DNA from: Chloroflexota bacterium
GTDB lineage: Bacteria; Chloroflexota; Dehalococcoidia; CAUJGQ01
Length of the DNA: 64,000 bases
NCBI GenBank assembly: GCA_036741355.1
Contig: DAINSK010000004.1
Location: forward strand, 65,289 to 129,288
Direction: 5' to 3'
The translations under genes were made by a program, and so were the position numbers. Below are positions 1 to 64,000 of the stretch, piece after piece (position 1 is the first letter of the stretch; every line of letters starts with the position of its first letter). Below the pieces are notes generated by a model, which saw only the letters and a program-made list of their open reading frames with translations, searched no databases and had not been told where the DNA came from.

Positions 1-1586
1 GCTTCCTCGAGTGAAGGGGTTTCCCGGCCCGCGAGGGCGGGTACCCCCGCGGAGGCGGTTGCGGCTGGTTGCGCTATAGACGTGGCCGCGGTATCGGCAA
101 CCGGCGCGGTCGCGGCGTCCACCGGTGCCGTATCGGTTACCGGTTCCGGGGGCAGCACCGCGTCCAGCCGCTGCTGGGCAGCGTCGAGTGCTGCCTGCGC
201 CTGTTGCACCGCTGCCGGATCTGCGGGCGCCGTGACCTGGTTGAATTCTTGCTGGGCCTGGTTAACCCGAAGCTCGACCGTGGCGATATCGTCGGCGCTC
301 GGCGCTGCCACGGCTATTGGCACGGTCGCGGCGATAGGTGCGGCAAGCGTAGACTGGACCGCCGACTGAGGATCTTGTGTGGGAGCGGGTGTTGCCGCGG
401 GGACGCTGTTGCTTTGAACGACGACGTACCCACTTCCACCGCTGCCGTCGCCCGTACCGTCCGGCGAAGAAACCTCATAGGACACGTGATTGGGGTCGCT
501 TGTAGACGGCAGAAACGGCAGCCGGCTGCCGGTAGCGGCGTTCTGGCCAACCACATTAAACGTACCGGGGACTGCCTTTCCCTCGGCGGCAGCAGTCGGA
601 TTTGCCGCTGGAGGCGCTGTCGGTACTGCAGCCGGCGCGGGGATGGCTGTGGCGATCGCCGAAGAGGCCGCAGCCCTGGCTTCAACAACCTGTCTCTGGG
701 CAATGGAAACGGCCTGCTGGGCATCGATCAGCTTGGCTTGCGCTTGTGCGATTTGCGCATCTGAGTACGGGTGCTGCGCTTTCGCAAGCGCCGCCTGCGC
801 GTCGGCAACGTCCTGCTGGGCGGAAGAGACCGCGACGGCGCTCGCCTCCGGTGTGTCAGCTGCGCCCGTTCCCGTCGACTCCGTCTCGCTCGCGCCCGTA
901 GGCGAATTCGTTGGGTCCGCGCTTGCAATAGCGGGCGTGGCGGCGTTTGACTCCAGCATGCGCCGGCTCGCTTCGACCTGCGCCTCTGCCTGCTGCACCG
1001 CCTGCTGTGCGGCGGCGATCTGGCTCGCCGTTGCAGCCTGTTGGAGGGCCTCAACAGCGAGTGTCGCGGTTGCAAGTCGCACCTGGGCGCTCAATACGTC
1101 GCTGAGCGAAGGACCGTCGTACGTGGGCGGCGATGGGATGGCGGCGATGGCCAGCGCAACGATCGACGACGTCTTTGCCTGGTTCACGGCGCTTGCAACC
1201 TGCCACAGGTCCGCGGCGAGCACCGCGCTGACGTGTGAGGGCTGGCGATCAGAGTTGGCTCCGATTCCGGCCGGCAGTCCGACCGTTGACAGCCCAACCG
1301 GTAGACGCACACCGGAGCCCGTGGCGACGATGGTGTGGTCCGTTTGCGATGCCACGGTCTGTTGAACCGGGGCAGCCGTACCAGAAGGCCCCAGGGCATG
1401 CAGCCCGAGCATAGCCAGGACTGCCAACGGAAGAACGGCTGCCATGAGCGGCGTACGACGGCTGCCAAGCTGCCGTCGCAGAAAGCGGTTCGGTCGCGGG
1501 GTTGCGCCGATTGCGACAGCGTCTCCGGAGATTGCAACTGAGAAATTTGTGTCGACGAGCGCCGGACGGCGATGGCGGGCACGCAT
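1..1586 (-). CDS. Partial CDS (C-terminal part lies beyond the window start): secreted or membrane-anchored Ala/Gln-rich low-complexity protein with predicted signal peptide
   Basis: Manual minus-strand translation in a frame not listed in the ORF track. The frame is open from about 1640 to position 1 with no stop. ATG candidates at 1586 and 1445. The product reads ...MAAVLPLAVLAMLGLHALG (hydrophobic signal-like) followed by an Ala/Gln-rich helical repeat region (AQAALAKAQ, AQIAQAQAKLIDAQQAVSIAQ, AVQQAQAALDAAQQRLDAV). The competing listed ORFs here are Arg-rich antisense artefacts. Confidence 0.45.
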   Translation of the reverse strand, partial: MRARHRRPALVDTNFSVAISGDAVAIGATPRPNRFLRRQLGSRRTPLMAAVLPLAVLAMLGLHALGPSGTAAPVQQTVASQTDHTIVATGSGVRLPVGLSTVGLPAGIGANSDRQPSHVSAVLAADLWQVASAVNQAKTSSIVALAIAAIPSPPTYDGPSLSDVLSAQVRLATATLAVEALQQAATASQIAAAQQAVQQAEAQVEASRRMLESNAATPAIASADPTNSPTGASETESTGTGAADTPEASAVAVSSAQQDVADAQAALAKAQHPYSDAQIAQAQAKLIDAQQAVSIAQRQVVEARAAASSAIATAIPAPAAVPTAPPAANPTAAAEGKAVPGTFNVVGQNAATGSRLPFLPSTSDPNHVSYEVSSPDGTGDGSGGSGYVVVQSNSVPAATPAPTQDPQSAVQSTLAAPIAATVPIAVAAPSADDIATVELRVNQAQQEFNQVTAPADPAAVQQAQAALDAAQQRLDAVLPPEPVTDTAPVDAATAPVADTAATSIAQPAATASAGVPALAGRETPSLEE

Positions 1587-1812
1587 GCGTGCCCGCTGGA
1601 TAATCAAAGCCACGTGATATCCCCCGGGGAATGGACTGGTTCTTTAGGGACACACCGCAAAAGAGCGGAAGTGCTCCGCTTTCATGCTAACCGCGGCGCC
1701 GGTTTCGCGTGTTAACAGGCGATTACGGGCGCCAGACGACGGGAACGACCTTTCAACGATACATCATTCCAAGTGCGCCAGTCGCGGCCGCCTCGTCCGT
1801 TCGCGGATGTTG

Positions 1813-3186
1813 CTACAGCTTTAGCAGCGAGTGAAAGCGCTTCTCGCTTCGATAGGGACCTACGATCGCTACTGACAGCCGGTCGCCGCGCAGGATATCC
1901 TCGGCGACGCGCTGGAGATCGGCAGTTGTGACCTTGTCAACGTCCTCGATCACCTCTTCGACCGTCCGCACCTCGCCGAATAACAGCTCTTGCATACCCA
2001 TCCAGCCAGAAACGTTTCGCGTGTCTTCCATCCGCAGAAACGTCCGGCCTTTCGTCAGCTCTCGGGCCTTCTCGAGCTCGGAATCGGGGAAGCCATCCCG
2101 CGTCCGGGCCAGCTCTTCCAGAATGGCGCTCACCGCCTCCGGGGCTTTTTTGGTATCGACACCGGCATAGACGTTGAAGCTGCCCGTGTCCAGGTATTTG
2201 CTCGTGTAACTGTGCACGTCGTAGCAAAGGCTGCGTTTTTCGCGGAGCTCCTGGAAGAGACGGCTGCTCATCCCCTCGCCGACGAGGATGCTGAACAGAT
2301 CGATTGCGTACCGATCCGGATGGCGGCTGGAATAACCGCGCACGGCCATGCTTATGTGCGCCTGCTCCGTCCGCTTGGCTTTCAGCGCCAGCCTGGAGTC
2401 CTGCTGGCAGCCGATGGCCGGAAACCAACTCGTGGACTCGCCGGCCTCCCAGTCACAGAGTTCCCTGTCGATGAGTTCGACGACCTCTTCATGCGTGATA
2501 TTGCCGGCGACACTGACGACGATGTTGTTGGGAACGTACTGGTGGTGGAGATACTGAAGCGCATCGTCGCGGTCGATGCTCAGCACCGTGGATTCGAATC
2601 CTGCTACGTCCCAACCCAGCGGTTGATCGGGGAACATGATCTCGTCGAGCAGCGCCTCAGCCAGTTGCGCCGGGGAGTCGGCAACCGACCGCAACTCTTC
2701 GAGGATGACGGAGCGCTCTTTTTCGACCTCGGCTGGCTCGAACAATGGGCGGCGGAGCATATCGAGCAGGATGTCTGCGGCCAGCTCGAAGTGCGGGCGG
2801 GCGACTTTTACGTAGTAGACGGTCAGCTCCCGGTCGGTGCCGCCGTTTAGCAGGCCGCCTACGCCGTCCACTGCCTCAGAGATCGCGCGCGCTGTCGGCC
2901 GCTTACTCGTGCCTTTGAAGAGCAGATGCTCGACGAAATGGGAGAGTCCCGCCTGCTTCCTGGTTTCGTAGCGGGAGCCAGCGCCAACGTAGATGCTGAT
3001 GCTGACTGAGCGTGTGTGAGGCATGGTCTCGGTGAGGATACGCAGGCCGTTGGACAGCGTGGTGCGTTGATGCAAACAGGTCCGCCCTCTCATCGACAAA
3101 TACGAGGACGAAGGCGAGCCGTGCGGCTCGCCTTCGCTGCCACATTCTATTGGCCGGTTGAAGAGCCGGTCAAACCATGCGGCCAT
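1813..3186 (-). CDS. M16 family zinc peptidase (pitrilysin/insulinase-like)
   Basis: Inverted zinc-binding motif HFVEHLLFKG (HxxEH) near the N-terminus, length about 420-457 aa, two-lobed M16 organisation. Start uncertain (3186 or ATG at 3093). Confidence 0.85.
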   Translation of the reverse strand: MAAWFDRLFNRPIECGSEGEPHGSPSSSYLSMRGRTCLHQRTTLSNGLRILTETMPHTRSVSISIYVGAGSRYETRKQAGLSHFVEHLLFKGTSKRPTARAISEAVDGVGGLLNGGTDRELTVYYVKVARPHFELAADILLDMLRRPLFEPAEVEKERSVILEELRSVADSPAQLAEALLDEIMFPDQPLGWDVAGFESTVLSIDRDDALQYLHHQYVPNNIVVSVAGNITHEEVVELIDRELCDWEAGESTSWFPAIGCQQDSRLALKAKRTEQAHISMAVRGYSSRHPDRYAIDLFSILVGEGMSSRLFQELREKRSLCYDVHSYTSKYLDTGSFNVYAGVDTKKAPEAVSAILEELARTRDGFPDSELEKARELTKGRTFLRMEDTRNVSGWMGMQELLFGEVRTVEEVIEDVDKVTTADLQRVAEDILRGDRLSVAIVGPYRSEKRFHSLLKL

Positions 3187-3253
3187 ACGTTTGGAGCAAC
3201 AGTCCGGCGTCTCTGCGAGCGTGGGCCGCCAACGGCGGCCATCAGACGACCGG

Positions 3254-3802
3254 TCAATTCTCGACGACGGTGCTCTTGATGATTTTATAACCGCTATTCA
3301 GGCAATCGCGCTCCGAGCGCAGGGTATTCGCCGCATAGCTCCTGGGCACGACTACGTAATTGAACTGCCAGAGCGGGCTATATTTCTCCATACCGGGAAC
3401 CGAGTCATAGATGTTCAGTTGCCCCGCCGGCCGCTCAGGCTCGCGAACCAATTTGCCGCCTTCATCCAGCGCTAATTCAAAGACGAGCTGATATTCCTGC
3501 GCTACTTTCACCTTGGTGACGTCGATGTCGACCTCGCCAAGCTCGATGGCGAAGACGATCTTGCCATCGAACCAGACGCGCTCCATCTCCTGCACGTACG
3601 GGTTGTTATAGGAAAGGCGTTCGACACCGCTAGCGGTGTAGCCGGAGACCGACGCACCGGTGCTGACTTCGCCGTCGTCGAACCGCCAGTTTGGTCCTTC
3701 CTGCATGGACATCGGAACCGCATTTGCCCCAGGAATCAGGCTCCCCACGGTGAAGGACCCGCGATCCGGGGCACCAGATGCCGATTGGCTCGAATCGCTC
3801 AT
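3254..3802 (-). CDS. Hypothetical 182-aa protein with N-terminal encapsulin targeting-peptide-like motif (candidate encapsulin cargo)
   Basis: ATG at 3802 preceded by AGGAGA at spacing 6. Ser-rich disordered N-terminus contains DRGSFTVGSLIPG, matching the family-1 cargo-loading peptide consensus (LTVGSL / SLxIGSL). The remainder has normal protein-like composition with no recognisable family. It is divergent from the encapsulin shell gene. Confidence 0.6.
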   Translation of the reverse strand: MSDSSQSASGAPDRGSFTVGSLIPGANAVPMSMQEGPNWRFDDGEVSTGASVSGYTASGVERLSYNNPYVQEMERVWFDGKIVFAIELGEVDIDVTKVKVAQEYQLVFELALDEGGKLVREPERPAGQLNIYDSVPGMEKYSPLWQFNYVVVPRSYAANTLRSERDCLNSGYKIIKSTVVEN

Positions 3803-4017
3803 GACCGGTCTCCTGTGAGTAATGGATTGGTCGGGTCGCGGGCAGCTCGCCGGGCCGAGCCGATCGTAGCTGCTGAAGCGCCGCTCCTTATACTCCCATT
3901 GGCGTTTCCACAGCCACGCGAGTCGTTTCTGACCCCGCGGCGTCCTTTATTAGTCGCCGGCAGTGGCCTACGATGAGTTGGAACGCCGCCGAGACTTGAA
4001 GGAGTGATTCGAAAAGC

Positions 4018-4884
4018 GTGGACTTCCTCATGCGCAGCCAGGGGCCCCTGCGGCCCCAGCAATGGCGGGCCCTAGACGACACCGTAATCCGAATCGCGCG
4101 GGAGTCGCTGACCGGCCGGCGGTTCATCTCCATTTTTGGTCCGCTCGGACCCGGTGTTCAGGCGGTTCCGGATGATCGTTTCCGCGTCAGCGAGGACGGT
4201 GACGTAGACCTGCTTGGTGAGAGCGACGCTGCCAGCATCCAACTCTCCGTCCGCCGCTACCTGCCGATCCCCTTGATCTACAAGGACTTCGTCTTACCCT
4301 GGCGGGATCTCGAGACGAGCTCGCAGTTCGGCAGCCCGCTCGACACCAGCGGTGCGGCCGCGGCCGCGGCCGCGTGCGCCCATACCGAAGACGACCTCAT
4401 CTTTAATGGCAACCTGGCCCTCGATCTGCCCGGTCTGCTCACCGTGGAGGGATCGCAGCGCCTCGCACTCGGCGATTGGAACGTCGCCGGCGAGGCGTTC
4501 GGTGCCATTGTCCAAGCCACGGAGGCGCTTGTTGGCGGGCATTTCTTCGGGCCGTTTACGGTCATCACCAGCCCCGTGTTGTTTGCGCAGTTGAATCGAA
4601 TGTTCGAGAACAGCGGCACACTGACCCTGGAACAGATCCAGAAACTCGTCCGTGGTGGCGTATATCAAACGTCGGCGCTGCCCGAAGGCACTGCGGTCGT
4701 TATCGCCGCCGCGGACGAAAACTTGGATCTGGCGCTCGCCCTGGACATGACGGTTGCTTATGAGGCCGCCGAAAACATGAACCACCGCTTCCGCGTTGTG
4801 GAAGCGGTGGTCTTGCGCATCAAACGCCCGCAATCGATCGTGATTCTTCAGAATCAGATATCGGCGCCGCGGCGGCGCTCCTAA
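4018..4884 (+). CDS. Family 1 encapsulin nanocompartment shell protein (linocin M18-like, HK97 fold)
   Basis: Clear similarity to known family-1 encapsulins (M. tuberculosis/T. maritima type): RRFISIFGPLGPGVQAV aligns to RRVVDV..P.G...AV, DDLIFNGN to EDRxIxxG, and GHFFGPFTVITSPVLFAQL to GVDGPYSxLLSxxxYTKV. Length about 285 aa. Start is GTG 4018 or ATG 4030. Confidence 0.8.
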   Translation: MDFLMRSQGPLRPQQWRALDDTVIRIARESLTGRRFISIFGPLGPGVQAVPDDRFRVSEDGDVDLLGESDAASIQLSVRRYLPIPLIYKDFVLPWRDLETSSQFGSPLDTSGAAAAAAACAHTEDDLIFNGNLALDLPGLLTVEGSQRLALGDWNVAGEAFGAIVQATEALVGGHFFGPFTVITSPVLFAQLNRMFENSGTLTLEQIQKLVRGGVYQTSALPEGTAVVIAAADENLDLALALDMTVAYEAAENMNHRFRVVEAVVLRIKRPQSIVILQNQISAPRRRS

Positions 4885-4920
4885 CCCGTGCCCTCGCGGC
4901 TTGAACGGGTTACTTTGCTG
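4883..4920 (+). terminator. Possible intrinsic terminator after the encapsulin gene
   Basis: Inverted repeat AACCCGT...ACGGGTT immediately after the TAA stop, followed by ACTTTGCTG. The U-tract is weak. Confidence 0.25.
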
Positions 4921-4980
4921 CTAGTACTCGTGAGTGCGGGCCTCGTGCGGAGTGCGGGCGCAGTATGAGGAGTTCGTCGC

Positions 4981-5448
4981 GTGGCAGATACGCAGTCGGT
5001 CATAACGGACGAGATGCGGAAACTGATCGGAGTGGAATCCGAGCCGTGGACGGTTGAAGTTGAAAAGACCGACGTTCGTATGTTCGCTCGTTCGGTTGGC
5101 CATACCGATCCGATCTTCTATGACGAGACGGAAGCGAAGCAACGCGGATACCCATCGATTGTGGCCCCGCCCGGTTATCTTGGCACGCCAATCTTCATGC
5201 CGGGGAGACCCCAACGCGGCGCGGCCCAGTTGAATATCCCCTATAACCGCCGACTCAACGGCGGCACCGAAATCGAGTACTTCGACGATATCTGCGCGGG
5301 CGACGTGCTCAACGCAACCTCGCAGATCGCCAAAATCGAAGAGACTTCCGGCAGGCTGGGCCCGATGGTCATCGTCACGACCGAGACGATCTACCGACGG
5401 GGCAACACGATCGTAGCTAAATTACGTGGTACCGGTATTCGCTATTAA
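4981..5448 (+). CDS. MaoC-like (hotdog fold) dehydratase N-terminal-type domain protein
   Basis: GTG start preceded by GAGGAG. Sequence resembles FAS1-type/HadA-like N-terminal hotdog dehydratase domain proteins (about 155 aa). Confidence 0.65.
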   Translation: MADTQSVITDEMRKLIGVESEPWTVEVEKTDVRMFARSVGHTDPIFYDETEAKQRGYPSIVAPPGYLGTPIFMPGRPQRGAAQLNIPYNRRLNGGTEIEYFDDICAGDVLNATSQIAKIEETSGRLGPMVIVTTETIYRRGNTIVAKLRGTGIRY

Positions 5449-5775
5449 GGGTTATTCGCCAATGCGTAAGATTCGAGGTATAATTCCAGTACCAGAACCG
5501 TCCTCCGCCAAACGATAGACCGGCTTCACGCCCGGTCCTCATCAGGTGTTAATCGTCTGACTACCGAATACGATTCACAGTTTCTCCGATCGAATGACCA
5601 ATAAACGGGGGGGCATATTCGCGTCGCGGCCCTCTTCGGCCTATTTGACAGTTCGACACCGTGTCATGCGGTGCTTTAAAGAGTAGTTCGCGTCTTACAC
5701 GTCGCGCCGTTCAACCGAGCCGGGGGCGCCGACGCCGGTGCCTGCGCTCGCGGAACCGTATCACAGGAGTAGATC

Positions 5776-6828
5776 GTGCCAGGACTAAACGGGGCTCAGG
5801 GCCGCCGCCGGACAAATCAAGCGCGCGTGGGACAGCCACGCGATCAGGACGGCCGGCCGCAAGGGGCGGTTGAGCGCCGAGGCGGTCGCACCTACAAGCC
5901 GGGGTTGCATGATTGGACACCCGGAGCGGCGGGTCGGCGGGCCGACCGGCCGGGCGATGGCGCCACCGGTCGATTTCAGCGACCGTCCGGAAACGACAAC
6001 AAATCCGAGTCTCGTGGAGCGGCCGGTTTCAGGCGGTCGGCGTCTGGACGCCCCTCCCAGGGGGCCGAGTTCGGACCACGTCGGATGAGCGGCTTACGCC
6101 AGTCGGCGCCGGATTCTGCTCCGCGGCAGGGCTCGATGGGCGGTCCGGCGGCGGGATCCCAGGGTGGCGAAAACCGCGGTGGCCCGCCTCCGGCCGGTGA
6201 AGGTCGGGGACCGGCCCGCGTCTGGCAGCCGAAAGGGACGGTGCGCACCGGTATGACGGGAGGGGGTACCCGTTACGGGAGCGAAGAACCGCGCGACGGC
6301 ACCGACCGTAGCCGTTACGGCCGCTATGCGCAGGTTGTTCGACCACAGTCCGGCGGATCGTCTGGGCGCGGAGGCGAAAACGGCAACCAACAAGACGTTC
6401 AGGTTCTCCCGCGGAGCGGGCGTCCGGTTGTTGATCGCCCATACCGGCAATCCATTGGCCTGGGCAACCGGAACCCGCGGCCGGCCGCTCAACGCCCACA
6501 GTCCTCCGGTCCTGGTCGCCGGCCGGGATTCACCCCGCGACCGCAGGGCCGGCCCGCACAGCGCGTGGGGACCACCGGCTCTCCCAACGCACGCGTTACA
6601 GGTCGTCAGTACGCCGATCTAGATCACGTCGATGACGCCGGATCAGGCGACTTCTCGTTCCGTGATGGCACAGACGAGGTTGCTTCATCCGGGGAGCTCG
6701 CGCGGGCTACTGTGTCCCGCCACGCGCAGCGACAACTTATCGCTGATCCGGGCGTGGGCGTATCCGAGGAACAGCCATTTCAACCCGTCCGGACCCATAG
6801 CCCGCGAAGACGCACTCCTAGAACGTAG
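5776..6828 (+). CDS. Hypothetical Arg/Gly/Pro/Gln-rich intrinsically disordered protein (350 aa)
   Basis: GTG start with AGGAG at spacing 6. The whole ORF is low-complexity (RGG-like, PRPQ-rich) and no globular domain is recognisable. Third-codon positions are mostly G/C, consistent with coding in this genome. Preceded by a ~320-bp relatively AT-rich leader. Confidence 0.35.
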   Translation: MPGLNGAQGRRRTNQARVGQPRDQDGRPQGAVERRGGRTYKPGLHDWTPGAAGRRADRPGDGATGRFQRPSGNDNKSESRGAAGFRRSASGRPSQGAEFGPRRMSGLRQSAPDSAPRQGSMGGPAAGSQGGENRGGPPPAGEGRGPARVWQPKGTVRTGMTGGGTRYGSEEPRDGTDRSRYGRYAQVVRPQSGGSSGRGGENGNQQDVQVLPRSGRPVVDRPYRQSIGLGNRNPRPAAQRPQSSGPGRRPGFTPRPQGRPAQRVGTTGSPNARVTGRQYADLDHVDDAGSGDFSFRDGTDEVASSGELARATVSRHAQRQLIADPGVGVSEEQPFQPVRTHSPRRRTPRT

Positions 6829-6904
6829 TCCCAGGTCTCGTTGGGCTGTCAGCCCATAAGACCAGTACGCACAAGTTCTAAACTGCTGGGCCGAGGTGTG
6901 GTAG

Positions 6905-7327
6905 CTAGGGCCGGTTGGTTGCAGCGGCGCGATGGCCGTTGGCATCGCGTTGCTCAGTGAAGCGGGACAACACGCCCAGAAGGTCGTCGAGCTCGAACGG
7001 CTTGCGTAGGAAGGCATCGAACGACGCGCCGCGCGGATCTACGGCGCTCATGCCCACAATGGGCATAGTACGTGCAGGACGGCGCTCGCGAAGGCGCCTG
7101 CACAATTCCCAGCCATTTACCCTCGGCATCATCAGATCGGTAAGCACGAAGGTTGGTTGCTCGCGATCCACTTTGGCCAGCGCGTCATTGCCGTCGCCCG
7201 CGGTCTCCACGCGGTAACCGTTGTCTTCCAGGGCCAACCGCAGAAACTCGATGATTCCCGGCTCGTCGTCTACCACAAGGACAAGCGGCTGAGACGGCTG
7301 GACACTACGCTGCGCCAATTTTGTCAT
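6905..7327 (-). CDS. Single-domain response regulator (CheY-like receiver)
   Basis: LVLVVDDEPGIIEFLRLALEDNGYRVETAGDGNDALAKV...TDLMMPRVNGWEL...KPFELDDLL is a receiver domain with phospho-acceptor Asp context and no output domain. Start taken at the internal ATG (7327) just upstream of the receiver fold. Confidence 0.75.
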   Translation of the reverse strand: MTKLAQRSVQPSQPLVLVVDDEPGIIEFLRLALEDNGYRVETAGDGNDALAKVDREQPTFVLTDLMMPRVNGWELCRRLRERRPARTMPIVGMSAVDPRGASFDAFLRKPFELDDLLGVLSRFTEQRDANGHRAAATNRP

Positions 7328-7504
7328 CACTGCAACGCCGTTTGTTGAGATCGTGGGGTGGATCTTGGCGCTAACCATAGCGCCCCGGTGCACATCTGGC
7401 GATACTCCGTTAAGGGAGTTGGTCCGACTAGGCGGAGTAAGCTTGGTTATGGTCGAGCTAAGCAGTGCGTGCCGTCGTTCGCAGCGCAATACGGAAAGAC
7501 ACGG

Positions 7505-8926
7505 TCAGCTCAACGAAAGGTGCAGTTGCCTCGCCGCTGCCGGCTCCGGCGCGTCAACATCCGACTCAGACCAGAGCTCGGTGACCCTTTGAGACGCTTC
7601 ACGCGCTTCCTCAATATGGCCGGTTGTCGCATTCAAGCGGCTCAGGCGGTAGAAGTCGCGAGGCGACGGCCTGCGGTCGAGTCGCTCGCGGAGGCGTTGC
7701 TCGGCGGCCTCATACCGACCTGTCCGAAGCAGCGCCTCGAGCAGGGTGTCGTGGAAGACCTCCCGCTGCGCCTTGCTGCCGCCCACGAGGTAGATGCGGT
7801 CCTCGATAGGGTCGATCAGCGCCACGGTCGCGTCGTAATCGGCGTTCGCGAATGCGATAAGCCCCTGCAGCAACGGCAAAGCGACGTCACCGGCTGTCGA
7901 GTTGCCGCGTGCGCCGCGAGCCCGAAATGACTCCAGGAGCCTGTCCAAGGGCTCCTGTTGCGCCGTCGTCGCGAGCGCCATGCCGTGGTGCAGGTCAGCG
8001 AATATCATTCCCGGCGCCGCGCGATCATTTGAGATAACACCAAGCTCCTGCCACAACTCCGGGCGGGACTGGCCCGAATAGGCGTCGGTTCGCCAAAGCA
8101 ACGAGATCGGGTCGTAGAGTTGAAACGAGCCCGGTTGCGCCGCCGGACGGATGTGCGACTCGTAGAGATCAAAAACCCGCGAGTACTGGCCGCGAGCCAA
8201 TAAAAAGAGCGCCAGGTGCCACGATAGGTGTAGATGCATGCCGCCGCGGCGGTCGTACGTATCTAGCCAGCCGGGCATGAACGCCGCCCCCTCGCCAACC
8301 TCGCCCGTCTCGTAGAAAACGTGCGCGATCGCGTGGGTCGTGAAGGCGGCCAACGGATAGCGCTCCAGCGATAGCAACGCGGCTCGACGTGCTTCCTCGT
8401 ATCGCCGGACCTCCTGCAGGGCAAACGCGTGCAACCCCAGGTAGAACCAATCGTCCGCAGCGTAGCCACGGCCGGCCGTCTCGGTCACCTGCACCATCTC
8501 GTCTTGCCGTCCGGCAAAGAGCAGGCTCGTGACGCTGCTGTTGAGCATCAGCGCGTCATTCGGGAATTCCTGTAGCTGCTCTCGCATCCGCTCGATTGCC
8601 ATTGGACCCCTTCCGCTCGTCGCATCGACCACGGCGGCAGCGTGCTGTCGTTCCCGCCGCGAAGCCCGCGACGCGAGCCGGCCCGCGGCTTCCGCCGAAG
8701 CGCGGGCCTCGCCCAGTCGCAGGTCTCGCAGGTGCACCAGCGCCAGCGCAGAGTGAGCCAGAGCAAAGTCCGGGTCTTCCGCGATCGAAGCCTCGAAGAA
8801 TCCGGCAGGGTTGACACCGTGGGCAAGTACACATTCCTGGCCGGCCGCGTAAGACGCCGCCGCTCGGTCCGACGACGTGCTGATGGGAAGGCCGTACCGG
8901 TCCTCGCGCGTGGCTGTTGCCGTCAC
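7505..8926 (-). CDS. Tetratricopeptide-repeat (TPR) protein
   Basis: 473-aa helical-repeat protein with repeated A/L/Y/W-rich TPR-like units and no catalytic motifs. Confidence 0.55.
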   Translation of the reverse strand: MTATATREDRYGLPISTSSDRAAASYAAGQECVLAHGVNPAGFFEASIAEDPDFALAHSALALVHLRDLRLGEARASAEAAGRLASRASRRERQHAAAVVDATSGRGPMAIERMREQLQEFPNDALMLNSSVTSLLFAGRQDEMVQVTETAGRGYAADDWFYLGLHAFALQEVRRYEEARRAALLSLERYPLAAFTTHAIAHVFYETGEVGEGAAFMPGWLDTYDRRGGMHLHLSWHLALFLLARGQYSRVFDLYESHIRPAAQPGSFQLYDPISLLWRTDAYSGQSRPELWQELGVISNDRAAPGMIFADLHHGMALATTAQQEPLDRLLESFRARGARGNSTAGDVALPLLQGLIAFANADYDATVALIDPIEDRIYLVGGSKAQREVFHDTLLEALLRTGRYEAAEQRLRERLDRRPSPRDFYRLSRLNATTGHIEEAREASQRVTELWSESDVDAPEPAAARQLHLSLS

Positions 8927-9070
8927 GGTCGTTACTCCTCGTCGCTGGTCGCTCGAACGTCAGGCGGTCGCCACGCCGGATTTTAGCAGACGGGGGCCCT
9001 TTGGCTGGCTATGCTAGACTTTCGGCACTGCCGACAAGACCAGTTCGACGACATCAAGGCCACGTGAGGC

Positions 9071-10360
9071 TTGAACGTGACGGCGTCTGCGGCGACCACT
9101 GAGACCGGGTTCATCGCTTCGCTGCGCTTGCGGGAATACCGTTTGCTCTGGTCGTCGACGATGCTTTCGGCCAGTGGTCAATGGACGCTGGTGGTCGGCC
9201 GGGGGTGGCTGGTCCATAACTTGACCCATAGCTCAGGCTGGGTCGGCGTCGTCACGTTTGCTTCGATGGCGCCCTTTCTGCTGGCGACTCCCATCGGCGG
9301 CGTGCTCGCCGACCGCTTCGACCGCCGCCGCCTGAGCATCGTGATGCAAGGCGTGTCGCTGGTCGCCTCGGTTGCATTGGCGTTACTGGTGTTCGCGGGA
9401 AGTGTGCAGGTATGGGAAGTGGTCGCTCTTGCGCTGATTGCAGGCATTGGCCGCGCTGTCGAGACTCCATCAACGACCGCGATTATCCCGAACGTCGTCC
9501 CCACCGGATACCTGCTCAACGCGATTTCGCTCAACAGCGTCGCAACGTTTGGTTCTCGTCTCGTCGGCCCGGCAGTAGCGGCTCTTCTGCTTCAATACTT
9601 GGACGCGGGCAGCGTATTCGTGATGACCGCCGTCTTTTATTTGGCGGCGATGCTCCTTCTGAGCCGCGTAAGGAAAACCGCCGAGCACGCCCGTGCCGAA
9701 GGGGGGTTGTGGCGCCAAAACGTCGATACCTGGAAGTACATCGCGGTCGCGCCGACGATGGCCGTTGTGTTCCTGCTGGTCGGGCTGCATTGCGGCCTGA
9801 CGATGTCGACCGACGCCATCATGCCTCAATTGGCCGATCGCACGCTGCACGGGTCGAGCGGCACCTACGGCCTGCTCATCATGTCCTTCGGTGCCGGTAC
9901 AATGGCAGGCACCTTTTCACTTGGCGGCTTACGTTCCGATCAGACAAAAGGAACCTTGCTGCTGATCACGGGAGTGCTGAGCGGTGTCACTACCGCAATG
10001 CTTGCTTTGATGCATTCAGTCCTGCCTGCGTTCCTTGCGATGTCGGTCATGGGTGCGTCACAGGGCATGTTCATGGCGCTGGGCAATACGCTGATCCAGG
10101 AGGTTGTCCCCGACCAGTTGCGAGGGCGCGTCTCGGCGGCGTATCTCATGGCTGGGGGCGGCGCGATGTCGATCGGTAACCTGATCGAAGGCCCGGTTGC
10201 CGATCGCTACGGCGTGGGGCTTGTACTCCTGCTGCCTTCACTCGCCTTCCTGGCGTTCATGATGTTATTGTCCGGCATTGGGCCGGGGCTTCGCCGGCTG
10301 TATCGCACGGGCACCTTGCAGCGGGTCCCGCAACCGGTTGTTTCCGCGGGCATCGCGTAG
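9071..10360 (+). CDS. MFS transporter
   Basis: About 12 predicted TM segments, MFS-like loop motif (GGVLADRFDRRRL). Start uncertain (TTG 9071 or ATG 9161). Confidence 0.8.
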   Translation: MNVTASAATTETGFIASLRLREYRLLWSSTMLSASGQWTLVVGRGWLVHNLTHSSGWVGVVTFASMAPFLLATPIGGVLADRFDRRRLSIVMQGVSLVASVALALLVFAGSVQVWEVVALALIAGIGRAVETPSTTAIIPNVVPTGYLLNAISLNSVATFGSRLVGPAVAALLLQYLDAGSVFVMTAVFYLAAMLLLSRVRKTAEHARAEGGLWRQNVDTWKYIAVAPTMAVVFLLVGLHCGLTMSTDAIMPQLADRTLHGSSGTYGLLIMSFGAGTMAGTFSLGGLRSDQTKGTLLLITGVLSGVTTAMLALMHSVLPAFLAMSVMGASQGMFMALGNTLIQEVVPDQLRGRVSAAYLMAGGGAMSIGNLIEGPVADRYGVGLVLLLPSLAFLAFMMLLSGIGPGLRRLYRTGTLQRVPQPVVSAGIA

Positions 10361-10395
10361 TCGATGTCCGGCAGTGAGTAAAGGCGACGCGCAAA

Positions 10396-10716
10396 ATGGT
10401 GTCCGATTTCGCATCGAACGGCGACCGATCTCCCGAAGGTCCGCCTCAGCGCGAGGGTCCCGGACCGGCTCGGGTTTTGCTGTTCGCGCTCGTTGGGGCG
10501 TTGCTTATCGGCACCGCCGGATTCGCCGTTTCTGCCGTCGTCTCTCCCGACCAAGCCGTCGTTCAGACGATGTGTGTCGATTCGGGCTGCACCTCCGCGA
10601 TGTCGGCCGGCGATAAGGCGTCAATGTCAACGGAATCCCCGAAACCCGCCCATCATCACCGATCGCTCCTGCAGAGGGGCGTGAGCGGCATCAAGGACAT
10701 GTTGCACCTGCGGTGA
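10396..10716 (+). CDS. Hypothetical small membrane-anchored protein
   Basis: 106-aa ORF with one hydrophobic segment (VLLFALVGALLIGTAGFAV) and a His-rich C-terminus. No family assignment. Confidence 0.25.
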   Translation: MVSDFASNGDRSPEGPPQREGPGPARVLLFALVGALLIGTAGFAVSAVVSPDQAVVQTMCVDSGCTSAMSAGDKASMSTESPKPAHHHRSLLQRGVSGIKDMLHLR

Positions 10717-10857
10717 GTCCGCTAACCGGATACGGCCGCGATCGTACGCCAGTCTAGCTTGACAACCTGTGCCGCCCGTCGGATGCTTGCGACTAACCGA
10801 ACGGAAGCCGCCGGATGCCGGCTGCGCCGCTCGTTAGGCCAGAAATGGAGCGGTTTC

Positions 10858-11166
10858 ATGACCATTGAGACCCGCGATCAAAGCGCTATGGAGCTTCGAC
10901 CGGCACTCAATCCTGGCCTTGACCTGTCCTGGTTGGACGGTGGGGATGGCTGGGGAACCAGGGCAGAACCGGGACGCAAAGGGCTAACGCTGGAAGGGAT
11001 TGCTATCGGCCGCTACGGCGATATCCCTGAAACGTCGCGCAACTATACGCTGCGGTTGCGCGGGACCCGTCAGCGGGCAGGGGCCCTACGCGTTACTTCC
11101 TGCAGGTCGCCCGAGCGGCGTCAACGGATGGACCCGGCGCTCGCCGTGTACCTGGACGAAAAGTAG
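10858..11166 (+). CDS. Hypothetical small protein, paralogous to the N-terminal domain of the downstream gene
   Basis: ATG 10858 with GGAGCGG upstream. LSWLDGGDGWGTRAEPGRKGLTLEGIAIGRYGDIPE aligns to FVWMTETDTEWGVRARPGPHGLRLADINIGSYCEVPD of the next ORF. Confidence 0.5.
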   Translation: MTIETRDQSAMELRPALNPGLDLSWLDGGDGWGTRAEPGRKGLTLEGIAIGRYGDIPETSRNYTLRLRGTRQRAGALRVTSCRSPERRQRMDPALAVYLDEK

Positions 11167-11188
11167 ACCCGCATCGTCGGGAGGTGTC

Positions 11189-12271
11189 ATGATCACCGAA
11201 TCCCACCCCGCCGGCGGCCCACCCGCACAAGATCGCATGGTTTTTCCACAGGCGCGCAGTTTTGTCTGGATGACCGAGACGGACACCGAGTGGGGCGTAC
11301 GTGCCCGACCTGGGCCACATGGGCTGCGTTTGGCCGACATCAACATCGGCAGCTATTGCGAGGTCCCGGACGTCTGGCCTTACGACACCGAGATCGCACG
11401 CGGCTCTTCGCCCAACCCGGGTGCGGAAGCGATGGGCTACTCGATCTTTGAAAAGCAGGAGGTTTGGGCACCGAGCGCCGCCGACCTGTACGAAGACGCA
11501 ATCCAGGGACGCTGGGCGCCGGCAACCGATATCCAGTGGTCGACGCTCAGTCCGTTGGCACGCGAGATCGAGGCGGCAGTATGCCAGCTCTGTACGGAGC
11601 TCAGCCAGCGGTCGTATGCGGCCGGAGTGGCGCTGGCGGGCTGGCTGCAGCACATCAGCTACGGCTTTATCGAGGTCAAGAGCTATCTCGCCACCCAGAT
11701 CTTCGCACATTTCCGCCATGCCGAAGTGTTTCGTAAACGGGCGCTCGCAAACGGCGGCGGGCTTGGCATCGAGCCGCCCAACAACTTCGTGCAACGCTAC
11801 ATGGAGTCGCTGAAATACACGGAAGCGTTAGTCGCCATCGGCGTGCTTGATGCTGCCTTCCTCGACGTACTGTTTGCCGCCGGCGACGAACTAGCCCAGA
11901 ACGAGGTGGAACGCGACATTTATCGGCGGTGCCTGGCCGACAACCGTCGCCACCTTCAATACGGCGCCGAGCACCTCGCCTGGGTGGTCGAACACGCACC
12001 GCACCGTGCGACTGAGCTCCAGCGCTACCTGCGGAAAGCCGAGGCCGCGCTTGTTCTGGACCTGGAGCACCCACTGTCATCCGAGCCGTTGATCGTGCTG
12101 TTTGGCGGGGGGCTTGACGCCGTCGATCCCGGGGCCGCGAGGCTGCATGCCTTGCGCCGCGCCCAGGTGGAGCGCTACCTGGAAATCCTCGAGCAGGCGG
12201 GGTTGAGCCACGCGGAGTTTGGTCTGCACTCGCACCTGGCGGCCTACGTCGAGGATGCGGTTCCAGTGTGA
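11189..12271 (+). CDS. Hypothetical protein (N-terminal ~70-aa domain plus all-helical C-terminal domain, possibly ferritin/heme-oxygenase-like)
   Basis: ATG 11189 preceded by GGGAGG at spacing 4. The C-terminal region is helical with E/H-containing motifs (HFRHAEVF, EHLAWVVEH). The fold assignment is inference only. Confidence 0.55.
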   Translation: MITESHPAGGPPAQDRMVFPQARSFVWMTETDTEWGVRARPGPHGLRLADINIGSYCEVPDVWPYDTEIARGSSPNPGAEAMGYSIFEKQEVWAPSAADLYEDAIQGRWAPATDIQWSTLSPLAREIEAAVCQLCTELSQRSYAAGVALAGWLQHISYGFIEVKSYLATQIFAHFRHAEVFRKRALANGGGLGIEPPNNFVQRYMESLKYTEALVAIGVLDAAFLDVLFAAGDELAQNEVERDIYRRCLADNRRHLQYGAEHLAWVVEHAPHRATELQRYLRKAEAALVLDLEHPLSSEPLIVLFGGGLDAVDPGAARLHALRRAQVERYLEILEQAGLSHAEFGLHSHLAAYVEDAVPV

Positions 12272-12325
12272 GTACGTGAGGCACGCGAATCTATCCCAAT
12301 TCAGGCGCCGCGGTCCGCAGATCAC

Positions 12326-13504
12326 GTGAATAGACGGAGCCCGTTGAACGCCTTGATGCCTCCAGAACGCGATCGTGGGCTGGTCGCTTTTTCGCAGCGG
12401 CTGGTCTGGCCGCTCGGCGCCCTGCTGCTCATATTCGTGCTGTTGCGGCTTTCGCCGCTGCCGCTGAAACACGTCTTCATCGTGTTATTCACTTCTATCC
12501 TGCTGGCCGCCGCCGTGGCGCCGCCCGCTCGGTTCATGGCCCGCCGCCGCGTTCCTCGCGGCGTGACGATCCTGGTGATCTACCTCCTAGCGGTGCTGAT
12601 TCTGATCGGCGTCGTGGCCCTTGTCGTGCCGCTGGTCGTTTCCGAAGTAGATGCGTTGCGCGCATCGCTGCCCAATTACGTCGATAACGTTCAGCGCGAG
12701 ATCGCAAAAATTGCGCCCAATCAGGCCGAAAGCTTTTCGAGCGCCAGTGTGGTCAACCGGCTTTCGGGCGAACTGGGGAGTGTTGCCGGAGCGCTCACCG
12801 ATATCCTCGTCCGGGTGGTCTCGCTGAGCATCAGTGTCATTCTCATCCTCGTCATCGCCTTTTTCCTGGCAGTCGAAGAAGACTTCGTCGCGCTGGTGAT
12901 TCGGCGGTTTGTACCGCCGCATCGACGCCCGCAAGCGCAACGCCTCCTCGGCCGCATGGGAACTCGCCTCGGTCAATGGGCACGGGCTCAGATGCTGCTC
13001 GCACTGTTTTTCGGCGTCGCGTTCGGAGCTGGTTTGCGGGTCGCGGGCGTGCATTATGCCGTCACGCTGGGCGTCGTGGGCGGCGTGCTCGAGATCATCC
13101 CCTATGTCGGCGGGTTTATTACGGTCGCGCTTGCCGTTCTCGTTGCGCTGACCCAAAACCCCATCCTGATAGCGATCGTGGTCGGCTGGTACACCGTCGT
13201 TGTTGAAATTGAGGGCCACGTATTCGCGCCAAAGCTTATGGACAGGGTGCTCGGTATCCATCCGCTCGTCATCGTGGTCGCACTCTTCCTGGGTGGCGAA
13301 TCGCTCGGCATCCTCGGCGCTTTGCTGGCCGTGCCGATCGCCATCGTTTTCCAGGTCCTGCTCGATGAGTTCTACTCATTTCAGGACTCGCATGATGAGA
13401 ATGAGCCGGCTGCGCCAATTCCCGGCCAACCCGAACGGCAGCCGAATCTGCAGGAGGATGGGCGCGATCAGGCTGTCACCGAATCCGTGGCCGGCCGAGG
13501 ATAG
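12326..13504 (+). CDS. AI-2E family transporter (PerM/YdiK-like, UPF0118)
   Basis: Seven to eight TM helices and the characteristic C-terminal conserved region ...EIIPYVGGFITVALAVLVAL...VPIAIVFQVLLDEF. Confidence 0.85.
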   Translation: MNRRSPLNALMPPERDRGLVAFSQRLVWPLGALLLIFVLLRLSPLPLKHVFIVLFTSILLAAAVAPPARFMARRRVPRGVTILVIYLLAVLILIGVVALVVPLVVSEVDALRASLPNYVDNVQREIAKIAPNQAESFSSASVVNRLSGELGSVAGALTDILVRVVSLSISVILILVIAFFLAVEEDFVALVIRRFVPPHRRPQAQRLLGRMGTRLGQWARAQMLLALFFGVAFGAGLRVAGVHYAVTLGVVGGVLEIIPYVGGFITVALAVLVALTQNPILIAIVVGWYTVVVEIEGHVFAPKLMDRVLGIHPLVIVVALFLGGESLGILGALLAVPIAIVFQVLLDEFYSFQDSHDENEPAAPIPGQPERQPNLQEDGRDQAVTESVAGRG

Positions 13505-13530
13505 TCTGGTTGGCCTGCCGGTTCAGTAGC

Positions 13531-13551
13531 CCGCGCAGGCGGGCTTTGTCA
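13531..13551 (+). terminator. Possible intrinsic terminator downstream of the AI-2E transporter gene
   Basis: CCCGCGCAGGCGGG hairpin followed by CTTTGTC. Confidence 0.25.
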
Positions 13552-13651
13552 GATGAGCCTGCGACTTTAGTCGCCGGGCGACGGCGCTCTTGTCGGAATT
13601 CCGAACTGCTCTGACCGAATTGCTATAACGTACTGCCAAGGGGGATCGGTC

Positions 13652-13840
13652 ATGCCAGCAGTGCGGTGCGAGTTTTGCACCGAGCGACCGCGCGAAGAGG
13701 TGGCTGTGATGAAGTGGCGCGGTGAGGAACGAGAACGGCTGACGATTCAGTTGTGCGCCAAACATCACGGCCGAATTGCGAGAACCGGCGCGCGCGGATG
13801 GGAACACAAGGACTATCGGTGGAAGATAGGCTTCTGGTAA
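13652..13840 (+). CDS. Hypothetical small Cys/His protein (zinc-ribbon-like)
   Basis: 62-aa ORF with AGGGGGA RBS. CEFC...C..HH arrangement. Confidence 0.35.
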   Translation: MPAVRCEFCTERPREEVAVMKWRGEERERLTIQLCAKHHGRIARTGARGWEHKDYRWKIGFW

Positions 13841-13855
13841 GCGCCGCGCACAGAC

Positions 13856-14338
13856 CTATTCGAGCACGATTTCTCCGCTTTTGCCGCCGCTCTTGTGAAC
13901 GAGGCGAACATCGGTCAGCCGCATGCCCCGATCGACCGCCTTGCACATGTCGTAAACAGTCAAAGCCGCGACCGTGACCGCGGTTAGCGCCTCCATTTCG
14001 ACGCCCGTTTTCCCGGCGGTCTTCACGGTGGCCGAAATGTCGACCGAGTGATCGGCTTCGTTTGGCTGCAGGTCGACGTCGATGCCGCTGAGCAGCAGCG
14101 GGTGGCACATCGGGATCAGCTCGTGGGTGCGCTTGGCTGCCATCATGCCCGCGATCTGCGCTGTCGTGAGCACGTTTCCCTTGCTGATCTCTCCCGCGAG
14201 GATCAGCGCCAGCGTCTCCGGCAGCATGATTACCCGCCCCCGCGCCGTTGCTACGCGCGCCGTGTCGGCCTTTGCAGTCACGTCCACCATCCGTGCACGG
14301 CCTTCGGCGTCGATGTGGCTGAGTCGGTCCTGGGTCAT
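13856..14338 (-). CDS. moaC: Cyclic pyranopterin monophosphate synthase MoaC
   Basis: [30 protein letters not shown]...[25 protein letters not shown]...VYDMCKA is a strong MoaC signature. ATG 14338 with GGAGG RBS. 4-nt ATGA overlap with the rdgB stop. Confidence 0.9.
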
Positions 14339-14955
14339 ACTTCCTCCCGGAAGGCACGGTCGTCCCGCAGCTTCTCCAGCACCTCGACGGCGGCGCGCAC
14401 GGCTTTTGAGCGAGAGCTGATGCGGTTCTTTTCGTCGAGACTCAGTTCGGCCATGGTCAGATCGCGGTCGGGTAGCAGGAAAATTGGGTCGTACCCGAAG
14501 CCGTCCCAACCCCGCGGATGCATGGCGATGCGGCCCTCGCACACACCGTCGGTCTGCCACGAACGGCCATCGGGCGTGGCAATCACGATCGCCGCGCGGA
14601 AGCGGGCACGGCGCTTCTCCTCGGGAACGACTTGCAACTCCCGTAATATTAGCTCCGCCTTGCCCTCGGCCGAGAGGTCGATTCCGCCGTAGCGGGCCGA
14701 GTGTACGCCCGGCCGGCCGCCAAGCACATCGACCTCTAGCCCCGAATCGTCGGCTAGGGCTGCCATGTTTGCTTCCCGCGCGAACGCATGCGCCTTGATC
14801 GCGGCGTTCTCGGCGTACGTCGTACCGGTCTCGGGTGGATCGAGGTCCAGCGAGATCTGGGCCGGCGTCAGGACCCGCCATCCGCGCGGCTCCAGCAGCG
14901 CCCGTATCTCCCGGGCTTTGCCGGGATTGCTGGTTGCAAGCAGCAGCCGCGGCAC
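14335..14955 (-). CDS. rdgB: Non-canonical purine NTP pyrophosphatase (RdgB/HAM1 family)
   Basis: [14 protein letters not shown]... and FGYDPIF motifs. 206 aa. GTG start. Confidence 0.9.
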
Positions 14956-14958
14956 GGC

Positions 14959-16470
14959 TTAGCTTCCTTTCGTCGCTGCGGCGAGCGCTGGCACCAGACA
15001 TCCCGCGTCGGGCGAGCCCCAACCCGTGGGGAAGTCCCATCCCGCAAGTGCGGGCTCGCCGGGGTCGTTGCGAAATCGATTGGTTCCCTGGGTCACGTCG
15101 TGGAAGCATTTGCCCGAGGAACCGAGCTGATAGAGCGCGGGGTTGATGTTGCCGAGTCCCTTGCCCGCTGCCTGGTTCGCCAGAGCGACGATGGCGGCCC
15201 AGATCGGCGCGGACGCGCTCGTACCACCGGAGACCCCCGGGTGCGCGCCGCGGTCGGGAGTCGCGGCGAAATAAAGAAGCAGACCTGCGCCGAGAGCGGC
15301 GACGTCGGCCTCGCCGCGTTTGCCGTTCAATAGCTTCTGGAACGAGGGAGGCAGGACGCTCTGCTCCGCCGGTTGGTCGTAAAAGATGCTGATGCCGCTG
15401 CCGCTGGCGACTGAGCTGGAATCGAGCACGGTTTCCGATCCGTAACTGCCGTTTGGGTTCAAACGCAGCATTGTGCCGCCGACGACGGTGATCCACGGAA
15501 CTCCCGCCGGCCAGTCCGCCGACCGAACGGTTGCGACACCGCCCGAGAGCGTATCGGCCAGCGGGCCATGGTCGCCGCTGGCCGTCACAATCGTGACGCC
15601 CTTCCGGCCGGCTTGCTGGTAGAACGCGTCGAAATCGGCCCGCATCGCGGCCCCGTCACTGTCGTCGAGCAGGTTTTCGCTGGTGCCCCAGCTCTGCGAA
15701 ATCACGGAACCAAGCTTGTTGTCCACCGCGTAACGTTCGAGCGCGAGGAATTCCGGCATGCCGTCCACGCCTTCCGTTTCCGAAACCGGGCTGGCCAGTA
15801 CGACGATACGTGCTCCCGGCGCAATGCCATGGACCCACTCGGCGTCGAGCGTCGTTTCGCCCGCCCAGCCCCTGGTGTCAGCCGGGTCGATCTCTTTGAA
15901 GTCGGTACCCAGTGGGTAAAGCTCGATGAGGTCGGCGTCGGGCAGGCCCATCGCATTGCTGAATGCGGCCAGATCCTCTTTCAGCGTGGGGCTGCCAAAG
16001 GAGACGATGATGACGACTGTTTGCCCGGTCCCATCGATGCCGTTGCGGATCAGCCCGTCAACGTTATAGGCAGCGCGTACCTGTGCCGGTTCGTAACAGG
16101 GCACTTTGAGCAACGAGATGCATTCCTGGGTCGTTGGAACGGCGTCGCGGTGCAGCAGCTCTTCCGCCGAGCTCGCGGGCTCGTGGACAGGCCGCGGTGC
16201 CGGCGATATGGCCCGGCCCGGCGCCGATGTCGCCCGGATTTGCGTGCCCGGCGTAGGCGATATGATGACCGGCGTGCTGCCGGCCGCCGCATTCGCAGAC
16301 CCGGTCGGTGCAGTCGTGACGGCGGCAGCCGCGGTCGTGGATCGCGGTTCCACTGTGCCGGCTGGCTGCTTAGACTCGCCACCCGTACACGCCGCGACAG
16401 CCAGTATGACCGCTAGAAAAGCAGCCGCCCGGCAGGCCCTTGAGATCGTTCGTCGGGGGGCAATTACCAC
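14959..16470 (-). CDS. S53 family peptidase (sedolisin/kumamolisin-like) lipoprotein with pro-domain
   Basis: Lipobox ILAVAAC, then a pro-kumamolisin-like activation region. SGDHG (oxyanion Asp) and [13 protein letters not shown] (catalytic Ser) motifs. Confidence 0.8.
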
Positions 16471-16622
16471 ACGACGATCTAATCAGTTACGTCGCGATCC
16501 AAACAAGGGATCGTTCCTTGCCCGGTCGCTCTGGGACGGTGCTGGGCCAGGCGGCTGGAGCGTCTTCTCAACCAGACCCGAAGGAGTAATACTGGAGATG
16601 GTTCAGGATCGGAGGCGATCTC

Positions 16623-17219
16623 ATGGTGGATACGGCACCAGCACGCAGCGAACGCACAGCGGTCGCCGAGCCCGCTCCACGGCTTTTTACGGTCGACGAG
16701 TATTACCGCATGGTCGAAACTGGCATTCTTCACAATAACGACCGCGTCGAGCTGCTTGAAGGGGAGATTATTCAGATGGCGGCAATGGGCAGCCGGCATG
16801 CGGGTTGTATCAACAAGCTGAACAAACGGTTCAGCCACCGGCTTGACGGTCAAGCGCTAATCAGTATCCAGAATCCGTTGCGCCTCTCGTCAAGCTCGGA
16901 ACTCCAGCCCGACGTCATGCTCCTGCGCCCGCGGCCGGATGACTACGCTGAATCGCACCCGGAATCCGCGGACGTGTTGCTGCTAATTGAGGTTTCGGAT
17001 ACCACGCTTCGTTACGACCGAGATACGAAGCTGTCGCTGTACGCTAAGGCCGGTATTCCCGAAGTATGGATCTTCGACCTCGAAGGGGCGCGATTGTTGG
17101 TGCTCCGCAATCCAAGTGCGGACGGCTACGAGCAGGTCTTCACGTTCCGCGCCGGTAGCGCAGTCGCCCCCGCCGCATTTCCAGAGCTCGCGCTCAATGT
17201 TGAAGACATCCTCGGATAG
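16623..17219 (+). CDS. Uma2 family endonuclease (DUF820, putative restriction endonuclease-like fold)
   Basis: FTVDEYYRM...VELLEGEII.M...H...ELQPDV...EV.DTT...D...K...Y pattern typical of Uma2/DUF820. Confidence 0.8.
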   Translation: MVDTAPARSERTAVAEPAPRLFTVDEYYRMVETGILHNNDRVELLEGEIIQMAAMGSRHAGCINKLNKRFSHRLDGQALISIQNPLRLSSSSELQPDVMLLRPRPDDYAESHPESADVLLLIEVSDTTLRYDRDTKLSLYAKAGIPEVWIFDLEGARLLVLRNPSADGYEQVFTFRAGSAVAPAAFPELALNVEDILG

Positions 17220-17296
17220 ATCCGTCGGGGATCACTGTGGCAAGCGGCACCATGAGCAGTCCGCCTATATCGAAACTCGGATATCGCTGGACAATG

Positions 17297-17677
17297 CTAC
17301 CCCCGGGCCTGGTTTGTCCAACTTGCGAGGTCGAAGTAGTCCCGCCAGGCGCTGATCTTGCCGTTGCGAAGCTCGAAGACGCCGGCGACCGGCAGTGCAA
17401 TTGAGTGGTCGCCCTGCTGGAAGCGGTCGATTCGCTCCGTGAAGACGATATCGCCGGCCGCCGCCAGATGCTTGATTTCGAACTCCGCGCTGGACGCCTC
17501 GGCGGCGAAGCGTTCGATGAACCGCGCGATCGCCTCGCGGCCGGTCAACGGCTGCATCGGGATGTTGTGATACACGGCGTCGTCGGTGAAAAACGCCGTG
17601 AGCTCCGTCGGATCCCTGCGCGTCCACGCCTCGCAAAACGAACGAACGGTCGCGGCGTTGTCCGTGTGGTCGGTCAT
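17297..17677 (-). CDS. SnoaL-like / limonene-1,2-epoxide hydrolase family protein (NTF2 fold)
   Basis: 126 aa, ...VRSFCEAWTRRDPTELTAFFTDDAVYHNIPM... is typical of the LEH/SnoaL family. Confidence 0.65.
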   Translation of the reverse strand: MTDHTDNAATVRSFCEAWTRRDPTELTAFFTDDAVYHNIPMQPLTGREAIARFIERFAAEASSAEFEIKHLAAAGDIVFTERIDRFQQGDHSIALPVAGVFELRNGKISAWRDYFDLASWTNQARG

Positions 17678-17695
17678 TGGTCGCCTCGCTGAGCC

Positions 17696-18322
17696 CTAGT
17701 CTTGAAGTACCAGCCGGGTCGATCCACCGTCGCTCCCGACCAGCTTCATCGGAAGCGCCATGATCGTGTAGGCGGCCGGTGGCACGCCGCGCAGGAAGCA
17801 ACCCTCGACAATGGCCACGGCGGCGCCCAGCAGCACCCGGTGCGTCAGCGGCTCCTTCTGACTGAACCCTTCCACCGACAGGTAATCGATCCCCACCAGC
17901 CGGAACCCGTGCGCGACCAGCCAGCGGGCGGCGTCATGAGCGATATAGGTGAAGTCCTCGTGGAAAGTCGAATCCTCAATGAAGGCGCTGTTGCGGCTCT
18001 TGAAGAGGACGCGCTCGAGTCCGGCCGGAAGCTGGAGGTTGTCGAGCAGGTCCGCGGTAATCGCCGTCACACTGCCGACGTCCACGACCAGGCCTGGTCC
18101 GACGAGCGCGTCGAGCGGCACGCTCTCGATGCCGGATCCGCCCGGGATGAAATGGATCGGGGCGTCGACGTGCGTGCCGGTGTGCATCCCCATGCATAAC
18201 CGTGAGACGTTGGCCGGATCGCCCTTATCGATGCCTTTGATCAGGCTCCGGTCGGGTCCCGGTTCCCCCGGCCAGGTAGCCATACCGGCCACCAGCGGCA
18301 GTGTCGCGTCGTAGAGCGTCAT
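17696..18322 (-). CDS. Cyclase family protein (kynurenine formamidase KynB-like)
   Basis: HTGTHVDAPIH motif (HxGTHxDxPxH). ATG 18322 with AGGAT RBS. The listed ORF extends further upstream but lacks support there. Confidence 0.8.
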   Translation of the reverse strand: MTLYDATLPLVAGMATWPGEPGPDRSLIKGIDKGDPANVSRLCMGMHTGTHVDAPIHFIPGGSGIESVPLDALVGPGLVVDVGSVTAITADLLDNLQLPAGLERVLFKSRNSAFIEDSTFHEDFTYIAHDAARWLVAHGFRLVGIDYLSVEGFSQKEPLTHRVLLGAAVAIVEGCFLRGVPPAAYTIMALPMKLVGSDGGSTRLVLQD

Positions 18323-18526
18323 CGGGTTATCCTGAGCCTGGCAGTCGTAGAGGCATGGTACACAATCCAACCCACGTGTCGGATCCAGCCGTACCGCCGG
18401 CTGCAACACGCGCAACACCCGTTCCGCGCCTTGGGTCTGCACTTGGAACGGTCCGCTTCGCGGGCCGCGCTGGAGCCAGTTTCCGTGGCCGAAGGCCAGC
18501 TACCGCTTTCCTCTCGAAGCCGGTCA

Positions 18527-18650
18527 GCGCAATTCGGTAAAGGCGGGCGCTGGTGGACGCTCGGCGCGCTGTGCGTGTGCATGTTCATGATCTTCCTCGA
18601 CGCGACGATCGTGAACGTGGCGCTGCCGTCGATTCAGCGGGGCTGTGGGT
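18527..18650 (+). pseudogene. Remnant of an MFS (DHA2-type) transporter N-terminus
   Basis: ...GRWWTLGALCVCMFMIFLDATIVNVALPSIQRG matches the conserved first TM/motif of DHA2 drug exporters. Reading frame decays immediately afterwards and no continuation is found in other frames. Confidence 0.3.
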
Positions 18651-18760
18651 GCACGGCGGTTCGGCGCCGTCCGCGAGTCCTGTGGAAGCAGAGAGTTTGC
18701 AGGTATCTATCTTCGAGGCGCTGTAGCTGGAACTAACCAGATGAGCGAGGAGGCGAACGG

Positions 18761-19774
18761 GTGAAGATCAAGCGCATTGGCCGCACAGGGCTCAAGGTTT
18801 CGGAGATCTGCCTTGGAACCATGACGTTTGGGAACCAGTGCGACCAGTCGACGAGTTTCGCGATCATGGACCGCGCCGACCTGGGTGGCGTCAACTTTTT
18901 GGACACCGCCGACGTCTATCCGCTTGGCGGCGGTCCAGGCCTTGCCGGCAGGACTGAAGAGTTTGTCGGCGAGTGGATAAAACAGCGGGGCGCCCGCAAC
19001 CGCATCGTCCTTGCGACCAAATGTCGCGGCCAGATGGGCCGCGGCGCCAACGACGTCGGCCTTTCACGCAAACACATCATGGACGCGGTCGAAGGAAGCC
19101 TCCGCCGGCTGCAGACCGATTGCATCGACCTCTATCAGACGCACGGGCCCGACCCCGAGACGCCGATCGACGAGACGATGCGGGCGCTCGACGACCTCGT
19201 ACGCTCGGGCAAGGTGCGCTATATCGGGTGTTCAAACTATCGCGCCTATGAGCTGGCCAAGGCTCTATGGACGAGCGACAAGCTCGGCATCGCGCGCTAC
19301 GACTGCATACAGCCTCGCTACAACATCCTCTATCGCGAAATAGAAAGCGAAATTCTGCCGCTCTGCGCCCAGGAAGGTGTCGGCGTCATCTGCTACAACC
19401 CCCTGGCCGGTGGTTTCCTTACCGGCAAGTACCAGAAAGGCCAGGACATCGTGGAGGGAACGCGTTTTGCGCTTGGAAACCAGGCGGGGAGGCGTTACCA
19501 GGAGCGTTACTGGCACGAGGCGCAGTTCGAGGCGGTGGAAGAGCTTAAGCAAGTGGTGGACGCGCACGGCCTGTCACTGCCGCAGGTCGCGGTCGCCTGG
19601 GTGCTGCGGAACCCCACGGTCACCTCCGCGATCGTCGGGGCAACATCGCCTGGTCAGCTCGATCAGACGCTATCCTCCACGGACATAGCGCTGAGCGATG
19701 AAGTTCGCGATGCCTGTGCGTCAGCGTGGTACAATCTGCCTCGCCCGCGCGACCCTGCCGTGGCGCTGCGTTAG
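18761..19774 (+). CDS. Aldo/keto reductase (Tas-like NADP-dependent oxidoreductase)
   Basis: GTG start with GAGGAGG RBS. KIKRIGRTGLKVSEICLGTMTFG...DTADVY motifs. 337 aa. Confidence 0.9.
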   Translation: MKIKRIGRTGLKVSEICLGTMTFGNQCDQSTSFAIMDRADLGGVNFLDTADVYPLGGGPGLAGRTEEFVGEWIKQRGARNRIVLATKCRGQMGRGANDVGLSRKHIMDAVEGSLRRLQTDCIDLYQTHGPDPETPIDETMRALDDLVRSGKVRYIGCSNYRAYELAKALWTSDKLGIARYDCIQPRYNILYREIESEILPLCAQEGVGVICYNPLAGGFLTGKYQKGQDIVEGTRFALGNQAGRRYQERYWHEAQFEAVEELKQVVDAHGLSLPQVAVAWVLRNPTVTSAIVGATSPGQLDQTLSSTDIALSDEVRDACASAWYNLPRPRDPAVALR

Positions 19775-19938
19775 GGCGGACACTGGCTGCGGGCGATTTC
19801 ATCTTCGCGGGCTCGAGTGTGCTCGTCCGTCGTCGGAAGCCATGCAAACAAGTAAATCGTATCACCTGACGGCGGCTTCGTTGCGGCACGCGTGCAACCA
19901 GTCCGGACCCATCCCAGAACCCGTGGTACCATCCCGTC

Positions 19939-20802
19939 ATGCCGTCCGAAAGCAGGCGCGCCGCAGCAAGTCACGGCGTTCAGCTCAGTCCAAAGCCGAT
20001 AGCTATGGTTGCCGCTCTGTTGCTGATCCTGTTCGCCGGGCCGACATGCGGATCGAGTTCCAATCAGAAACCACCCGCCAACAAGAACGCGGCCCGACCG
20101 CGGATCACGGTCGCCCCTTCCGCCGCAAACGGCGACATCGTTGCCCGCCCGCCGGGCGGTGAAACGGCCGCCGCAGGGTTTGTCCCCAGCTCTCCAACGC
20201 CGGCTGCTACCTGCGGGCCAGGAGACCTGTTGCGGCAGGTGTCCAAAGACGCCGCGTTACCGGCCGACTACGTGCCCCCGGACCTGGTGATGCTCCAGCC
20301 AATCGATGCGTCGCCGAACCTCACAGGATCGTTGATGCTGCGGCGCGAAGCCGAGCAGGCGATTCACCGCCTGCTGGATCAAGCGAGGGCGAACAACCTT
20401 AGCATCGTGGTCCAATCTTCCTATCGCGGTTACCAAGACCAGGCGAAGGTCTACCAATCAGAAGTGCAAAACTTTGGCCAGGCGCAGGCGGACCGCGAGA
20501 GCGCCCGCCCCGGGCACAGCGAGCACCAATTGGGGCTAGCCGTGGATTTCAGCTCGAAGCGCTTGAACTACGACCTGAATGACTCATTCGCGGCGACTCC
20601 GGAAGGAAAGTGGTTGCAGCAAAACGCGACGCAGGCCGGCATCGTGCAGAGTTATCCGGAAGGCCAGGAGCCGGTGACCGGCTACATGTATGAGCCCTGG
20701 CACTACCGGTACATCGGCGTTGAGGCCGCGCAGGCCTTTGCCAGGTCGGGGCAGACGTTGACCGAGTGGCTGTTCGGCCGCCAGCTCGGTTGCCACGCCT
20801 GA
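19939..20802 (+). CDS. M15B-family D-alanyl-D-alanine carboxypeptidase (VanY-like) lipoprotein
   Basis: Signal/lipobox (LFAGPTCG). SYRGYQDQ, SEHQLGLAVD and EPWHYRY motifs of VanY-type zinc peptidases. Confidence 0.8.
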   Translation: MPSESRRAAASHGVQLSPKPIAMVAALLLILFAGPTCGSSSNQKPPANKNAARPRITVAPSAANGDIVARPPGGETAAAGFVPSSPTPAATCGPGDLLRQVSKDAALPADYVPPDLVMLQPIDASPNLTGSLMLRREAEQAIHRLLDQARANNLSIVVQSSYRGYQDQAKVYQSEVQNFGQAQADRESARPGHSEHQLGLAVDFSSKRLNYDLNDSFAATPEGKWLQQNATQAGIVQSYPEGQEPVTGYMYEPWHYRYIGVEAAQAFARSGQTLTEWLFGRQLGCHA

Positions 20803-20815
20803 TCCGCGAGTCGGA

Positions 20816-23800
20816 TTAGGCGCCCTTCTCGAAACGAAGGATGGTCTGGCCGAGCGCCAATTTGGCGCCGTCAGCTAGCTCAGCCGGCTCTGTAAGCAGT
20901 TCGCCGTCCAGCGTCGTGCCGTTGCTGCTGCCACTGTCGGTCACCGTGTAGCTTCCCGATGAGCCGCGATCGATGCGGGCATGAAAACCTGATACTCTGC
21001 GGTCCGCCATGACGATGTCGTTGCTCGGGTGCCGGCCGATGCCCGTGAACTCATCGTTCAAAGTGTACGCGCGGCCCGCATTCTCGCCTTCCAGTACCAG
21101 GAGCCGAGCCCGACGCCGCGTCCACGGCGCGGCCACCATTGCTGCGCTCGCGTCGCTGCGGCCGGTAAGATCCGGCTCCGCCAGTCTTGCGCCAGCCGTA
21201 TGAAAGGCCGCTCCCGCCTCGTCCGTCGAAGCGCTCGTTACCCCCGGCGTCGTCGGGCCGATCGCGTGCGAAGCTTCGCGATCGGCCGCCGCCTGCTCGA
21301 TCGTCTGGCGCATTCCTGGAATAGACTGCAGCAGCGTCCGAAAGTCCTGTTGGTCCAGGGCATAGACGGTGACCGACGTGCGCGCGCGGACGGTCGCGGT
21401 CCGTGGGACGTCGTACATCAGGGCAATTTCACCGAAGTAGTCGCCGGAGCGCAGGACGACGAGGATCCGTCCGGTGGCACCAGAGTCCTGGGTAAGCACC
21501 TCTGCTTCGCCGGAAACGACCAGGTACAGCTTGTCTCCCGCCTCACCCGCCCTGACGATATTTGACCCTACCTCGAATCGCTCCGTGGTCAGACGCGACG
21601 CAAGTCGGGACAGTTGATCGCCGTTCAGTCTCGCGAATATCGGCACGCGACGAAGGTATTCGATCTCCAGCGCCATGCGCAGCACGCCGTCCGTCGTGCC
21701 CCCGCTTTGCTCCTCGTAGAGTCGGGCGTAGAGGCCGCCGGAGGTGAGCAGTTCCGCGTGGGTTCCTTCTTCCATCAACCTGCCGCGGTCGAGGACGTAG
21801 ATACGGTCGGCCGTCGCCGCGGCAGCGAGACGGTGCGTCACGCTGATCGTCGTACGGCCTCGGGCCAGTGAAGCTAGCGTGTGGTTGATCGCGTTCTCGG
21901 TGCGTGGGTCGAGCGCCGAGGTCGCCTCGTCGAGCACCAGGACGCTGGGATTGCGCAGGATGGCGCGCGCGATCGACAGCCGCTGGCGCTGTCCGCCGGA
22001 AAGGTTGGAGCCGCGCTCGCCGACGACAGTATCGTAGCCTTGGGGCATGTTCGTGATGAACTCGTGTACCTCCGCCGCCCTGGCCGCCGCGTCTACCTCC
22101 TGGTCGGTCGCGTCCTCACGTCCAAAGCGGATGTTTTCGCGAACGGAGCGGTTGAAGAGGAAATTCTCCTGGAACACCAGCCCCATCTGACCGCGCAAAG
22201 AATCGATCGACAGGTCACGTGCATCTGCGCCGTCCATGCGCACGGACCCGCGGTCCGCGTCATAAAAACGCAGTATCAGGTTGGTAACCGTACTTTTACC
22301 ACTTCCGGAAGGCCCCACGAACGCGACCGAGGCACCGGCCGGAATGGTGAAGCTGACGTCTTCGAGTTGTGGCTCGCCGCCGGTATAACTGAATGTGACG
22401 TTTTCAAAGGTGATTCCCTGGCGCAGCGGGCCCATTTCGCGGGAGTCGGGCCGATCCGCTACCGCTGGCTCGGCGTTGAGGAGTTCGGTCACCCGGTCCA
22501 TCGCACCGGACGCCTGCTGTAACGACTGGGCAACACCGCTCAAACTCTGTGCGGGCGCGATCAGCCCTCCGAGCAGCGACAGGAACGCGACCAACGCGCC
22601 GAGCGATAGCTGGCCCTGGATTACATAATAACCGCCGACGCCGAACGCGAGTACCTGGATCAGGGTCGTCAGGAGGCTGGCGGAGAGGCCGAACAGCGAC
22701 CCGAGGAAGGTCAGGCGGATGGCGCTTTTGTAGAGCCCGGCCGTCTGGTCCATCCATTCGCGCAAAAACGATCGCTTGAGTCCGTAGGCTCGAATGACCG
22801 GTTGGGCGGTGACGTTTTCCTGAAGAACGGTTGTCACGTCCGAAAGTCGCTCTTGCCGGTCGCGGCTGGCGCGAGACGCGGGCGGGCCAAGGAATCGGGT
22901 GATCAGGTAGAAAAACGGCAGTGCGACAAGCGCGATAACCGTCAGCTTCCAATCGAGATACAGGAGCGACGCGAGGCTGGCGAGGAAGGTCAGCACCAGC
23001 ACCAGCCCTTGCAGCAGGGCGCCGGTGAGTGCGAATTCGACCGCAAACAGGTCGTTCGACATGCGCGACAGGATGTCGCCGGTCCCTGTCTTGCTATAGT
23101 AGCCGGCAGATAGATCCTGGAGCTTCGCAAACATCTGGCGCCGCATGTCACGCAAGACGCCTTCGCCGATCTCGGCGCTCAGGTAGGTTTCCCGCAGCGA
23201 GGCCAGCCCCATCACGAAGAACAGGATCAGCCCCGCTACCAGCATCTTCACCAAGAGCGAGGTGTCTTTCTTGGTAGTGAGCGCGTTGTCGATGAGGTAA
23301 CGCTGAGCGTGGGGCAGAAGCTGGCTGAAGATGATACCGAACAAGATGTAGACGATGATCTCGATCTGCTTGCCGCGGTAAGGGCGCAGATAGACCAGCG
23401 ACGTGCGCAGAAAGCGACCGATCCCGCCGACCGATGGCGCGGACTTGCGGAGCGCCTGCTGCCAGCGCTTTTCGAGCGCCTCGAACGTCTGCCCATAGGC
23501 GGCCTTGGCCGTCGCGGCGGGCTGCTGGGGATCGTAGTCCGATAGCAGCTTGAGGAAACCCTCCGGCCCGCGGTCGGAGATCAACCACCCCACAAATGAC
23601 GTGGAGGCGGCGTCGTAGATCTGTGCGTTCGCCTCACTCGGACCCGCAAACAGCGGCGCAATTTCGAGCGGCATTCCGGAAGCTTTCGCTCCCGCCAGCA
23701 TGAGCGAAAGCTGTTCGGGGGGCGGCACGAGCCCCATGATTTGACCGAAAACGCCTACGAGTCCGTCGAGCAAAAACGGCGCGCGCGCGGGATCGCTGCC

Positions 23801-24232
23801 CGTGTGCATCGATAGGAGGAGCCGCACAAACGTACGTTCGAGGTCTATGCCCGGCGCGTCCGATCGGTAGACACTCCATACCTCGCGCTGGGCTGCAACG
23901 ATGTAGCTTCCCGCGGTAAGCGCCTTGCCGGGTTGCGCCGGGTCCTGCAGCACTTCGCCGAGGTAGACAGATATCTGGCCATCGGGCGCGGGAACAGCGA
24001 GAGTCGCGGCCGCGGCATCGATCAGCGCTTCGAGGCGCTGGGCGACGGCCGACGACTGCTGATCTGCGAAAGAGCCGCTCTGCACGAAGATGCGCAAGTG
24101 AGGGGATTGCTCGACGCGCCGCTCAATCGGCCCGCTAACCCCTAAAGGCTCGAAACAGCTTCCGCAAACCAGCGACCCCGGCGGGTTAGGTTGGCCGCAA
24201 GCCGGGCAGCGTCTATCTGATGCCATCGCCAT
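20816..24232 (-). CDS. Multidomain ABC exporter: N-terminal zinc ribbon plus unknown ~260-aa domain, 6-TM ABC membrane domain, ABC ATPase, cyclic-nucleotide-binding domain, C-terminal FHA domain
   Basis: ATG 24232 with GGAGG RBS. CPACGQPNPPGSLVCGSCFEP zinc ribbon. TMD with 6 helices. Walker A GPSGSGKST, signature LSGGQRQR, Walker B LVLDEATSALD. cNMP-binding region (FARLNGDQLSRL...GDYFGEIALM...RTATVRA). C-terminal FHA (YTLNDEFTGIGRHPSNDIVMADRRVSGFHARI...SSNGTTLDGELL). Confidence 0.85.
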   Translation of the reverse strand: MAMASDRRCPACGQPNPPGSLVCGSCFEPLGVSGPIERRVEQSPHLRIFVQSGSFADQQSSAVAQRLEALIDAAAATLAVPAPDGQISVYLGEVLQDPAQPGKALTAGSYIVAAQREVWSVYRSDAPGIDLERTFVRLLLSMHTGSDPARAPFLLDGLVGVFGQIMGLVPPPEQLSLMLAGAKASGMPLEIAPLFAGPSEANAQIYDAASTSFVGWLISDRGPEGFLKLLSDYDPQQPAATAKAAYGQTFEALEKRWQQALRKSAPSVGGIGRFLRTSLVYLRPYRGKQIEIIVYILFGIIFSQLLPHAQRYLIDNALTTKKDTSLLVKMLVAGLILFFVMGLASLRETYLSAEIGEGVLRDMRRQMFAKLQDLSAGYYSKTGTGDILSRMSNDLFAVEFALTGALLQGLVLVLTFLASLASLLYLDWKLTVIALVALPFFYLITRFLGPPASRASRDRQERLSDVTTVLQENVTAQPVIRAYGLKRSFLREWMDQTAGLYKSAIRLTFLGSLFGLSASLLTTLIQVLAFGVGGYYVIQGQLSLGALVAFLSLLGGLIAPAQSLSGVAQSLQQASGAMDRVTELLNAEPAVADRPDSREMGPLRQGITFENVTFSYTGGEPQLEDVSFTIPAGASVAFVGPSGSGKSTVTNLILRFYDADRGSVRMDGADARDLSIDSLRGQMGLVFQENFLFNRSVRENIRFGREDATDQEVDAAARAAEVHEFITNMPQGYDTVVGERGSNLSGGQRQRLSIARAILRNPSVLVLDEATSALDPRTENAINHTLASLARGRTTISVTHRLAAAATADRIYVLDRGRLMEEGTHAELLTSGGLYARLYEEQSGGTTDGVLRMALEIEYLRRVPIFARLNGDQLSRLASRLTTERFEVGSNIVRAGEAGDKLYLVVSGEAEVLTQDSGATGRILVVLRSGDYFGEIALMYDVPRTATVRARTSVTVYALDQQDFRTLLQSIPGMRQTIEQAAADREASHAIGPTTPGVTSASTDEAGAAFHTAGARLAEPDLTGRSDASAAMVAAPWTRRRARLLVLEGENAGRAYTLNDEFTGIGRHPSNDIVMADRRVSGFHARIDRGSSGSYTVTDSGSSNGTTLDGELLTEPAELADGAKLALGQTILRFEKGA

Positions 24233-24276
24233 CGCTGGACCTCCGGTGCATGGCGGCAGTATCTGCTATGCGGAAT

Positions 24277-24624
24277 TCATGCGACAAGCATGTGGGGCCC
24301 ACGGATCCCGATATTTTTCAGCATGCATAAACCACCCATCGAGTGGCCGATGAGCAAGAACCGGGGCAGATCGAGGTGCAGGACCAGCTCAAACACATCT
24401 TCTGCATAGCGTTCGATCGTGTATCCGGTCTTAGCGTGGCTGCTGTCCCCGGCGCCGCGGAGGTCGACGCGAATGATCCGCCAGTCCGCCGGCAGACGCG
24501 GCACGGTCTCGTCCCAATCGCGCATTGAACCGGTGTAGCCATGTACGCGCACGATGACATCGCCGGAACCCTGGCGGTCTTCGTAGTGGAGTACGGTGCC
24601 ATCGCTGGTTGTAAAGGTCGTCAT
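24277..24624 (-). pseudogene. Truncated alpha/beta-hydrolase (N-terminal 115 aa only, nucleophile elbow GHSMGG present, Asp/His part missing)
   Basis: Strong RBS (AAGGAGA) and ATG, HGYTGS and GHSMGG motifs. ORF stops about 20 aa after the nucleophile elbow and no continuation is found in other frames. Confidence 0.45.
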
Positions 24625-24658
24625 GCGAGTCTCCTTTGGCGGTGGTCCCGTAAAATTG

Positions 24659-25561
24659 TCAGTCTACGCGCGGTTGCGCGGACGCAAACGGGTCGCGTCC
24701 GGCCTGAATGCGGTTGGCTACTTCCCGGCTCAACACCGGGTTGGCGGCAACAATCGACCCGTGCCACTTGCGAAGGCCGAGATCCTGGGGCGCTTCGAAC
24801 GCATACAACGGCGTCCAAGGTTGGTCCCGCTCGTCGCGCCGGAGGACGACGCCGTTGCTCTCGAGGATGAGCGAGACGCCGGCCGCTACGTCCCACAGCC
24901 GCGGAATCCAGAAAGCGACGAACGGCAGCGCACCGCAGGATGTGAGTGCCAGTTCGAGCGCAATGCTGCCAAGCGTGCGGACATCTTTGCGACCGCGGAG
25001 CTCCCGCCGCCGTTCGATCTCTGATTGATAGGCGGCCGGCAAATGTGATAGGCGCGCGGGATGCAGGCACGGATCGGCGTCGACCGAGATCGGCTGGCCG
25101 TTCATCCTCGCGCCGCCGGCCTTGCGCGCCGTGAACAACGCCGGACCGCCATCGGGACCCAGCGGCGTGTAGATCGCGCCCGCTATGGGGACCCCGTACC
25201 AGAGCACGCCAATTGACACGCACCACAGCGACAGACCGTTCAGGTAATTTGTGGTGCCGTCTAACGGGTCGATGACCCAGACGATGGGCGTGCGGTCGGG
25301 GCCCGGATCGCGGCCCTCCTCGCCGATGACGCACTCGTCGGGAAATCGGTGTGAGATCTCTCGAAAGAGGAACTCTTCGGCTTCGCGATCGGCTTCACTG
25401 ACGGGGTTGCCGGTGCCGTTGCCCTTATATTCGATGTGTAATGAGCCGCGGGCTCTGGCTGCGAGCCGCTCACCCGCCTCGATGGCCCACTTCCCTGCGC
25501 AAGCCTCGATCTCTTTGAAGAGAGACGTTTCTACCTTGTCCGCCGCGTCCGTCGTCACCAC
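24659..25561 (-). CDS. Inositol monophosphatase family protein (SuhB/ImpA/HisN-like)
   Basis: WVIDPLDGTTNY and related IMPase metal-binding motifs. 300 aa. Confidence 0.85.
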   Translation of the reverse strand: MVTTDAADKVETSLFKEIEACAGKWAIEAGERLAARARGSLHIEYKGNGTGNPVSEADREAEEFLFREISHRFPDECVIGEEGRDPGPDRTPIVWVIDPLDGTTNYLNGLSLWCVSIGVLWYGVPIAGAIYTPLGPDGGPALFTARKAGGARMNGQPISVDADPCLHPARLSHLPAAYQSEIERRRELRGRKDVRTLGSIALELALTSCGALPFVAFWIPRLWDVAAGVSLILESNGVVLRRDERDQPWTPLYAFEAPQDLGLRKWHGSIVAANPVLSREVANRIQAGRDPFASAQPRVD

Positions 25562-25597
25562 TCCACGAGACTCAAACCCAATGTCGCGTCTCGTTTA

Positions 25598-25915
25598 TCA
25601 TGCCACAGTGACCGGTACCCGGCACGATTTGGCGACCTTCGTGGTCATCAGTGCAACCAACGAATGAGCTCCTACCGCATTTGCCGTTTGAGTGCCGGCG
25701 CGTTGCAAGGTAGTTTTGGCGCCCTCAGACGCTTGCCTGGCCTGCGAGACCGCATTGGCCGCCGCCTGGTCTGCTAGTATTGACCAGCCGCGGTTTCGCG
25801 ATCTGAGAAGGGCGTCTACCAGCGTCGTACGGGGTCCGGGGAGAGTGACGGGATGAACACCAACGGCTATGCGCGTCCGGAATTGCTCGCCGAGCCCGAG
25901 TGGCTGGCCGAGCAT
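25598..25915 (-). CDS. Very uncertain small Ala/Gln-rich ORF
   Basis: Protein-like (non-Arg-rich) composition in its C-terminal two-thirds, but the only ATG overlaps the rhodanese 5' end on the opposite strand. Confidence 0.15.
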   Translation of the reverse strand: MLGQPLGLGEQFRTRIAVGVHPVTLPGPRTTLVDALLRSRNRGWSILADQAAANAVSQARQASEGAKTTLQRAGTQTANAVGAHSLVALMTTKVAKSCRVPVTVA

Positions 25916-26683
25916 ATCAACGACGAAACCGTGCGCGTAATCGACTGCGCCACGCTAGATGCTTACCGACGGGCCCATATCACCGGCGCGGTGGGGCTGC
26001 CGGTTCACATCTATATCAAGGATCCCAAGGACGAGACCTTCGTCATGCCGCCCGACCAGTTTGCAGAACTCATGGGCAAGCTTGGGGTCGGGGACGACAC
26101 GACCGTCGTGACCTACGACGATAACAACAGCCTGGTCGCAACTCGCCTCTGGTGGGTGCTGAATTACTACGGCCATACCAAAAGCAAAGTGCTCAACGGC
26201 GGCTGGCACCGCTGGCTGCATGAGGGCAGGGCCATCACCCCCCACGCGGCGCACCCGCAGCCAGCAACCTTCACGCCAACGACCAACGAGGACCTGGTTT
26301 GCGGCCTCGATGACCTCAAGGGGCGCATCGGCAAGGCGGGCGTACAGATCATGGACGTGCGCACCGACGAGGAATGGACGGGTGCGAACGACCGTGGCAA
26401 CAAGCGTAGCGGCCACGTTCCCGGAGCCGTCCACCTCGAATGGCTTAAATTCGTCTCGAAAGACGACCGGCGCGTGTTCCTGCCCGCCGACGATCTGCGG
26501 GCGATGCTAAGAGAGGTTGGCATCACTCCAGAATCGGAAGTCGTCACTTATTGACAGGGAGGCATCCGTGCGGCGCACGGAATGTTTGTGTTGAAGCTGC
26601 TCGGTTGGGACCGCGTCCGCAACTACGATGGCTCGATGCGCGACTGGGCGAACCGCGACGATACGCCGCTGACGGTCGACTAG
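25853..26683 (+). CDS. Two-domain rhodanese (thiosulfate/3-mercaptopyruvate sulfurtransferase) with in-frame TGA at the catalytic Cys position (candidate selenocysteine, otherwise pseudogene)
   Basis: ATG 25853 with GGGGAGAG RBS. N-terminal inactive and C-terminal active rhodanese domains. ...EVVTY-TGA-QGGIRAAHGMFVLKLLGWDRVRNYDGSMRDW... means the UGA (26552-26554) replaces the active-site Cys of the CxGGxR loop. 43 codons continue in frame to TAG 26681-26683. Confidence 0.6.
26561..26590 (+). other. Hairpin 11 nt downstream of the in-frame UGA (possible bacterial SECIS element)
   Basis: GGCAU-CCGUGC-GGC-GCACGG-A-AUGUU: a perfect 6-bp GC-rich stem with GGC loop, extendable by 5 more pairs with one bulge. 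The apical loop lies 18-20 nt after the UGA. Confidence 0.3.
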
Positions 26684-26699
26684 CAGTCAGGCCGGCACG

Positions 26700-27512
26700 A
26701 TGCGGCGCGGCGGCGTACGGTTAACAACCTCGAAATCGGCCCGGTGCTACACTTGTCGCGTGCATAAGTGGCGAGAAATTGGGCTATCTCGGAGGCGCCT
26801 CCTCCTGCTGAACGTGGCCCCGGCTGCGTTCGCCCTGCTTGCCTGTTCGAATGCAAAGCGACTGGCGCTAAAGAACGTCGAGCCGCTCCTTCTTGCTGAA
26901 TTGGCGCTCGCGCCTGCCGATCTCGGCGGGCTCTATGTTGTTGATTCTGATCGCTATCTGGACCAGGACGGCAACAGCGTTTCGGCGCCGAGCAAGAATT
27001 TCATCCGCCAATTACGAGTCAAAGACACGACAGCCGCCGCCAGCCCTGACACCGCGGCCACGGTAATCCTCGTCACGCTGGACGATCAGGGACAGGAGGC
27101 CGCGACCGAGTTCGTCGATGCCGCCGATGACCAGGACGTGGGACCGGCAAATCTGGCCGACTACATTCAGCAGCGGATTCCGGGAAGCCACGACGCCCAC
27201 GCCGAACTGATCGAAGATTTCCCCACCTACGACGATGCTACAGTGGCAAATCGCCTGACCTGGCAGCAGCCGGTTAACGGCGCCGAGCAGACGATGAAGG
27301 CCTATGGCGTCTATATTCGCAGTGGTGGCCTGCTGACGCTGGTAGCGCTACGAGCGCCCGCAGACTCCGAGGGTAACGAGCCGGAAAGCCTTCGTCACCA
27401 AGCCGAAACGGTCGTTCACATACAGGCAGACAAGCTCACATATCCCCCGGCGTCGCGGAACGGACCGCGGACGCGATTCCAATCGACCGGAAACCCGGTG
27501 GATAAGGAGTAG
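26700..27512 (+). CDS. Hypothetical lipoprotein
   Basis: n-region RRR, hydrophobic core and LLAC lipobox. Acidic mature part with no recognisable domain. Start uncertain (ATG 26700 or GTG 26760). Confidence 0.5.
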   Translation: MRRGGVRLTTSKSARCYTCRVHKWREIGLSRRRLLLLNVAPAAFALLACSNAKRLALKNVEPLLLAELALAPADLGGLYVVDSDRYLDQDGNSVSAPSKNFIRQLRVKDTTAAASPDTAATVILVTLDDQGQEAATEFVDAADDQDVGPANLADYIQQRIPGSHDAHAELIEDFPTYDDATVANRLTWQQPVNGAEQTMKAYGVYIRSGGLLTLVALRAPADSEGNEPESLRHQAETVVHIQADKLTYPPASRNGPRTRFQSTGNPVDKE

Positions 27513-27519
27513 CGGGACC

Positions 27520-27756
27520 ATGATCGATGTAAAGCTCATGCCGTTGCTGGCAAAGCGAGCGGCATCGAAAAAAGAGCAGCTGACGGTCGCATTCCACTCG
27601 GGGCTGACGCCTGCAGCTGTGGCCGAGTCCGAAGGCTTTCACGGCGCCGACCTCGATCCGCTGCTCGCGGTGGTCAACGGCAGCCAGGTCGAGCTTGACT
27701 CGCAGCTTGCGGACGGCGACCGTCTCGAGCTGATGATCGGCATCGCGGGAGGCTAG
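27520..27756 (+). CDS. MoaD/ThiS family sulfur-carrier protein (ubiquitin-like, C-terminal Gly-Gly)
   Basis: 78 aa, AAGGAG RBS. ...VAFHSGL...VVNGSQVELDSQLADGDRLELMIGIAGG* is the characteristic beta-grasp carrier ending in GG. Confidence 0.75.
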   Translation: MIDVKLMPLLAKRAASKKEQLTVAFHSGLTPAAVAESEGFHGADLDPLLAVVNGSQVELDSQLADGDRLELMIGIAGG

Positions 27757-27761
27757 CCGGA

Positions 27762-28232
27762 GTGCGACCTACCGCTTCCGAAGTCATCCGCGGCGTTAGC
27801 CGCAGCCTGTTCGACGAGATCCTACCCGAGTTGTCGTCGCCCTGGTCGCAGGCGCAGTTGCGCTATGCTCTGACCGCGCTGGATACGGTGGCCAATGAGT
27901 GGGATGCCGCGGTCGAAAATCTCGTCCGCGAAAATGCGCGACTGGAGGTCTTCTGCCGCTCCGCGGAGGAGGCTACGGTCGGTTTCCCCGATGAGAGGCT
28001 TGCGGCCATTGCACGTCCGCTCAGCGCCGTCCTCGAGTTGTCGCCGCCGCCGGACCTCCGTGTCGGCACCCTCTCCGAACGCAATAACGCGCTGTGGAGA
28101 GCTATCGAACCGCTGATCGAGTTCTTGGCCGCCACGGACGAAGGACCGAAGCGGGTAGTAGCCCTGCGCGCTGAGTTGCAATCGATGTTGCGTGACTACG
28201 TTATCGCGCGTCAGTATCGCAAGGGCGGCTAG
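27762..28232 (+). CDS. Hypothetical helical protein (also ends in Gly-Gly)
   Basis: GTG start 5 nt after the MoaD-like stop. 156 aa with no family recognised. C-terminus ...QYRKGG*. Confidence 0.45.
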   Translation: MRPTASEVIRGVSRSLFDEILPELSSPWSQAQLRYALTALDTVANEWDAAVENLVRENARLEVFCRSAEEATVGFPDERLAAIARPLSAVLELSPPPDLRVGTLSERNNALWRAIEPLIEFLAATDEGPKRVVALRAELQSMLRDYVIARQYRKGG

Positions 28233-28357
28233 TGTTCCGTCACTCGAATTCTGATGGTTTTCGCGCCCGATGCCACAAAGCAAACAAAGCACGGTAACAG
28301 TCAATTCCCCCGTGATGGAACACTGGCGGCGATTCCTCTTACCGGTTTACTCACAAA

Positions 28358-28705
28358 TTACGCCGTTACGAAGCGGCCGACTTTGTCCAGCAGATCGGTG
28401 AGCTCGAACGGCTTGGCAAGGCTGTCGTCTGCCTGCAGCTCCCGGCTGTAGCTTGCGACCTCGGTACCGGCGGTCATGACGATGATGGGCAAGTCTCGAA
28501 ACTCTTTCCGAGCCTCGCGAGCGAATTCGGGACCGTCCATGACGGGCATGTTGATGTCCAGCAGTACGACCGCGACTACGACTTCCCGCAGTCTCTCAAG
28601 CGCAACCCGGCCGTTGCGAGCGGTAGTTACGGCAATTCCTTCCGCTTCGAGCGCCATCCGGATGAAGCCAACGATGTCTGGATCGTCGTCCACAACCAGT
28701 ATCAA
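28358..28705 (-). CDS. Single-domain response regulator (CheY-like receiver), paralogue of 6905-7327
   Basis: TTG start with GGGAGGA RBS. ILVVDDDPDIVGFIRMALEAEG...LLDINMPVMDG...KPFELTDLL. Confidence 0.75.
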   Translation of the reverse strand: MILVVDDDPDIVGFIRMALEAEGIAVTTARNGRVALERLREVVVAVVLLDINMPVMDGPEFAREARKEFRDLPIIVMTAGTEVASYSRELQADDSLAKPFELTDLLDKVGRFVTA

Positions 28706-28889
28706 CGCGTCCTCCCGTCGCGAATCTGAGCCGCAATCGTGGCAAAGCCCACACTCGGTGCATTGGTAGGGTGCCGTCGATGCACGGACGGAACGTTACC
28801 ATCCCGTTTGCCGCGGGACAATGCACGCCGCTCGCAACTTTATGGCAACCTTGGCGACGACGAGGTGCGATGGAGGACCGTTTGACGGC

Positions 28890-29201
28890 CTAGTCCGAGT
28901 CCATGTAAGAGAGCGGAACGCGCATGCCGATAAGGAGCGCGCGGCGGGCTTCGGAGGTGGTTCGGGCTTCGCAGATTAGACAGATACCACCGGAAACAGT
29001 ATGCGTTTGGGTCGCAGGTATGTAGAAATAATCGCATACGGCGCAACGAGTCATGATGGACACCCCCGCTACTATCGCTCCTAATCGCTCATTGTGCACG
29101 GGAATGAAACGATATGCCGTGGAGATTACTGAATTAGCGTATTGCAGCCTCTCGGGGCTTACAAGGCCCAATCCATCGCTATTGTCTATCGCATGCATCA
29201 A
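28890..29201 (-). CDS. Hypothetical small Cys-containing protein in an AT-rich islet
   Basis: 103-aa ORF with A/T-rich third codon positions atypical for this genome. CAVCDYFY...CLICE. Confidence 0.2.
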   Translation of the reverse strand: MMHAIDNSDGLGLVSPERLQYANSVISTAYRFIPVHNERLGAIVAGVSIMTRCAVCDYFYIPATQTHTVSGGICLICEARTTSEARRALLIGMRVPLSYMDSD

Positions 29202-29273
29202 AATTCGTCACTGAGCGTCCCATTACGGCTACACTGCGAGCGTGGCAGTGATCTGCGGCGAACGGAGCGTGCA

Positions 29274-29780
29274 ATGTCGGACGAGACCCGGCGTCTAATC
29301 CGCGAGTTACAGCAGGCGATGAATCAAACGCTGGACAGCCTGTACGACCTGGCTGATGCGAAGCTCGACGAGGCATGCACCCACCCGTGCGGACGTGGGC
29401 CCGGACAGACGGCGTCGCTCTGGCACCTGTTGGCGAACGACATCGACCACGAAAAAATGCATGCCGCGCAGATTCTCTCTACCCGTCACGATCTGCGCCT
29501 GATGCAGACCCAGACCCAACGTCTCCTTGCTGGCTGGTTGCAGGAACGCGCGGCGCTCATAGGATCGTTGATCGGTTTGCCCGATGAGGCATTGGACAGC
29601 CGCGTGAAGGGCGAGTGGAGCATTCGAGAGGCGGTGGAGCACACGATGTTCTGGGAGCGAGACTCTATCCAGGCGGGTCTGCAGGATATTGCCGGGGGCG
29701 GACCCTGGCGTGCCGATCCCGGTCTAGAATACGGCGGCCCCGTACCGCGGCAGGCCGTCTCGGCATTCAAGGAATCATGA
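29274..29780 (+). CDS. DinB/YfiT-like (DinB_2) family metal-dependent protein
   Basis: ATG 29274 with GGAGCG RBS. Four-helix-bundle DinB_2-like pattern with His-containing motifs (LWHLLANDIDHEKMHAAQI). Confidence 0.6.
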   Translation: MSDETRRLIRELQQAMNQTLDSLYDLADAKLDEACTHPCGRGPGQTASLWHLLANDIDHEKMHAAQILSTRHDLRLMQTQTQRLLAGWLQERAALIGSLIGLPDEALDSRVKGEWSIREAVEHTMFWERDSIQAGLQDIAGGGPWRADPGLEYGGPVPRQAVSAFKES

Positions 29781-29788
29781 GCGGGGCT

Positions 29789-29958
29789 CCTAACCCTCGT
29801 CTCCCTTCCCGGTGCGGGAAGGGACGATATTTGGAAGCAGGGGTCCGGCCCGGTGGTGGTTCGGATTGGATGCATTGCCATGCGCCCCTACGGCAGTTGC
29901 AGCAACGGGACTCGTAGCAAGCTCCCCTTCCCTCTCAGGGAAGGGGACGGGGGTTAGG
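29789..29958. repeat. MITE-like element copy A: two inverted ~38-bp GC-rich hairpin arms with conserved outer end CCTAACCC(C/T)CGTC(C/T)CC flanking a ~95-bp spacer
   Basis: Left arm CCTAACCCTCGTCTCCCTTCCCGGTGCGGGAAGGGACG (29789-29826). Right arm CTCCCCTTCCCTCTCAGGGAAGGGGACGGGGGTTAGG (29923-29958) is its near reverse complement. Each arm contains its own internal hairpin. Confidence 0.5.
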
Positions 29959-30702
29959 TGTGACGGCGCGGGCAGCGATCGCTGCGATCGTATCCGGCTG
30001 GGCGCGGACGGTGCCGCAGTGCGGGCAAAAGTGCCAACTCGCGCGCAAGGGTTTGTGGCAGTCAGCGCAGCGTTTGGCAGCGCCGGGTACGCCGCGCACC
30101 GCGGCTATCGCTGCCGTGGCTTTCTCCAGAGTGACTCCCTGTCGGGCGAGGCTACTGACCATTTGAATATCGGAGAGGCGTAGAACGGCCAGAAGAAGGT
30201 GCTCGGTGCCGATGCTTGGATCGTGCCAGCGTCGGGCTTCATTCTTCGCCAGGCCGGCGAAGCGGCGGCCGCTTACCGCGCGGGACAGCACCGATACATT
30301 GAGCATCAGCGGACGGAGGGTCGGTTCGTTGACCCCCAAGCCGCGGAGGACGCGGGCTCCGAGGCCGTCGTCTGACCTTGCGAGCGCAAGCAGCACGTGC
30401 TCGGGATAGAGTACGGCATAGTCGGAAAGTTGCCAGGCGGCGAGCACGACCTGTGCAGCTTCCGTCGTGCAGATCTGCAGCCGCCATCCGGGCGGCGACG
30501 CCACCGCGCTCGCCGGAGGCGCGATACCGGGTGGCAGCACTTTGCCGATATAGCGGCTGACGGTGCGGGCCTTCACCTTCCAAAACACATACCAGTAGGG
30601 CCCGTGTCCGCCCTTGCGGTCGCAGGTCTTACACCCTTGCTTCCCGCAGCGCACAAGCTGCGGGCGGTAGGAGCGTCCCTCGAAGCTGAACGATGCGTCC
30701 AC
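29935..30702 (-). CDS. Clp N-terminal (Clp_N repeat) domain protein flanked by zinc-ribbon-like motifs
   Basis: Two Clp_N repeats (EHVLLALARSDDGLGARVLRGLGV, TEHLLLAVLRLSD). N-terminal CGKQGCKTCDRKGGHGPYWY and C-terminal CADCHK...CPHCG Cys clusters. The 3' end overlaps repeat copy A. Confidence 0.6.
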   Translation of the reverse strand: MDASFSFEGRSYRPQLVRCGKQGCKTCDRKGGHGPYWYVFWKVKARTVSRYIGKVLPPGIAPPASAVASPPGWRLQICTTEAAQVVLAAWQLSDYAVLYPEHVLLALARSDDGLGARVLRGLGVNEPTLRPLMLNVSVLSRAVSGRRFAGLAKNEARRWHDPSIGTEHLLLAVLRLSDIQMVSSLARQGVTLEKATAAIAAVRGVPGAAKRCADCHKPLRASWHFCPHCGTVRAQPDTIAAIAARAVTPNPRPLP

Positions 30703-30854
30703 GTACGTATCCGATTTCTGACGTCCGGCCCGCGGCGCAAAGCACCATCACCGGGTTTGCGTGTATCCGGATAATAGCAGCCTGCGGAGCGCTGTCCATC
30801 CCGCGGCAAACTCGATGTAGCGATTCCGGCAACGTGCTGGAGGCTACTCCTCGA

Positions 30855-31100
30855 TTACAGGCCGGGCTCCGGGATCGTTACCAGGCTGGTTGTGCTCTCG
30901 ATGCCGTCGATTCTGCGTATGCCTTCGCCGAGGATCGGCGGCATCTCGGATAGGTCGCTGACTTCGATTTCGACGACGATATCGTACGGTCCCATGACTT
31001 CGTACGAGGCTTTGACCGCCTCGATGTTACGAATCTTCGCGAGCACCTCGGTGGTCATCACCGGATCGGTCACGATCAGCACATAAGCTTTGATAGCCAC
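30855..31100 (-). CDS. Stand-alone Lrp/AsnC ligand-binding (RAM) domain protein
   Basis: GTG start with GAGGAG RBS. 81 aa ...VLIVTDPVMTTEVLAKIRNIEAVKASYEVMGPYDIVVEIEV... is typical of the AsnC C-terminal domain without the HTH. Confidence 0.65.
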   Translation of the reverse strand: MAIKAYVLIVTDPVMTTEVLAKIRNIEAVKASYEVMGPYDIVVEIEVSDLSEMPPILGEGIRRIDGIESTTSLVTIPEPGL

Positions 31101-31226
31101 GAAATACTCCTCTTTCCGTCCGCGCCCGACCCGGCAGCCGCAGTGTCGCCGCGGCAGGTGGGCTCGTCAAGTCCCCTCATGGTATGCTCCGGCCATGTTG
31201 AAACGTGAGATCGATTGGAGCCCGCG

Positions 31227-32069
31227 ATGAAGCTAGCGCGAATTGCACGCGACGGCTCGGCGGTCGTGGTCCTGCGAGGAAGCACTGACGCGGTTGCAAC
31301 CGTCGACGGGCGGACGTTCGACGATCTACCTGAGCTCCTGGCGGCCGCCGGTGGTGAAGCGTCGAAGATCGTACCTGGTCAGCATGTAACCGTTCGTGAC
31401 GCAGATCTGCTGAGCCCGGTGGCACGACCGCGGAAGCTGGTCTGTATCGGCCTCAACTACCGTGCCCATGCAGAGGAGTCGGGCGCGGAACTACCTCGGA
31501 AACCGATAATCTTTCCCAAGTGGGACAACTGCATTACCGGGCCGTTCGACGACATCCCACTTCCGCCAGAGTCGAAGGCCGTCGACTGGGAGTCTGAGCT
31601 GGCCTTCGTGTTCGGCAGGCAGTGCCGGCGCGTTAAGGCCGCGGACGCCGCTTCGGTCGTGTTCGGTTTTACGGCCGCCAACGACGTTTCGATGCGCGAT
31701 TACCAGTTCCACACTTCGCAATGGGGGCCGGGAAAATGTTGGGACCGATCCACACCGCTAGGACCTGTCGTCGTTACACCGGAGGAAGTCGGCGGCGCGC
31801 CGCCTGACCTCGCGATTCGAGGCTTTCTAAACGGTAAAATGGAACAAGACAGCCGTACGAACGATCTGATCTTTGGCGTGGGCGAGCTGGTGGAGTACAT
31901 CACGTCCATCATGACCATGGAACCTGGCGACATCGTCCTCACCGGCACGCCCTCGGGCGTGGGCAGCGGACACAAGCCGCGGCTCTATCTCAAGGATGGC
32001 GATGTGTACGAAGTCTCGATCGAGGGGATTGGCAGCCTGCGCAACCGGTTCGTCGCCGAGGTTAGTTGA
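31227..32069 (+). CDS. Fumarylacetoacetate hydrolase (FAH) family protein
   Basis: KLVCIGLNYRAHAEE...ESELAFVFG...GDIVLTGTPSGVG FAH-family motifs. ATG 31227 with GGAG RBS. Confidence 0.85.
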   Translation: MKLARIARDGSAVVVLRGSTDAVATVDGRTFDDLPELLAAAGGEASKIVPGQHVTVRDADLLSPVARPRKLVCIGLNYRAHAEESGAELPRKPIIFPKWDNCITGPFDDIPLPPESKAVDWESELAFVFGRQCRRVKAADAASVVFGFTAANDVSMRDYQFHTSQWGPGKCWDRSTPLGPVVVTPEEVGGAPPDLAIRGFLNGKMEQDSRTNDLIFGVGELVEYITSIMTMEPGDIVLTGTPSGVGSGHKPRLYLKDGDVYEVSIEGIGSLRNRFVAEVS

Positions 32070-32107
32070 TTCCTGTCTCCCGTAGCGGTTACGGAGGACC
32101 GCAGTAC

Positions 32108-32959
32108 ATGACCACGCATTCGAAACACGTCTACGATGTGGAAGACGCAACGTTTCAGGCGGCCGTTATCGACCGATCGCACACCGTTCCGGTGGTCGTC
32201 GACTTTTGGGCACCGTGGTGCGGACCGTGCCGGCAACTAGGACCGTTGCTGGAGCGGCTCGCCGATCAGTACGACGGCCAGTTTGAGCTGGCAAAGCTAA
32301 ACACCGATGAGAATCCAAGTACGTCCCAGGCCTTTCACATCGAAGGGATCCCGGCGGTAAAGGCGTTCAAAGACGGCCGCATGGTCACAGAGTTCACCGG
32401 AGCCCTGCCGGAATCCCAGGTTCGGGCGTTTCTGACGCGTATCCTGCCATCAGAAGCCGACCGCATGGCTCAGCGCGCCGACGAACTGGCCGCCGCAGGA
32501 CACGTAAACGCCGCCGAAGACAGCTATCGCGAAGCGCTGTCGAAACAGGCAGTGCACTCGGGCGCGGCCGTGGGGCTGGCGCGCCTGCTGGCGAACCGTG
32601 GCGAAGAAGACGAGGCGCTACGCATTCTCTCGCCCTATCCCAATGACGCATCTGCAAACCAGTTACGCGCCGAAATCGGGCTGCGAAAGGCAAACGGCAG
32701 CACGGACCGCAAGGAGCTGGAAGAGCGCCTGGCTGCCGATCCGAAAGACGTTGAGGCCAACTATCAGCTTGGCATGGCGCGGGCTGCCGAGGGTGACTAC
32801 GAGCCCGCGTTCGAGCACATGCTGGCTGTGGTGCGCCTGGACCGCGGGTACGGGGAAGACGCCGGGCGCAAGGCGATGCTCGATCTGTTCAATCTGTTGG
32901 GCGACGAGAGCCCGCTAACACAGAGATACCGAAAACAGCTTTCGTACCTGCTGTTTTAG
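32108..32959 (+). CDS. Thioredoxin-domain protein with C-terminal TPR region (YbbN/CnoX-like)
   Basis: WCGPC active site in an N-terminal thioredoxin fold, followed by a helical TPR-like C-terminus. ATG 32108 with GGAGGA RBS. Confidence 0.8.
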   Translation: MTTHSKHVYDVEDATFQAAVIDRSHTVPVVVDFWAPWCGPCRQLGPLLERLADQYDGQFELAKLNTDENPSTSQAFHIEGIPAVKAFKDGRMVTEFTGALPESQVRAFLTRILPSEADRMAQRADELAAAGHVNAAEDSYREALSKQAVHSGAAVGLARLLANRGEEDEALRILSPYPNDASANQLRAEIGLRKANGSTDRKELEERLAADPKDVEANYQLGMARAAEGDYEPAFEHMLAVVRLDRGYGEDAGRKAMLDLFNLLGDESPLTQRYRKQLSYLLF

Positions 32960-32963
32960 GGTT

Positions 32964-33995
32964 TCATTCCTGTCCGAGGGCGCGCAGCATCAGCGCGTGT
33001 GCGGCGTCAGCCGGCCCGGCGCGTCCGTTGACAACGGCCTCGACCTGGGCTGTTATCGGAAGCTCGATGTTCAGTCGGGCGGCGAGCATCAGCGCCGCCG
33101 TCGTCGTCGCCGCGCCCTCGGCAATGTGTCCGCCCGCCGATATGGCTTCCGCCAGAGGAACGCCTTTGCCCAGGGCCACCCCGAGCGAGTAATTCCGGCT
33201 CGCCGCGCTGGCAACTGTCGTCATTAAATCGCCAAGTCCCGCCAGACCCGCCAGCGTCCGCTCATAGCCTCCTGCAGCCATGGCCAGGCGAGTCATCTCG
33301 GCTAGTCCACGCGTGATCAGCCCTGCGCGGGCGTTGTGACCGTAGCCCAGGCCGTCGCAAATGCCACAGGCGATGGCGATCACGTTTTTGAGGGCCCCTC
33401 CTAGCTCGACGCCGGGCTGATCGTCGCTCGTATACACGCGAAGTTTGTTCGATGAGATGAGTGCCTGGACGCGGACCGCGGACGCACGGGCACCCGGTGG
33501 ACCCGCTACGACCGTGGCCGCTGGTAGTCCAGCGACAATCTCGCCCGACAGATTGGGACCCGATAGCGTCAGCGGGTCCCTGATGCGGTCTCCACCGGCT
33601 TCGGTAATGACTTCGGACATGCGCAGACCCGTCTGCAGCTCAATGCCTTTGCTGGCGCACAGCACGATGGTTCCGGGCTGTAACCAGGTCCAAAGCTGTT
33701 GGACATTCGTCCGCGTCTGCTGCGCTGGCACCGCCAGTACGAGTAGCTCAGCCGATGCCACCGCCCGGGCCGGATCAGCGGAAATCATGAGCGATTCAGG
33801 CAGGGCAACGCCCGGCAGAAAACGCCGGTTCTCCCGCCGCGTCGCAAGCTCGCCGGCTTCCGCTTCCGTTCGAGCGAGGAGTGTCGTCTCGCCGCCGCAG
33901 CGGCTAAGGAGGATGGACAGCGCGGTGCCCCAGGCGCCTGTTCCCGCCACGGTGACAGTACGAATAGGGATCGACTCCGTTCGTTCGTCGGGCAT
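32964..33995 (-). CDS. gpsA: NAD(P)H-dependent glycerol-3-phosphate dehydrogenase
   Basis: VAGTGAWGTALS Rossmann motif and GpsA-typical C-terminal region. 343 aa. Confidence 0.9.
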   Translation of the reverse strand: MPDERTESIPIRTVTVAGTGAWGTALSILLSRCGGETTLLARTEAEAGELATRRENRRFLPGVALPESLMISADPARAVASAELLVLAVPAQQTRTNVQQLWTWLQPGTIVLCASKGIELQTGLRMSEVITEAGGDRIRDPLTLSGPNLSGEIVAGLPAATVVAGPPGARASAVRVQALISSNKLRVYTSDDQPGVELGGALKNVIAIACGICDGLGYGHNARAGLITRGLAEMTRLAMAAGGYERTLAGLAGLGDLMTTVASAASRNYSLGVALGKGVPLAEAISAGGHIAEGAATTTAALMLAARLNIELPITAQVEAVVNGRAGPADAAHALMLRALGQE

Positions 33996-34032
33996 GCGCC
34001 TCGCTTCGTCTCACCTTGGATCTGTTGGCGGT

Positions 34033-35031
34033 TTACTCTCGGGCGCTTCCAACGAGCGCGTAGTGGGGCCGCTCTTCCCACTCGGCATCGGGCGGATTCT
34101 CCTGCGCGCCGATGGCTGCTTTACGCTCATCCTCTTCGATCGTCTTCGCCTCTTGCTTTACGGCCTCGCGACGTTCGTGCTCGGCGATTTTCGTGGCTTC
34201 AGGTGCCGCGGTCTCCTTGCGGATGCCGGGCTCGATAACCAGGCGTCCCTCCTGCTCCAGTTGCCTGAGGTGGGCCTGGACATTGCTGTCGGCGGCACGG
34301 CGCAGCCGAGGATTTACGTCAGTATAGATTTTGAGCATGAGGTCCCAACTCGTCTGTTCGGGACGTTCTTCCAAAGCAGCCAGGATCTGGCGTTCTCGCT
34401 CGTTGCGATGGGCGATGTACATCTCGATCCGTTGCCGAGGGTCGTTCACCACTTGCCCATGTCCGGGGCAGATGACGTCGATCTTTGGCAGTTCCCGGAG
34501 CCGCTGCAGGCTGCGCCGGTATTGACCGAGGTCGTGAACGGTGGTCGTGCTGCTGCCGAGCAGCGTATCGCCGCTGAACAATACGCCTTCTTCCTCCAGG
34601 TAGAAGCAAATGGAGTCCGGCGAGTGCCCGGGCGTCATCAACACCTGGACACGCACGCCGCCGTCCAGGTTGATCACCTGGCCCTCTTCGAGCGTCCTCA
34701 CGCCGTCTTCCGGGAGACGCTCTTCAAGCAACGGTTTGCCGGTCTCGGTTACCAGCACGTCCGCCTTGAGTGCCTCTCGCATCCACTTCAGGTTACCGCT
34801 GTGGTCGAGGTGGAAGTGCGTAATCCCGGCAAGTGCAATCTCAGCGCGCTCGGTCGCGGCAAGGTAGCCGCGCAACATCCAGCGATATCGGTCGATAGCC
34901 TCGCCCGAGTCGATCGTCAAAGCCTCGCCGCCACCGGCTTTGCCCACGAGGTAAATGGACGTGAACAACGGGTGCATCGGGTTTTCGTCGGGCACCTGGA
35001 CGGCGCGTACGCTCGGACTTATCTGCACCAC
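34033..35031 (-). CDS. MBL-fold metallo-hydrolase with charged C-terminal extension
   Basis: ITHFHLDHSGN (HxHxDH) motif. GTG start with GGGAG RBS. Confidence 0.8.
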   Translation of the reverse strand: MVQISPSVRAVQVPDENPMHPLFTSIYLVGKAGGGEALTIDSGEAIDRYRWMLRGYLAATERAEIALAGITHFHLDHSGNLKWMREALKADVLVTETGKPLLEERLPEDGVRTLEEGQVINLDGGVRVQVLMTPGHSPDSICFYLEEEGVLFSGDTLLGSSTTTVHDLGQYRRSLQRLRELPKIDVICPGHGQVVNDPRQRIEMYIAHRNERERQILAALEERPEQTSWDLMLKIYTDVNPRLRRAADSNVQAHLRQLEQEGRLVIEPGIRKETAAPEATKIAEHERREAVKQEAKTIEEDERKAAIGAQENPPDAEWEERPHYALVGSARE

Positions 35032-35072
35032 CGTAACTCCCGTATCTCAAGCCGGGCCATTCCTGAAGTCGG

Positions 35073-35936
35073 TCAATCCCTGAAAGGCTCGAAGTGCCGC
35101 TTCCTGCGCTCAAAGCGCGTATAGCCGGTGTACCCGGCTTCGCGGGCTGCGGTCATCGCCAGGTCGAACGCCTGGCCGAGCCGTTCGGGCACGTGGGCGT
35201 CGGACGCCAACGTCACCGGAATGCCGGCTCGATTTGCAGCGCGGAGCAGCGCCGGCGACGGGTAAAGCTCGGCTACGGGTTTGCGCAGTCCATTGGTGTT
35301 GATCTCCAGTGCGCAGCCGCCCCGGACCGCGGCCGCAACGATCTCATCGTGCCATGGCCGGAAGCTGACCGGCTTGTGGCCGAAGATTTTGGGGACGTCG
35401 GGGTGCGCGAGCACGTCTGCAAGACCGCTGTCCGCGAGTTCGCCGATCATCCGGCCGTATTCAGCAAAAACGGTGTCTGCGTCACGCCTGTCCCATTCGT
35501 CGAGGTTCTCTTCTTCGTCGAAGCCGAACGCGCCGACCCAATGGACTGAACCCAATACGACATCCCAGGCATATGGTGCCAGGATTCCGCGAAGAACGTC
35601 GGCTTTGCCGGGGATCCAGTCCATCTCCATGCCGAGGAATACCGGTAAACCCTCGCTCTTCGCCTGTTCGATAAGCGACACGTAGTTGCTCAACGAAAGG
35701 TTGACGTGGTCGCGCCAGTACGCGGCAGCCGCGCCGGCCATGTGCGGATTTGGGTCGGCGTCCCACCAGCCCTGCAGCAGGTCGTACGCCTCGTGAAAGC
35801 GGAAGAGGTGTTCGGTGAAGACGACGCCGTCCAGCCCGTTTGCAAAGGCAGTATCGACGTAGAGCTGAATTCGCTCGCGGTCAACCGGGGGCTGCTCGCC
35901 GTGCGGCTGCAGATGGACGTGTGCGTCGACAAGCAT
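35073..35936 (-). CDS. PHP-domain histidinol-phosphatase (HisJ family)
   Basis: MLVDAHVHLQPHG... is a PHP N-terminal HxH motif. HisJ-like length (287 aa). Confidence 0.8.
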   Translation of the reverse strand: MLVDAHVHLQPHGEQPPVDRERIQLYVDTAFANGLDGVVFTEHLFRFHEAYDLLQGWWDADPNPHMAGAAAAYWRDHVNLSLSNYVSLIEQAKSEGLPVFLGMEMDWIPGKADVLRGILAPYAWDVVLGSVHWVGAFGFDEEENLDEWDRRDADTVFAEYGRMIGELADSGLADVLAHPDVPKIFGHKPVSFRPWHDEIVAAAVRGGCALEINTNGLRKPVAELYPSPALLRAANRAGIPVTLASDAHVPERLGQAFDLAMTAAREAGYTGYTRFERRKRHFEPFRD

Positions 35937-35962
35937 TGATTTCCTCGCGCGGGTTCGGTGGC

Positions 35963-36203
35963 GGGGACCTCACCCCCTACCCCTCTCCATTGGCTGGCGC
36001 CAACGGAGAGGGGCGATTTCCGGTTACAGGTAGCGGGCTTGGATGTAGCGCGGGAACACTCGCCGTGGCCCGCGGTCGGCGCTCTCGATGGCCCGCCTTC
36101 GGAAATGGATCCCGCGGAACGGCCGCCCCGGTCCGATCAGCACACAAAGATCGCCCCCTCTCCATCGCATCGCGATGGAGAGGGGGACGGGGGGTGAGGT
36201 CTC
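35963..36203. repeat. MITE-like element copy B: inverted ~50-bp hairpin arms (outer end CCTCACCCC..CCCC, inner hairpin CCCTCTCCAT...ATGGAGAGGG) flanking a ~135-bp spacer
   Basis: Left arm 35963-36015 (GGGGACCTCACCCCCTACCCCTCTCCATTGGCTGGCGCCAACGGAGAGGGG). Right arm 36152-36203 (CGCCCCCTCTCCATCGCATCGCGATGGAGAGGGGGACGGGGGGTGAGGTCTC). Intergenic between hisJ-like and the SBP gene. Confidence 0.5.
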
Positions 36204-36210
36204 GCCGGGC

Positions 36211-38070
36211 CTACGCCGTCACGTACATGTAATCGTACATGCGCCAGAAGATGTTCCAGGTTGGCACCGCTGCGCCGCTCTTGTCCTTCGGCATGCCGCC
36301 GATGTTCGGCTTCAGCAGACCGAGGTTCTGCGGGTAGTGGGTGAAGATCGCGCCCGCCTGCGCCGCCAGGATCTGGTCCGCCTGCTGGTACAAATCAAAC
36401 CGCTTCTTCGGGTCTGTCTCGCCGGCTGCCTGAACGACCAGCTTGTCGAAGTTGTCGTCGTGCCACGCCTGCCGGTGGCCGGAGTCGCCGCCGGACTTCG
36501 ACCAGAACACAAGGTACTGCTCGTCGTTCGGGTCCGGGTAGTCCTCATACCAGCGCAACCAGATCAGTTGCAGCTTGCGTTGGTACATGCGCCCGTAGAC
36601 TTCCTTGCGATCGCCGATCTCGTGATCGATCTTCATGCCCAGGTTGTCCTGGAGCATCTGGATGATCGCGTCGCCGGCAGCGGCTGCGGCGTCGTCCTCG
36701 GTGCGCTGCGTCAACGTGATCTTGGGCCAGTTCTTACCGCCCTCGTACGGCGTGCCCACAAGCTGGGCCTTTGCCAGTGCCGGATCGAACTTGGTGAACT
36801 CGTCGTACTTGTTCGGGTTAAAGCCGGGCGTCCCCGGTGGTATGAACGTATACGCCGGGGAGCCCAGGCCCTGCAGGACGTTCTTGACGATCGAGTCGCG
36901 GTCGATGGCGTGGGCCATCGCCAGCCGAACCTTGGGGTTGGTGAACGGCTCTTTGTCCGCTTCGGGCACGAGGTACCAGGTGCCGTCGAGGAAGTACTTG
37001 ACGACCTGCTTGCTCTCATTGGCGTCGCTCAGGATACGCTTGTAGTCGCCCGGACCCACGCGCGCTACCCAGTCGATTTCGTTGTTCTCGTATGCCGCCG
37101 TGGCGGCGTCGGCTTTGATGATCGGCCGCTGGATCGTCGTCAGGTGAATGTTTTTCGCGTTCCAGTAGCCGTCATGCTTCTGGAGCTCATAGCTCTTGTC
37201 GTGGTCCCACTTGGTGAGCTTGTAGGGGCCGTTGGAGACGATATTACCCGGCTCGGTCCACTTGTCGCCGAACTTTTCGACGGCGTCCTTGTAGGCGGGC
37301 AGTGCCGAGTTATAAGCCAGCAGCGCCGGTAAGTAACCGGCCGGATGCTCGAGCGTCATCTCGAGCGTGTAGTCGTCGACGACCTTCAGGCCGAGCGTCT
37401 TGTCGTCGGGTATCTTGCCGGTGTTGTACGCTTCGGCATTCTTGATGTCGTAAAGGAAATTGGCGTACGCGTCCTTCGTGTCGGGATTGAGCTGCCGACG
37501 GAACGAGTAATCGAAGTCTTTGGCCGTCACCGGCTGGCCGTTGGTCCATTTGCTGTCCTTGCGGATCTTGAACGTGTAAACCGTCCCGTCCGGGCTGACA
37601 GTGAAGCTCTCCGCCATATCCGGCACCGGCTCGAGGTCGGGGTTGAACACCAGCAGCCCCGCAAACACCTCGGCGTCCCCCTGGCAGTAGAGGTCCTTGT
37701 TATAGTCAAAGCTCGAAGGCTCGCTCTCGTTTTGTTGGTTAGTGCGGAAGACCTGGTTTGCCGCTAGTTTCACATTGGCGGGCAATGGACCCGGGCCAAG
37801 TACCTTCGCGCCTGCAACTGGACTGCCGCCCGCTGCGCTCGCATTGGCGGCGGGCGCCTTCGGGGCAGCGTTGTTTGTCGTCTTGGTGCTGTTGTTATTG
37901 CTGCTGCCGCAGGCAGCCAGACCGGCGGCGCCACCCGCTGCAGCGAAGATCAGCAGCGCCTGGCGGCGATCGACCTTGATCGCGCGGAGCCGCTTCTGGA
38001 ACATGCGAAGCTGCTCGGCTTCGTCGTAGACAACGCCAGGTTCTTGACCGTCCAATTCACCGTTACTCAC
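36211..38070 (-). CDS. ABC transporter substrate-binding protein, family 5 (peptide/nickel, DppA/OppA-like), Tat/lipoprotein signal
   Basis: GTG 38070 with GAGGAG RBS. RR-containing n-region, AAGLAAC lipobox, SBP_bac_5 features along 619 aa. Confidence 0.85.
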   Translation of the reverse strand: MSNGELDGQEPGVVYDEAEQLRMFQKRLRAIKVDRRQALLIFAAAGGAAGLAACGSSNNNSTKTTNNAAPKAPAANASAAGGSPVAGAKVLGPGPLPANVKLAANQVFRTNQQNESEPSSFDYNKDLYCQGDAEVFAGLLVFNPDLEPVPDMAESFTVSPDGTVYTFKIRKDSKWTNGQPVTAKDFDYSFRRQLNPDTKDAYANFLYDIKNAEAYNTGKIPDDKTLGLKVVDDYTLEMTLEHPAGYLPALLAYNSALPAYKDAVEKFGDKWTEPGNIVSNGPYKLTKWDHDKSYELQKHDGYWNAKNIHLTTIQRPIIKADAATAAYENNEIDWVARVGPGDYKRILSDANESKQVVKYFLDGTWYLVPEADKEPFTNPKVRLAMAHAIDRDSIVKNVLQGLGSPAYTFIPPGTPGFNPNKYDEFTKFDPALAKAQLVGTPYEGGKNWPKITLTQRTEDDAAAAAGDAIIQMLQDNLGMKIDHEIGDRKEVYGRMYQRKLQLIWLRWYEDYPDPNDEQYLVFWSKSGGDSGHRQAWHDDNFDKLVVQAAGETDPKKRFDLYQQADQILAAQAGAIFTHYPQNLGLLKPNIGGMPKDKSGAAVPTWNIFWRMYDYMYVTA

Positions 38071-38197
38071 GGGGACTCCTCTCTTCGTAGCGCGGCAATC
38101 GCCGCGGTAAGGTCTCGCGGGCTAGATCGCGATCTGTGCTTTTATCCTTCTCAGTGCAGGTGGACCCTCCTTTCGTTGCTCCCGCCGCGTCGCGGCG

Positions 38198-39124
38198 TCA
38201 GTTATTCATGCGAGGATCCAGCGCGTCGCGGATTCCGTCGCCGAGGAAGGTGAATGAAAGCATCGTAAGCCCGAGCGCTGCCGACGGGAATGCCGCCAGG
38301 AACCAGTATGAGCGTACGCTCCTTACGGATTCCGCCACCATCTGCCCCCAGCTCGGGATAGGCGGGTTGACGCCGATGCCGAAGAAGCTGAGCGTCGCCT
38401 CCGTAAAGATGGCGGCCGGAATTCCGAAGGTAATAGCGACGATGATCGGCGTCATCGAGTTTGGCAACATGTGGCGCATGATGATCTGCCAGCCGCGGCC
38501 CCCCGATAGCCTGGCCGCCTTGATGTACTCCTTTTCGCGGATCGAAAGCATTTGTGCGCGTGTCAGCCGGGCGATGATCGGCCAGCTGGTCAGGGAGAGC
38601 GCCAAGATGATGTGATTGACGCTCTTACCCAGCGATTCCATTACCAGGATCGCGAAGAACAGGACCGGAATCGAGTAGATCACGTCCACGGCCCGCATAA
38701 TCGCGTTATCGGTGCGGCCCGCATAGAACCCCGCGAGGCTGCCGATCGTCACGCCGATGAGAGTCGCGAAGAGCTGCGAGACCAGTCCAACTTCCATGGA
38801 AATGCGGGCGCCGTAAATGATGCGGCTGTACAGATCGCGACCCAACAAGTCGGCGCCGAGCCAGTAGGTCGGGTTTGGGCTTACGCCGTGGTCGGCCAGG
38901 TGCTGGCGTGCATAGCCAAACCGCATGAGCTGGTCGGCGACGAGGGCCGTCAAGATGAGGACCAGCACGCCGATGCCGCCGATGATCGCCAGTTTGTTCT
39001 TGATGAGCCGCCGCCAGGCATCCCCCCACAGGCTGGCCCGTCGCAGCGACACGCCCTCCGTTTCAAACGAGGACGTTTGTCGTGGCGAGATGACCGTGCC
39101 GATCTGGGCATCCGGCATCGCCAT
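38198..39124 (-). CDS. ABC transporter permease (DppC/OppC-like)
   Basis: OppC_N plus BPD_transp_1 permease with EAA-like loop. 308 aa. Confidence 0.85.
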   Translation of the reverse strand: MAMPDAQIGTVISPRQTSSFETEGVSLRRASLWGDAWRRLIKNKLAIIGGIGVLVLILTALVADQLMRFGYARQHLADHGVSPNPTYWLGADLLGRDLYSRIIYGARISMEVGLVSQLFATLIGVTIGSLAGFYAGRTDNAIMRAVDVIYSIPVLFFAILVMESLGKSVNHIILALSLTSWPIIARLTRAQMLSIREKEYIKAARLSGGRGWQIIMRHMLPNSMTPIIVAITFGIPAAIFTEATLSFFGIGVNPPIPSWGQMVAESVRSVRSYWFLAAFPSAALGLTMLSFTFLGDGIRDALDPRMNN

Positions 39125-39200
39125 TGTCAGGGCTCCTTCTGACCGTTGGCTTTCACCTTACCCCCGTCCGGTTTCCATCGCGTTACTTGCACCAGGCTTC

Positions 39201-40130
39201 TCATGAATAGCGGATGCGGGGATCGACGACGCCGTAGAGCAGGTCCACGATCAAGTTGAGTATGGTGATGAACACGCCTAACAGCAGGATGATCGCCATG
39301 ATCATCGGGTAGTCGCGGCCGGTAAAGCTTTCCACGAAGTACTTACCGATCCCCGGAACGCGGAAGATGCTCTCGATCGCGGGTGAGCCGGTCAAGATCG
39401 CGGCGAAGATCGGCGCCATGATCGTCAGTGGTGGGATGAGCCCGTTCTTGACGACGTGGACCAGCATCACGCGTTGCTCCGTGAGCCCCTTTGCGCGTGC
39501 GGTGCGCACGTAGTCGGAGCGAATCACGTCGATCATGCTGGAGCGCGTGTAGCGGGCGATGGTCGCCAGCGGCGTCATGCCAAGCGCGATCGCCGGCATG
39601 ATGACGTCGGAAGGGCTGTTCCAGCCACCCGTGTGGGGGATCCAGTGTAAAGCCAGCACGAACAGCAAGATCAGGAAGACGCCCAGCACAAAGTTGGGCA
39701 GGGCGATGCCGAGCATCGCCGTCACGCTGCAGGCGTAATCTATCGGGCCATTCTGGTTCATGGCTGCTGCGATGCCGAATGCCAGCCCGCCCACGACCGC
39801 GAGTGTCAGCGCCACCGCGCCGAGCTCAAGCGAGGTCTTGGTATTCTTCTGCAGGATCTCGGTGACGTCCCGCGTTTTGTAGACGAACGACTTACCGAAG
39901 TCCAGATGAACGCCCCGCCAGACGAACGTCAGGTACTGCCGATAGAGCGGCTTGTCGAGTCCCCAGGCCTTTTTCAGGACGTTCTGCTCGGTGGGGGTGA
40001 GCGGGTTATTGGCCGAGTCGGGCTGGATCGGGCTGCCCGGAGTCGCGTGCATAAAGATGAAGGTGATCAACGAAAGTGACAGCAGCGTTGGCACCATCCA
40101 AGCGACGCGAAATGCAGCATACCGGAGCAT
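39201..40130 (-). CDS. ABC transporter permease (DppB/OppB-like)
   Basis: Six-TM permease with conserved DppB-type loop. 309 aa. Confidence 0.85.
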   Translation of the reverse strand: MLRYAAFRVAWMVPTLLSLSLITFIFMHATPGSPIQPDSANNPLTPTEQNVLKKAWGLDKPLYRQYLTFVWRGVHLDFGKSFVYKTRDVTEILQKNTKTSLELGAVALTLAVVGGLAFGIAAAMNQNGPIDYACSVTAMLGIALPNFVLGVFLILLFVLALHWIPHTGGWNSPSDVIMPAIALGMTPLATIARYTRSSMIDVIRSDYVRTARAKGLTEQRVMLVHVVKNGLIPPLTIMAPIFAAILTGSPAIESIFRVPGIGKYFVESFTGRDYPMIMAIILLLGVFITILNLIVDLLYGVVDPRIRYS

Positions 40131-40300
40131 CCGCCAACCCCCACCCCAAGGCGCGCCAGATGCCGGCCCGCCCCAATCGAGGAAATTAAGCGAGTTATAC
40201 TCCTAACAAGTCGCCACGGCAAGTTCTTTACGCGTTGATTCCGTCAAGCCCCGCCTGCATCGCATAACATCGGCCCCGTAACCGCGAGTGCCCGCGTATC

Positions 40301-42811
40301 ATGAGCGCAATCTCGACCATCGAGGACGCGCCTTTGCCAAGGAAACGACCCGCTCCCCGCAGCTTTATACTGCCGTTGCTCCCCCGCCGCCGCGGCGTCA
40401 TGTTTCCGAATGTGGCCGCGCCAATCCTCGTCGGCCGGCGCTCCTCCGTGCTCGCCATCGACGAGGCGACGCAGCGTGGGCTCGACGTCGCCGTCGTCAC
40501 CCAACGCGATCCCTCGCTTACCGACCTGGAGATGGGCGACCTTTTCCCGATCGCGACTGAAGCCGTCATCAATCGCGCCTTACGCCTGCCCGATGGCACC
40601 ACCCAGGTTTGGGCTCAGGGCCAGCGGCGGCTACAGGTGCTCGAAATCGTCGCCACCGAGCCGTATTACCAGGTGCGCGTGGTGCCGATTCTGGAGGGCG
40701 ACGACGGTTCGGTGGCAACCGAGGCGCTGACGCGGGCCGTGCTCGCACTGTTCGAAAAGGTTGTCCGGCTGTCGCCGTCGTTGCCCGAAGATGCCTATGT
40801 CATGGCGATGAACATCGACAAGCCGGGATGGCTGGCCGACTTTGTCGCTTCTTCACTGGATCTCGACGACGGAGAGGCTCAGGCCGTTCTCTCAACGCTG
40901 GAGCCCGGTGAGCGCCTGCAGCGCGTGAACATCATCCTAGCGCGTGAGCTTGATGTGCTGGAGCTCCAGAGCCGCATCCACACCAAGGTGCAGGAAGAGG
41001 TCGACAAGTCGCAGCGGGAGTACTTCCTGCGCGAGCAGCTCAAAGCGATCCAGAAGGAGCTGGGCGAGATCGACCCGCAGTCGCGCGAAGTCGCCGTGCA
41101 GCGGGAGAAGATCGAAGCATCGGGCATGCCCGCCGAGGTGTCGGCAAAAGCCGAAGAGGAGTTACGACGGCTCGAACAGATGCCGCTGGCGGCGCCGGAG
41201 ACGGCGGTGATCCGCAGCTACGTCGATTGGCTGGTGGCGCTCCCCTGGACGAAGCGCACCGAGGACACGTTGGACCTCAAGCACGCCGCGCAGATCCTCG
41301 ACCGCAATCATTACGGGCTCCCGCGCGTGAAGGAACGCATTCTCGAGTTTATGGCGGTCCGCAGTCTGGCCAAAGAGCGGCACCGCAGCCCGATCCTCTG
41401 CTTCGTCGGACCGCCCGGCGTTGGTAAGACGAGCCTGGGCCGCTCGATCGCAGAGGCGCTGGGACGACGGTTTGCCCGCATCAGCCTGGGCGGAATCCGC
41501 GACGAGGCGGAGATCCGCGGCCACCGCCGCACGTATGTAGGCGCACTTCCGGGGCGGATAATCCACACGATGCGACAGGTCGGAACGGTTAACCCCGTGT
41601 TCATGTTGGATGAGATCGACAAGGTGGGCACCGACTTCCGCGGCGACCCGTCGTCGGCGCTATTGGAGGCGCTCGATCCGGAGCAGAACTCCGGCTTCTC
41701 CGACCATTACCTTGACGTGGCGTACGACCTTTCACAAGTGCTGTTCATTACGACCGCGAATATGCTCGATCCGATCATCCCGGCGCTTCGCGACCGCCTG
41801 GAAGTGATTGAGCTCTCAGGCTACGTCGAAGACGAGAAACTCAACATCGCGCGGCGTTTTTTGGTACCACGCCAGATCGACGAAAACGGTCTGACACCGG
41901 CGAACCTGACTTTCAACGACGCGGCGCTGCGCCGGCTGATACGCGAGTACACGCACGAAGCCGGCGTACGGGGACTGGAGCGCGAAATCGGTCAGATCTG
42001 TCGCAAGGTCGCGCGGCAGGTTGCCGAAGGCCAGACGCGCTTGGTGCACGTCGGCCCGGGTGCCCTCGCCCGGTTCGTCGGTGCGCAAAAATACTTCTGG
42101 GGCATGGCCGAGGAGCACGATGAGATCGGCCTCGCGACAGGCGTCGCCCGCACCGATATGGGCGGCGATATTCTGGGTATCGAGGTGACCTTGATGCCCG
42201 GAAAAGGCAACCTGATCCTTACCGGACAGTTGGGCGAGGTAATGCGAGAGTCGGCGCAGGCGGCGCTCTCATTCGCGCGGTCGCGATCGGCAGAGCTCGG
42301 CATTTCCCTTGTTGACGCCGAAAAACAGGATATCCATGTCCACGTTCCGGCCGGCGGAATCCCCAAGGACGGTCCTTCGGCTGGTATCACCATCGCGACG
42401 GCGTTGATCTCGGCGCTGACACAGCAGCCGGTCGATCGACAAGTGGCGATGACCGGAGAAATCACGCTTCGCGGCCGTGTGTTGCCGGTGGGCGGCATCA
42501 AGGACAAGGTGCTGGCGGCGCACCGGGCAGGGATCAAGACGTTCGTGTTGCCAGCCAAGAACGAAAAAGACCTGGACGAAGTGCCGCAGCTCGTACGCCG
42601 CAGTTTGAGATTCGTATTCGCCGATGAGATGCGTGACGTGCTTCGAGTGGCGTTCCCGGGCTGGCAGCCGAGCAGGACGGCTGGTTTGAGTGATCCGGTG
42701 GAGCTGCGAACAGAACGCACCGCGGTGAGCGTCCCGAGCCGAACCCACGGCGGACCGCCGGTGCCGCATCTGCGTCCACCGGAGGTACATCGTAGCCCGC
42801 CGCCGGCGTGA
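40301..42811 (+). CDS. lon: ATP-dependent Lon protease (LonA)
   Basis: N-terminal LON domain (LPLLPRRRGVMFPNVAAPILVGR), AAA+ Walker A GPPGVGKTSLG, protease catalytic PKDGPSAGIT. 836 aa. Confidence 0.9.
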   Translation: MSAISTIEDAPLPRKRPAPRSFILPLLPRRRGVMFPNVAAPILVGRRSSVLAIDEATQRGLDVAVVTQRDPSLTDLEMGDLFPIATEAVINRALRLPDGTTQVWAQGQRRLQVLEIVATEPYYQVRVVPILEGDDGSVATEALTRAVLALFEKVVRLSPSLPEDAYVMAMNIDKPGWLADFVASSLDLDDGEAQAVLSTLEPGERLQRVNIILARELDVLELQSRIHTKVQEEVDKSQREYFLREQLKAIQKELGEIDPQSREVAVQREKIEASGMPAEVSAKAEEELRRLEQMPLAAPETAVIRSYVDWLVALPWTKRTEDTLDLKHAAQILDRNHYGLPRVKERILEFMAVRSLAKERHRSPILCFVGPPGVGKTSLGRSIAEALGRRFARISLGGIRDEAEIRGHRRTYVGALPGRIIHTMRQVGTVNPVFMLDEIDKVGTDFRGDPSSALLEALDPEQNSGFSDHYLDVAYDLSQVLFITTANMLDPIIPALRDRLEVIELSGYVEDEKLNIARRFLVPRQIDENGLTPANLTFNDAALRRLIREYTHEAGVRGLEREIGQICRKVARQVAEGQTRLVHVGPGALARFVGAQKYFWGMAEEHDEIGLATGVARTDMGGDILGIEVTLMPGKGNLILTGQLGEVMRESAQAALSFARSRSAELGISLVDAEKQDIHVHVPAGGIPKDGPSAGITIATALISALTQQPVDRQVAMTGEITLRGRVLPVGGIKDKVLAAHRAGIKTFVLPAKNEKDLDEVPQLVRRSLRFVFADEMRDVLRVAFPGWQPSRTAGLSDPVELRTERTAVSVPSRTHGGPPVPHLRPPEVHRSPPPA

Positions 42812-42899
42812 GCAGCGGAGCAATCATTTCTTAAAATGCTGGCGGGCGGCACAGTTTTTTGCATATCAATACGGCGGGCGGCCGGGTACGGGCTCAGCG

Positions 42900-43397
42900 T
42901 TGAACTGGCTCGATTTCGCGATCATCGTGACGATCCTGTGGTTCGCGATCACAGGGCTGACCGTCGGTCTTCTGCGCGAAGTGGTGACGCTGGTTGCTGC
43001 CTTTCTTGGGGTGGTCCTGGCCGGGCGGCTGTATGCGCGTCTCGCGGACGATATCCGCATCGTTCACGCCGACACGCGGATGGACCAGTTGATCGCCTTC
43101 ATCGCTATTTTTGGGGCGACTGCGCTTGCCGGCCAGATCGCCGGCAGCCTGCTCAAGCAGACCGCGTCACTGCTGCTGCTGGGGCCCGTTGACCGCGTGG
43201 CCGGCCTGGCGTTTGGGCTCCTCAAAGGGCTGATCATCGTCGAGCTGGTCTTGATCGCCTTTGCTGTGTTCCCATCAGCGATGTGGATGAAGACGGCGAT
43301 CGATACTTCGTTGCTGGCACCGCTGTTTCTCGATGGCGCGCCCTGGCTGCTTCACCTGCTGCCGGGCGGGTTCCGTTCAGCCGTACACGCGGTGTAG
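42900..43397 (+). CDS. cvpA: CvpA family membrane protein (colicin V production protein)
   Basis: TTG start. N-terminus LNWLDFAIIVTILWFAITGL matches the CvpA start (MVWIDYAIIA...). Four TM segments. Confidence 0.7.
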   Translation: MNWLDFAIIVTILWFAITGLTVGLLREVVTLVAAFLGVVLAGRLYARLADDIRIVHADTRMDQLIAFIAIFGATALAGQIAGSLLKQTASLLLLGPVDRVAGLAFGLLKGLIIVELVLIAFAVFPSAMWMKTAIDTSLLAPLFLDGAPWLLHLLPGGFRSAVHAV

Positions 43398-43490
43398 TGG
43401 AGACACACCCGCGCGTTGTCAGCCGTTCGAATGCTCTGTTATGATTCGGCCACCACCAGCTGTGCGTGATTTCTCGGTCGAGCGTGCTCT

Positions 43491-44018
43491 ATGGAGCCTG
43501 CTGTACTCGTTCTTAATCAGAATTACGATCCGATCAACGTGTGTAACGCTCGCCGTGCCTTCACGCTCCTGTACGGGGGCAAGGCCGAAGTGCTGGAACA
43601 CGGCCTTGGCGTTCTTCGCAGCCCTAGCTTTGCGTTTCCGCTTCCTTCCGTCATCCGCCTGGTCTACATGGTGAAGCGGCCCCGTCCGCAAATGCGCCTG
43701 ACCAGGCGCGAAGTCTTCATGCGCGACCGCTACACCTGCCAGTATTGCGGCCGCCAGGCGCGCGAGTTGACGCTCGATCACGTCTTTCCACGCCACCGTG
43801 GCGGACGGCATACCTGGGAGAACCTGGTGGCGGCGTGCAAGGGCTGCAACCACCGGAAGGCCGGTCGCACGCCGTCAGAGGCGCGGATGCTGTTGAGCAG
43901 GGCGCCCTACCGGCCCAGAGTGAGCAGCTATTACCTGTTCTACCAGTACCTCGACGTCCAGCACGAATGGCGCAAATTTATCCCGGGCTGGGACGAAGCC
44001 AGCATCGGCATCTCTTGA
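43491..44018 (+). CDS. HNH endonuclease family protein
   Basis: CQYCGRQ...LDHVFPRHRGG...NLVAACKGCNHRK HNH motif. Confidence 0.75.
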   Translation: MEPAVLVLNQNYDPINVCNARRAFTLLYGGKAEVLEHGLGVLRSPSFAFPLPSVIRLVYMVKRPRPQMRLTRREVFMRDRYTCQYCGRQARELTLDHVFPRHRGGRHTWENLVAACKGCNHRKAGRTPSEARMLLSRAPYRPRVSSYYLFYQYLDVQHEWRKFIPGWDEASIGIS

Positions 44019-44031
44019 AAGCGAGCGTGCG

Positions 44032-44691
44032 TTACCCCAGCAGGACTGCGCGTAAAGCGTCCTCGGTTTCCGGCGGGGTAACTGCGAGCACCTGGTCGCC
44101 GTCCTGCAGCACCGTATCCGGGGTGGGGACCTTGGCAAAGCCGTCCGAATCGACCAGCAGCGGAATCAGGGAGCGCTGAGGCAGCAGCAGGTCGCGCACG
44201 CGCCGGCCCACCGAAGGCGAATCCTGGACCAATTGGGCCTCTACAAGCTCCAGGCCGCTATTGCGGAGCGTAAGCAAAGGGATCAAGTGGTGAGTGGGAA
44301 GCGCCTGTTCGATGTGGGCGAGGATGACGGCTGTGGCGCTGACAGTCGTGTCAATGCCCAGCTTTTTGAAGATCGCCTCGTTCTTCGGGTTGTTTATACG
44401 GGCGATGGTGCGCGGCACGTCGAACTTGTTGCGTGCCACCTGGCAGGCCACGAGGTTATCCTCATCGCCACCGGTCACCGCAATGAACATGTTGGCTCGG
44501 CCCGTCCCGGCGTTGTCGAGCACCGCGGCCTCGCAGCCGTCTCCGCATAAGGTGATGTCGCCGAGCTCGTCGGTGATGCGCTCGCACTTGGTCGGATCCT
44601 GCTCGATGACAAGTAGCTCATGTCCCTCACTGACCAGCTCTCGGGCAAGGTAAAAACCGACTTTGCCGCCGCCGACGACAATGATGTACAC
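44032..44691 (-). CDS. trkA: TrkA/KtrA family K+ transport regulatory protein (RCK N+C domains)
   Basis: IVVGGGKVG NAD-binding motif, TrkA-N then TrkA-C. 219 aa. GTG start. Confidence 0.85.
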   Translation of the reverse strand: MYIIVVGGGKVGFYLARELVSEGHELLVIEQDPTKCERITDELGDITLCGDGCEAAVLDNAGTGRANMFIAVTGGDEDNLVACQVARNKFDVPRTIARINNPKNEAIFKKLGIDTTVSATAVILAHIEQALPTHHLIPLLTLRNSGLELVEAQLVQDSPSVGRRVRDLLLPQRSLIPLLVDSDGFAKVPTPDTVLQDGDQVLAVTPPETEDALRAVLLG

Positions 44692-44709
44692 GGTTGGCCG
44701 CCTTCTTGC

Positions 44710-45111
44710 TTAGCGTTCCAGTGCGTCGTGAAGTAGTTGCGCGCCGACTTTTGTCGGGCTGATCGTTTCAAGCCCAAGGGTGTGGTACAGCTCTTCCCGG
44801 ATGGGGTCGTAGATGCGGCAAACGACGCGCTTAACGTTGAACAGGTGTTGAGCGATCTGTGCCGCCATGACGTTGCGATTATCGCCCTGCGTCACGGCAA
44901 CAAACGCGTCCGCGTCCTGGATACCCGCGCGACGCAACACGTCCATGTCGATGCCGTTACCGACCAGGGCGCGCCCGCTAAAGTCCGAAGGTAGCCGCTT
45001 CCTGAATGACTCGCTGCGCAGATCGAGGATGGTTACGTCGTGACCTTCGCGGTCCAGCGTGGTGGCGAGTTGCGCGCCCACACGGCCGCAGCCCATGATC
45101 ACGACCTTCAC
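44710..45111 (-). CDS. TrkA-N (RCK N-terminal) domain protein
   Basis: VKVVIMGCGRVG Rossmann motif. GTG 45111 with GAGGAGAG RBS. The listed ORF starts further upstream at 45153 without support. Confidence 0.75.
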   Translation of the reverse strand: MKVVIMGCGRVGAQLATTLDREGHDVTILDLRSESFRKRLPSDFSGRALVGNGIDMDVLRRAGIQDADAFVAVTQGDNRNVMAAQIAQHLFNVKRVVCRIYDPIREELYHTLGLETISPTKVGAQLLHDALER

Positions 45112-45156
45112 AATTCTCTCCTCGTGCCACGTCAAGTATGTGAAACCAAACACATG

Positions 45157-46344
45157 CTAGGTATCGGTCTGATCTCTGTCAACGCGGCAAATCAACACCG
45201 AATGCCGGCCGAGCACACGCGTCAGTACAAGGATCCGTTCCCCAGAACCTTCTAACCTGAGAGAGCGCTCCAGCTCCTGCGGATCTAGCGGCGAAGCGCG
45301 TGTCTTGACGACTACGTGGCCGATATCGAGCGCCCGCAGGCGGCGGCGTAGCTGTTTCAGATTGAATGGCATCCACTCCTCGACGCGGTAAGCCGTCGCG
45401 AACGGCGTTTGCTGCGAAACGTCGGCGCATAGGAAGGCGGTCGAGTCGTCGATCTTGGTGGCGCCCAGGCTGTGGGCGACCTGCTCAATCGCGTGGGCGC
45501 GGATCACGGCTGGTCCGGGTTCGAAGAGGAACTGACGCGGTGGCGCCGCCGGCACATGCGCCACGGAAACGGTGGTGAGGGTCTGCCCGCCCGGCAACAG
45601 GGTGGCGCGCCGGCGGGTCGTAGCCAGCGGCCCCAGCCAGAGCACCGCCTGCTTGAGGTCACCACGCTCCTGGATGAATTCGACTTCGCAGCCGGACGGA
45701 AGCGCTTCGTCGCGTATCCCGGGGGAAACCTTGATGGCCAGCGCCGGCATACTGCCGGCCAGCGCGGTCACGGCGCCAAGCGGTGGCTCGTAATGCCGCG
45801 GGTCAAATATGCGCCGTCCGTCGGACCGCCGGCCCGGGTCGCAAAAGGCTGCCTCTACGTTCGCTAATGGCACCGACCGGATGTCGCCGAGCAGGAAGTC
45901 GGTGCGCTCTGTGACGCCGTATACCTCGGCGTTGGCCCGGGCGATGGCCAGCCGCAGCGGATCACGATCGATCGCCACGACACGGCTAATTCGCGCCAGC
46001 GCAATCGTGTCGCCGCCGATCCCGCATCCGAGGTCGGCCATTCGTTCGAAGCCTGCGAAGCGTGCGGCACAATGGGCTGAGACGGCTTCGCCGGTGGCTT
46101 GCTCCAGCGCGTCGCGGGTGAAAAACATGCGAGACGCAAATGAGAACTTGCGCGCGGCCCGCTTGCGGAGGTCAATCGTCTCGATCGCGGCAGCCACGTG
46201 GTCGGGCGGGTAGTCCCGTCGCAAGCGGGTCAGCGCCTGCAGCTCGCTTGCCGATTCCAGCATGACTTCGGCGGCACGGCTCAACAGAACCTCGCCCGCA
46301 GCCGAGCGCAAAAAAGCGAGGGTTTCAAGCCCTTTCACTTCAAC
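45157..46344 (-). CDS. Class I SAM-dependent methyltransferase
   Basis: SAM motif I LGCGIGGDTIALA followed by the acidic motif II region. The N-terminal extension in the listed ORF (to 46569) overlaps the next gene and is Arg-rich, so the start is placed near 46344 or 46263. Confidence 0.55.
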   Translation of the reverse strand, partial: VEVKGLETLAFLRSAAGEVLLSRAAEVMLESASELQALTRLRRDYPPDHVAAAIETIDLRKRAARKFSFASRMFFTRDALEQATGEAVSAHCAARFAGFERMADLGCGIGGDTIALARISRVVAIDRDPLRLAIARANAEVYGVTERTDFLLGDIRSVPLANVEAAFCDPGRRSDGRRIFDPRHYEPPLGAVTALAGSMPALAIKVSPGIRDEALPSGCEVEFIQERGDLKQAVLWLGPLATTRRRATLLPGGQTLTTVSVAHVPAAPPRQFLFEPGPAVIRAHAIEQVAHSLGATKIDDSTAFLCADVSQQTPFATAYRVEEWMPFNLKQLRRRLRALDIGHVVVKTRASPLDPQELERSLRLEGSGERILVLTRVLGRHSVLICRVDRDQTDT

Positions 46345-46895
46345 TGTTCGATCCAGGCCTGCGCCCGGCCGCGGTGAAACTCGAGATAGCCTATGTTGCC
46401 AAGCGACGTTTGCATATTGCGCGGAAACATGGGGCTGCCGGGGTTTACTACGAGGACACCTTTGTAGTTTATCACCTGGCTGACGTGGGTGTGGCCGCAG
46501 ACGACGATGTCCACCGGTCCGCCGAACGAATAGTCGAGCATCTTGTCGAACGTTCGGTAGGGCGGCCATTCGGGGAACTCAAAGGCGTGCGTCATGCCAA
46601 CGCGGAAGCCGTCCAGGTCGATGATCCACGAATTGCGCAAGCGAGGATCCTCAGGCACAACCGGCCGGCCTGCACCGCCGTCGTCGCCGTTGCCGCGCGC
46701 CACGTAAATCGGCGCCAGGCGCTCCAAACGGTCCACCACGTCGAGCACGTGCAGGTCGCCCGCGTGCAGGATCAGGTCAACATGGCTGAACGCTTCGTAG
46801 ACCTGCGGCCACATGTCGGGCGCGGCTTCGGGTATGTGAGTGTCGGAGATCAAGCCAATGAGCAACAATCGCCCTCCTGAGCACACCGGCGTCAT
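46335..46895 (-). CDS. YfcE/MJ0936-family metallophosphoesterase
   Basis: LLIGLISDTH, GDL, GNGD and GHTH motifs. AGGAGGG RBS before the TTG/ATG near 46869-46895. The listed 343-aa ORF is over-extended. Confidence 0.75.
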   Translation of the reverse strand: MTPVCSGGRLLLIGLISDTHIPEAAPDMWPQVYEAFSHVDLILHAGDLHVLDVVDRLERLAPIYVARGNGDDGGAGRPVVPEDPRLRNSWIIDLDGFRVGMTHAFEFPEWPPYRTFDKMLDYSFGGPVDIVVCGHTHVSQVINYKGVLVVNPGSPMFPRNMQTSLGNIGYLEFHRGRAQAWIEQLK

Positions 46896-47112
46896 TGTAC
46901 CGTGGCCCCGAGGCGATCGGGCGCGCTGAACCCTCCGGTGTTCGGATGGGTCGCCTCGTGCGTCGGCCGCGCAAGACATTGACGCGCGCGCCGCACGCGA
47001 AGCCGTTTGCGGGCCGCATGGCCAGCCGGTAAACTTAATTAGATGGTCGGGCACGGAATCAAGCTGCCGTTTGCGGCATCCCGCTTGTAATACCGGCAGG
47101 GGAGATCGAATT

Positions 47113-48000
47113 ATGGCGGTTGAAAAAGGAACCTGGCTGCTGAAGCGTGGTCTGGCGCAGATGCTGAAGGGCGGCGTGATCATGGACGTTGTGACGCCGG
47201 AACACGCGAAAATCGCCGAAGAAGCGGGCGCCTGCGCGGTGATGGCGCTCGAGCGCGTGCCGTCCGATATTCGAGCCGCGGGCGGCGTGGCGCGGATGAG
47301 CGATCCGGACATGATCATCGGCATCAGAGAAGCCGTGACGATCCCGGTCATGGCCAAGGCGCGCATCGGCCACTTCGTCGAAGCGCAGGTGCTGGAAGCG
47401 CTCGGCGTGGACTATATCGACGAGTCTGAAGTGCTAACGCCGGCCGACGAAGCGCACCATATTAATAAGCATAACTTCCGCGTCCCGTTTGTTTGTGGCT
47501 GTCGCGACTTGGGCGAGGCGCTGCGCCGTATCGCCGAGGGTGCTGCGATGATCCGCACCAAAGGCGAGGCCGGCACGGGGGACATCGTCGAGGCTGTGCG
47601 CCACATGCGCCAGCTCTGGGACGACATCCGCCGGCTTAAGAATATGCCGGAGGAAGAGCTGTACGCCGAAGCGAAGAACCTGGGCGCACCATACGACCTG
47701 GTAAAAGAGGTACACGACCTCGGCCGTCTGCCGGTGGTGAACTTCTCCGCCGGCGGTGTGGCGACCCCGGCCGACGCGGCGCTCATGATGCAGCTCGGAG
47801 CCGAGGGCGTGTTCGTCGGCTCCGGCATCTTCAAAGCGGGCAATCCTGAGCAACGCGCCAAAGCGATCGTTAAAGCCGTCACCCATTACTCGAACCCGGA
47901 GATCCTTGCCGAAGTCTCTCGCGGGCTCGGAGAGGCGATGCGCGGCCAATCTGTACGGGCTCTGCCAAAAGAAGAGCTGCTCGCAAGTCGCGGCTGGTAG
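47113..48000 (+). CDS. pdxS: Pyridoxal 5'-phosphate synthase lyase subunit PdxS
   Basis: Near-canonical PdxS sequence (GGVIMDV...[12 protein letters not shown]...[13 protein letters not shown]). ATG 47113 with GGGGAG RBS. Confidence 0.9.
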
Positions 48001-48165
48001 GCAAGCGGAATCGGTTTTCCGGATTGCCGATGGACAAAAAATGACAGCCGGGCTCAGGGCCCGGCTGTTTTGCGCCCGTACGAGGACCGCATGCCGGCTC
48101 TGAGGCAACCGGGGCAAGTACGATACAATTACCTAGGATCTCCGCACTTTGAGAGCTTCGGGACG

Positions 48166-48774
48166 ATGACCACGGGACGAATTGGCGTGCTCGCCCTGCA
48201 AGGCGACTTTGCCGAACACGCCGAAGCGCTACGGCGCCTCGGCGTCGAGCCGGTGGAAGTGCGCTTGCCCGCCGACCTGGCTGATCTCGATGGGTTGATC
48301 ATTCCGGGTGGCGAAAGTACTACGATCGCCCGTCTGCTAGACGCCTGCGGGTTGCTCGAACCGATCCGGTCACTGACTCGAGCTGGTTTCCCGACCTGGG
48401 GTACCTGTGCCGGCGCCATAATGCTCGCCGAACGGGCGCCCGGATTGGACAGGCCTAACCTGGGGGCAATGGACATAGGCGTGCGACGGAACGCGTTCGG
48501 CAGTCAGAAGGACAGCTTCGAGACGGACCTGGAAGTTTCTGGGCTGAGTGATGATGCGTTCCATGCCGTCTTCATCCGCGCTCCCGTGATCGAAGAGGTA
48601 GGGCCGGATGTGGAAGTGCTGGCCAAACTGGATGATGGCACAGTGGTTGCCGCACGTCAGGGGGCGCTGCTCGCCACGTCATTTCATCCCGAGCTCACCG
48701 GTGACGACCGATTTCATCGCTACTTCGTCGAACTCGCCCGCGCTTGCAACCGTTCCACACCAAATCTCGAATAG
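48166..48774 (+). CDS. pdxT: Pyridoxal 5'-phosphate synthase glutaminase subunit PdxT
   Basis: [13 protein letters not shown] (catalytic Cys) and C-terminal His/Glu. The listed ORF's 5' extension is unsupported. Confidence 0.85.
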
Positions 48775-48789
48775 GCGGCGGCCCTCTGC

Positions 48790-49755
48790 ATGACCACTGC
48801 ACGTCCAGTGCGACCCACTGATCTTGTTGCGCTTGTTTCATTCGATGGAAAGGTCTATCCAAACGAGGCGCACACATGGGACCGTCTTGGCCGGAATGCC
48901 GATGGGCCGCGGCTGTTGGAAAATGCATTTGAGCAATGGCTTTCGTTCGCGACCGGCCGGCACACGTGGATTAGCATACAGGGACAAACGATCCGGGGAG
49001 TTGCCTCCGCACGACCACGGGGCAGCCGTCTTGCCTGGGAGATCGATTGCCTGATCGTCGCAGCTGACGATAGCGAACCGATCTTGCTGGCGTTGCTTGA
49101 GCAGCTTTCGGCGGCGGCCGCGAGGGCGCGCGTTTTGCGGGTATTCCTGCGGGCCGAAGCCGGAAGCGACGTAGTCGTGGCGGCGCGCAAGGCCGGGTTC
49201 GCGCCGTACGTGTCGGAAAAGCTCTTCCGGCTGAGCGCTGGTCTGGAGAACGAGTCAATCGATCCGATGCTGGAAGTACATGACCGCAATCGTGCCCACG
49301 GATTTGCACTCTTCCGCCTGTACAACCGCGTGACGCCCATGGAGGTGCGCCAGTTCGAAGCCGCGACGTACGCCGAATGGATCGCATGCCAGGAAAAGCG
49401 CAGCCAGGGGCGGGGCCGCCTGGACGCAGTAGCGGAAATAGGCGGCGAAGCAATGGCGTGGGTTCGATCGGTGCCCGACGGCGGCGTCGGGCGAATTGAT
49501 TTGCTGCTGCATCCGGACGCCTTCTTACACGCCGGATCGCTGCTATCGCTCGCGGTTACGGCGCTCGGCGACCGGCGACCGGTGTTCTGCCTGGTGCCGG
49601 CTGATGCCGAGGGGCTGGCGGGGTTACTGCAGGCGCGAGGCTTTGAGCCGGCAGCTGAATATCTGGGAATGGTGAAGCGTCTTGCCATTCCCGCGCGCCA
49701 GGCGGCCTCGGTTCGGGTCCCTGTCCACACTCCCCTGGCTACTGTTTTGTTTTGA
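48790..49755 (+). CDS. Hypothetical protein
   Basis: 321-aa ORF with normal composition. 4-nt overlap (ATGA) with the downstream ATPase gene. No family recognised. Confidence 0.5.
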
Positions 49756-51509
49756 CAAATCCTTCGGAAGCCACACCCAGACCCTGGAGACCTACGATGC
49801 AACGGACAATTACTGACGATCTGGACGCACTGCTGGGCGCGTTGCCTCCCTATATTTGTGAGCCGGTCCGCGCCCGCGAGGACAATTACGAGCTCCTCGA
49901 GATCGTGATGGATCTCGGCCGGCTGCCGACCGCGCGCTACCCGGGTCGAGAGATCGTGCTGGGTAATGTCGAAGTAACCCAGGCCGACCTGGATTATCTG
50001 GTCGACCGCATCGGTGAGTTCGGCGACGACAATCGCGCCGGCATCGAGCGCACCCTTCACCGTATCTCGGCAATGCGTAACCGGCGCGGCAAGATCGTGG
50101 GGCTAACTTGCCGGGTCGGACGGGCGGTATTCGGCACGATTCAACTCATCGAAGATCTGGTGCAAAGCGGGAAGAGCATCCTGCTGCTCGGTAAGCCCGG
50201 CGTCGGTAAGACGACGATGCTGCGCGAAACGGCGCGCGTGCTCGCCGACGACATAAACAAACGCGTGGTGATCGTAGACACGAGCAATGAAATCGCGGGC
50301 GACGGCGATATTCCGCACCCCGCCATCGGCGGCGCCCGTCGCATGCAGGTAACGACGCCAAGCGCCCAACACTCAATCATGATTGAAGCAGTCGAGAACC
50401 ACATGCCGGAAGTGATCGTGATCGATGAGATCGGGACGGAACTGGAGGCCGCGGCCGCCCGAACGATCGCCGAACGCGGCGTGCAGTTGGTGGGCACGGC
50501 GCACGGCACGACCCTGAACAATCTGATGATGAATCCCACGTTGTCCGACCTGGTCGGCGGAATCCAATCCGTGACGTTGGGTGACGAAGAGGCGCGCCGG
50601 CGCGGCACGCAGAAGTCGATCCTTGAGCGAAAGGCGCCGCCGACCTTTGACATCATCGTCGAGATCCAGAGCTGGGATCGGATGGCCTTGCATCCTGTTG
50701 TGTCTGAAACGGTCGACGCCCTGTTGCGCGGCTATGCCATCCAGGTGGAAGTACGGGCGATGCGGTCCGACGGCTCGATCGAGACGATGATTGAAGAGCA
50801 CGGAGACGGCAACGAGCCGGGCGGCTTCGAAGGGCGTGGGGGATTTGGCGAGCGGCGGGAACGTCACGACCGGCGCGCCGGCAGACGGTACGCCGAGCAC
50901 CGCCAGGCGCCGACCGCGGCCGCGCCGCCTCGCGCCCTGCCCGACATTTACGGCGGAGCCAACGACGCCTACTTCAATCCCGCGCGTGACCGCGAGAACG
51001 CGCCGGCGCAGCCGTTGAGCCGCATCTACCCTTTCGGGATCTCCCGATCTCGTCTCGAACAGGCGATCCGCGAGACGGGCGTAAAGGCAAAGGTCGTCGA
51101 CAACCTCGATGACGCGGATAGCGTGTTTACGTTGAACAGCTACTTCAGGAAGCGCCCGCCGGCGCTGCGTGATGCCGAAGAGCGGAACATTCCGCTTGCC
51201 GTGCTTCGCAGCAACGCGGTGTCGCAGATCGAAAAGATGCTCGTCTCCATGTCTCCGGCACAGGCGGTCCGCTCCTTTGATCCCGAGCTCGAGGCGTTGC
51301 GGGACGCGGAGGACGCGATCAACGACATACGCAATCGTGGCGAGGCGGAGATCGAGCTGGCGCCCCAGCCCTCCTACATCCGCCGCAAGCAGCATGAACT
51401 GGCCCAGCGTTTCAACCTCGCCTCCTCCAGCCGCGGCCGAGAGCCGCACCGCAGCGTTCGCATATTCCGTGAAGGCGGCGGCGACATGCCTTTCGGCCGG
51501 CGGTCCTGA
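49752..51509 (+). CDS. AAA-type ATPase of the Ycf45/R3H-domain nucleic-acid-binding family with Arg/Gly-rich linker
   Basis: Walker [10 protein letters not shown], Walker B VIVIDEIG, sensor VGTAHG. Overall similarity to Ycf45/SpoIIIAA-like ATPases. Low-complexity RG-rich segment ([21 protein letters not shown]) before the C-terminal domain. Confidence 0.6.
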
Positions 51510-51564
51510 CTCCCGGGCTTCGTCGCGGGGGCCCTTTCCCCCATCCCGGCGAGCCCCCAATCCC

Positions 51565-51745
51565 CCGTCCCCTTGCCCCCAATGCTGGGGATAAGGGGCG
51601 ATCTCTGGGTGCTGGCTTCGGACGCCATCTAGCGTCTTGAATGCTGAGGCTCTCGCGCCCGGTCTCACGATCAACCGCCTAAGCTCCCTCTTGCCCCTAG
51701 AATTGGGGGAAAGAGGGCCGGGGAGTTAGGGGGCCCGGCTCCGCG
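51565..51745. repeat. MITE-like element copy C: inverted hairpin arms with outer end ..CAATCCCCCGTCCCC / GGGGAGTTAGGG flanking a ~85-bp spacer
   Basis: Left arm about 51565-51608 (CCCCAATCCCCCGTCCCCTTGCCCCCAATGCTGGGGATAAGGGG). Right arm about 51693-51745 (CTCCCTCTTGCCCCTAGAATTGGGGGAAAGAGGGCCGGGGAGTTAGGGGGCC). Same organisation as copies A and B. Confidence 0.45.
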
Positions 51746-51809
51746 CCATCTTGACAGGCCCTGCCTCCGCCCGCCAAAATTTGGCGCACCCATAGAGGAG
51801 GTCCGCGTT

Positions 51810-54146
51810 ATGACCGCTCAGGTTGAAGTTCCGAAACTGGTTGGTACTCGTGTCAAGCGACGTGAAGATCCGCGCCTTATCACCGGTAATGCGAAGTATG
51901 CCGATGACCTGCAGCCACGCGGCGCGCTTTCGATGGCGATCCGCCGCAGCGAGTACGCACACGCGCGGATCCTCAGCGTCAACACCGAGGCGGCAAAGAA
52001 AATGCCCGGTGTCGTCGCGGTATTGACCGCGGCTGACCTTGAGGGCGTGATCGCACCGCTGCCAACCGTGCCGGCGACACCTGATACGAAGCTACCGCCT
52101 CACTATCCGCTGGCAAAGGGAAAGGTGCGTCACGTTGGCGATCCAATCGCGGTGGTTGTCGCCGAGGATCGCTATTTAGCTCGCGACGCCGTGGACGCCA
52201 TCGAGGTCGAGTTCGAAGAGCTGCCGGCCGTCACCGAGCTCGAAGAGGCGATCAAGCCCGGTTCACCTAAAGTACACGACGAGTTCGATGACAACGTCAC
52301 CTATTACTGGACGCTCGCAACCGGCGATGTGGATGATGCGTTCGCCAAAGCCAGCGTCAAGGTCTCGCAGCGGATGGTTAGCCAGCGGTTGATGGGCACA
52401 CCGTTGGAGACTCGTTCGATCGTCGCCGACTACCAGCCCGGCGAAGGGCAATTGACCCTGTGGTCCTCGACGCAGATCCCACACCTGCTCAAGCCCAACA
52501 TCGCCGGCCTGTTGGGAATGTCGGAGAACTACGTCCGCGTGATCGCGCCCGAAGTCGGCGGCGGCTTCGGCGTCAAGGCAGAGGTCTACGCCGAAGAGGC
52601 CCTTTGCGCCGCGATTTCGCGGATGACGGGCCGGCCCGTGAAGTACACGGAGACGCGGCAGGAGAACTTTCAGGCCACCGTCCAGGGCCGTGGCCAGATC
52701 GGCTTCTTCGACGTAGCCGCCACCAGAGAGGGCAAGGTCACCGGTCTGCGGGTGAAGATCCTCGCCGATATTGGCGCCTACTGCCAGCTCTTCACGAACA
52801 TCGTACCCACGCTTTCCGGCTTGATGCTTACCGGCGTCTACGATATTCCGGCGCTGAGCGCCGAAATCTACGGCCTCTTTACTAATAAAACGGCCACCGG
52901 CGCCTATCGCGGTGCCGGTCGTCCGGAAGCCACCTACTACATCGAGCGCATGATGGACCTGCTTGCGCTCGAGCTGAACCTGGATCCCGTCGAAGTGCGA
53001 CGCCGCAACCTGATCCCGACGGAGAAGTTCCCGTACACGACCGCCTGCGGCATGGTCTACGACAGCGGCAACTACTTGCCGGCCCTCGACAAGGCGCTGA
53101 AGATGGCCGATTACGACGGTGTCCGCAGGCAACAGCAAGGCGGACCGAAAGACGGGAAGTATTTGGGTATCGGCGTTTCCACGTGGACGGAGATCTGCGG
53201 CTTCGGACCGTCGGCGGCTCTGCCTGCGGGGGGCTGGGAGTTCGGCAAGGTTTCCTTCGAACGCAGCGGCATGATTACCGTGCAGACCGGGGCTTCGCCG
53301 CACGGCCAGGGTCAGGAGACGAGCTTTGCGCAGATCGTCGCCGACGAGTTCGGGGTGCCGATCGAAACGATCAAAGTAGTTCATGGCGACACCGACAAAG
53401 TGCCTCACGGCGTCGGCACGTTCGGTAGTCGGGCCACCGTAGTCGGCGGTGCGGCGATCGTGATGTCGGTAAACAAGGTCAAAGAGAAGATGAAGCGCTT
53501 CGCCGCCCACCTGATGGACGCGAACGAAGCCGACCTCGAAGTGAGCAACGGTAAGGTGTGGGTCAAAGGCTCGCCCGACAGATCGGTCGGATTAGCCGAG
53601 ATCGTCGGCGCTGCCTACAACGCGATTAACCTGCCGCCCGAAACCGAGCCGGGTCTAGAAGCGACGAGCTACTTCGAGCCGCCGAACTTCACCTTTCCAT
53701 TTGGCGTCCACATCGCGGTTGTGGAGGTCGACAGCGCAACCGGCGACGTTCAGTTGAAACGTTACGTAGCCGTCGATGATTGCGGCGTGGTGATTAATCC
53801 GCTGCTAGTAGACGGGCAAATTCACGGCGGCGTGGCTCAAGGCATCGGTCAGGCGCTCTACGAAGAGGTTGTCCACGACGAAAACGGCCAGCTTATCAGC
53901 GGCTCGCTGATGGACTACGCGCTGCCGCACGCCGAGAACTTCCCGATGATTGAAACGTCGAACACGGTGACGCCGAACCCGCTCAACCCGCTGGGGGCTA
54001 AGGGAATTGGCGAGGCAGGCACGATCGCGGCTTCGCCCACGCTCGTGAGCGCCGTCATGGACGCGCTTAAGCCGTTTGGCGTCAAACATCTCGATATGCC
54101 GCTCAGGCCGGAAAAGGTCTGGAGGGCAATGAACCCGGCGTCGTAG
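51810..54146 (+). CDS. Molybdopterin-binding large subunit of a xanthine dehydrogenase-family Mo-hydroxylase (CoxL form II-like)
   Basis: ATG with AGAGGAGG RBS. N-terminal a/b-hammerhead, Mo-cofactor motif GAYRGAGRPEA. 778 aa. No adjacent small (2Fe-2S) or medium (FAD) subunit genes. Confidence 0.85.
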   Translation: MTAQVEVPKLVGTRVKRREDPRLITGNAKYADDLQPRGALSMAIRRSEYAHARILSVNTEAAKKMPGVVAVLTAADLEGVIAPLPTVPATPDTKLPPHYPLAKGKVRHVGDPIAVVVAEDRYLARDAVDAIEVEFEELPAVTELEEAIKPGSPKVHDEFDDNVTYYWTLATGDVDDAFAKASVKVSQRMVSQRLMGTPLETRSIVADYQPGEGQLTLWSSTQIPHLLKPNIAGLLGMSENYVRVIAPEVGGGFGVKAEVYAEEALCAAISRMTGRPVKYTETRQENFQATVQGRGQIGFFDVAATREGKVTGLRVKILADIGAYCQLFTNIVPTLSGLMLTGVYDIPALSAEIYGLFTNKTATGAYRGAGRPEATYYIERMMDLLALELNLDPVEVRRRNLIPTEKFPYTTACGMVYDSGNYLPALDKALKMADYDGVRRQQQGGPKDGKYLGIGVSTWTEICGFGPSAALPAGGWEFGKVSFERSGMITVQTGASPHGQGQETSFAQIVADEFGVPIETIKVVHGDTDKVPHGVGTFGSRATVVGGAAIVMSVNKVKEKMKRFAAHLMDANEADLEVSNGKVWVKGSPDRSVGLAEIVGAAYNAINLPPETEPGLEATSYFEPPNFTFPFGVHIAVVEVDSATGDVQLKRYVAVDDCGVVINPLLVDGQIHGGVAQGIGQALYEEVVHDENGQLISGSLMDYALPHAENFPMIETSNTVTPNPLNPLGAKGIGEAGTIAASPTLVSAVMDALKPFGVKHLDMPLRPEKVWRAMNPAS

Positions 54147-54154
54147 CGGCCTGG

Positions 54155-55183
54155 TCAGCCTGCCGGTCTGTCTGGTGTCGGCGTCGCGGTAGGACGGGCG
54201 GCCGGGGCCGGCTGAACCGCGGGCACCGCGGGCGAGGCTTCGGCAGCAGGTGGGCGCGACGGCGTAGTTGACGGCGCCGTGTTTGTGGCCGCGGCCGGCG
54301 CTGGAGCGGGGCTAGGCTGAGCGGGAGCGGTCCGCTGCAACACGTAAACGCCGTCGATCCACTTGTAGACCTCGGTGGTGGTCGTGTTCGTTACCCCCGC
54401 GGCCGGCAAATTGGCCGCTGAAACCGCGCCCGTGAGGATGATTTCGTCGCTATCCTTAACGGTCGCGATCAACTCGAACAGGCCATCGCCGCCGATGTCC
54501 TGGAACACCCATTCGACGTCTTCGGCAAATCGTTCAACATAACCGGCGTTGCTGGTGTCGGTTGACCGGAAGAAATCAGTACGGGACCAGACCGTGGCGA
54601 GCGTTAAGTCGTAGATCTCGACCACCGTTTCCGTTTCGGCGAGGCTCGGGCTGACGAGCCCGTCGGCCGTGTAGCCGACTGTGAAGACTTTCCAGTCCTG
54701 GGCCGGCGGTGCCGCGAGCGCCGAAATGTCAGTCAGATTTCGCGCGAGCCAGAGGTCGTCCGGCGACGTTAGCTGCCGCCCGGGATAGTCGGGTAGGCCG
54801 ATAAGCCACTGGCGACCGTCCCACTGTAAGTAGTTAGTCAACAGCCATACGGTGCTACCGCCCTGGCCGTCGTAGATCGGGTAGACCGTCGCAATGAACA
54901 CCACGTAGCCGCCGGGCGCGTCCGGCATGTCGGTCCTGGCCCACTTGCCGGGCAACTGGGTGTTGTTCCTGACCGACGCGGGCAAAAGCGTGCGTACGGC
55001 GGTGTCGTTGTCGATCGCGGGCGCGGCAGAGACTGCAGACAACGCGGCAGCGGCGGTCGGGCTCGGCTGGGTCTGGCCGGCAGTCGTAGAAGGTGGGAGC
55101 GACACTGCCGCCACAGCAAATATGGCCGCAACGGCGAACGCCGGCAGCAGCCAGAGTCGGTGACCGGGCAGGATGGGGTTCAT
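54155..55183 (-). CDS. Hypothetical secreted protein with Pro/Ala/Thr-rich C-terminal tail
   Basis: Signal peptide (MNPILPGHRLWLLPAFAVAAIFAVAAVS), globular middle and low-complexity PAPAPAAATNTAPSTTP tail. Confidence 0.55.
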   Translation of the reverse strand: MNPILPGHRLWLLPAFAVAAIFAVAAVSLPPSTTAGQTQPSPTAAAALSAVSAAPAIDNDTAVRTLLPASVRNNTQLPGKWARTDMPDAPGGYVVFIATVYPIYDGQGGSTVWLLTNYLQWDGRQWLIGLPDYPGRQLTSPDDLWLARNLTDISALAAPPAQDWKVFTVGYTADGLVSPSLAETETVVEIYDLTLATVWSRTDFFRSTDTSNAGYVERFAEDVEWVFQDIGGDGLFELIATVKDSDEIILTGAVSAANLPAAGVTNTTTTEVYKWIDGVYVLQRTAPAQPSPAPAPAAATNTAPSTTPSRPPAAEASPAVPAVQPAPAARPTATPTPDRPAG

Positions 55184-55275
55184 CGGGTAACTCCTTCAGT
55201 GCGGGCCCACCCTGGTGGCCCGCACTGAAGGATAGCATAGGGTTTCAGGTTGCTGCCCGAGCAGAACTCGGCGCC

Positions 55276-55554
55276 TCAGCGATAGGCTTCCCGGCGGTGC
55301 AGAACGTGCTCGACCATGAGCCATTCCCGCCGATCCTTGTCGTCAACGGTGGGCGGCTCCGTATGGAAGCTCACCCGGTAATCGCCAACGCGGAGCCGCC
55401 ACGTTGCCGGCGTGGTATTCACGAGTCGACGTATGTCCCCATGCTCGGTCTCGGCGTACTGCTCAATCGCGCGTCGAACTCGGTCAACCGTTGTGCGGTC
55501 GAGATGTCGAAGGTCACGTAGAGCAGGTCCAGACCACGCGACGCGCCGGCTCAC
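55276..55554 (-). CDS. Type II toxin-antitoxin system RelE/ParE family toxin
   Basis: 92 aa with ...TWRLRVGDYRVSFH... RelE/ParE core. GTG start overlaps the antitoxin stop (GTGA). Confidence 0.7.
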   Translation of the reverse strand: MSRRVAWSGPALRDLRHLDRTTVDRVRRAIEQYAETEHGDIRRLVNTTPATWRLRVGDYRVSFHTEPPTVDDKDRREWLMVEHVLHRREAYR

Positions 55555-55799
55555 CGGCGTAGTTCACTGTCCAAGTCTTCATGACGAATCCAGTCCCCGC
55601 GAGCAATGGCGGCCCGCGCTTCGGCAATGCCGGCACGGTCCTCCTCGGTTACGGGTTCATCGTCTAGCGGTGCCTCGTGCAGCGGCACGAATGGCGCGGC
55701 CTCGTCAGCTTCCAACTCAGTGAGGAAGCGTGCAGCGATCGGCAGCGCATCGTCGGGCAATTCGTCAATAAGCCGGTGCAAGTCGGTTTTCGTCACCAT
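55551..55799 (-). CDS. Putative antitoxin (acidic 82-aa partner of the RelE/ParE toxin)
   Basis: Small acidic ORF immediately upstream with 4-nt overlap to the toxin gene. Confidence 0.5.
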   Translation of the reverse strand: MVTKTDLHRLIDELPDDALPIAARFLTELEADEAAPFVPLHEAPLDDEPVTEEDRAGIAEARAAIARGDWIRHEDLDSELRR

Positions 55800-55903
55800 C
55801 AGTCCGTCCCCCCAGGCGATTTTACCGTCCCCGGGCTCCCCCTGCGTATCAAACGGTGCGAACGGGGGCGTTATGATGATTTTCTAATATTGCCGCCAAC
55901 GGT

Positions 55904-57575
55904 CTACACCCGGAAAGCTGCCGGTTTCCGTTTCCGTTCGGCCTCGCGTTGGCGTAGCTCGATACGGCGGATCTTACCGCTGATCGTCTTCGGCAGCTCG
56001 GTGACGAACTCTACCTCGCGCGGGTACTTGTATGGCGCGGTGACGTTCTTGACGTGGTCCTGAAGCTCCTGAGCCAGGCGCTCCGAAGCCTCGAATTCCT
56101 TACCGATTACGACAAATGCCTTCACGACCTCGCCTCGTACCGGGTCGGGGGAAGCGACTACCGCCGCTTCGACGACGGCCGGATGTTCCAGAAGGGCGCT
56201 TTCTACTTCGAACGGCCCGATGCGATATCCCGCGCTGATAATCACGTCGTCGGCGCGGCCCACGAACCAGAAGTAGCCGTCGCCATCGGTGTAGGCGCGG
56301 TCGCCGGTGATGTACCAGTCGCCGCGAAGCGAGTTCTTCGTCGCCTCCGGGTCGTTCCAGTACTCGCGAAAGATGCCAATGGGCCGCTTCGGGCTAATGC
56401 GGACCGCTATGTCGCCTTCCTCGCCCGGCTCGCACACGTTGCAGTCCTGATCGATGACCGCGACTTCGAAGCCCGGCGAGGGCTTGCCCATCGAGCCCGG
56501 CCGCACCTCGAGCGGCGGAAAGTTACCCAACGAGCAGCACGGTTTCGGTCTGGCCGTAGCCGTCGCGGATCAGCTTGCCGGTTCCGGCCTTCCAGGCGTC
56601 GATCACTTCCGGGTTGAGTGGCTCACCGGCGCCGACACAGTGGCGCAGGTCGGAGAGGTCGTAATTCGGGAGGTCTTCCAGCACCAGCAGGCGGTAGGCC
56701 GTGGGCGGGGCGCAGAAGGTGGTGACGCCAAAGTTCTGCAGCGTCTCCAGCGTCAGCACCGGGTCGAAGCGTCCGGGAACGTCCTGAATGAACAACGCTG
56801 CGCCCTGGCTCCAGGGACCGAACAGGCAGCCCCAGGCCGCCTTCGCCCAGCCGGTGTCGGAAAGCGTCCAGTGCAGGTCGGAAGGTTGCAGGTCGAGCCA
56901 ATACTTGCCGGTGATCGCGTGGCCGATGCCGTACGATGCGTGCGAATGCAGCACCATCTTCGGGTAACCGGTCGTGCCGGAGGTGAAGTAAAGCAACATG
57001 TCATCGTCGGCTCGGGTGCGCTCAGGTTCAAAATTGCGCGACGCCTGCGCTGTCTCCGCCTCGTAGCGAATGCACCCCTCAACGTCGCCTCCGATCACGA
57101 AGATCGTCTCCAGGCCGGGGCACTGGTCGCGTACGGTCATCAGCTTGGCAGCGTTCTCCACGTCCACGATGGCGACCTTCGCCTTGCAGAGCTCGAGCCG
57201 GTACTTCATGTCGCGGCCGGTGAGCTGGGTCGTGCCCGGCGCAGCCACCGCTCCGACCTTCATCAAGCCGAGCAGCGCCTCCCACCACTCGGGGATTCGA
57301 GAGGCGACGACGACGACGCGGTCACGTTTACTGATGCCATGCTCGCGGAAGACGTTCGCCGCCCGGTTGCTGCCCCAACTGAAGTCGTGAAACGTCAGCG
57401 TGCGCGTGCGGTTCTCGGTACCCACCCAGACCATGCCGACGCGGTTGCGGTCCTGCGCCCAGCGGTCGACCACGTCCACGGCGAAGTTGAAATATTCGGG
57501 CACCTCTGGATTGAACTCGGCGCGCTCACGCTCGTAATCGGTCATGTTGTGCAATTTGGGATCGACGACGGCCAT
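55904..57575 (-). pseudogene. Medium-chain acyl-CoA synthetase (ACSM-like AMP-binding enzyme) interrupted by a +1 frameshift in a G/C homopolymer near 56526-56528
   Basis: N-terminal ORF (56523-57575) ends ...[13 protein letters not shown]-terminal ORF (55904-56530) continues [16 protein letters not shown]... in the +1 frame. Removing one C from CCC at 56526-56528 restores a contiguous ~555-aa protein highly similar to ACSM-type synthetases ([51 protein letters not shown]). Confidence 0.7.
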
Positions 57576-57636
57576 CTCGTCCTCCTCTGCGTCAAGCGTG
57601 CCGCTCCAGTGCCGCTTATCTTACACGTGCGCTAAA

Positions 57637-58647
57637 CTACCGCTCAGCCATCGCAGAGGTCAGCGCCCGGATCTCACCGACCAGGTGTTTCAACTGATCG
57701 ACGTCGATCGCCGACTCTGATTCGGCCGAGACCGGAGCACCGGCGCCGTGTACTTCGAGAACGAGGCCATGAGTGCCCGCGGCGACGGCTGCGAGTGCCA
57801 GCGGCGCAACGAGGTGCCGGTGGCCCGATCCGTGGCTGGGGTCGACGAGCACCGGCAGATGCGAGACGCGGCGAATGAGCGGGACGGCGCTGAGGTCAAG
57901 GGTGTAGCGGGTAGCGGTCTCATAGGTGCGGATTCCTTGTTCGCAGAGGAGGATCTGCCGGTTGCCACCGGCCAGCAGGCCGTCGGCAGCCTGTAGCCAC
58001 TCCTGGATCTGCGCGGAGTCCGCACGCTGCAGGATGACGGGGCGGTTGCTCCAGCCGCAAGCCTGCAGCAGCGCCCGAGAATGCATCTGAGCCGCTCCGA
58101 CGATGAGTATGTCGGCATGACGCGCGACCGCCGGTACGTCCTCCGCGGCAAGCACTTCGGTCGTCACCGGTAACCCCGACTCGCGGCGCGCACCGTCCAG
58201 CCGCTGTAGGGCTTCGGGGTCTATCTGCGGCGTGCCGAACATGCCCGACATCCGCCGGTAGACTCCGGTTCGAACGATCGAGGCTCCGGCGTCGTGAAGC
58301 GCCTTGGCGGTCTCAATCGCGTTGGGATCGGCGACGATTGCGGCTGCACCGGCGATGATGACCGGCGTGGAGGAGCCGATGATCAATCCTTCTACCTGTA
58401 CAACAGTGTCCTGGGGATGCACTTCGCGCCCGGAGAGCCGGTACGGGCGGGTGAGGGGCTTGAGCTGGTCTACGCCCGGCAATGAAGCGAACGCCTGCTC
58501 CACTTCCTCCGGGTCGCCACCGCCGACGATCAGCACGGCGCGCTCCGCCCCTCGCGATAAGTGATAGTCGAGCCCCAGCGCCACAGCCCGGGCGACAATC
58601 GCACGCACCTGATCTTCGGTGGCATCGGCGCGAATGACGACGATCAT
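57637..58647 (-). CDS. aroF: 3-deoxy-7-phosphoheptulonate (DAHP) synthase, type I-beta, with N-terminal ACT-like regulatory domain
   Basis: Core KDO8PS/DAHPS-I-beta fold with [10 protein letters not shown] motif. About 65-aa N-terminal ferredoxin-like domain as in Thermotoga-type regulated DAH7PS. Start at the internal ATG 58647. Confidence 0.8.
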
Positions 58648-58970
58648 GTCTCTCCATGTCCGTGAATGGCAGATCCGAGTAGCCACGCGCCTTTGTCAGC
58701 TTACAGAAGCATGGCTCGGCATCACCACGGGGCTCTGGATCGCTCCACTCTGCAAACTGTCGGCATGCTGCTCGATGCCACATGATTACGTTTGACTAAC
58801 GTACTGGCGCCGCCCGTGGCGCAATAGGGGGATGGGATGGCAGACGCCGCGACAGGGCCGGGCAGTGACGCGGTGTATGATTGGCTGAGCCCGCAGCCAG
58901 ACCTCACGGAGGAGCGGCAAGGGCGTTCGTTTCTCCGAGTTTGCTTTCGTGATCCGGAGTATTGCCTGCC

Positions 58971-60152
58971 ATGCCTGCACCGCTTGAAGGCATCAAGATC
59001 CTCGACTTCACGCGCTACCAGCAGGGGCCTTTCGCCACGGTAATGCTGGCGGACATGGGCGCCGACGTAATTAAAGTTGAAGAGCGGCGCAACGGCGACC
59101 TGGGACGTGCGCTCGGCGCCCAACCAGACGGCTTCTGCGGCTATTTCGAAGCCCACAACCGCAATAAGCGCAGCATGACACTGGACGTCCGCACGGAGGA
59201 AGGTAAGCAGATCGTGCGGCGGCTGGCCGAGCGGGTTGACGTCGTAGTCGAGAACTTCCGTCCCGGCGTCATGGACCGGCTGGGCATCGGCTACGCGGAC
59301 CTGAAAGCGGTGAACCCACGCATTATCATGGCGTCGGCTTCCGGCTACGGAATGCGAGGCCCCGATGCCAAAAAGCCAAGCTTCGACATTATCGGTCAGG
59401 CAGTGGGCGGCATCATGGTGTCGCAGGGCGGGGGCCCGGAAAATGAGCCGCAGATGGTCACTGCCGGCTTCGCCGACCACGTCGGCGCCATGTTCCTCGC
59501 GTTCGGCGTGGCCATGGCGTTGATCGCCCGCGACCGATTCGGTATCGGCCAGCACTTGGATGCTTCGCTTTTGGGCGGCCAGATCGCTTTCCAGGCGATG
59601 GGATACTGTCGCAGCCTGCAGAACGGCGTTCATAGCAGCTTCGTTGCCGGTGGTAACCCGCTGTTTCGCGCGTACGGCTGCGCCGACGGTAGGTGGCTGG
59701 CCATCGGCATCCTTGACCCCAAAGTGTGGCCATCGCTCACGGCCGCGCTGGACCGACCAGACCTGGAGCACGGCCAGCGCTTCGCGGAGCCCTTTGCGCG
59801 GCATCAGAACGCCCACGAGTTGACCGGGCAACTGGCCGAGATCTTCCGTACCAGGCCACGCGACGAATGGCTGAAGCTGCTGGAACAACACGACGTGGCC
59901 GCGGGCCCCGTGCGCGATCACGTCGAGGCGGCGGAGGACCCGCAGGTGCTGGCGAACGAGTACATCGTGACCGTGGAGCATCCGCACATCGGACCGATCC
60001 GCGTTCCTGGCATTCCGGTCAACTTCTCCGAGACGCCGGGATCGGTGCGCACGGCCGCGCCCGAGCTTGGACAGCACACCGAAGAGGTGCTGCTCGAGCT
60101 GGGCTACACCTGGGAAGAGATGGGACGGCTGCGCGAAGAAGAGATCATCTAG
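58971..60152 (+). CDS. CoA-transferase family III protein (CaiB/BaiF / formyl-CoA transferase / racemase family)
   Basis: LEGIKILDFTRYQQGPFATVMLADMGADVIKVE... and the conserved Asp region. 394 aa. Confidence 0.85.
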   Translation: MPAPLEGIKILDFTRYQQGPFATVMLADMGADVIKVEERRNGDLGRALGAQPDGFCGYFEAHNRNKRSMTLDVRTEEGKQIVRRLAERVDVVVENFRPGVMDRLGIGYADLKAVNPRIIMASASGYGMRGPDAKKPSFDIIGQAVGGIMVSQGGGPENEPQMVTAGFADHVGAMFLAFGVAMALIARDRFGIGQHLDASLLGGQIAFQAMGYCRSLQNGVHSSFVAGGNPLFRAYGCADGRWLAIGILDPKVWPSLTAALDRPDLEHGQRFAEPFARHQNAHELTGQLAEIFRTRPRDEWLKLLEQHDVAAGPVRDHVEAAEDPQVLANEYIVTVEHPHIGPIRVPGIPVNFSETPGSVRTAAPELGQHTEEVLLELGYTWEEMGRLREEEII

Positions 60153-60575
60153 TGCGCTTCGCCGTTCTGCACCACCCGGTCTGGAGCTATTGCAAACGCG
60201 GCGGTCGGGAAGCTCGCGAATCAGGCGGCGCAGGCTTACGCGCATGGCGCCGGATAGAGCGTTGAGCTTATCGGGTCGGTTGAGCGTCGCTACGACGACT
60301 CCATTGTGCTGCTCGACCCGCCCGTCCTCGAACTCGCCCCAGTCACCGGTGCCCTCTGTCATGATTCGCCCTCTAACTACTTTCGCGGGCATTGTGCTGG
60401 GCTCTTGCGGCGGCGCGCAAGCGGCGACGCGGCGCAGCCTCCCGAGTGCGGCCGCGGAGTTGAGCAGGCGTGCGGGGCTGTAGTACGCTCGTGTTGCCGA
60501 TCGGTGCGGCTGCAGAGACCAGGCGGCATAACCCGGTCCCACCCCACGCGTCCACCAGCGACGCCCGTCCACTAT

Positions 60576-60652
60576 CCCGGGATAGCTCAGTTGGCCAGAG
60601 CAGCGGACTGTAAATCCGCGTGTCCGTGGTTCGAATCCACGTCCCGGGACCA
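60576..60652 (+). tRNA. tRNA-Tyr (anticodon GUA), class I (5-nt variable loop), C1:G72 acceptor pair, A73 discriminator, encoded CCA
   Basis: Manual cloverleaf: acceptor CCCGGGA/UCCCGGG, U8, D-stem GCUC/GAGC, anticodon stem GCGGA/UCCGC with loop CUGUAAA (GUA at 34-36), variable GUGUC, T-arm CGUGG-UUCGAAU-CCACG, A73, CCA. The antisense ORF 58722-60653 in the track reads GFEPRTRG through it. Confidence 0.8.
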
Positions 60653-60721
60653 CGTTTTACGCGTGAAATCCGGTCGGGAATGATCCTCCCTCGAATCAAT
60701 ACCCCAGGTGACCGATTGCGA

Positions 60722-61573
60722 CTAACTTGGTGCAAGGTACCGAGCGACGTCACGGTCGTACTGTTCCCTGGCCGTGAGCGCGGCCATCAGGTCCGGCGGC
60801 GCTTCCATGCCTGCCGCCTCCGGGCGCAGCGCTTTCAACGCGTCGTACGCCGCCTGAGCAGCGGCACGGTACGGTGTGTGGCCGAGCAACCGGATTCGCA
60901 CGCCTTGCGCTGCAAGGTAATCTGGGTCCTGCAGTTCAGCGGCGGCGCCCCCCAACACGATCGGCAACGGCGTTACAGAGCGCAGCGCTTCCAGCTCTCG
61001 CCGCGTTTGCACCCCGACGAAGAACATTCCATCGATGCCGGTGCGGGCGTAGACCTCAGCCCGCCGCAGGCAACCGTCGAGCCCTTCACCCCTGATCGCA
61101 CCGGTACGTCCCAGTACGACTAGCGTGGGATCGGTACGAGCCGCAACCGCGGCCTCCAGCTTGCCGACGGCCTCGGCGATCGGGATGAACGTGTCTCTAC
61201 CGGCGCCGAAGGGGAGAGGCAGCGCGGTGTCCTCAATCGACAGCGCAGCGACGCCTGCAGCCTCTAGTTCCTGGACGCAGCGCATGACGTTGAGCGCATT
61301 CCCATAACCGTGGTCGGCATCTACCAGCAGCGGCAGATCGGAGGCGCGTGTGATCCGCCGGATCTGTTCTGCGAACTCGGTCAACGTCAGCACAATCAGG
61401 TCGGGTGCGCCAAGCACGGTGGCGGAGGCAACCGAGCCCGCGAGCATAATCATCTCGAAGCCAAGCAGCGTAGCAGCGCGCGCCGAAAGGGGATCGAAAA
61501 CGGAAGCAGGCCCGATACAGCGGTCCGCCGCGAGCAGAGCTCGCAGGCCGCGCCTGCGCTCACTGAATTGCAT
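60722..61573 (-). CDS. Isocitrate lyase/PEP mutase family protein (2-methylisocitrate lyase / carboxyvinyl-carboxyphosphonate phosphorylmutase-like)
   Basis: TIM-barrel ICL/PEPM family pattern (...LLVDADHGYGNALNVMR...). 283 aa. Confidence 0.8.
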   Translation of the reverse strand: MQFSERRRGLRALLAADRCIGPASVFDPLSARAATLLGFEMIMLAGSVASATVLGAPDLIVLTLTEFAEQIRRITRASDLPLLVDADHGYGNALNVMRCVQELEAAGVAALSIEDTALPLPFGAGRDTFIPIAEAVGKLEAAVAARTDPTLVVLGRTGAIRGEGLDGCLRRAEVYARTGIDGMFFVGVQTRRELEALRSVTPLPIVLGGAAAELQDPDYLAAQGVRIRLLGHTPYRAAAQAAYDALKALRPEAAGMEAPPDLMAALTAREQYDRDVARYLAPS

Positions 61574-61728
61574 GCTGTCCTCTTTATCCGGGCGTACCTG
61601 ATGGGTAGAGCCGGCTCGCTCATGTTACCGCTCCACGCGATCCGCTCTCACCCCTGCGGCGCGGACCTCGGCAACGAGTGCGGGCTCATGAATGAATATA
61701 ATGGGCGGGACCGCAAACGAGGTTGACA

Positions 61729-62652
61729 ATGAGGGTATTGGTCACCGGCGGAGCCGGTTTCATTGGCTCGCACGCCGTTGAACAGCTTGCCATTGATGGT
61801 CACGAGGTAACCGTCTTCGACAACCTTTCTAGTGGTAGTCGCGAAAACCTGAGGTTAGAACAGGGTTCGATTCGCCTGGTGTGCGGCGATGTTCGGGATC
61901 GCGACGTCTGCATGAACTTGGTCAGCGAAACACGCCCCGAGGCGATCGCTCACCTGGCGGCCGTGGCCTCGGTGCCGCAGAGCATCGTTGAGCCGGAGCT
62001 CGCCCACGAAGTCAACCTGGACGGGACGTTCAACGTGCTGGAAGCAGCCCGCAGGTTTGGAGTTCGGCGATTCGTTTTCATCAGTTCTGCGGCCGTGTAT
62101 GGCAGCAGCCCCCGCTTACCGTCGAGCGAAGACGACCCGGTCGCGCCTGCATCGCCATACGCGGCGCAAAAGGCGGCGGGCGAATTACTGGCCGCGGCCT
62201 ATCGAAACATGTGGGGGCTGGAAACCGTATCGCTGCGGTTGTTCAACGTTTTCGGCGAACGGCAGCGCGTCGACAACAGTTATTCGGGCGTCATTTCTAT
62301 ATTCATCGACAAACTGCGCCGGAGTGAATCAGTGGCGATCACTGGTGACGGACAACAAAGCCGCGACTTCATTTACGTGTGGGATGTGGTGACCGTGATC
62401 GCGCGTTGTTTGTCTGGCGACGATCCAGGGCCGGGTCCTTTCAATGTCGGACGGGGCGAATCGATCACAATCCGTCAACTGTTCTCCCTGATCGCCCGTC
62501 AACTGGGGCAAGACTGCGATCCGTCGTTTATTCCCGATCGTCCGGGTGACGTCAAGCACTCACGTGCCTGCATCCGAAGAGCCGCAGATATTTTGCAGTT
62601 TGTTCCGCGGTTCAGTGTGGAGCACGGTCTTGCGCGGTTAATCTCAGGGTAG
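61729..62652 (+). CDS. NAD-dependent epimerase/dehydratase (UDP-glucose 4-epimerase-like SDR)
   Basis: VLVTGGAGFIGSH Rossmann motif and YAAQK (YxxxK) catalytic motif. ATG 61729 with GAGG RBS. Confidence 0.85.
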   Translation: MRVLVTGGAGFIGSHAVEQLAIDGHEVTVFDNLSSGSRENLRLEQGSIRLVCGDVRDRDVCMNLVSETRPEAIAHLAAVASVPQSIVEPELAHEVNLDGTFNVLEAARRFGVRRFVFISSAAVYGSSPRLPSSEDDPVAPASPYAAQKAAGELLAAAYRNMWGLETVSLRLFNVFGERQRVDNSYSGVISIFIDKLRRSESVAITGDGQQSRDFIYVWDVVTVIARCLSGDDPGPGPFNVGRGESITIRQLFSLIARQLGQDCDPSFIPDRPGDVKHSRACIRRAADILQFVPRFSVEHGLARLISG

Positions 62653-63594
62653 TTGGAACAATTCCGCGAGCCATCTGCTCGACGCCCGGCTGCTGCGCCC
62701 CAGCGGCGGCAACTGCCAGAGGTCTTCGATCGCGCCGAGGAGTCCGTAATGGTCGAATGGTGATGCGGTGCGGGTTCCCGGATGCATCCCCGGTGCGATC
62801 ACCAACAGGGGAATGTGTCCGCCGCCGCTCTGGCCGCAGCAGCCGCCATCGTCATTACCCTCATCCCAGGTGATGAACAGCAGCCCTCCCTGCATCCACG
62901 CTGGGGACAACAGGATCTGGGGCACGAAATCACGCAGCCAGTCGTCGCCCGTCTCAACCGGCGCGTCGTGGGAATTGTGGTTTTCGTTCGGGGTGATCCA
63001 GACAAAATCGGCGATATCGCCTGAGGACAGGTCGCGCGATATCGCCGCGAGTGGTACGACGTTGCGGCATCGCTGAGGCCGGTCGCGGATGTCGCGAAAG
63101 TAGAGGAACGGATCGTGCTTGACGTCGTACCGACCGGCAGACGTCACGGTTGAACATGGCGCCGGCAGATCCTCCATGTAAGCCCTCCATGTATGACCGG
63201 CGGCTTCCAGTTCGTCGACCAGGTTAGGGGCATCTTGAAAGCAATCGACACAGTCTGACCGAACACCCAGCGTATCGCCCGCGAGCAGCGCCAGGTAATT
63301 GGGCAAGCTGGGATGCGCCACAGCATAGTAACGGGTGGCCAGCCCGTACGAGGCGACAAGTTCGTTTTCGTAGCGAGCAGCCGGGTTGCCGATGACCTCG
63401 CTGTACGACTTGTTTTCCATCACGATGACGAAAATGTGGAGGGCGGACGGCAGCGGCGCGACGGCCGGCGATGCAGTTGTCGGCGGCGATCCGGCTGGCG
63501 CGAGAGCCGCGGGGGCCGAGGGCGACGTATCCGAGCAGCCGATCAGGATCACGAAGACAAAAATCAGGAGCGCGGGCTTCACCAAAGCAATCAC
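62644..63594 (-). CDS. Phosphoesterase-family lipoprotein (phospholipase C / acid phosphatase AcpA family)
   Basis: Lipobox LIGCSD. IFVIVMENKSY and downstream conserved His/Asp regions of the PLC/AcpA phosphoesterase family. GTG start. Confidence 0.8.
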   Translation of the reverse strand: MIALVKPALLIFVFVILIGCSDTSPSAPAALAPAGSPPTTASPAVAPLPSALHIFVIVMENKSYSEVIGNPAARYENELVASYGLATRYYAVAHPSLPNYLALLAGDTLGVRSDCVDCFQDAPNLVDELEAAGHTWRAYMEDLPAPCSTVTSAGRYDVKHDPFLYFRDIRDRPQRCRNVVPLAAISRDLSSGDIADFVWITPNENHNSHDAPVETGDDWLRDFVPQILLSPAWMQGGLLFITWDEGNDDGGCCGQSGGGHIPLLVIAPGMHPGTRTASPFDHYGLLGAIEDLWQLPPLGRSSRASSRWLAELFQLP

Positions 63595-63768
63595 GATGGC
63601 TGTCTCCTAGTCATGGGCTCTGCAAGCGTCCGATCAATGGCAGTTGTCATGACACGGTATCGGCTGGTCCACGTACGACCCAAAAAAGCGCGGGGCATCA
63701 TCCGCCAGCGTCGTACACCGGAACGTGCCATCCGGCGGGCTTCGAAGCCGGCGATGACCGGCCGGGCA

Positions 63769-64000
63769 CTAGCGGATTGCGGCCCAGCCCGCGGCGCCAC
63801 CCGCGAGGATCAGGAGGGCCGGATTGCCGCGTCGGAACCCGGCGCCATCGATCTCGAGTCGGTAGATCGTGCCAATGTTGCGCGCACCGCCGGCAGCAGT
63901 CGTACCGAACAACGTCGAGCCAGACAAGAGGATCGAGTCATGACGCGGCCCGGCGCCATCGGAGGGCCCACCGGCGAATGAATGAACCAGCCGTAGCCCG
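63769..64000 (-). CDS. Partial CDS (C-terminal ~76 aa, start beyond window end) ending in a Gly/Ala-rich hydrophobic segment
   Basis: Minus-strand frame open from the right window edge to a TAG at 63769-63771: ...GTIYRLEIDGAGFRRGNPALLILAGGAAGWAAIR*. Not in the ORF track because no start lies inside the window. Confidence 0.25.
   Translation of the reverse strand, partial: GLRLVHSFAGGPSDGAGPRHDSILLSGSTLFGTTAAGGARNIGTIYRLEIDGAGFRRGNPALLILAGGAAGWAAIR

Follow-up and report, generated by a model that had tools for sequence, protein, structure and literature searches.

Since the 1990s, G/C-rich class II intrastrand triplex motifs have been on record as BoxC repeats and as the PIT (potential intrastrand triplex) elements of E. 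coli. The literature on these BoxC/PIT/TM units deals mainly with proteobacteria, above all with E. coli (Holder et al. 2015, NAR 43:10126, PMC4666352; the 1990s BoxC descriptions and Maher and co-workers 2000 are cited therein). In such a motif a pyrimidine stem is joined by a loop to a purine stem, and after a further loop of 3 nt comes a second G-rich segment that can pair antiparallel on the purine stem in G.G:C, A.A:T and T.A:T triads (PMC4666352). The E. coli units are intergenic and show an excess of strain-to-strain variability, and internal deletions that leave a hairpin are found among the strain variants (PMC4666352). The G-rich single strand of these units forms a stable triplex and blocks polymerase in vitro; the double-stranded form gave no triplex signal, and in vivo footprinting detected none. 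A link to mobile elements was not found, and PIT elements showed no promoter or terminator activity, as cited in the same paper. Five inverted pairs are listed in E. coli K-12, four of which face inward (PMC4666352).

Here we compare with these elements three intergenic sites of a Chloroflexota-like uncultured organism. They lie in the window, by which we mean the whole 64-kb stretch of DNA that was analysed, and span positions 29788-29959 (site A), 35966-36201 (site B) and approximately 51557-51737 (site C). Each has two inverted arms, with a C-rich block at the left, its reverse complement at the right and a perfect or near-perfect GC-rich hairpin inside each (Table 1). Three sites with this common organisation had been reported in a preliminary description, and we found them where it had placed them, or within a few bases. 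The termini quoted there (CCTAACCCCCGTCCCC in the A right arm, as its reverse complement, CCTCACCCCCTACCCC in B left and CAATCCCCCGTCCCC in C left) are all present, as is the A hairpin CCCTTCCC-loop-GGGAAGGG. Homologues of the proteins encoded in the window are labelled Dehalococcoidia or Chloroflexi MAGs, and the JGI contig Ga0120169_000302 is 99.97% identical to the window across 22 kb. The window is of metagenomic origin, and its species also occurs in the samples JGI 3300039210, 3300014827, 3300013768 and 3300086718 and ENA ERZ27248555.

Within the 64-kb window, all three sites are inverted pairs and are intergenic apart from 24 nt that overlap one gene end, and each is located directly downstream of the 3' end of some gene. 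At site A two genes converge with their 3' ends, a DinB-family gene (29142-29780, plus strand) and a DUF6788/Clp_N/zinc-ribbon gene (29935-30702, minus strand). Site B is found 3' of an ABC-transporter solute-binding protein (SBP) gene (36211-38070, minus strand) and precedes a PHP-family histidinol-phosphatase-like gene (35073-35936, minus strand). In the case of site C, the arms follow an AAA/R3H gene that ends at 51509 and stand ahead of a molybdopterin oxidoreductase large-subunit gene that starts at 51810. The overlap of site A with the Clp_N/DUF6788 gene is real and shorter than first thought: it covers 29935-29958, that is 7 codons (PNPRPLP) and the stop, instead of about 10 codons. The Clp_N-side third strand of A encodes this PNPRPLP, and the stop codon of the gene is located inside the hairpin loop.

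Table 1. Arms, spacers and one further fragment at the three sites of the window. Arms are given as pyrimidine stem, loop, purine stem, linker and third strand, except where the parts are named.
Feature	Positions	Strand	Sequence or length	Remarks
A left, DinB-side arm	29788..29824	-	minus strand: TCCCTTCCCG-cac-CGGGAAGGGA-gacg-AGGGTTAGGA	motif scanner: stem 10, Watson-Crick mismatches 0, Hoogsteen mismatches 2
A spacer	29825..29922		98 nt	unlike the B and C spacers; mostly missing in strain L208, as is the right-arm hairpin
A right, Clp_N-side arm	29923..29959	+	TCCCCTTCCCT-ctc-AGGGAAGGGGA-c-GGGGGTTAGGT	found by scanner
B left, PHP-side arm	35966..36013	-	minus strand: CCCCTCTCCGT-(12 nt)-ATGGAGAGGGG-tag-GGGGTGAGGTC	found by scanner; core GGAGAGGGG against GGGGTGAGG, triads 9/9
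B spacer	36014..36153		140 nt	
B right, SBP-side arm	36154..36201	+	CCCCCTCTCCAT-cgcatcgcg-ATGGAGAGGGGG-acg-GGGGGTGAGGTC	found by scanner
C left arm	51557..51598	-	third strand CCAATCCCCC, linker GT, irregular hairpin CCCCTTGCCCCC-aatgc-TGGGGATAAGGGG	weakest of the 6 arms; motif recovered only with a 7-nt stem
C spacer	51599..51685		87 nt	begins CGATCTCTGGGTGCTGG, a sub-terminal motif also in B, L204 and L008
C right arm	51686..51732	+	CCCTCTTGCCCC-tagaattg-GGGGAAAGAGGG-ccg-GGGAGTTAGGGG	found by scanner; third strand mirrors purine stem by G.G, A.A and T.A
Degenerate extra fragment beside C left	51523..51543	-		76% complementary to the C right purine stem and linker; probably the remnant of a further arm

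Read on the G-rich strand, each unit consists of a pyrimidine stem, a loop, a purine stem, a linker of 1-4 nt and a G-rich third strand. The latter is a mirror image of the purine stem, in which G stands opposite G and either A or T opposite A. Allowed triads make up 12/12 positions in C right, 10/10 and 9/9 in the cores of B and 8/9 and 7/8 in the cores of A; at the stem edges, four of the six arms have two Hoogsteen mismatches each, and the hairpin of C left is irregular. The third strands of a pair face outward and the hairpins are separated by 87-140 nt of unrelated DNA, where the preliminary description had given 85-135 bp. The inverted repeat runs 6-8 nt past the third strand, and the spacers of A, B and C, compared within the window, show no mutual similarity. 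Arm identity within a pair is 0.82 for A, 0.77 for B and 0.65 for C, compared to a between-copy mean of 0.62 and a maximum of 0.69, so that the proposed match of the two arms of a copy holds for A and B and is weak in C.

The 16-mer CCTMACCCCCGTCCCC, with up to 3 mismatches, has 9 matches in the window where 1.81 are expected, and none of 100 shuffles reached 9. Three surplus matches (39156, 45565 and 57880) have no hairpin alongside according to the scanner, the one at 39156 also by direct reading. This scanner was written to the published class II definition (pyrimidine stem, loop, purine stem, linker, mirror strand). It found five units with stems of at least 9 nt in the window, where 20 first-order Markov simulations together gave one, or about 0.05 per simulated window; five of the six arms were recovered with stems of 10-12 nt, and almost nothing else in the window. 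The whole composites fold more stably than their shuffles, with z values of -2.7 (A), -6.5 (B) and -3.4 (C).

By sequence, we therefore identify the three sites firmly as inverted pairs of the known class II G/C-rich intrastrand triplex motif (BoxC/PIT/TM). What had been noted as a conserved outer terminus corresponds to the third strand, and the GT/AC(G) next to it to the second loop; the Watson-Crick part is what had been called the arm-specific hairpin. The likeness extends to the order of the parts, the intergenic position, the occurrence as inverted pairs and the variation between close strains. A direct counterpart is found in the lldD-trmL spacer of E. coli K-12, which reads CCCTCACCC-taa-CCCTCTCCC-tca-GGGAGAGGG, 60 nt, CCCTCGCCCC-tcc-GGGGAGAGGG-ccg-GGGTGAGGGG: its third strands face outward, it stands directly after the stop codon of a gene, and its layout is identical to that of the window.

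Several differences from the E. coli units could be detected. The strict TMECO pattern, CCCTCNCCC N3-6 GGGNGAGGG N3 GGGNGAGGG, has no match in the window, whereas two are found in an E. coli control locus and six in four other loci; we therefore place the window units in the broader class rather than in the proteobacterial subtype. Unlike the E. coli consensus, the window stems are 10-12 nt long and asymmetric (CCCCTCTCC, CCCTTCCC). The linker is AC(G), TAG or CCG in the window and TTA or CCG in E. coli, loops reach 12 nt in some window arms, and the spacers measure 87-140 nt compared to 16-60 nt. Pairs in E. coli mostly face inward (four of five), whereas those of the window and of the cross-phylum sample described below mostly face outward. 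The hosts differ as well, a Chloroflexota-like uncultured organism on the one side and a proteobacterium on the other. BLAST of an arm against E. coli genomes and of composite B against plasmids gave no match, probably owing to the low-complexity filter and the short query. In Rfam, no family reached the gathering threshold, and 29500-52000 gave only sub-threshold chance matches with E up to 5, so that none of the RNA families described there fits. A literature search with longer motif strings yielded eukaryotic papers only.

The asymmetry of the stems (GGAGAGGGGG, GGGGAAAGAGGG) allows a mirror repeat to be distinguished from a direct repeat. The mirror test set comprised 228 pyrimidine/purine hairpins whose flanks were unconditioned, and 212 of these have asymmetric purine strands. 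Among these 212, the 3' flank was fitted better by the mirror in 108 and better by the direct repeat in 32. Where the 3' flank is G-rich (106 hairpins), the fit of a hairpin to its own flank was 8.57, compared to 8.21 (sd 0.04) for permuted flanks; the maximum of 1000 permutations was 8.35, so the observed value was never reached. Watson-Crick pairing of the third strand with the pyrimidine stem was also considered as a candidate, and was ruled out: the asymmetric stems show a mirror of the purine stem and not a copy of it.

The same dependence is seen when termini and hairpins are sorted by type. In the genome set of at least 120 loci, hairpins of the CCTTCC/CCTTTC type accompany CCTAAC termini in 8/8 classified cases, a ninth CCTAAC match having one of the TCCC type, and CCTCTC hairpins accompany CCTCAC termini in 79/81 (Fisher p of 6e-10). 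Sequences are counted here, not independent events, and a single third-strand sequence served as the seed of the cross-phylum set. Corresponding pairs of terminus and stem exist in the window, namely TTA with AA in A, TGA with AGA in B and AGTTA with AAAGA in C right. The terminus is consequently not simply shared between copies, as had been supposed, and instead covaries with the hairpin of its own arm. Judged on these sequences, the covariation is what triplex pairing predicts, and no model of transposase ends or of terminators would predict it.

Relatives of the window give insight into how these elements are maintained. For site B, there is nothing on record for the exact PHP protein, and homologues were used to reach the relatives. 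The site is present in L203, where the PHP protein is 94% identical and the contig breaks inside the hairpin, and in L204, an 81% relative. Compared with L204, the PHP-side arm of the window has the same stems, linker and third strand and differs in the hairpin loop alone, whereas identity is 57% in the spacer, 40% in the leader and 79% in the PHP coding sequence; the start of the spacer on the SBP side (CGATCTTTGTGTGCTG, minus strand) is its sole part conserved in L204. A small RNA gene in the spacer, tried as a further candidate, was rejected given this lack of conservation between relatives. In L205, a 73% relative with the same gene order, the motif is absent from the 254-nt spacer and an ordinary GC hairpin follows the transporter gene; in a 72% relative (contig P0007) the intergenic gap is 115 nt, and site B was taken as absent on this length alone.

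In the case of site A, the strain L208 shares 95.5% DNA identity over 4.76 kb and is without approximately 29844-29942 (about 100 nt) of the window, the junction being located in a CCCC run. The deletion takes the Clp_N-side hairpin and most of the spacer, leaves CCTAACC...one hairpin...GGTTAGG and changes the C-terminus of the Clp_N protein from PNPRPLP* to PNPPPRFPTIVPSRTGKGAEG*. On the other side, L208 and the window cease to be alike no more than about 10 nt outside the DinB-side third strand, and L208 continues into a glycine-cleavage P-protein-like gene that is absent from the window. The 76% relatives L209 and L210 are without the motif at site A and have a terminator-like hairpin instead. 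Site C is nearly identical in L214, a 98% strain in which one substitution repairs the stem mismatch of C left, and is absent from a 79% relative, where the promoter-like block just outside the element is conserved.

Taken together, these comparisons indicate that the elements are gained or lost whole at genus scale and that the triplex-forming segments are held constant once present. Going by one strain pair at one site, the elements can also undergo deletion of the slippage type and rearrangement, in agreement with what was described in E. coli. Variability greater than that of the surroundings was found at site A in L208, again in one strain pair, and site C was nearly unchanged in L214. 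The perfect conservation of arms need not mean selection, as gene conversion between copies could have the same result.

To describe the distribution, the 16-mer was scanned with one genome per species, which gave at least 120 loci with phylum labels read from the record titles. Among the matches listed, most run straight into CCCTCTCCC-loop-GGGAGAGGG, and 69 of 120 are third strands of a full motif; the 16-mer together with the hairpin is present in at least 10 phyla. Counted likewise among the matches listed, the full motif accounts for 29/36 in Chloroflexota, 12/16 in Bacteroidota (including the isolates Prevotella veroralis, P. vespertina and Hymenobacter fodinae), 5/10 in Acidobacteriota, 4/7 in Armatimonadota, 4/5 each in Planctomycetota and Cyanobacteriota, 3/12 in Pseudomonadota and 0/13 in Actinomycetota. 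This last value serves as an internal control for chance matches in GC-rich DNA. Among the culturable carriers are Sphaerobacter and Prevotella veroralis. Over 122 loci (892 kb) the scanner found 190 units, and neighbours no more than 400 nt apart face outward in 45 cases, compared to 9, 7 and 4 for the other arrangements. A compact form, in which a single hairpin has a third strand on both flanks, makes up 17 of these 45. The metagenome scan anchored on gpsA provided L123 and L124 as useful relatives and 78 other loci as background, with 13 units in 785 kb (1.7 per 100 kb), three of them in L124, compared to 5-6 units in the 64 kb of the window.

Considering all of this, we assign a probability of roughly 0.75 to the reading that the sites are BoxC/PIT/TM elements which act as DNA structures; the identification is firm, and the in vivo mechanism is not. 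Following the E. coli units (PMC4666352), the G-rich strand would fold when it becomes single-stranded in replication, repair or transcription, forming the hairpin with the third strand in its groove. Such a fold would be transient on single-stranded DNA, as the E. coli experiments suggest, and the folded strand would hinder polymerases and favour stalling, slippage, deletion and rearrangement (PMC4666352). The elements would then be self-maintaining hot spots at the 3' ends of genes and not transposase-driven insertions. The hairpins may incidentally act as transcript-end structures, a secondary role for which the position after genes and one terminator-like arm leave room. This reading and its two main rivals, transposons and terminators, are not fully exclusive.

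The preliminary description had likened the sites to MITEs and to REP/BIME repeats, and they could be non-autonomous transposons of such a kind, with arms moved by a transposase from elsewhere in the genome, e.g. of the Y1/HUH type. We regard this as improbable, even though part of the likeness stands: the sites belong to a structured, dispersed, non-coding family of inverted hairpin pairs, and whole composites are present or absent between relatives. In the Chloroflexi MAG L008 there are two composites of 158 bp, one being the reverse complement of the other even in the spacer; L124, a 63% gpsA relative of the window, has two full-length copies of the L008 composite and one partial match, and L104 has a full-length match to the composite of about 160 bp. 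The multiple copies in L008 and L124 imply that families with conserved interiors have spread in this phylum, and the constant size, the conserved spacer and the different loci are as expected of transposons. Site C of the window itself has a weak full-length match to the composite model (E 5e-6), and a sub-terminal GGGGCGATCTnTGGGTGCTGG is common to B, C, L204 and L008. The inverted-repeat architecture that continues past the third strand would also suit a transposon, as would a DDE transposase located about 1.3 kb downstream of the Clp_N gene in L209. However, the terminus is a mirror third strand, the three spacers are unrelated, and no direct repeat of at least 3 nt flanks the inverted-repeat ends of A, B or C (ends that are not fixed by an empty site), so that the expected target-site duplication is not visible at any of the three. 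A cognate transposase was likewise not seen: the Pfam scans or gene tables of 50 window ORFs, 8 of them without a Pfam match, show no transposase domain, and neither a Y1 transposase nor a RAYT domain was seen in the window. The arms match within A and B and differ between copies, which is unexpected for the recent transposition of one master. Compared with MITEs, the window sites are similar in being small (170-235 bp), non-coding, bounded by terminal inverted repeats and variably present, as the multi-copy composite of the relatives with its conserved interior is similar, and differ in having no common interior and in arms that remain constrained long after insertion, with a conservation far above the neutral flanks between the window and L204. 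A unit sequence common to many phyla is not how a lineage-specific MITE behaves. REPs are lineage-specific too; they share with the window units the short GC-rich hairpins with a conserved flank, the arrangement as inverted doublets with a spacer between them, the location downstream of genes and the dispersed, numerous occurrence. The REP/BIME/REPIN type differs in its GTAG-type tetranucleotide 5' of an imperfect palindrome and its RAYT gene, whereas the window linkers are ACG, C, GACG, TAG and CCG, none of them constant, the flank is a 10-14 nt mirror of the stem, and the unit sequence recurs across phyla. The end hairpins of IS200/IS605 elements have a direct orientation on one strand; ends of this type were ruled out, given the inverted arms found here and the lack of such a gene in the window. 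Recognition of the ends by a protein explains neither a unit found in at least 10 phyla nor the mirror covariation, and no mobile-element link was found in E. coli (PMC4666352).

Slightly less probable still is an explanation at the RNA level, by which the hairpins are factor-independent (bidirectional) terminators or 3'-end stabilising structures and the C/G-rich flank is incidental. All three sites directly follow the 3' end of a gene, A even between convergent genes, and CGAT(A/C)T-T-rich sequence comes after the arm on the upstream-gene side; the SBP-side hairpin of B with CGATCTTTGT (36186-36154, minus strand) passes a terminator scan. The element-free relatives L205 and L209/L210 moreover have an ordinary GC hairpin with T-rich sequence at the same place. 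That hairpin of B is yet the one arm in six to pass, the others having at most 3-4 T, and the scan total of 4 is below the shuffle expectation of 5.5. A terminator would work without a mirror-repeat flank of 10-14 nt in covariation with its stem, the sequence after the hairpin is not T-rich in other phyla, the window also uses ordinary terminators (e.g. 13527-13550), and the PIT elements of E. coli showed no terminator or promoter activity, as cited in PMC4666352. That G-quadruplexes on the G-rich strands, or i-motifs on the C-rich ones, are the relevant structure instead of a triplex appears very unlikely: there are several G runs per arm, e.g. GGGAAGGGGACGGGGGTTAGG, and both motif strings that were searched occur in a review on bacterial quadruplexes, but outside the Watson-Crick hairpin most arms have just 2-3 runs of at least 3 G, and a quadruplex does not predict the A/T of the flank that is observed to mirror the A of the purine stem. 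The last alternative, that the likeness of the termini is a GC-rich coincidence beside ordinary hairpins, had already been raised in the preliminary description. The motif is of low complexity, and the 16-mer does occur by chance without a hairpin in Actinomycetota, as the matches listed for that phylum show. Nevertheless, the shuffles, the five units found where about 0.05 are expected, the recurrence at no fewer than 69 other genome loci and the conservation of the arms in relatives rule it out for practical purposes.

A more far-reaching and doubtful possibility is that the outward-facing pair, and not the single unit, is a selectively maintained cross-phylum element serviced by a dedicated protein, for instance a domesticated transposase of the single-strand type or a factor that binds triplexes or hairpins. 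If true, this would explain the constant triplex segments amid decay, the 16-mer with its hairpin from Prevotella to Chloroflexota and the spread of fixed-size composites, and BoxC-type repeats would become a second REP/RAYT-like system.

Returning to the BoxC/PIT/TM identification, the sites are a known kind of repeat in a lineage and with a consensus outside the published description, and not a new system. What is added is a unit with an explicitly asymmetric mirror repeat, for which a simple direct repeat is excluded, in an uncultured Chloroflexota-like lineage and, by the 16-mer, in at least 10 phyla; triplex-forming segments that are unchanged where the neighbouring non-coding DNA can no longer be aligned; and a natural strain pair with a slippage-type internal deletion and a gene-order break exactly at the element edge. 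Natural variation thereby lends support to the published idea of instability, and the sequences given here are available for biophysical work. As a side observation, metagenome contigs tend to break within these elements.

At site A, which lies between the convergent DinB-family and Clp_N genes, the window was compared with a closely related strain (L208, 95.5% identical over 4.76 kb). In this strain, a glycine-cleavage P-protein-like gene (L208 4811-5338) takes the place of the DinB gene that the window carries to the left of 29786. Gene order therefore diverges from exactly the outer edge of the site A element.

Two features lie just outside composite C, the inverted arm pair at about 51557-51737. 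Directly outside its left arm lies a degenerate arm-like fragment, which, judged by its sequence, looks like the remnant of an additional arm, hinting at repeated local rearrangement at this site. On the other side, the TTGACA motif and its A/T-rich block are kept in a 79% relative without composite C (L212, about 4880-4915). Because of this conservation, the block is likely the promoter of the molybdopterin oxidoreductase gene, left intact by composite C.

Further features of the window (window coordinates)
Feature	Position	Remark
Encapsulin shell protein (Linocin_M18) gene	4018-4884	
Uma2-family putative endonuclease gene	16623-17219	
HNH endonuclease gene	43491-44018	
Degenerate arm-like fragment TCGCGGGGGCCCTTTCCCCCA	51523-51543	Complementary to C right purine stem and linker
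TTGACA, then A/T-rich block CCAAAATTTGGCGCACC	51751-51782	About 14 nt outside composite C
Perfect 16-bp hairpin TCCTTCAGTGCGGGCC-9 nt-GGCCCGCACTGAAGGA	55192-55232	Directly upstream of the start of minus-strand ORF 54155-55183

Three independent metagenome contigs of the species or its relatives start inside a motif hairpin (L002 1-35, L203 1-22 and L204 1-25), one of them with a poly-G run at its start. Triplex-motif elements appear to be break points of metagenome assemblies, an effect that will skew every census based on bins from short reads.

In a Prevotellaceae MAG (L067 3760-4038), two outward-facing arms are separated by a spacer made up of about five tandem units of ~47 nt, each with the half hairpin CCCCTYTCCAAAAAGAGTGGCTTGCGCCGAACGTCCCGTTGCTGCT at its start. 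Other outward-facing pairs, from Prevotella / Bacteroidaceae (L078 7505-7776, L074 5304-5539 and L063 1799-2028), have between them 160-200 nt with the look of ordinary sequence, possibly coding, rather than of a repeat interior. Triplex-motif arms may have the capacity to flank DNA of any kind.

The perfect 16-bp hairpin has no relation to the triplex motif, and the ORF behind it gave no Pfam match. Rfam CRISPR-DR28 matched the window once (13527-13550, 37.3 bits, E 0.004), 3' of the AI-2E transporter gene. A CRISPR was rejected here: the match lacks a repeat array and corresponds to an ordinary GC hairpin with TTTGT after it. The triplex-motif sites adjoin none of the encapsulin, Uma2-family and HNH endonuclease genes. 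P0244 (963 aa), a homologue of the AAA/R3H protein, contains intein/LAGLIDADG Pfam domains and is therefore an intein-containing form of this housekeeping gene.
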